From a virus (taxonomy: Duplodnaviria; Heunggongvirae; Uroviricota; Caudoviricetes): a stretch of 5,228 nucleotides of DNA. The translations under genes and the position numbers were made by a program. Where the stretch lies: IMG/VR virus record IMGVR_UViG_2778261673_000005; one strand, written 5' to 3'. Under the pieces are notes generated by a model. It was given only the letters and a program-made list of their open reading frames with translations, searched no databases and was not told the DNA's origin. This document shows positions 1-5,228 of the stretch, piece after piece. Numbering within the stretch: position 1 is the stretch's first letter; the number at the start of each line of letters is the position of its first letter.

Positions 1-50
1 AGCTGATAGAAACAGAAGCCACTGGAGCACCTCAAAAACACCATCATACA

Positions 51-332
51 CTAAATCAGTAAGTTGGCAGCATCACCCGCCGTGCCATCCTGAGAGAATT
101 CCATATGCAACCTGCATTTTTTCCCTTTCCAGTTATGCGGCTCATCAAGTTTGGCATTAATTGCAGCTCTGATTCCCCGCGCTTGCGCCCCCCATTCATC
201 CTGATCATCCCAGCGTCCTGAACTGCAACTACCTGTAGCAGTAGTTTTGTGGCAATCTGAAGGGTGTAAAGGTGTGCATCCCGCAACAAAACCGACCCAA
301 AAAGTCAACATAACGATTTTCTTTAATCCCAC
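51..332 (-). CDS. Small lipoprotein with partial TolA C-terminal-domain-like sequence (truncated paralog of the 483-911 gene)
   Basis: 93-aa ORF with GTG start at 332 preceded by GAGGAG about 6 nt upstream. N-terminus MGLKKIVMLTFWVGFVAGC has a hydrophobic signal segment and lipobox VAGC. C-terminal ARGIRAAINAKLDEPHNWKGKKCRLHMEFSQDG aligns by eye with AHQIKSAIEKQFGDASKYSGKECTLRMHMAPNG of the neighbouring ORF, but the protein ends before the rest of the domain. Confidence 0.55.
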   Translation of the reverse strand: MGLKKIVMLTFWVGFVAGCTPLHPSDCHKTTATGSCSSGRWDDQDEWGAQARGIRAAINAKLDEPHNWKGKKCRLHMEFSQDGTAGDAANLLI

Positions 333-482
333 TTCTTGCTCCTCAATCCATTAAAATCTCAGCAATAGTAGTTGTTACGTCCGCCACTGGCTCAGAGCTG
401 ACTATCCGCTAAATTTAGCTCAGTGCCGTAGCTGTGTCAGAACAAACCTAAGCCGAAACCGTTTATTACAAAACAATAAATA

Positions 483-911
483 TCAGGGTTTAAAATCCAG
501 CACCCCATTTTGAAATACTTTATATACTTCCGGCGAAGGGGGGGCAGGTATATCAGCATTCTTTATCGCATTCATCGCTTCACGACATAAATCGAGGTCT
601 CCACTTTCTCTTTTAACCTCCAGTAGAAGGCCATTCGGGGCCATATGCATTCTCAGTGTACACTCTTTTCCTGAATACTTACTCGCATCCCCGAACTGTT
701 TTTCGATGGCGCTCTTGATTTGATGGGCATACAGACGGATATCCTCACTAACATCAGAAGTACGTTCAGATGAACTCACATACTGTGTCTCTATTGCTTT
801 ATCGGAGTAATATGATGTACGGTCATGATAATTTGTCGATACAGCATCAGTGCACCCGATAATAATCCCACTAATAATCAACGTAAGAATTGATGCGCTA
901 CGAAAACCCAT
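483..911 (-). CDS. Lipoprotein carrying a TolA C-terminal (domain III)-like domain
   Basis: 142-aa ORF, ATG at 911 with GAGGA just upstream. Signal peptide plus lipobox (LIISGIIIGC). C-terminal ~85 aa (QIKSAIEKQFGDASKYSGKECTLRMHMAPNGLLLEVKRESGDLDLCREAMNAIKNADIPAPPSPEVYKVFQNGVLDFKP) closely resembles the C-terminal domain of E. coli TolA as recalled from memory, including the terminal FKP. Confidence 0.75.
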   Translation of the reverse strand: MGFRSASILTLIISGIIIGCTDAVSTNYHDRTSYYSDKAIETQYVSSSERTSDVSEDIRLYAHQIKSAIEKQFGDASKYSGKECTLRMHMAPNGLLLEVKRESGDLDLCREAMNAIKNADIPAPPSPEVYKVFQNGVLDFKP

Positions 912-940
912 TTTTCCTCACATATGTCATATAGTAAAGG

Positions 941-970
941 ATTATATATACCGTTGTTTTGGACGCTCAA
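941..970 (-). promoter_or_regulatory. Candidate sigma70 promoter for the TolA-like lipoprotein gene(s)
   Basis: On the minus strand: -35 TTGAGC (965-970), 18-bp spacer, -10 TATAAT (941-946), about 25-30 nt upstream of the ATG at 911. Sequence-only prediction. Confidence 0.4.
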
Positions 971-1112
971 ACAGCGAATCAGATCAAATAAAACGCACAT
1001 TTGTTAACATTTACACAAAGTCTGCGTGGGATATTCTGAAAGAATATCCATAATGTGGAGAGAATCTATTGAAGTGCATGGTGCCGGGTGCCTCCCGGTG
1101 AACAAAATGTTC

Positions 1113-1151
1113 GTGATACCTGTCGGCGACAGAAAAGGTTAATGGTATCAC
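1113..1151. repeat. Nested inverted repeats (possible protein-binding site or RNA structure)
   Basis: Outer 8-bp perfect inverted repeat GTGATACC (1113-1120) / GGTATCAC (1144-1151). It encloses the palindrome CTGTC-GGC-GACAG (1120-1132). A further short stem CCGGG/CCCGG lies at 1084-1098. Confidence 0.45.
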
Positions 1152-1508
1152 CCCACCGCACAGGGGGATTCACCATGCAGGAGTTTTCTTAGCAAACTCA
1201 CTGCGCGCCCGGCAACTCCCAACCACATAAAATGCGGAGTTTGTGGCATTTATGCATATAACTCGCAGGAATTATCTTAAAAAACTGATGTCGATCCGGA
1301 TTAAAAAGAAGCAGGTCATCATCAGATGACTGGAAAAAAGGAAAACAAAAAATACTCATCATACAGTTTTGATTGCAGGGATGAGCCTGCTATGCACAAT
1401 ATGCAGAATATAAGCAAGATAAAAATATGCAGGCATATTATTTCGGATTTTGTTATTAACACAACCTTTTTAATAATCATTTGGCATACAATAAACCAGC
1501 CCAGAAAG

Positions 1509-1528
1509 AACCGCCTAAACAGGCGGTT
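1509..1528. repeat. Perfect 8-bp stem, 4-nt loop hairpin
   Basis: AACCGCCT (1509-1516), loop AAAC, AGGCGGTT (1521-1528). On the minus strand it is followed by CTTTCT, so it could be a weak terminator or RNA element. Function unknown. Confidence 0.35.
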
Positions 1529-1772
1529 GGTCAATACAAAGGATGCTTCGTCTTTATTATAGTAATCTGAGGCGTCGGGTGTCTTGTATCAGACAACATA
1601 TTGTCCCGCTAAACAGCGAATTACAAACCACCCTGCAATGATCTCTCATCTCATTTTATATGAGTTGACGACATCAGGATAACGCATCATCAGCCCCTGC
1701 CAAGAAATATCAAAACTCCCGCCAGCAATGTGTTATCACAATATTGTAAAAAAAACACAGCACCGAAACTAT

Positions 1773-1811
1773 AACTGGTCTCTGTTATAATTTGGAGCAG
1801 AAAGACCAGTT
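1773..1811. repeat. 9-bp stem hairpin with 21-nt AT-rich loop
   Basis: AACTGGTCT (1773-1781) pairs with AGACCAGTT (1803-1811). The loop contains TATAAT. It lies about 35 bp from the symmetric terminator. Confidence 0.35.
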
Positions 1812-1845
1812 GCCCAACTAGCAGCATTCTCCCCTGCTTTCCTGA

Positions 1846-1878
1846 CGTAAAAAAACCGCATTAAGCGGTTTTTTTACG
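1846..1878. terminator. Symmetric (bidirectional) rho-independent terminator-like hairpin downstream of the Q-like gene
   Basis: Perfect 14-nt inverted repeat CGTAAAAAAACCGC (1846-1859) / GCGGTTTTTTTACG (1865-1878) with a 5-nt loop. GC core CCGC/GCGG is flanked by an A7 run on one side and a T7 run on the other, so either strand reads stem followed by a U-tract. Confidence 0.5.
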
Positions 1879-1955
1879 ATGTCCATGTCTGCAATCCGCC
1901 TCGCGATACAGCTTTGCGAAGCATAGCAAAATTGAAGCAGTTTATACGTAAGAAA

Positions 1956-2498
1956 TCAAGCCATTTTCTCAGCAAATGATTCACGCATGGGAATATATAG
2001 GGCATACTCAGCAACAGCTAACCAATTAGCAATCCGTTTTTCGCATGTGCTAAAACACCACTCTGGGTGTGCATCATTTAGCAATTCAGCCATTTTGCGC
2101 TTAGTCATCCCCCGCCCTTCATAGCGTTGCCGGAGAATGCAAATCAATCCTGGATGCTCTGCCAGCACCTCACTTATGACTCGATCAATACATAACGCCT
2201 CTGCATCAGTACAATGCGCCAGCCAGCTCTTTTGCTTGCCGTTGATCATCTCTCGCAAAAACGCTTCCAGCTCAGCTTTCTCTATTCCCGCTTTTTTCAT
2301 TCTGCGCAGGGCTTCATTAATGGCTGTTTTCGTCAGTTTTTTGGATGCCAACAACTGATTGAACATATTCCCTGACCTGCCACCGCCAATATACGACCAG
2401 CGCCCCCACATACGTAGTTTTCCCTGAATCCAGACACTTTCCAGCGTGGTGAGGCGAAGGTGTTCTCCGCTTTTTCCTGTATTCGTTGGGTAAATCAT
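1956..2498 (-). CDS. Putative late-gene antitermination protein, phage-82-type Q-like
   Basis: 180-aa ORF directly downstream of the nin-like genes and upstream of a terminator. Start overlaps the preceding gene stop in ATGA (2495-2498). Motifs LRMWGRW and CTDAEALCI resemble, from memory, the WG-W and Cys-rich signatures of phage-82-family Q proteins. Not verified by search. Confidence 0.55.
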   Translation of the reverse strand: MIYPTNTGKSGEHLRLTTLESVWIQGKLRMWGRWSYIGGGRSGNMFNQLLASKKLTKTAINEALRRMKKAGIEKAELEAFLREMINGKQKSWLAHCTDAEALCIDRVISEVLAEHPGLICILRQRYEGRGMTKRKMAELLNDAHPEWCFSTCEKRIANWLAVAEYALYIPMRESFAEKMA

Positions 2499-2785
2499 AA
2501 ATGACCTTTCTTTCTCCAGATTTCTTGTGTGCGAAAAACCCCTTCAGCATGCATCAGGCGCAATTCTTCTTTGGTGTAATCGCTGGTTTTTACCCGCCCG
2601 TCGATTAGATCGTGGCATGAGCTACAGGCTATCGCCGCCTGCATATCGTGTGGTTTTGTCGCTGTTCCGCACGTCCCCGCCAGCCTGTAATGCGCCAGCA
2701 CAGAGGTTTCGGGATTGTGATTGCAGTAGCCAGGGATTCTGATCTGGCACATCTGGCCTTTAGCCGCTTTACGTAAATTCACCAT
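2495..2785 (-). CDS. YbcO-like DUF1364 family phage protein (putative nuclease) of the nin region
   Basis: 96-aa ORF. LRKAAKGQMCQIRIPGYCNHNPETSVLAHYRLAGTCGTATKP...IACSSCHD matches the Cys/His-rich pattern of E. coli prophage YbcO (DUF1364) as recalled. Start ATG overlaps the upstream stop (TAATG at 2783-2787). Confidence 0.75.
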   Translation of the reverse strand: MVNLRKAAKGQMCQIRIPGYCNHNPETSVLAHYRLAGTCGTATKPHDMQAAIACSSCHDLIDGRVKTSDYTKEELRLMHAEGVFRTQEIWRKKGHL

Positions 2786-3384
2786 TACGCAAACTCCAGT
2801 AGTTGTGCGGCCACATTTTCAACTTCCTCCTGAGAGGAGAATTTACGGAACAGAATCCAGTTCCACAGCACATTCAGTACAGATTTATAAACCTGCTGAA
2901 ACTCGACTTCGTCCATATTCGCAAAAGCGATGGATTTTGCCCGACGCCCACGGCTACCGTCCGGATAAATATGCTCGGTGTAAAATCCGGCCTGAATGGT
3001 TACCCACTCGCGGAAAGCCTCAAACGACTTTAGCAACGCCGTATCCCGGGTTCTACGAGTCGCAACGGTGTTAAGGTATTGCTCTGCGGCATCACTCAGG
3101 GCTGATGTGTGTTCCCGACCAACTGATTCGCACAGGTAATCCACGAAACCAGACAGCAGTTCTCGTTCGCGAGGCGTGATCGCCCCACCGACCGGAGTCC
3201 AGTAATCGAATCCCAGTTGCAGGAGTTTGAAAAAACGCTTGTGGAATGCGTAGTTACGCACACGCTTAAAGTCTGCGTGTATCCACTCACCTATTTTGAT
3301 TTGATGCAGAAAATCGCAACTCTCCGGCGTCGCCGGGAGAAGTAAACCAGAAGAGGTTTGTTTGACCAGTTGTATATGCGCCAT
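2785..3384 (-). CDS. DUF1367-like lambdoid phage nin-region protein
   Basis: 199-aa ORF with GC-rich, host-like codon composition. Its size and its position immediately upstream of a DUF1364-like gene and Q match the DUF1367-DUF1364-Q neighbourhood recalled from enterobacterial prophages. Family assignment is from memory only. Confidence 0.6.
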   Translation of the reverse strand: MAHIQLVKQTSSGLLLPATPESCDFLHQIKIGEWIHADFKRVRNYAFHKRFFKLLQLGFDYWTPVGGAITPRERELLSGFVDYLCESVGREHTSALSDAAEQYLNTVATRRTRDTALLKSFEAFREWVTIQAGFYTEHIYPDGSRGRRAKSIAFANMDEVEFQQVYKSVLNVLWNWILFRKFSSQEEVENVAAQLLEFA

Positions 3385-3442
3385 TTCTCAATCTCTCGAT
3401 GGCGCAGTGCAGCAGATGCCAGTTGTTCAGGCTGACGTATAA

Positions 3443-3470
3443 AGTATAAATAAACTGGTTCCAGTGTAAA
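3443..3470 (-). promoter_or_regulatory. Candidate sigma70 promoter for the nin-like/Q operon
   Basis: On the minus strand: -35 TTTACA (3465-3470), 16-bp spacer, -10 TATACT (3443-3448), about 55 nt upstream of the ATG at 3384. It lies downstream of the terminator that ends the S8 gene. Sequence-only prediction in AT-rich DNA. Confidence 0.35.
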
Positions 3471-3506
3471 GCCCCCACATTGATGGAATAAAAATCAAAC
3501 AATAGA

Positions 3507-3536
3507 TTGCTGGGATAAAAATACAACGCTTATTAT
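3507..3536 (+). promoter_or_regulatory. Candidate promoter for the small hydrophobic ORF
   Basis: -35 TTGCTG (3507-3512), 18-bp spacer, -10 TATTAT (3531-3536). This would give a leader of roughly 115 nt before the ATG at 3659. Weak prediction; other hexamer pairs in this AT-rich region are possible. Confidence 0.2.
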
Positions 3537-3658
3537 TAAAGCGGTTAGACAAATTAAATTTTAATGTTATGCAAATCTGCCAGATTAGCATAATATCTCA
3601 TTTGAAAACCGCTGAAATAACAATCTTATCAGGATTAATCATATTAAGGTGAGTAAAT

Positions 3659-3745
3659 ATGGAAAACAACAAATCTGCACATTACGCTCCTTTTTTATCT
3701 GTAATACTTTTTGTATTTTGTTGTGTATGGGCGGTATTTTTATAA
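3659..3745 (+). CDS. Unlisted small ORF encoding a 28-aa hydrophobic peptide (candidate small membrane protein or toxin-like peptide)
   Basis: ATG at 3659 preceded by AAGGTGA (3646-3652) with 6-nt spacing. Translation is MENNKSAHYAPFLSVILFVFCCVWAVFL, stop TAA at 3743-3745: a polar N-terminus followed by one 17-residue hydrophobic segment. It is followed 14 nt later by the strong hairpin at 3759-3792. Absent from the ORF track, presumably because of a length cutoff. Confidence 0.45.
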   Translation: MENNKSAHYAPFLSVILFVFCCVWAVFL

Positions 3746-3758
3746 AACACACCCACAA

Positions 3759-3792
3759 ATAAATCAAACCCGCTACAGCGGGTTTGATTTAT
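3759..3792. terminator. Strong hairpin terminator between the convergent small ORF (+) and S8 peptidase gene (-)
   Basis: 15-bp perfect stem 3759-3773 / 3778-3792 (core AAATCAAACCCGC / GCGGGTTTGATTT) with 4-nt loop TACA. It lies 7 nt beyond the S8 stop on the minus strand and 14 nt beyond the small-ORF stop on the plus strand. T-rich flanks on both sides but no clean U-run. Confidence 0.55.
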
Positions 3793-3799
3793 ATAGTTG

Positions 3800-5167
3800 T
3801 TATACGGAAACTGGCACACGAGCAGGCAATGGATAGTGAGCCCAGTTATTAGCATTTAAAGCTCTTACACCATCAGCATAAACTTGTGTGTTTCCATCTA
3901 ATGATTTTAAAGTTACTACAATAGTTACAGGTAAAGGCTCCATTAAGGCCGGTTCATTCGCTCTCAACGTTGTTTTAGCCTGAAGAGCCCAGTTACCCGA
4001 AGTAATTCCTTTATTAAATGCCTTGCGATGAATTTTTACTGGTGACCACTTTCCACCATGCTCAATTTGAGCTCTCTCATATCCAGATTGACCGTTTTCT
4101 CCTTCCATAGGCACTTTTCCTTTTATAGTATTATTCTCAATTAAGCCAAAACTTAGCTCTACGTTCGCGCGAACATATTCACTGCCGGCATTAGGGTTTA
4201 GTGGTGGTGCATATGCAGCAGTAATTACAATCTCACCTTTAAATTTTCCATTTTGAATAAGTGCCGATGGTATGGGATAGTTTTCCTTTCTCCACCTCAC
4301 CCCAGGAACCAAGAATGTTTGGAAAATCAGAGTAAACCTATCATCACTATCATATAAGGTCTCAATAACCTCATTAGGAATTCCCGCTCCCAAATAGCGT
4401 CTTTCACTTGGCGAGTAATCAGGAGAAGATAATTGAGCGGAATGAATTAATAATGCTTTAATCAATGATGGTGAAACATTAAAGTCTGAATTAGTGGCTA
4501 TTCTCTGCCATGTATGCGCAGCTAAACTTGCCACAATTGGAGCAGCAAAACTAGTACCAAAATTAGAGCAAAGCCTATTATCTGGCCCTACGACCTTTAA
4601 ACTGCTTGCTCCTACATTCCAAGGTCTATGAACCCCACCGCCAGCATGGATTATATCTGGCTTTGGAGTAAATACAGGCCCAGGGCCACGACGAGTATAT
4701 GGTGTCGGTGTTCCAATTTCACTTAAAGCATCATTAGCTTCCATATGAGAAACTGAACCAACTGTTAGTGCTCGGACTGACTCTCCAGGAGAGGAAATTA
4801 AATCAGCACCTCCAAGCGGATCAGGATTTGGCCATGTACGTATAGGTTCATCTACATAATTACCTGCAGCAACTACAAACAAAATACCAAATTTATCGCT
4901 GAGCCGATCTAACTCCATCGCAAAATCACTAAACATCTGCTCATTACATGGTCCGCCTCCCAAAGACAAATTCCAGACTTTTATATCTGGTCTTTTATTT
5001 ACAGCATCTGCTAGCCTCAGAATTAAATCTGATATATAAGATCCATTTTCATCTAAAGCACAAACATCATGGATTTTAGATTTTGTATCAGGAATCCATG
5101 GATGATTGTCATTTAAAAAATGAGCGCCTGATATCAATGAAGACACCATAGTGATCTTACCCAGCAA
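3800..5167 (-). CDS. S8 family (subtilisin-like) serine peptidase homolog with uncharacterised C-terminal extension; N-terminal catalytic motifs not recognisable (possibly truncated or inactive)
   Basis: 455-aa ORF. Contains S8 hallmarks GTSFAAP (catalytic Ser motif), VVAAGN (oxyanion-hole Asn motif) and NLSLGGG, in subtilisin-like order and spacing. No D-[ST]-G Asp motif or canonical HGT His motif precedes them. The first in-frame start is TTG at 5167 with no clear SD; alternative ATG at 5149. An in-frame TGA lies at 5198-5200. About 200 C-terminal residues have no family I can recognise. GC content is visibly lower than the nin block. Confidence 0.7.
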   Translation of the reverse strand: MLGKITMVSSLISGAHFLNDNHPWIPDTKSKIHDVCALDENGSYISDLILRLADAVNKRPDIKVWNLSLGGGPCNEQMFSDFAMELDRLSDKFGILFVVAAGNYVDEPIRTWPNPDPLGGADLISSPGESVRALTVGSVSHMEANDALSEIGTPTPYTRRGPGPVFTPKPDIIHAGGGVHRPWNVGASSLKVVGPDNRLCSNFGTSFAAPIVASLAAHTWQRIATNSDFNVSPSLIKALLIHSAQLSSPDYSPSERRYLGAGIPNEVIETLYDSDDRFTLIFQTFLVPGVRWRKENYPIPSALIQNGKFKGEIVITAAYAPPLNPNAGSEYVRANVELSFGLIENNTIKGKVPMEGENGQSGYERAQIEHGGKWSPVKIHRKAFNKGITSGNWALQAKTTLRANEPALMEPLPVTIVVTLKSLDGNTQVYADGVRALNANNWAHYPLPARVPVSV

Positions 5168-5216
5168 TAGTGGACACGCGGCTAAGTGAGTAAACTCTCA
5201 GTCAGAGGTGACTCAC

Positions 5217-5228
5217 ATGACAAAAACA
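5217..5228 (+). CDS. Probable start of a rightward gene running out of the window (product unknown)
   Basis: ATG at 5217 (ATG ACA AAA ACA = MTKT) preceded by AGAGGTGA (5204-5211) with 5-nt spacing. Only four codons are visible. Confidence 0.25.

Follow-up and report, generated by a model that had tools for sequence, protein, structure and literature searches.

Two lineages of mobile-element lipoproteins carry a copy of TolA domain III and are candidate decoys for Tol-dependent import

Two small tolA-like genes precede the lysis cassette of a defective prophage

The window, meaning the whole stretch of 5,228 nucleotides that was analysed, comes from a defective Escherichia coli prophage that is host to two small tolA-like lipoprotein genes. 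The prophage order is DUF1367, YbcO, a Q-like gene with DUF1133, the two tolA-like genes, and then holin, lysozyme, and Rz; the tolA-like pair occupies the interval from the Q-like antiterminator region to the holin-lysozyme-Rz cassette and is encoded on the same strand. These neighbors around the pair bear out the prophage location proposed in an earlier note on this DNA. The features of the region, from the 5′ end of the coding strand, were as follows.

2785-3384, minus strand: DUF1367 gene (Pfam, E=5.6e-98)
2495-2785, minus strand: YbcO/DUF1364 gene (Pfam, E=5.1e-45)
1956-2498, minus strand: DUF1133 gene (Pfam, E=2.5e-107)
1022-1208, minus strand: STnc100-family RNA element (Rfam RF02076, full-length model, E=3e-19)
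941-970, minus strand: candidate sigma-70-like promoter (TTGAGC, 18 nt, TATAAT; 10/12 consensus positions)
483-911, minus strand: intact type-1 TolAIII-lipoprotein gene, 142 amino acids (open reading frame list, Pfam PF06519)
333-482, minus strand: intergenic spacer between the type-1 and type-2 genes (upstream-region alignment)
51-332, minus strand: disrupted type-2 TolAIII-lipoprotein gene, 93-amino-acid open reading frame (IS1 junction and intact relatives)
1-77, minus strand: IS1 terminal inverted-repeat end (match to the annotated IS1 of phage P1)

RefSeq annotation of the same locus agrees with the DUF1367, YbcO, and DUF1133 assignments, and the DUF1133 gene additionally gave a weak Phage_antitermQ match (26.1 bits against a cut-off of 26). 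The STnc100 element, which scored 86.6 bits (gathering score 47), lies between the Q-like and type-1 genes. The candidate promoter is located about 30 nt 5′ of the type-1 start codon; over the whole region, 10 promoter-like sites were counted, compared to 5.9 ± 2.6 in shuffled sequence. No terminator-like sites were found flanking the type-1 or type-2 gene, including the spacer between them, and no tRNA genes were found in the Q-to-lysis interval. The Q-to-holin interval is a site for cargo in general; in other prophages, it is occupied by AraC-type regulators, TfpB, a SASA/DUF1737 esterase-like gene, and DUF826. The host prophage itself is a remnant that lacks the early region.

The type-1 gene encodes an intact TolAIII lipoprotein

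The type-1 product could be divided into four segments.

855-911, minus strand: signal peptide (lipobox rule)
852-863, minus strand: lipobox IIGC with Cys20, followed by TD (PROSITE PS51257-style rule)
756-851, minus strand: disordered linker of about 30 residues (AF2 model)
486-755, minus strand: TolAIII domain (Pfam, PDB, and Foldseek matches)

The earlier note had described this protein as a 142-amino-acid lipoprotein with a near full-length TolA C-terminal domain, and the description was upheld by its lipobox, by alignment, and by structure prediction. Residues 49-140 matched positions 4-96 of the 96-position Pfam profile PF06519 (TolA C-terminal) with an E value of 2.4e-23 and a score of 82.6 bits (cut-off 25). 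PF06519 is the profile that matches the domain; TolA_bind_tri, also named in the note, we take to be the trimerization domain of the TolA-binding protein YbgF/CpoB and not a model of TolA. Type 1 aligned to residues 334-421 of E. coli TolA in PDB entries 1s62, 3qdp, 2x9a, and 1tol (E ~1e-27) at 59-60% identity. In the AF2 model, residues 52-142 had pLDDT values of 80-93 while residues 1-51 were disordered, and Foldseek superimposed the model on 2x9a_B and 1tol with an rmsd of 0.7 Å over 88 residues.

Type 1 does not have the architecture of TolA proper, as the domain I anchor and the long helical domain II are absent. Its score against NCBIfam NF007065 (107.8 bits) is below the cut-off of 213 and covers only model positions 293-386 of 387; the score against TIGR02794 (75.6 bits) exceeds the cut-off of 59.45, but through the C-terminal 98 positions only. 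The locus lies outside the tol-pal operon, among prophage late and lysis genes. The open reading frame is complete: it has a Shine-Dalgarno sequence and a start codon of its own, and a lipoprotein signal replaces TolA domains I and II. Genome annotation is affected: PGAP/RefSeq labels this intact 142-amino-acid gene a pseudogene ("tolA, incomplete, missing N-terminus"), and PHROGs lists the function of its family, phrog_5772, as unknown.

The type-2 gene of the window is cut by IS1

276-287, minus strand: type-2 lipobox VAGC with Cys19 (PROSITE PS51257-style rule)

The neighboring open reading frame, earlier regarded as a 93-amino-acid half-domain paralog, does exist at positions 51-332, but its truncation comes from IS1, and the intact gene encodes 131 amino acids (L001:5860-6255; protein P0048). 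The terminal inverted repeat of the IS1 annotated in phage P1 matched positions 1-81 at 98.8%, IS1 was annotated beneath the match in hits H1-H5, and in E. coli genomes without IS1 at the site the alignment began only at base 78. Codons 1-85 (bases 78-332) are native, and over these 85 residues the product is 99% identical to P0048; the gene is cut after codon 85, and the last 8 codons and the stop (51-77; GDAANLLI-stop) are IS1 sequence. The exact IS1 junction of the window was present in 0 of the 5,426 complete E. coli genomes searched; a single "full" hit turned out to be two joined pieces. In the strain of the window, the IS1 insertion has inactivated type 2. "Duplication and decay or a distinct truncated function," the two explanations offered earlier for the short frame, are thus replaced by an IS1-disrupted copy of a separate lineage of 131-135 amino acids.

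Intact type 2 (P0048) scored 55.6 bits against PF06519, above the cut-off of 25, and the IS1-cut product scored 21.3 bits, below it. According to the AF2 model of the intact protein, the cut takes away β2, α2, α3, β3, and Cys98, and the disrupted copy retains only the first cysteine of the pair. Foldseek matched the intact model to 3qdp with an rmsd of 1.1 Å over 86 residues at 31% identity, with identities to TolAIII of about 31-34% overall; for both types, pLDDT was 80-94 across the domain and the top Foldseek hits were TolAIII. The type-2 linker is almost invariant and contains a C-x8-C motif (PLHPSxCHKTTATGSCSSGRWDDQDEWG) that is absent from TolA. Upstream regions were aligned from prophage, IncI plasmid, pO157, and the chromosomes of Enterobacter, Serratia, and Citrobacter, and the proximal ~60 nt of the spacer (Shine-Dalgarno GAGGAG, GTG start) accompanied type 2 in every context examined.

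The two genes belong to separate lineages of predicted lipid-anchored TolAIII proteins

Types 1 and 2 are only 26-28% identical and are therefore not recent tandem duplicates; each gene is also found without the other, and recent tandem duplication was rejected on both grounds. The locus instead holds two members of two distinct mobile-element lipoprotein lineages, in which a lipoprotein signal and a linker precede a complete copy of TolAIII. At least four TolAIII-lipoprotein lineages have this same architecture. The lipobox cysteine and both disulfide cysteines are invariant across lineages of only 24-28% identity, and in alignments A1, A2, and A4 the invariant cysteine columns align with TolA C363 and C388, which we take to form the TolA disulfide. 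A PROSITE PS51257-style rule, which calls for a positive n-region, a hydrophobic h-region, and a lipobox Cys between positions 15 and 35, was satisfied by types 1 and 2 and by two Klebsiella plasmid forms, and 49 of the 76 short complete representatives passed a strict lipobox rule. The residue after the lipobox cysteine is Thr (E. coli types 1 and 2) or Ala; Asp was not found at +2 in any of the 49 lipobox-positive representatives. [quoted passage not shown]

For type 2, dN/dS was estimated at 0.08-0.13 from copies in prophages, plasmids, and chromosomes; the type-1 domain gave 0.25, and the range over the family was 0.08-0.36 at dS values of 0.5-1.0. Full-length open reading frames persist in lineages that are 66-91% identical, and several shortened variants of the genes occur among database entries. 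Type 2 is a widespread lineage of 131-135 amino acids under strong purifying selection.

TolAIII lipoproteins are carried by plasmids, prophages, and chromosomal islets

TolAIII lipoproteins were found on about 1,300 plasmids overall. About 600 plasmids (IncI1/B/O type and pO157) carry type 2, which also occurs on the chromosomes of Enterobacter, Serratia, and Citrobacter. Where an IncI1/B/O plasmid has an MPF_I transfer system, type 2 comes after the relaxase gene; on pO157, its position is behind the psiB-psiA-hok leading region; and in Serratia, it adjoins GmrSD and HEPN defense genes. The chromosomal and conjugative-plasmid copies are single genes without lysis genes nearby, and the chromosomal neighbors differ from genus to genus. 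This variability argues for a self-sufficient, single-gene function acting on a conserved host component.

More distant TolAIII lipoproteins are carried on Klebsiella plasmids. About 379 Klebsiella cloacin-type ColRNAI plasmids have such a gene, and in about 372 of these it overlaps, as an operon, a gene for a TonB C-terminal domain with a signal peptide; the operon adjoins the bacteriocin gene and the gene of its release (lysis) protein. On the IncF plasmid pENTAS01, an Exc2-family exclusion lipoprotein gene lies directly upstream of the TolAIII-lipoprotein gene, and on an IncF plasmid of Klebsiella the type-2 homologue is preceded by a thioredoxin-fold gene. Carriers include common clinical plasmids, among them pO157 and small plasmids of carbapenem-resistant Klebsiella pneumoniae. 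Proteins K and L of CloDF13 were considered as counterparts of the TolA-like/TonB-like pair on the related Klebsiella plasmid and rejected, since tblastn gave no similarity; they therefore represent different cargo at the same plasmid site. Searches with tblastn using both proteins matched 1 of 50,697 phage records (mEp460_ev081), and the genes are thus not common in sequenced phages. No PADLOC defense-system model matched either protein.

Uncoupled TolAIII as a candidate decoy for bacteriocins and filamentous phages

The lipoproteins share with TolAIII of the E. coli Tol-Pal system (1S62, 3QDP, 1TOL, 2X9A) the same fold, with helices and three strands in order, and both disulfide cysteines, at the 59-60% (type 1) and 31-34% (type 2) identity given above. 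Unlike E. coli TolA, they have neither transmembrane domain I nor helical domain II, and consequently no link to the TolQR motor; they carry a lipoprotein signal and a short linker, and they reside on mobile elements instead of in the tol-pal operon. A decoy role in superinfection exclusion or colicin tolerance, raised in the earlier note, is plausible on the basis of these sequences.

We tentatively favor, at somewhat under an even chance, a reading in which uncoupled TolAIII decoys would block Tol-dependent import of bacteriocins and filamentous phages. An outer-membrane-tethered TolAIII without a TolQR motor link would capture, by β-strand addition, ligands that normally dock on the real TolA. 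These ligands would comprise the translocation domains by which group A (Tol-dependent) colicins, cloacins, and klebicins enter, domain N1 of the g3p of filamentous phages, and possibly the N-terminus of TolB, which colicins exploit. Import would stall because the decoy could not transmit the proton-motive force, and a carrier of the element would gain tolerance to group A bacteriocins and pilus-specific filamentous phages.

Colicin A (ColA) binds TolA at L375-P380 and at K368, K379, and K396, mostly via backbone hydrogen bonds, and the opposite edge of TolA is bound by g3p, ColN, and TolB. At the ColA edge, type 1 reads LLEVKR and keeps K379 and K396, and at the g3p/ColN/TolB edge it reads VLDFKP compared to PLDFKP in TolA; type 1 retains both edge strands used for ligand capture. 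Type 2 has E, S, and H in place of the three ColA-contact lysines and a diverged β3 (GFDMRG), so that it may bind a different ligand. With TolA at only 400-800 copies per cell, decoy numbers would be favorable. Free periplasmic TolAIII makes E. coli leaky; a decoy would therefore be costly and could serve another purpose. As the genes are cut short in the window and in many database entries, they are evidently dispensable in cryptic prophages; this, their scarcity among phage records, and the lack of a PADLOC model weigh against the decoy reading. PDB entry 2x9a is g3p of phage IF1 bound to TolAIII. The IncI1/B/O plasmids that carry type 2 make I-type pili, which are used by filamentous phage If1.

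Engineered and natural systems offer parallels to such a decoy. Export of TolAIII to the periplasm, in work attributed to Levengood-Freyermuth and colleagues in 1993, reportedly renders E. coli tolerant to group A colicins. The laboratory construct, TolAIII placed behind the RbsB signal peptide, likewise puts uncoupled TolAIII in the periplasm, is reported to make the outer membrane leaky as well, and is the model on which the decoy function is based (Levengood-Freyermuth et al. 1993; Wan and Baneyx 1998). That product is soluble and overproduced, whereas the natural proteins are predicted to be lipid anchored under the outer membrane and have diverged from host TolA. If they are decoys, they would be the natural counterpart of this 1990s laboratory trick. 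Production of g3p in infected cells, as attributed to Boeke, Model, and Zinder in 1982, is said to cause resistance to filamentous-phage superinfection and colicin tolerance. It engages the same TolAIII-ligand interface with the same outcome as predicted for a decoy, but with inverted logic: g3p saturates host TolA, whereas with a TolA copy it would be the incoming ligand that is saturated, and host TolA would stay free. A periplasmic TonB C-terminal domain, in an account from Howard and colleagues in 2001, is reported to be dominant negative and to block TonB-dependent uptake. This domain is similarly the uncoupled tip of an energy transducer, of which the Klebsiella plasmids encode a natural signal-peptide version; it is part of the Ton rather than the Tol import system and is absent from the window.

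Cor (phi80/N15), Llp (T5), TraT (F), and Exc2 (ColE1-type) are small mobile-element outer-membrane lipoproteins that block the entry of competitors, and the TolAIII lipoproteins resemble them as accessory cargo of prophages and plasmids. Cor, Llp, and TraT bind or mask a receptor in the outer membrane; the role proposed for TolAIII differs in that a periplasmic import hub would be mimicked. No sequence relationship to exclusion lipoproteins was found, the PHROG hits being to phrog_5772. The case for entry or exclusion functions is strengthened by the genomic contexts, which comprise bacteriocin plasmids, Exc2, pilus plasmids, and defense genes. The conserved anchoring features and the selection on the genes also speak for a decoy.

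In the other route of bacteriocin import, the module equivalent to TolAIII is the TonB C-terminal domain, which the Klebsiella plasmids encode in secreted form. We consider it possible, and hold still more tentatively, that the at least four outer-membrane-tethered TolAIII lineages form a class of import-hub decoys that would capture translocation epitopes of toxins and phage pilot proteins and give broad tolerance to Tol-dependent bacteriocins and filamentous phages without specific immunity proteins. Such a class would span prophages, IncI/B/O and IncF plasmids, pO157, bacteriocin plasmids, and chromosomal islets, and with the TonB C-terminal-domain partner it would also give tolerance to Ton-dependent bacteriocins. 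Periplasmic import-hub decoys of this kind are so far undescribed in the literature searched, in which a full-text search found no functional description of any TolAIII-lipoprotein member. If the proteins are decoys, prophages and plasmids would provide their hosts with a general, immunity-protein-independent shield against group A bacteriocins and against filamentous phages that exploit plasmid-built pili. This would bear on colicin and klebicin ecology in the gut and on how bacteriocin or phage therapeutics are designed for use against E. coli and Klebsiella.

Alternative roles in the envelope, and gene decay

The main alternative, which we consider unlikely, is that tethered TolAIII weakens the envelope by titrating TolB, Pal, or other Tol-Pal partners, thereby deliberately loosening the outer membrane. 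In a prophage, lysis and virion release would benefit when the late operon is transcribed; more generally, such loosening would increase vesiculation or the release of periplasmic or bacteriocin cargo, and the family would represent a new accessory lysis or vesiculation factor. The same-strand position of both genes ahead of the holin-lysozyme-Rz cassette is consistent with this role, as is the leakage of periplasmic protein upon TolAIII overproduction in E. coli, which has been used for that end, and the Klebsiella operon that adjoins a bacteriocin and its release protein gene. However, the Q-to-holin interval accepts cargo generally, type 2 is under purifying selection as a single gene away from lysis genes, and a secreted TonB C-terminal domain as operon partner speaks more for import blocking than for lysis.

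We likewise regard as improbable a second alternative, which concerns mostly type 2, that the TolAIII fold serves as an adaptor for a different partner in envelope physiology or element transfer. An outer-membrane protein with a Tol-box-like strand, a conjugation or pilus component, or a peptidoglycan enzyme would be candidate partners. The low identity of type 2 to TolAIII, its lack of the ColA-contact lysines, and its nearly invariant C-x8-C linker would suit such a role, and so would its position beside the relaxase on IncI1/B/O plasmids, behind psiB-psiA-hok on pO157, and, for a homologue, behind a thioredoxin-fold gene on the Klebsiella IncF plasmid. Against this, none of the results indicates a partner, and the neighbors differ in every genus, which speaks for a self-sufficient single gene acting on a conserved host component.

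That the genes are debris, tolA fragments captured by a prophage and now decaying, is highly improbable: the pseudogene label from PGAP, the IS1-cut copy, the shortened variants, and the remnant state of the host prophage would fit, but the type-1 frame is complete with its own initiation and lipoprotein signals, full-length frames persist across divergent lineages at the low dN/dS values given above, and at least four lineages share one architecture. The "tolA pseudogene" reading was accordingly rejected for the family on architecture and dN/dS, and is true only for the copy cut by IS1.

Type 1 encodes a TolA domain III lipoprotein

Two ORFs were called on the minus strand within positions 51-970 of the window. 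The upstream one, termed type 1, starts at an ATG that follows GAGGA and a 4-nt gap, and its signal peptide ends in the lipobox IIGC, with Cys20 as the predicted lipidated position. The other belongs to a second lineage, termed type 2. Features of the window are as follows:

1-77: IS1 terminal inverted repeat; the annotated IS1 end of phage P1 aligns to bases 1-81
51-332, minus: 93-amino-acid ORF, type 2, cut by IS1
483-911, minus: type 1 ORF, 142 amino acids
970-941: sigma-70-like site (TTGAGC, 18 nt, TATAAT) just upstream of type 1, a consensus match only
1022-1208, minus: STnc100-family RNA (RF02076) between type 1 and the Q-like gene, a full-length match (Rfam 86.6 bits; gathering score, 47)
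3800-5152: fragment of iteS (PADLOC IetS; NCBIfam NF042956, E=1.9e-222), whose product is the anti-phage S8 peptidase in IetAS/IteAS defence
5153-5228: end of an IS3 element (IS3 family transposase in annotations; multi-copy, 100% identity), which closes the window on the right

In the AlphaFold2 model of type 1, approximately 30 disordered residues separate the signal peptide from a globular domain (residues 52-142, pLDDT 80-93). The protein matched almost the entire Pfam profile PF06519 (E=2.4e-23), while its alignment to NCBIfam TolA models was limited to the final ~95 model positions. Searches with phmmer recovered PDB chains 1s62, 3qdp, 2x9a, and 1tol at E values of about 1e-27, the domain was 59-60% identical to E. 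coli TolA 334-421, and Foldseek superposed the model on the crystal structure of g3p-complexed TolA domain III (TolAIII) with an rmsd of 0.7 Å over 88 residues. The domain is TolAIII on all tests applied, and the match is far above chance. The earlier note had described a lipoprotein carrying a near full-length TolA C-terminal domain and had proposed HMM and pairwise alignment to TolA as a check; on this point both alignments bear it out, whereas its account of the 93-amino-acid ORF as a decayed duplicate did not survive. The note's observation is confirmed in part, and its interpretation is supported in part.

Type 2 is a separate lineage interrupted by IS1

The IS1 end in the window matches E. 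coli IS1 copies in their thousands; where a genome has no IS1 here, its alignment to the window starts only at base 78. The final eight codons of the 93-amino-acid ORF (GDAANLLI-stop) derive from IS1. Among 5,426 complete E. coli genomes, 768 have the locus uninterrupted. Intact type 2 has 131 amino acids (representative P0048; WP_001348108.1 in RefSeq, with the start codon placed later) and scores above threshold against Pfam TolA (55.6 bits). Its model contains the whole TolAIII fold at residues 41-131 (pLDDT about 90), with an rmsd of 1.1 Å to 3qdp at 31% identity. In this model, the IS1 cut after residue 85 takes away beta2, alpha2, alpha3, and beta3 together with the second cysteine of the disulfide, and the 93-amino-acid product is therefore unable to form the domain. 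The exact IS1 junction was absent from all 5,426 complete E. coli genomes searched; thus, the insertion is strain specific. Strain 2017.15.01CC carries another IS1 copy between the DUF1133 gene and type 1 (L002:7193-7890), so IS1 has struck this locus independently at least twice.

The 93-amino-acid ORF had been attributed to duplication and decay or to a distinct truncated function; instead, an IS1 end cuts a gene that is intact elsewhere. A recent tandem duplicate that then decayed is rejected, as the two types are only 26-28% identical and each occurs without the other. They are two lineages lying side by side.

The type 2 linker that follows the lipid-anchor cysteine (P0048 residues 20-47; window 192-275, minus) is near-invariant across genera (PLHPSxCHKTTATGSCSSGRWDDQDEWG) and was left unmodelled by AF2. 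It holds a C-x8-C motif that TolA lacks and that recurs in the more distant clusters P0169, P0183, P0172, and P0194, and it may constitute a second functional element.

Comparison of prophage, plasmid, and chromosomal copies of type 2 gave dN/dS values of 0.08-0.13 at dS 0.5-1.0. For type 1, dN/dS was 0.36 overall, 0.25 in the domain, and 0.49 in the signal and linker. The lipobox cysteine and both disulfide cysteines were invariant across lineages in the alignments. These genes are real and under selection.

Both genes lie at a prophage cargo site

The locus runs from DUF1367 through YbcO/DUF1364 and a DUF1133 gene, which matches antiterminator Q weakly, to the STnc100-family RNA, type 1, type 2, holin, lysozyme, and Rz. 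Only a remnant of the prophage is left: directly after hokD come host genes, at the expected place of the early region. The interval between Q and holin is an established cargo site, and in other prophages it holds type 1 variants together with AraC-type regulators, TfpB, an SASA/DUF1737 esterase-like gene, and DUF826. The position of the STnc100 element suggests a late-operon leader or a short terminated transcript, although its terminal hairpin shows no clear U-run in this window. Weak matches to the Hfq-binding RNA isrK, below threshold (about 21 bits; gathering score, 50), lie shortly after the DUF1133 gene (1849-1922, minus, and 1794-1875, plus) and are probably due to chance.

The iteS fragment covers only NF042956 model positions 295-747, and iteS alignments of other genomes end at window base 5152; the gene is interrupted by IS3. 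With type 2 cut by IS1 and iteS by IS3, the window is therefore flanked by two gene-cutting IS elements.

Among 50,697 phage records, only one, Escherichia phage mEp460_ev081 (LR597641.1), carried both types, placed between the Q antiterminator and the lysis genes. The surrounding genes (cspG, gnsB, rem, and hok/mok) are of the kind usual in cryptic prophages of E. coli, which suggests that the phage gained the pair by recombining with a prophage resident in its host.

TolAIII lipoproteins are widespread on mobile elements

Type 1, with variants down to 65% identity, is found essentially in E. coli and Shigella only. Type 2 comprises 341 clusters from Escherichia, Shigella, Citrobacter, Enterobacter, Klebsiella, Raoultella, and Serratia. 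On the chromosomes of Enterobacter, Citrobacter, and Serratia it stands alone, at sites unrelated to one another, and in Serratia it adjoins GmrSD and HEPN genes; it is also found on about 600 plasmids at about 87% identity. On IncI1/B/O conjugative plasmids it directly follows the relaxase (e.g., pHUSEC41-1, L018:6965-7396), and on the virulence plasmid pO157 of E. coli O157:H7 EDL933 (L022:5965-6396) it has the psiB-psiA-hok leading region on one side and toxB on the other. About 60 nt of 5' sequence, including the ribosome-binding site, travels with the gene in prophage, plasmid, and chromosomal settings.

Further lineages of the same architecture are found on Klebsiella plasmids. A 144-amino-acid form, located after a thioredoxin-fold gene on an IncFIA/FII Klebsiella plasmid, is present in about 306 plasmid records, of which most are large plasmids of Klebsiella. 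A 123-amino-acid TolAIII lipoprotein (lipobox LTAC) is encoded on about 379 small cloacin-type ColRNAI plasmids, and its gene overlaps by 4 nt that of a 121-amino-acid TonB C-terminal-domain protein with a predicted cleavable signal peptide (Pfam TonB_C, 42.5 bits). This operon, seen on K. pneumoniae plasmid p69-3 (L020:4905-5638) and about 370 similar plasmids, adjoins bacteriocin, immunity, and release (lysis) genes. At the equivalent site, CloDF13 has unrelated genes K and L, with K encoding a lipoprotein with Asp at +2. On Enterobacter soli pENTAS01 (L025:4352-5246), a gene for an Exc2-family (entry-exclusion) lipoprotein is immediately upstream of a 139-amino-acid TolAIII-type gene. A profile search of 1.84 billion representatives returned 642 hits; among the best 150 were 76 complete short proteins, 49 of which met a strict lipobox rule, and none of these 49 had Asp at +2.

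Possible functions

The observations establish a TolAIII that lacks TolA domains I and II, stands behind a lipoprotein signal, is borne on mobile elements, and is under selection. To judge from sequence, it is an envelope lipoprotein of mobile elements, made from a copy of a host import hub. Ligands dock on TolAIII through beta-strand addition, using one or the other of two opposing edges of the sheet: ColA contacts L375-P380 together with K368, K379, and K396, while g3p, ColN, and the TolB N terminus use the opposite edge. In the alignment, type 1 retains both (LLEVKR with K379 and K396; VLDFKP). The IF1 g3p was crystallised on TolAIII (PDB 2x9a). Filamentous phage If1 uses I-type pili. Exported TolAIII reportedly gives tolerance to group A colicins.

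The reading we favour, tentatively, is that TolAIII lipoproteins would be uncoupled decoys that block entry. With no Asp at +2, they are predicted to be anchored in the outer membrane. The domain would hang by its ~30-residue tether just below the porins, the route by which colicin translocation domains and phage pilot proteins come in, and TolQR would be unable to energise the copy, leaving ligand binding unproductive. A cell contains only 400-800 copies of TolA, few enough that decoys could readily outnumber them. An entry-blocking role fits the bacteriocin plasmids with a TonB C-terminal partner, the Exc2 neighbour, the I-type transfer plasmids, and the defence-gene neighbours.

A rival reading, that the lipoproteins weaken Tol-Pal on purpose to promote lysis, vesiculation, or the release of cargo, would suit genes placed before a lysis cassette, and periplasmic TolAIII makes cells leaky, as seen in overproducers; however, the solitary copies kept under strong conservation on plasmids and chromosomes make it unlikely. 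Action with a different partner is equally unlikely and would apply to type 2 above all, in which the lysines that contact ColA are missing and the linker has a conserved motif of its own. That the genes are debris is very improbable and is rejected for the family, being true only of the IS1-cut copy in the window.

As decoys, the TolAIII lipoproteins would have the laboratory periplasmic TolAIII construct among their nearest functional relatives, and dominant-negative periplasmic TonB C-terminal domains would also be near. The exclusion lipoproteins Cor, Llp, TraT, and Exc2 are functionally near but not homologous, and g3p saturating TolA is the inverse case.

Annotation of the family

Types 1 and 2 belong to the TolA C-terminal domain family; as candidates for TolA proper both were rejected, since domain I, domain II, and a tol-pal operon context were each looked for and were lacking. 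Both fall in phrog_5772, of unknown function in PHROGs, and PADLOC has no model for either. A search of the openly accessible literature found no description of TolAIII lipoproteins. The family is widespread, clinically placed, and mis-annotated, with entry blocking as a hypothesis for its role. RefSeq labels the intact type 1 gene a partial pseudogene ("tolA, incomplete, missing N-terminus"; L001:6406-6666 and L002:6406-6666), an artefact of matching to a TolA equivalog model. Homologues carry GO terms such as "bacteriocin transport" that come down from TolA, and mis-annotation is likely systematic. In pO157 and pHUSEC41-1, the RefSeq start of type 2 lies 12 codons upstream of the conserved start.

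Follow-up and report, generated by a model that had tools for sequence, protein, structure and literature searches.

Positions 912–1955 of the window (the whole 5228-nucleotide stretch that was analysed) comprise 1044 bp between a DUF1133 Q-like gene (2498–1956, minus strand) and a gene for a lipoprotein with a TolA C-terminal domain (911–483). The question raised by this locus is what such an interval holds at a position where an antiterminator gene might be expected to lead into late genes, and whether anything has been lost from it. The late direction is that of the minus strand, and the analysis supports, with a probability of roughly 0.8, an interpretation of the interval as part of the late operon in a Rac-type lambdoid prophage, where it would form the operon's untranslated leader and its cargo slot (Table 1). 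The stretch is ordinary and already known in kind.

Table 1. Features assigned to positions 912–1955 and the adjoining end of the Q-like gene.
Feature	Positions	Strand	Basis and remarks
Putative late promoter, pR′-like	1931–1959	minus	−35 TTGATT (1959–1954), 17-nt spacer, −10 TTCAAT (1936–1931); read from sequence
Predicted terminated leader RNA, ~75 nt	1849–1924	minus	Start site inferred; fold z = −4.3
Intrinsic terminator, predicted bidirectional, tR′ position	1846–1878	both	CGTAAAAAAACCGC / GCGGTTTTTTTACG
Mosaic AT-rich spacer	1585–1845	minus	Patchwork similarity to other prophages; no Rfam family above noise
Conserved terminator module	1502–1584	minus	Hairpin AACCGCCU/AGGCGGUU (1528–1509), then UUCUUUCU
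AT-rich spacer, GC about 0.33	1209–1501	minus	No conserved reading frame
STnc100 small RNA (Rfam RF02076), short-central-domain variant	1022–1208	minus	cmscan
Weak hairpin, then UUUUAUUU	985–1027	minus	Tentative
Putative promoter-like site TTGAGC-18-TATAAT	941–970	minus	Consensus scan, 10/12 positions; ahead of TolA-like lipoprotein gene

Coding capacity of the interval

An earlier note on this DNA, made from the letters alone, described about 1 kb lacking a convincing open reading frame (ORF) after the Q-like gene, and this description was borne out in both coordinates and content: there is no credible gene in 912–1955. The listed ORFs are all short and mutually overlapping, and the longest (78 aa) is at the level expected by chance, the longest ORF in 2000 composition-matched simulated sequences averaging 81 ± 21 aa and reaching at least 78 aa in 51% of them. 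No match was obtained for the gap ORFs searched against Pfam (ten), NCBIfam (eight) or PHROGs (seven), and across the listed genomes with a full-length copy no annotation is listed under the match. Comparison of frames among the available haplotypes, together with a codon-position count, identified no reading frame across 912–1955 that is kept in diverged relatives. A translated search for a hidden gene (5720 stop-to-stop segments, 93 loci) returned only echoes of the nucleotide similarity in several frames and on both strands. ARAGORN finds no tRNA gene and Rfam no tRNA match in the window, so that neither tool gave a tRNA gene or remnant in the gap; the only notable repeat there is the terminator palindrome.

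It is very improbable that a small protein gene is nevertheless concealed here. The main candidate is a hydrophobic 70-aa ORF on the late strand (1534–1322), which might specify a membrane protein or toxin, since it looks like two hydrophobic segments and, in SK6988 and strain M19, its frame starts at the same TTG and remains open over ~57 codons at 83% nucleotide identity. However, the TTG lies within the stem of the second terminator with no obvious ribosome-binding site in the sequence, the product has no Pfam, NCBIfam or PHROGs match, and translated matches are equally good on the opposite strand. The 11 substitutions in the gap-free block are distributed 5:4:2 over codon positions 3, 1 and 2 and mostly change the amino acid; moreover, the frame is broken by stops and frame shifts in 2012C-4221 and strain 8178, and in 683R6-type phages the ORF differs in sequence. 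Hydrophobic ORFs arise by chance on a T-rich strand, and the length of this one is at chance level.

Predicted initiation and termination behind the Q-like gene

The Q-like protein matches DUF1133 at 2.5e-107 and its gene matches PHROG 753 ('anti-termination protein Q-like') at 2e-79. The match to Pfam PF06530 just reaches the cut-off of 26 bits (26.1 bits, E = 8.6e-6), and the top solved-structure matches are to phage 21 Q at a nonsignificant E of 0.27. The DUF1133 Q-like protein is probably a distant relative of the phage 21 Q family, a link resting on threshold-level similarity.

The putative −35 element of the late promoter overlaps the Q stop codon. The promoter is weak by consensus (8/12 positions) and absent from the consensus-scan list; it is kept in nearly all of 80 loci with the same Q, one of which has TTTAAT and one of which is cut off before the −10 element. 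A −10-like TAnGCT (1925–1920) follows the putative −10 and, as a conjecture, could be a sigma-dependent pause element. In phage pPE4 the same promoter block, including the TTG of the −35 element, recurs after an inserted isrK–C4–antirepressor module, indicating that it behaves as a unit.

The predicted leader carries a 7-bp hairpin (GCUUCGC/GCGAGGC, 1922–1898) and runs into the terminator that the earlier note had placed behind the Q-like gene, which was found as a perfect 14-nt inverted repeat with a 5-nt loop and A7/T7 flanks, 78–110 nt beyond the Q stop codon. This terminator can act in both directions. The 80 viral contigs (Q 94–100% identical) share a conserved stretch of ~60 nt immediately after the Q stop, which is followed, at the same distance after Q, by five unrelated terminator hairpins. 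Rac-SA53 and Klebsiella phage KpF5, which have a more distant Q, likewise carry a terminator about 85–110 nt after the gene, and in the annotation of VT1-Sakai, with the same layout, the late promoter overlaps Q and is accompanied by a Q-utilisation site and pR′ terminators.

On this basis, RNA polymerase would start at the weak promoter overlapping the end of the Q-like gene and, in a lysogen, would stop ~75 nt on at the strong terminator (1878–1846), producing a short leader RNA. After induction, the DUF1133 Q-like protein would render the polymerase resistant to terminators, allowing it to pass the first terminator, the second terminator (1528–1502) and the STnc100 hairpins and to continue into the pair of TolA-like lipoprotein genes and, where the copy is intact, into the holin, lysozyme, Rz and structural genes. 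In the literature, no measured start site, pause or Q-dependent read-through was found for any DUF1133-type Q.

The arrangement corresponds to that of the lambda pR′, Q site, tR′ and 6S RNA and to that of StxS in that a promoter, putative in the window, lies across or next to the end of Q and is followed by a short leader, a strong terminator and the late genes beyond. For Stx phages it is established that a short terminated pR′ transcript arises as a by-product in lysogens (PMC7547250); the window leader is predicted at about 75 nt. The window further differs in its antiterminator, which would be a DUF1133 protein, and in its promoter, Q-binding element and pause site, all of which are putative; its leader shows no sequence similarity to lambda or Stx-phage leaders. 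A second likeness is to IsrK of Salmonella Gifsy-1 (RF01394), an RNA of about 75 nt with a 5′ hairpin and a terminator that starts about 33 nt after a Q-like stop codon (PMC4825925). Assignment of the leader (1922–1849) to this family was rejected on its Rfam scores, since the minus strand reaches 21.6 bits and the plus strand 20.1 bits where the gathering score is 50. Unlike IsrK, which is followed by an orf45–antirepressor (anrP) module, the window leader has no such ORFs after it. In addition, pPE4 carries both a true isrK (74.4 bits) and, further downstream, a separate window-type block, showing that these are two different elements.

The same terminator might also serve a further small RNA of about 78 nt (about 1798–1876) transcribed from the plus strand and converging on the late leader. 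This RNA, which could coexist with the late-operon leader, is unlikely. An extended −10 promoter, TGtTATAAT, can be read at 1783–1791, two other prophages retain its −10 box in the form TATAAT or TATAGT, an 84-nt plus-strand stretch folds far better than shuffled sequences (z = −7.0), and the terminator is perfect in both directions. Most of that fold energy, however, is supplied by the shared terminator, and the promoter site is absent from the consensus-scan list. The two relatives with the −10 box have a different downstream sequence, in which the RNA would run antisense into a tRNA gene, while relatives that keep the transcribed part lack the box; Rfam matches in this region are weak (about 20 bits).

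Spacer and downstream genes

The first terminator is followed by a spacer of about 640 bp, an AT-rich mosaic in which one terminator is the only element with an assigned role. Within its upstream part, 1795–1625 is 79% identical to DNA just behind a phage tRNA-Gly gene in another prophage, 1792–1668 is 74% identical to DNA just behind a tRNA-Gly gene in a further prophage and 1719–1665 is 76% identical to strain M19. Under permissive filters, a search for a second Rfam family in 1200–1960 gave only noise (at most 23 bits). A hairpin at 1773–1811, one of four structures that the earlier note considered well formed, can be drawn but is not a conserved structure: its arms are never conserved together, each being found in different relatives, and for the surrounding 1740–1850 the fold is not distinguishable from that of shuffled sequence (z = −0.8 and −1.65).

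The hairpin at 1509–1528, another of the four, stands as the stem of the second terminator. It is kept in 683R6-type phages with a different loop and a U8 tail, and also in SK6988 and M19, with one pair a C–A mismatch on the minus strand and G–U on the other. The fold z-score of the module is only −1.0 for the minus strand, compared with −2.3 for the plus strand. Positions 1584–1505 were considered as the 3′ end of a second STnc100/PasD-like RNA; in 683R6 a weak STnc100-like match (22.9 bits) ends at a terminator that, by position, appears to be homologous to that of the window. This assignment was not retained, only the terminator module remaining in the window. Relative to the spacer at 1209–1501, SK6988 has a 59-bp insertion and 1-bp indels. 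In relatives the segment 1288–1209 accompanies STnc100 and may be the site of the promoter of that RNA; a consensus scan and inspection of the sequence gave no convincing STnc100 promoter in 1209–1288.

The order of genes around the interval is iteS, DUF1367, YbcO, the DUF1133 Q-like gene, the gap and two tolA-like genes. An IS1 end starts at position 77, downstream of the gap, and the window contains no lysis genes because IS1 cuts off the region in which they would follow. In the prophage of SCU-104, to which the window is 99.9% identical across 78–5152, the gap is followed, according to the annotation of this one relative, from which the intact downstream order is taken, by two tolA-like genes, holin, rrrD lysozyme, Rz, trkG, terminase and head genes.

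These comparisons bear on the proposal of the earlier note that the region is the scar of a deleted late region in a decaying prophage. In its broader form, this would make the gap the debris of deleted genes or tRNA genes, functionless apart from its STnc100 copy. Such a history is distinctly unlikely, although several observations are in its favour. The copy in the window is truncated by IS1 and IS3, the spacer is a patchwork of pieces 74–95% identical to different prophages, including the segment resembling DNA behind tRNA-Gly genes in two of them, and strain M19, which shares the Q family, the pR′ block and the STnc100–tolA end, has four tRNA genes (Ile, Arg, Thr and Gly) in the equivalent spacer, after the terminator, where the window has none. 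A tRNA array as in M19 is the one possible loss inside the gap, but the tRNA-less form may equally be ancestral, with an insertion in M19. Against debris, 446 of 5426 complete E. coli genomes (about 8%) contain the identical 1044 bp, the flanking lysis, terminase and head genes of SCU-104 look intact and are compatible with a complete late operon, no gene of the 93 related loci left a translated remnant that can be placed in the spacer in a single consistent frame, and diverged relatives retain the terminator at 1528–1509. With more than 99% identity among them, the roughly 450 full-length copies are uninformative on selection. Thus, decay describes the copy in the window, which insertion sequences have cut, but the gap itself is not the lesion and a deletion scar is not supported.

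In every related phage examined, cargo lies between Q and the holin gene in the form of tRNA genes, toxin genes, small RNAs or lipoprotein genes. A short terminated leader of the sort that the earlier note expected after Q is predicted here; the expectation of a lysis cassette directly after Q is too strict, as cargo intervenes. The slot resembles that of Stx, LT-II and other lambdoid phages, in which tR′ and the holin gene flank a variable insert that is expressed together with the late operon. Such inserts include the tRNA genes of 683R6, KpF5 and M19 (one to four such genes follow tR′ in relatives), the pertussis-like toxin genes eplBA of Rac-SA53 and stx1 of VT1-Sakai. In contrast to these, the slot of the window holds neither a toxin nor a tRNA gene, only the spacer, STnc100 and two TolA-domain lipoprotein genes.

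The STnc100 element

The suggestion that the region may encode small or regulatory RNAs was supported by an STnc100 match and by the predicted promoter-proximal terminated leader. The STnc100 element scores 86.6 bits (E = 3e-18; gathering score 47) over the full model (1–206) in cmscan, folds with z = −4.1 and encloses the remaining two hairpins of the earlier note (1084–1098 and 1113–1151). The long-range closing helix, GCAUGGUG/CACCAUGC, is present in both the cmscan alignment and the centroid fold, and inside it both the 5′ hairpin (CCCCC...GGGG) and the 3′ hairpin (CCGGG AGGCA CCCGG) are found. The closing helix is kept in 8 copies, with two compensatory pairs in one of them (L008:2940-3147).

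The full-model match, the invariant 5′ and 3′ cores, the closing helix and the habitat between Q and the lysis genes are shared with STnc100/EcOnc27/sRNA103/PasD (PMC12711010; bioRxiv 10.64898/2026.05.13.724894). Copies in this habitat occur in mEp460, a DLP12-like prophage, VT1-Sakai, 2012C-4221 and SK6988, and in the intact relative SCU-104 the window-type element has the same position. Unlike the rest of the family, the window element has a short and distinct central domain, common only to the SK6988 and M19 copies. It also differs in genomic neighbour: EcOnc27/sRNA103 lies downstream of the stx2B toxin gene, whereas the window copy lies upstream of the TolA-like lipoprotein gene, which is preceded by a Shine–Dalgarno GAGGA at 919–915.

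A further difference is at the 3′ end. The GC-rich stem-loop and U-tract of the family are absent and are replaced in the window by an AU-rich hairpin, GGAUAUUCUUUCAGAAUAUCC, followed by CACGCAG and no U-tract. This form of the hairpin is common to mEp460, and the SK6988 copy beside tolA has one mismatch. With an AU-rich hairpin and no U-tract, the element may fail to yield a free small RNA of the Hfq type. The weak hairpin and the run that follows it (Table 1) may form the 3′ end of a terminator-less STnc100 variant.

Published work on other STnc100 copies reports transcription in lysogens: in EDL933, the 11 Rfam-predicted copies are transcribed, with a northern blot for one (PMC5331693). STnc100 overlaps the Hfq-bound EcOnc27 downstream of stx2B (PMC12711010), and a relation between STnc100 and PasD has been proposed (bioRxiv 10.64898/2026.05.13.724894). 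We infer that the element in the window acts either as an Hfq-associated RNA that would base-pair with targets or as a structured segment within the late mRNA.

A more speculative proposal, for which the odds are poor, is that STnc100-type elements are modular boundary elements of the lambdoid cargo slot. The family consists of two invariant clamps of about 26 nt around a hypervariable central domain, and several copies can occupy one interval between Q and the lysis genes (four in SK6988). Recombination junctions between prophages that are otherwise unrelated fall at window position 1102 against mEp460, which is the edge of the 3′ clamp, and at 1151 against 2012C-4221, adjoining the 5′ clamp. 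The clamps might act as crossover points at which cargo is shuffled, and the window variant, having no terminator and being fused to the TolA-like gene, would be a structured 5′ leader of that gene rather than a free RNA.

Implications

For annotation, a previously unlabelled 1 kb that about 8% of the complete E. coli genomes carry can be divided into a late promoter–terminator block, a spacer and STnc100, and this stretch should not count as evidence of prophage decay. Two further points are modestly useful to specialists, and neither is surprising given the Stx phages. The DUF1133-type Q-like proteins, with their conserved ~60-nt block and interchangeable terminators, would provide a ready test system for an unstudied family of antiterminators. 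The occurrence of invariant STnc100 clamps and a variable core at mosaic junctions bears on how toxin genes and other cargo may move between lambdoid prophages.

Genomic context and coding potential

The 1044-bp gap (912-1955) between the Q-like and lipoprotein genes is probably a standard lambdoid late leader (probability about 0.8). All six sizeable ORFs of the window lie on the minus strand, which is the late direction. Positions 78-5152 are 99.9% identical to the Rac-type prophage of Escherichia coli SCU-104, where the order before the gap is racR, ydaS, ydaT, ydaU, ydaV, DUF1627, DUF977 (the DUF1627 and DUF977 genes being of unknown function), iteA, iteS, DUF1367, DUF1364 and DUF1133, and past the gap two tolA-like genes, holin, rrrD, Rz, trkG, ParB, terminase and head genes. 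The window's copy is truncated by insertion sequences at both sides: an IS1 end, which falls under features annotated as IS1, and the initial 76 nt of an IS3 that match the F plasmid copy with 100% identity. The earlier note had considered the gap a possible deletion scar in a decaying prophage; since in the intact SCU-104 prophage a full lysis cassette comes after an identical gap, this reading is abandoned, and the loss of lysis genes is attributed to the IS1 downstream of the gap.

Features of the window (minus strand is late strand) and tRNA genes of relatives
Feature	Coordinates	Strand	Remarks
IS3, part	5153-5228
S8 peptidase gene	5167-3800	minus	truncated by IS3
DUF1367 gene	3384-2785	minus
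YbcO gene	2785-2495	minus
DUF1133 (Q-like) gene	2498-1956	minus
Putative promoter, TTGATT	1959-1954	minus
Putative promoter, TTCAAT	1936-1931	minus
Leader hairpin	1922-1898	minus	7 bp
Terminator	1878-1846	minus	14-bp perfect palindrome, A7/T7 flanks; bidirectional
Putative second terminator	1584-1502	minus
STnc100 match	1208-1022	minus
TolA-C-terminal-domain lipoprotein gene	911-483	minus	beyond gap
Second TolA-like lipoprotein gene	332-51	minus	truncated; listed as 93-aa ORF
IS1 end	1-77
tRNA genes, E. coli M19 (L094)	3242-3551		relative's coordinates
tRNA genes, locus L003	3559-3709		relative's coordinates
tRNA genes, locus L006	2949-3021		relative's coordinates

The IS1 junction (77/78) truncates the second TolA-like gene, so that its ORF is chimeric and reads into IS1; it also takes away the holin-lysozyme-Rz cassette of intact relatives. 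As one continuous match, this exact junction is absent from the complete E. coli genomes in the collection, so the DNA comes from a strain outside that set, possibly a Shigella. In the intact relative the S8 peptidase gene is annotated as iteS, a gene of 2265 nt whose partner is the anti-phage ATPase iteA; truncation of the gene by IS3 leaves the defence system broken in this copy. The two tandem lipoprotein genes encode TolA C-terminal domains (Pfam PF06519; 2.4e-23 for the first) and in several lambdoid prophages and phage mEp460 such genes lie between STnc100 and the holin gene; as a conjecture, by mimicking TolA domain III the products could hinder Tol-dependent colicins or filamentous phages. 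A second gene-free, AT-rich stretch (3385-3799, 415 bp) separates the peptidase and DUF1367 genes. It contains a palindromic terminator-like hairpin, AAACCCGCTACAGCGGGTTT (~3766-3789), which produces a weak Leu_leader match (20.7 bits). Transcription of the defence genes probably terminates in this stretch, and the DUF1367-YbcO-Q operon probably has its promoter there.

The ORFs in the gap are all short and overlapping, and the longest (78 aa) is of chance length, composition-matched simulated sequences giving 81 +/- 21 aa, with 51% reaching 78 aa. The gap ORFs searched against Pfam, NCBIfam and PHROGs gave no matches, and among the listed genomes with full-length copies the NCBI pipeline annotates nothing inside the gap. 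A 59-bp insertion and single-base indels are present here in two diverged relatives, SK6988 and M19. Translated comparison of the gap with 93 loci gave matches in several frames and on both strands, indicating nucleotide rather than protein conservation. The best coding candidate, a hydrophobic 70-aa ORF (1534-1322), was rejected: its start is a TTG within a terminator stem, its 11 substitutions are split 5:4:2 over codon positions 3, 1 and 2, and its frame is broken in two further haplotypes. We conclude that the gap contains no gene.

The Q-adjacent block

The DUF1133 protein is a probable antiterminator on homology: it matches the PHROGs family 'anti-termination protein Q-like' (2e-79) and scores just at the threshold of Pfam PF06530, and its best solved-structure matches, to phage 21 Q, are non-significant. 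The stop codon of its gene sits within TTGATT, followed 17 bases on by TTCAAT. This putative promoter is weak, agreeing with the consensus at 8/12 positions, and was not listed by a consensus scan. The comparative evidence for the predicted block is stronger than this consensus match. Among 80 viral contigs with a Q-like protein 94-100% identical, the first ~60 nt past the Q stop are conserved; beyond them the sequence is exchanged for one of five terminator hairpins, unrelated to each other but placed at the same distance. A terminator also lies ~85-110 nt after Q in Rac-SA53 (Q 76% identical) and Klebsiella phage KpF5 (Q 61%). VT1-Sakai is annotated with the same layout, in which the late promoter overlaps Q and a Q-utilisation site and pR' terminators are marked, and the StxS RNA of Stx phages arises from the same kind of layout (PMC7547250).

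In phage vB_Apl-pPE4 (pPE4), the window-type block, starting with the -35 TTG and running through the terminator, lies ~0.9 kb further downstream, after an inserted module. This module combines a true isrK (74.4 bits) with a C4 antisense RNA and an ORF placed where Gifsy-1 has its antirepressor anrP. Because pPE4 has isrK and the window-type block as distinct elements, isrK identity is ruled out for the window's weak match (21.6 bits). These elements, noted at pPE4 3575-3776 and 4432-4530, follow the DUF1133 Q-like gene. pPE4 is recorded as an Actinobacillus phage, yet hok/sok and a Q-like protein sharing 88.6% identity with the window's E. coli one make this host assignment look doubtful.

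An extended -10 box on the plus strand, TGtTATAAT (1783-1791), points towards the bidirectional terminator and could give rise to an RNA of ~78 nt convergent with the late leader. For this candidate (1783-1876), an 84-nt plus-strand stretch folds with z = -7.0; conservation lends it no support. The hairpin proposed earlier at 1773-1811 is not supported, as shuffled sequences fold equally well as the stretch around it, and its two arms are conserved in separate sets of relatives.

The spacer

The spacer (1845-1209) is an AT-rich mosaic (GC 0.33-0.43), and an Rfam search over 1200-1960 returned only noise. The M19 Q-to-tolA interval has the same order, its matching segments being 76-95% identical: pR' block, terminator and four tRNA genes, past which lie a diverged counterpart of 1719-1665 and segments matching 1584-1289 (83%) and 1288-912 (95%). 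In two other prophages, the DNA immediately past a tRNA-Gly gene resembles segments 1795-1625 (79%) and 1792-1668 (74%). Between one and four tRNA genes (Ile, Arg, Thr, Gly) stand right after the terminator in relatives that share the Q family; none was found in the window, which shows that this slot changes its content quickly. Further on, the stem AACCGCC(U)/(A)GGCGGUU with a U-rich run behind it reads as a putative second terminator for late-strand transcription. SK6988 and M19 keep the stem, save one mismatched pair on the late strand, and 683R6-type phages keep it with another loop and a U8 tail.

The STnc100 element

The small RNA family STnc100 (Rfam RF02076) matches over its whole model with 86.6 bits (E = 3e-18; gathering score 47 bits), and its membership here, as judged by homology, is more secure than the overall reading. 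The match explains the GC peak of the gap, accounts for the hairpins noted at 1084-1098 and 1113-1151, and folds well (z = -4.1). The earlier note's view of structured, non-coding DNA that may encode small RNAs holds good. In an alignment of eight copies, a pair of invariant cores (GCAUGGUGAAUCCCCC... and ...CACCGGGAGGCACCCGGCACCAUGC) forms a closing helix, and one of the copies shows two compensatory pairs in that helix. The central domain between them differs wholly in sequence and length from copy to copy and is shortest in the window. The family has a GC-rich terminator, whereas the window's copy has instead an AU-rich hairpin without a U-tract; a weaker hairpin and UUUUAUUU follow (1027-985).

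STnc100 copies occupy the Q-to-lysis interval of mEp460, a DLP12-like prophage, VT1-Sakai (~80 nt past stx1B), 2012C-4221 and SK6988. For copies other than the window's variant, the 11 Rfam-predicted STnc100 elements of EDL933 are transcribed, one with a northern blot (PMC5331693), STnc100 overlaps the Hfq-bound EcOnc27 downstream of stx2B (PMC12711010), and it occurs in outer-membrane vesicles (PMC12370729). A common origin with PasD has been proposed (bioRxiv 10.64898/2026.05.13.724894).

mEp460 matches the window with 100% identity up to 1102, where the 3' core has its edge, and less well beyond; the match to 2012C-4221 begins at 1151, adjoining the 5' core. That STnc100 elements serve as cargo-slot boundaries and recombination elements is improbable in our estimate. 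The single Q-to-lysis interval of SK6988 (L008) has four copies (2940-3147, 3198-3402, 4124-4297 and 6203-6416), all above the gathering score, flanking a tolA-like gene, an IS200/IS605 transposase gene and iraM; these repeats look like cassette boundaries.

Proposed mechanism

As a late leader, the gap would be transcribed constitutively from the weak promoter at the end of Q, with termination after ~75 nt. Upon induction, Q-modified polymerase would read past both terminators as well as the STnc100 hairpins and proceed into the lipoprotein and lysis genes. STnc100 would then be either a released small RNA or a structured segment of the late transcript. Such a late leader is an ordinary finding, already known in kind.

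Follow-up and report, generated by a model that had tools for sequence, protein, structure and literature searches.

Short type I toxins of Escherichia coli that are associated with a divergent or antisense sRNA include ShoB/OhsC, ZorO/OrzO and Ibs/Sib. Phage morons, such as lambda bor and lom, are autonomous promoter-ORF-terminator cassettes that are expressed from the prophage. In addition, E. coli has small single-pass regulatory membrane proteins, such as AcrZ, MgtS, CydX and YohP, which are products of chromosomal core genes and have known partners. Here, we compare with these systems a 28-codon ORF found in a 5,228-nt stretch of Caudoviricetes DNA (IMG/VR record IMGVR_UViG_2778261673_000005), which is referred to below as the window. 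As judged from its sequence and relatives, the ORF is likely to represent a new family of small membrane-protein genes, of a kind that is already known.

Genomic setting of the window

The window is part of a Rac-like lambdoid prophage, and its sizeable genes are all located on the minus strand. In matching RefSeq loci, the gene order starts with replication genes (ydaU/ydaV), DUF1627, DUF977 and then iteA-iteS, and continues with DUF1367, DUF1364, DUF1133 (Q-like), two TolA-C-terminal-domain proteins, lysis genes and trkG. PGAP spells the names iteA/iteS, whereas the literature uses IetAS. The S8 gene of the window (3800..5152, minus strand) matched the PADLOC IetS profile (6.8e-212) at profile positions 297-748 of 749. 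Thus, it corresponds to the C-terminal part of ietS (450 codons), which codes for the S8 peptidase of the known IetAS system, and it lies outside the cassette described below. An IS3-family element spanning ~5153-5228 of the window cuts ietS at ~5153, and the IetAS system of this strain is presumably inactive.

Several other elements were observed in the window. Positions 1-77 are an IS1 end that matches the IS1X2 end of locus L008 exactly and truncates the second TolA-C-terminal-domain lipoprotein gene (51-332, minus strand); the first copy (483-911) is intact. A full-length Rfam match to the STnc100 sRNA (86.6 bits, gathering score 47, E=3e-18) is located at 1022-1208 on the minus strand, downstream of the Q-like gene, and recurs in locus L004. 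Weak isrK-like matches (~20 bits, below the gathering score) were detected on both strands at 1794-1922, where they surround a strong terminator (~1849-1875) just downstream of the Q-like DUF1133 gene. At the equivalent position of locus L003 (1168-1366), a full isrK (75 bits) was found together with a C4 antisense RNA with a1/b1 targets.

A small hydrophobic ORF followed by a terminator-like hairpin

The ORF codes for a 28-aa peptide, MENNKSAHYAPFLSVILFVFCCVWAVFL, and extends from an ATG start codon at 3659 to 3745 on the plus strand (stop codon included). It is preceded by the Shine-Dalgarno (SD) sequence AAGGTGA (3646..3652) with the 6-nt spacer GTAAAT before the ATG, and six contiguous nucleotides of this SD, AGGTGA, match the anti-SD complement. 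The initial annotation, which had noted an unlisted 28-codon hydrophobic ORF here, was accurate with regard to the coordinates, the start codon, the SD and its spacing. On visual inspection, its statement that this SD surpasses in strength those of most larger genes is approximately correct, although two of the lipoprotein genes in the window have GAGGA and GAGGAG.

In the peptide, the first 9 residues form a polar head, and the remaining 19 (residues 10-28) form a hydrophobic tail that reaches the C-terminus. The best 17-residue Kyte-Doolittle mean is 2.88 for the window peptide and 2.74 for clade B, one of two clades described below. As a hydrophobic peptide of less than 60 aa with a predicted transmembrane (TM) helix, it has the general form expected of a type I toxin. 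A lipoprotein signal peptide was considered and rejected, as lipobox-like FAGC or LFAC was confined to variants of clade B and absent from clade A.

A bidirectional intrinsic-terminator-like hairpin is located at 3759..3792, with a stem of 15 pairs that includes 6 G-C pairs and a loop of 4 nt. Its core is AAACCCGC-TACA-GCGGGTTT, with A- and T-rich runs on either side. The hairpin starts 13 nt past the stop codon of the ORF, and 7 nt separate its other end from the ietS stop codon (3800-3802, minus strand); therefore, it is physically common to the two convergent genes, as had been claimed for the ORF and the S8 gene. Downstream of the ORF, clade B has only a weaker A/T-rich hairpin.

Searches of Pfam, NCBIfam and PHROGs did not place the peptide in any toxin family and gave only noise (E of at least 0.05, unrelated families). 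An exact look-up of eight peptide variants returned none in a collection of 15 billion predicted proteins, and no match for the peptide string was found in literature text. The peptide was also absent from those supplements of PMC5597208 (Sakai Ribo-seq small genes) and PMC11188072 (Enterobacteriaceae microproteome) that were searched. The small ORF was annotated as a CDS in none of the 12 RefSeq loci and neither of the 2 GenBank phage records examined.

To estimate how often such a feature arises by chance, we generated 2000 dinucleotide-preserving shuffles of the 415-nt intergenic region. In this test, which concerns a single region and includes no genome-wide correction, 85% of the shuffles had an ATG ORF of at least 28 codons, 1.2% had such an ORF preceded by a 6-nt SD match at a distance of 4-10 nt, and 0.05% had the ORF, the SD and equal hydrophobicity.

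A probably mobile cassette at the edge of a cargo slot

Of 5426 complete E. coli genomes, 1177 (~22%) contained DNA corresponding to positions 3560-3800, which was also present in induced phage genomes. tblastn and pattern scans placed the peptide only in Escherichia and Shigella. The tblastn comparison that had been proposed earlier, carried out with phages and plasmids, matched only Escherichia, and the only GTDB species representatives matched were E. ruysiae and S. flexneri. Two PLSDB records carrying the ORF (H111 and H112) are 4.8-4.9 Mb in size and are probably chromosomes filed as plasmids.

We then recorded the neighbors of the ORF in 208 fetched loci, which represent 140 unique contexts, some contigs having been fetched twice. 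The right neighbor was HokD in 144 loci, IetS in 31 and another gene or none in 29; some loci had a P-loop NTPase or other cargo at this position. The left neighbor was DUF1367 in 95 loci, and a different backbone, composed of a small hypothetical protein, DUF968, RusA and Q, was present in 107. In a third group of loci, the prophage remnant terminates just past the ORF stop codon. Homology with the different-backbone loci extends from ~3409 to a point between the stop codon and the hairpin, and clade-B homology stops right after the stop codon. Thus, homology is bounded at ~3409-3758 amid different flanks, and the unit is a cassette of ~340 bp that recombines between them, having been kept with two different left neighbors and at least three kinds of right neighbor. 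The hairpin at 3759-3792 is the junction between this cassette and the cargo, which is ietS here and hok elsewhere. GC content is 0.30-0.36 over 3400-3800, compared with 0.45-0.56 in the DUF1367 gene.

The most likely interpretation of these data is that the small ORF forms the coding end of a low-GC cassette of ~340 bp (~3409-3758), which moves as a unit among Rac-like and DUF968/RusA-type lambdoid prophages of Escherichia and Shigella. Most likely, the cassette is positioned at the edge of a variable cargo/defense slot, between the replication genes and the nin/Q genes, and its ORF is oriented opposite to the phage early-right operon. Reverse orientation, a terminator, low GC and presence/absence polymorphism fit the earlier suggestion of an independent moron, and by these sequence features the cassette probably behaves as an independent moron-like unit.

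The cargo on the right side of the cassette includes a nucleotide-binding protein with a SLATT-domain protein, a P-loop NTPase, a DNA-binding protein, a zeta toxin, IetAS and hok/sok (examples are L003 3713-5661, L217 2005-3219 and L212 5397-7435). The slot behaves as a defense/toxin hotspot, bounded by DUF977 on one side and by the cassette on the other. The K-12 prophage Qin does not contain the cassette: it has hokD with the same terminator, rem at the position of the ORF, and no homologue of the ORF. Therefore, K-12 small-protein datasets are uninformative with regard to this peptide.

Conservation of the reading frame

To avoid selection on the peptide itself, loci were retrieved with a 35-nt anchor located ~235 nt upstream of the ORF. 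The 28-codon frame was intact in 184 of 186 loci retrieved in this way (115 of 117 usable IMG/VR loci and 69 of 69 usable metagenome loci), and the other two had an IS insertion. Among 12 E. coli genome loci chosen by DNA similarity across the identity range, 11 were intact and one was split by IS1. A natural knockout of the ORF is seen in L008 2208-3070 (PK8566), where an IS1 insertion with a target-site duplication interrupts the frame after codon 8.

These loci comprised 21 nucleotide haplotypes and 16 peptide variants, and the start, stop and length of the ORF were constant in all 21. The haplotypes form only two deep clades; thus, the loci are not independent and their intactness is partly a matter of recent common ancestry. 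The clade A peptide is MENNKSAHY[AV]PFLS[VI]ILFV[FL]CC[VA]WA[VL]FL and the clade B peptide is MENN[KN][FY]AHLAPFLSVILFA[CG]CFIWALFL. When ORFs of at least 22 codons on both strands were compared in six representative haplotypes, only this ORF was kept, and the others changed length or vanished. An upstream 27-codon ORF ending in the SD (3569-3652), considered as a candidate for translational coupling, was not conserved. The initial annotation had raised the possibility of frameshifts or stops, and of an unconserved peptide, in related prophages; the opposite was observed, as both the frame and the peptide are conserved.

Sequence identity between clades A and B varies along the cassette. It is 94% without gaps at 3385-3470 (island i), 63.5% with 9 gaps between the islands (3471-3526), 86% with 1 gap at 3527-3575 (island ii) and 53% with 3 gaps in the leader (3576-3640). 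It is then 78% with 1 gap in the SD region, 80.5% without gaps in the ORF, and 39% with 24 gaps in the downstream sequence. The variable putative 5' leader as a whole (3576..3645, plus strand) is 75% identical to the L005 type.

Between the two clades, 16 nucleotide changes in the ORF resulted in 7 amino-acid replacements, which were mostly conservative. In neutral simulations of the clade split, the ORF remained intact in 22% of cases, 7 or fewer replacements occurred in 2.9%, and both occurred in 1.1%; an intact ORF with 7 or fewer replacements that also retained the hydrophobic helix was obtained in 0.4%. We also compared synonymous and non-synonymous variation, as had been proposed when the ORF was first noted. 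The minimum-spanning tree of the 21 haplotypes contained 18 synonymous and 25 non-synonymous changes, which is a modest synonymous excess in the ORF frame (expected synonymous fraction 0.27, p=0.027). This frame scored best of six, with two other frames close to it (16 and 17 synonymous events vs 18). The codon-level selection signal is modest and not decisive.

The strong SD of the window is not conserved. Its variants include AAGGTGG (clade B), AAAGTGA and AAAGCGA; the commonest haplotype has a weakened form, AAAGTGAG, and in another the SD is nearly lost, AAAGCGAG.

Promoter-like sites and a possible non-coding role

The most conserved segment of the cassette, more so than the ORF, is island i at its left end (3409..3470, minus strand), which shows 94-98% identity among all haplotypes and is retained beside both left backbones. 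A scan detected in it a promoter-like site on the minus strand (3470..3443; TTTACA-16-TATACT, 10/12), also present in L212, which faces the DUF1367 / DUF1364 / Q-like genes. A constitutive promoter before a Q-like gene would be surprising in a lysogen, and this may therefore be a regulated site. The spacer of the site holds a palindrome, CTGGAACCAG, and a tandem GTATAAA GTATAAA is also present. Upstream of the ORF, no plus-strand sigma-70-like promoter passed the scan in either clade. A candidate rightward promoter, which is below the scan criteria, may be located in island ii (3527..3575, plus strand; 86-96% identity between haplotypes): TAGACA at 3546-3551, a 16-nt spacer, TG at 3565-3566 and TATGCA at 3568-3573.

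It is possible that the cassette is conserved as a non-coding element, i.e., a divergent regulatory region of the nin/Q genes, a terminator-proximal element or a recombination linker at mosaic junctions, and that the ORF is incidental to T-rich DNA. The superior conservation of island i with its outward-facing promoter-like site is consistent with such a role, as are the placement of the cassette exactly at mosaic boundaries, the variable SD, the small synonymous excess with two other frames scoring nearly equal, and the outcome of the promoter scan. In addition, hydrophobic ORFs arise readily in T-rich intergenic DNA, and AT-rich intergenic composition yields them (PMC11188072). However, the ORF forms a conserved island of its own, gapless and situated between a divergent leader and non-homologous downstream sequence, and its start, stop and length are unchanged in the 21 haplotypes while every other ORF breaks. 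The neutral simulations give 0.4-1% for this outcome, and neither an Rfam family nor a convincing conserved structure was detected over the ORF. A purely non-coding role thus appears possible but doubtful to us. On balance, these comparisons favor the reading in which the ORF is a genuine unannotated gene that is translated into a 28-residue, predicted single-pass inner-membrane peptide.

Search for an antisense RNA

If the ORF is a gene, it might be the toxin of a type I toxin-antitoxin system, i.e., a putative membrane-depolarizing peptide whose translation would be held down by an antisense RNA, encoded in cis or divergently, by analogy with shoB/ohsC and zorO/orzO. The size and architecture of the peptide fit this proposal (28 aa, with a polar head preceding a hydrophobic helix at the C-terminus), and so does its location in a prophage, with a bona fide hok/sok directly alongside in ~69% of loci. 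In the window, a promoter-like site on the minus strand (3665..3638; TTTCCA-16-TATGAT) and a weak hairpin with a U-tract (3543-3517) could together define an RNA of ~110 nt that overlaps the leader, and substitutions in this hairpin keep pairing only on the minus-strand RNA, via G-U.

However, this site was not recovered in clade B. The hairpin has 5-7 bp, which in clade B become almost all A-U/G-U, and three compatible transitions in the hairpin have a chance probability of ~1/8. Neither element is convincingly kept in clade B, and a search of the opposite strand in the window and clade B yielded no conserved antisense promoter or terminator. Rfam searches over 3385-3800 returned nothing beyond a chance-level match and no antitoxin RNA family at E<=1, just as the family searches with Pfam, NCBIfam and PHROGs had returned no toxin. 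One variant has N in place of the sole basic residue, K5. A hairpin that might sequester the SD and AUG was predicted in the window fold, and its pairing between the SD and codons 9-12 was 93% compatible across 15 haplotypes. We did not use it as evidence, as its local MFE (-5 to -7 kcal/mol) was no better than that of shuffles, the alifold energy was only -1.4 kcal/mol, no double compensatory change was seen, and it was not the MFE structure in clade B. Thus, we consider a type I toxin-antitoxin system, as a special case of a genuine membrane-peptide gene, unlikely.

Relation to hok/sok and IetAS

The usual cargo next to the cassette is a complete hok/sok, as judged by Hok/Gef annotation and Rfam sok matches at 100-116 bits, and in hok-type loci the hairpin serves as the hok terminator. 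In loci that have a decayed hairpin and in which the neighboring hok is pseudogenized or missing, the ORF is intact. In the hok terminator hairpin, a C-G pair is replaced by T-A in L004, which is a compensatory change, and L010 has an intermediate mismatch; the hairpin is degenerate in L214 and L217, in which hok is a pseudogene or deleted.

With regard to IetAS, ietS adjoins the DNA of the ORF in only ~77 of 1177-1186 genomes, which together with the 31 of 208 loci noted above does not support the initial annotation's view that the ORF may be a functional partner of the protease module. Homology with non-IetAS loci extends to ~3773-3784, inside the hairpin; therefore, the IetAS cargo begins at the terminator and the ORF is outside it. 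The two had been assigned to the same low-GC insertion, and this holds for composition, as the low-GC tract is continuous, but not for ancestry. The ORF does not consistently co-occur with ietA/ietS and is not co-oriented with them, being convergent with ietS and outside the operon. Most likely, IetAS is one of several cargoes that abut the cassette at the bidirectional terminator. The idea that the ORF is an accessory third component of IetAS, e.g., a membrane effector or a target of the S8 protease, is suggested by its adjacent, convergent position, the common hairpin and the shared low-GC tract in the window, but is effectively refuted by this distribution and very improbable, given that the ORF lies on the opposite strand outside IetAS-specific DNA, that the peptide had no match in the PADLOC search, which identified the neighboring gene as IetS, and that one published study names only ietAS (ECOR52) as the cloned system, with limited activity alone.

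Proposed mode of action and significance

In our preferred reading, that of a translated membrane peptide, rightward transcription would begin at a weak or regulated promoter in the island at 3527-3575, translation would start at AAGGTGA-N6-ATG, and transcription would end at the hairpin at 3759-3792. The peptide would be too short to leave the ribosome before termination and might be inserted post-translationally as a tail-anchored helix. It may then act in the lysogen membrane as a moron-type accessory factor, either by membrane perturbation in a toxin-like manner or by binding a larger membrane protein, e.g., to exclude a superinfecting phage.

A broader proposal, which we offer as speculation and consider rather improbable, is that the peptide is the first member of a new family of prophage membrane effectors that is restricted to Escherichia (type I-like toxin, abortive-infection or superinfection-exclusion). 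The ~340-bp cassette would then mark, and possibly help maintain or regulate, a cargo/defense hotspot in ~22% of E. coli genomes.

If translated, the ORF would be a widespread prophage gene, present in approximately 1 in 5 complete E. coli genomes, which is absent from the 14 annotated loci, the four family libraries and the 15-billion-protein collection examined. The cassette borders a hotspot that exchanges anti-phage and toxin cargo; if membrane toxicity or phage exclusion were true, the peptide would be a new small player in prophage-encoded defense, and its function could help explain the conserved architecture of the hotspot. In practical terms, our analysis sets right a tempting conclusion, namely that the ORF is part of IetAS. 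It should be noted that the comparable intergenic smORF families predicted so far in Enterobacteriaceae number in the tens of thousands (PMC11188072), and this scale tempers the significance of the cassette ORF.

Comparison with described systems

The peptide resembles ShoB, ZorO and Ibs in its length of less than 30 aa, its polar N-terminal head and its hydrophobic helix reaching the C-terminus. Like the genes of the short type I toxins, its ORF lies in a stand-alone cassette within AT-rich intergenic DNA and is associated with a prophage or genomic island. However, unlike these toxins, it has no Pfam or NCBIfam similarity, no recognizable antitoxin RNA and almost no basic residues.

The hok/sok system (Hok/Gef, Rfam RF01794), the usual immediate neighbor, likewise codes for a small membrane peptide and occupies the same prophage slot, and hok/sok and the ORF converge on one terminator hairpin. 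Nevertheless, the two are separate modules: the ORF persists without hok and has no similarity to Hok, and Qin carries hokD with rem instead of the ORF.

With AcrZ, MgtS, CydX and YohP, the predicted peptide shares its size, a single TM segment and the fact that such genes are overlooked by gene callers. It differs from them in being prophage-borne, restricted to Escherichia and Shigella and without an NCBIfam model match.

Finally, the cassette differs from the morons lambda bor and lom in that it has only a candidate promoter, is unusually small and contains an extra conserved island with a leftward promoter-like site. Like morons, however, its ORF is oriented opposite to the flanking phage operon and has its own terminator, its GC content is ~30% compared with 45-56% in the nin genes, and it is present in some and absent from other related prophages.

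Follow-up and report, generated by a model that had tools for sequence, protein, structure and literature searches.

IS3 disruption of iteS as the probable reason why a prophage-borne S8 protease reading frame lacks its catalytic Asp and His

IetAS, for which NCBI uses the name IteAS, is a two-gene system composed of an AAA+ ATPase (IteA) and a subtilisin-like S8 protease (IteS). It was first described as a plasmid-stabilising toxin–antitoxin pair in which the serine protease is the toxin and the ATPase is the antitoxin (PMC13069673), and bioRxiv 10.1101/2022.08.27.505566 cites Gao et al. (2020) for IetAS as an anti-phage system. Protease activity is critical for IetAS defence, the mechanism of which is unknown (PMC13069673), and for one ietAS homologue, that of B. 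cereus, abortive infection is the suspected mode of action (PMC13069673; bioRxiv 10.1101/2022.08.27.505566).

The stretch of viral DNA analysed here (5,228 nucleotides, hereafter the window) carries near one end a minus-strand ORF (5167..3800) that begins with TTG and encodes 455 amino acids resembling only part of such a protease. A regular-expression scan found SLGG (residue 68), AAGN (residue 100) and GTS (residues 204–206) in this ORF and no instance of D[ST]G, HG[TS] or H.T, and Asp and His motifs were likewise absent from all six frames of window 5168–5228, in agreement with a sequence-only reading that had reported neither D-[ST]-G nor HGT in the ORF or in the remaining 60 nt. The ORF passed the gathering score of the Pfam Peptidase_S8 family (PF00082; 80.1 bits versus a cutoff of 21.8) with an alignment that covered profile positions 80–275 of 288 only, the part bearing Asp and His being absent. 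The alignment to an S8 profile that the sequence-only reading had proposed thus yielded no complete triad within the 455 residues: of the Asp, His and Ser that S8 peptidases carry in that order, the ORF has the Ser, together with the Asn block, only. A PDB sequence search gave a similar picture, in that the Ser-containing half aligned to subtilases and nothing was returned from which Asp or His could be mapped. The sequence-only reading had offered three explanations for these absences, namely a 5′-truncated remnant, a catalytically altered pseudo-protease, or the downstream part of a gene disrupted by rearrangement or sequencing error. The features that bear on the choice are listed below.

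1..77, no strand assigned: IS1 terminus of 77 nt (...ATCAGTAAGTTGGCAGCATCACC, ending at 77), matching annotated IS1A/IS1B transposase
3759..3792, no strand assigned: hairpin with a 15-bp, GC-centred stem just past the iteS stop, from a terminator scan
3800..5152, minus strand: 3′ fragment of iteS (ietS), codons 305–754 plus stop; 1353 nt with 0 mismatches to iteS of E. coli SCU-104 (L002)
5152..5228, plus strand: IS3 left end, its first 77 nt, with the left inverted repeat (TGATCTTACCCAGCAATAGTGG...), leader and insE start, from identity to IS3 copies
5153..5167, minus strand: spurious N terminus of the ORF, TTG plus 4 codons (M-L-G-K-I), all of it IS3 inverted repeat, from the IS3 boundary at 5152
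5198..5200, minus strand: in-frame TGA inside IS3 (minus frame 0, CFCHVSHL followed by the stop)
5217..5228, plus strand: start of IS3 orfA (insE), MTKT..., with its Shine–Dalgarno (SD) sequence AGAGGTGA, from translation and alignment to K-12 insE1 and to the start of the E2 IS3 transposase CDS

Judged by its alignments, the ORF is a fragment of an iteS gene and not a functional member of the IteS family. Its residues 6–455 correspond to residues 305–754 of the intact, 754-aa IteS WP_016232657.1, with 450 of 450 amino acids identical. The PADLOC model for IetS (PDLC02197) matched with E=5e-212, aligning ORF residues 6–454 to profile positions 297–748 of 749, and the NCBIfam model for IteS (NF042956) gave 740.6 bits over profile positions 295–747 of 747, which is below its 900-bit cutoff, as compared with 1042.8 bits over positions 1–747 for the intact homologue. 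The ORF is therefore not a full-length equivalog by NF042956, and it is identical in sequence to the corresponding part of a bona fide IteS. The fragment 3800..5152 keeps VVAAGN, with the oxyanion Asn, and GTSFAAP, with the catalytic Ser, and is without D273 and H303.

A megablast search of 5426 complete E. coli genomes returned 78 that matched with at least 80% query coverage; all 30 of the matches listed were annotated 'iteS: S8 family anti-phage peptidase IteS' and aligned from window position 5152 downward. Window 78–5152 is 99.9% identical to a Rac-like prophage of E. coli F2_81 (L001). In both SCU-104 and F2_81 the intact iteS has 754 codons, overlaps an upstream gene annotated 'anti-phage ATPase IteA', and is part of a Rac-like prophage (racR, ydaS/T/U/V ... 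DUF1367, DUF1364, DUF1133, TolA-like, lysis genes, trkG). In all 78 complete E. coli genomes with this iteAS, the pair is colinear and free of IS elements, with iteA immediately upstream of iteS and overlapping it. The prophage that carries the iteAS locus represented here as cargo is lambdoid and Rac-like and belongs to E. coli or a close relative, and the hairpin at 3759..3792 is likely to be the intrinsic terminator of the iteAS operon.

Intact IteS supplies what the window ORF lacks. It reads ...PIVAVFDTGVS...DTSYEHGTMVSSLISGAHF... and, around the break (marked by a slash), ...VAVFDTGVS...YEHGT/MVSSLISGAHF..., with the native sequence of the window ORF beginning at T305. Its motifs are DTG at 273–275, HGT at 303–305, AAGN at 399–402 and GTS at 503–505, giving D273, H303, N402 and S505. 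D273, H303 and S505 aligned with D32, H64 and S221 of subtilisin BPN′ in a MAFFT alignment, and the Pfam S8 profile aligned to intact IteS over positions 5–274. On this evidence the IteS family is a normal D-H-S subtilase, and it is because the gene has been cut, and not because this member of the family is divergent, that the window ORF is without the Asp and His blocks. T305, the first native residue in the window, comes two residues after H303, and D273 is another 30 residues upstream of that His; the sequence-only reading, which had expected the His within the first ~16 residues of the ORF and the Asp about 30 residues further upstream, was almost exact in its spacing.

What abuts codon 305 in the window is the end of a mobile element. 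IS3 belongs to the IS3 family, is 1258 bp long, carries insE and insF with a programmed frameshift, and makes a 3-bp target duplication, which at the iteS site is expected to be CTA. The left end of an IS3 copy in E. coli E2 agrees with window 5152–5228 at 77 of 77 nt, and the flanks before 5152 are unrelated. K-12 IS3A, which is three terminal bases (TGA) shorter, matches the window from TCTTACCC on, and TGATC is exactly where homology to the various IS3 copies sets in. The right end of K-12 IS3A is the matching inverted repeat, TGATCCTACCCAC. More than 4300 of the 5426 complete E. coli genomes matched the 77-nt stretch, annotated 'IS3-like element IS3 family transposase'. The window thus has the terminal inverted repeat that marks IS3, TGATC(T/C)TACCCA..., with the insE ATG at its canonical distance, 65 nt from the terminus.

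Across the junction the plus strand reads ...GACACCATAG / TGATCTTACCCAGCAATAGTGGACACGCGGCTAAGTGAGTAAACTCTCAGTCAGAGGTGACTCACATGACAAAAACA. Base 5152 is the only one common to the iteS and IS3 homologies, and the sixth codon of the 455-aa ORF, ACT, spans the boundary. Both sides of the junction are identified, and its position is fixed to the base. Intact iteS at the insertion site reads ...CATGGGACTATGGTG.... On the assumption of a 3-bp duplication, we derived the second junction expected on the far side of the element as …GAACATGGGACTA / TGATCCTACCCAC (iteS to codon 305, with the CTA duplication), which in iteS sense is GAGTTATGAACATGGGACTA / TGATCCTACCCAC, the right end of IS3 on its own sense strand being …GTGGGTAGGATCA.

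The TGA at 5200–5198, which shares the reading frame of the TTG at 5167 and closes the ORF upstream, lies inside IS3, and the plus-strand ATG at 5217–5219, which is preceded by the SD sequence and opens the peptide MTKT, is the start of insE. Both signals had been placed correctly by the sequence-only reading, which had missed that they belong to IS3, as do the TTG and the first five codons of the ORF itself. As IS3 supplies all three signals (the TTG, the upstream TGA and the divergent ATG), the ORF is bounded by one mobile element and not by two features, and because the window ends in IS3, the missing motifs could never have been present in its last ~60 nt.

Disruption of iteS by IS3 very probably explains the missing Asp and His, as judged from the sequences on the two sides of the junction. 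IS3 would sit in iteS in the opposite orientation, with its left inverted repeat abutting codon T305, two codons past His303. The fragment in the window, the 3′ 60% of iteS, would thereby be separated from the codons for Asp273 and His303, from the entire N-terminal domain and from the start codon, promoter and iteA. On the minus strand we found no promoter-like site before either candidate start (TTG at 5167, ATG at 5149), and inspection by eye revealed no SD sequence there. Having no native start, no promoter and only one of the three triad residues, the window fragment is best regarded as a dead pseudogene, the product of which should be inactive. Such a disruption is an ordinary gene-killing event in a known defence gene, not a novel one.

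If IS3 did disrupt the gene, simple transposition is the likely course, in which case the 5′ half of iteS and iteA would lie ~1.26 kb away, beyond the element. An IS3-mediated rearrangement (recombination between copies, or an adjacent deletion or inversion) could instead have deleted iteA and the 5′ part of iteS, or moved them elsewhere, and left an orphan fragment beside an IS3. The far side of IS3 falls outside the window, a second element, IS1, interrupts this 5.2-kb stretch at its other end in a genome that appears IS-rich and prone to such events, and loss of the antitoxin gene iteA should be tolerable once the toxin gene is dead, as would follow from the roles assigned to the two proteins (PMC13069673). 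Nothing speaks directly against such a history, and a junction exactly at the IS terminus is expected under simple insertion and rearrangement alike, but simple transposition is the commonest origin of junctions of this kind, and we consider a rearrangement unlikely. We regard it as very improbable that the join between iteS and IS3 is a chimeric path through a de Bruijn graph and that the gene is intact in the organism. The junction does lie 77 nt from the contig end, is seen from the assembled sequence alone, and occurs in no other genome searched; however, the homology switches precisely where the IS3 inverted repeat begins, as it does in real insertions, a chimera needs a shared k-mer and iteS and IS3 share the single base 5152, and a transition from unique to repeated sequence at a contig end is the normal signature of a true IS insertion.

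The remaining readings would give the fragment a role of its own, as a naturally shortened and altered pseudo-protease or as a C-terminal fragment translated from the IS3-borne TTG or from the ATG at 5149 and acting as a decoy or regulator. A 455-aa open frame does persist, and gene callers give a 449-aa product from an internal ATG (M306) on other contigs, but those calls are contig-end artefacts or, in one contig (L003), come from an iteS disrupted by another IS, and in either case DTG and HGT lie upstream. The window fragment has 0 mismatches to the intact gene, leaving no independent evolution visible, neither start is preceded by a promoter-like site or an SD sequence, and with Asp and His missing it would lack the protease activity that published mutants show to be needed for defence (PMC13069673). 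We therefore give this idea hardly any credence. It would be similarly far-fetched to propose that an IS3-fused C-terminal IteS, comprising the Asn/Ser half and a C-terminal domain of ~200 aa, still binds IteA or the phage trigger and, being protease-dead, works as a decoy that modulates defence or toxicity. Among the three explanations in the sequence-only reading, the 5′-truncated remnant and, in substance, the gene disrupted by rearrangement survive. The catalytically altered pseudo-protease does not, given that the 1353 nt match, without mismatch, a normal iteS gene in which canonical DTG and HGT are encoded further 5′; nor does an indel or sequencing error around 5160–5210, since everything past 5152 matches the IS3 left end perfectly.

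The IS3 disruption of iteS appears to be private to the source strain. A 44-mer across the iteS–IS3 junction was absent from species-representative genomes, IMG/VR and JGI metagenome contigs, the exact junction was spanned by none of the 5426 complete E. coli genomes, and the predicted second junction, between iteS and the IS3 right end, was not found in the public collections scanned. The 455-aa product is not on record. The 449-aa product starting at the internal ATG (M306 of IteS) was found on 23 contigs; in all eight that we inspected, native iteS with DTG and HGT lay upstream of the call, and in none of them was the IS3 junction present. The inspected calls are contig-end gene-calling artefacts except in L003.

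That exception (GCA_013156805.1, AATUFH010000040.1, ~1030–1175) is an independent disruption of iteS, with the DTG and HGT motifs kept upstream of the 449-aa call: an IS5-type element (DUF772 plus DDE_Tnp_1 transposase) is inserted at about codon 123, and iteS resumes at about codon 124 (ESVILNRNIK...). In three of the 78 matching complete genomes (H103, NZ_CP038505.1; H107, NZ_AP040205.1; H108, NZ_CP196120.1), iteS is annotated as an 'S8 family peptidase' plus a 'hypothetical protein', with H108 aligning one base short. These split annotations suggest point or frameshift disruption and fit recurrent decay of the protease gene. We also considered whether the IS3-family element in F2_81 was the same event as that in the window and rejected the idea, as iteS is intact in F2_81 and the element lies downstream of it, in the region corresponding to window 3646–3652. 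This element (L001 7507–8814; ~1.3 kb, annotated with an AL1L pseudoknot frameshift signal) lies between the iteS terminator region and the DUF1367 gene; window 3646–3652 aligns on both sides of it, and the segment appears to have been duplicated around it.

The other end of the window has a similar structure. Positions 1–77 end in ...GGCAGCATCACC at 77, and homology to the F2_81 prophage begins at 78. Here IS1 truncates a prophage gene resembling the TolA C-terminal domain (78–332, minus strand), leaving a 93-aa ORF that runs into IS1 versus 124 aa in relatives. Both ends of the window are thus multicopy IS elements, represented by exactly 77 nt each (IS1 and IS3), and the window is probably an entire k=77 short-read de Bruijn-graph contig broken in repeats at both ends. 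It would end where it does because a short-read assembler working at k=77 cannot cross a multicopy IS. The two elements also suggest that the source of the window was an IS-rich strain.

Several other observations concern the prophage surrounding iteS. GC content is ~0.34–0.43 over the iteS fragment and its 3′ flank (window 3400–5150) versus ~0.50 in the adjacent NinB-like and YbcO-like genes, a contrast that fits iteAS being horizontally acquired cargo (a moron) inside the prophage. In L004, L005, L008 and L010 this iteS allele (99% identical) is found in another lambdoid setting, where genes for DUF968/HNH, RusA, Antiterm-Q and an N6/N4 methyltransferase lie downstream of it; its presence in two lambdoid contexts indicates that the cassette moves between prophage backbones while keeping the same nin-region position. 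Elsewhere in the window, a match to the gammaproteobacterial sRNA STnc100 (Rfam RF02076) at 1022–1208 on the minus strand scored 86.6 bits versus a gathering score of 47 and sits in an ORF-poor stretch of ~1 kb between the DUF1133 Q-like and TolA-like genes.

For annotation, these results argue for labelling the ORF as an IS3-disrupted iteS pseudogene, neither as a 455-aa S8 peptidase nor as a pseudo-protease, and the strain from which the window came should not be counted as having a functional IetAS defence. Alongside the IS5-type insertion in L003 and the three complete genomes in which the annotation of iteS is split, it offers another example of loss of the toxic protease in a toxin–antitoxin-like defence system. 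As IteS is the toxic partner of the pair, its loss may have been tolerated for that reason; inactivation of the toxin would be the direction in which decay is expected to be tolerated, which is a minor biological point.

With subtilisin-type S8 peptidases (PF00082) the window ORF shares SLGG, VVAAGN with the oxyanion Asn and GTSFAAP with the nucleophile Ser, in canonical order, but it is without the Asp and His blocks and its alignment begins at profile position 80. With IteS/IetS it shares the prophage setting, upstream of the DUF1367 (NinB-like), DUF1364 (YbcO) and DUF1133 (Q-like) genes of a Rac-like prophage, whereas it is without the first 304 codons (D273 and H303 included), the native start and, within the window, iteA. 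With IS3 the window shares the inverted repeat TGATCTTACCC... and the insE start MTKT, but it holds the first 77 nt only, the transposase genes, right end and target duplication lying outside it.
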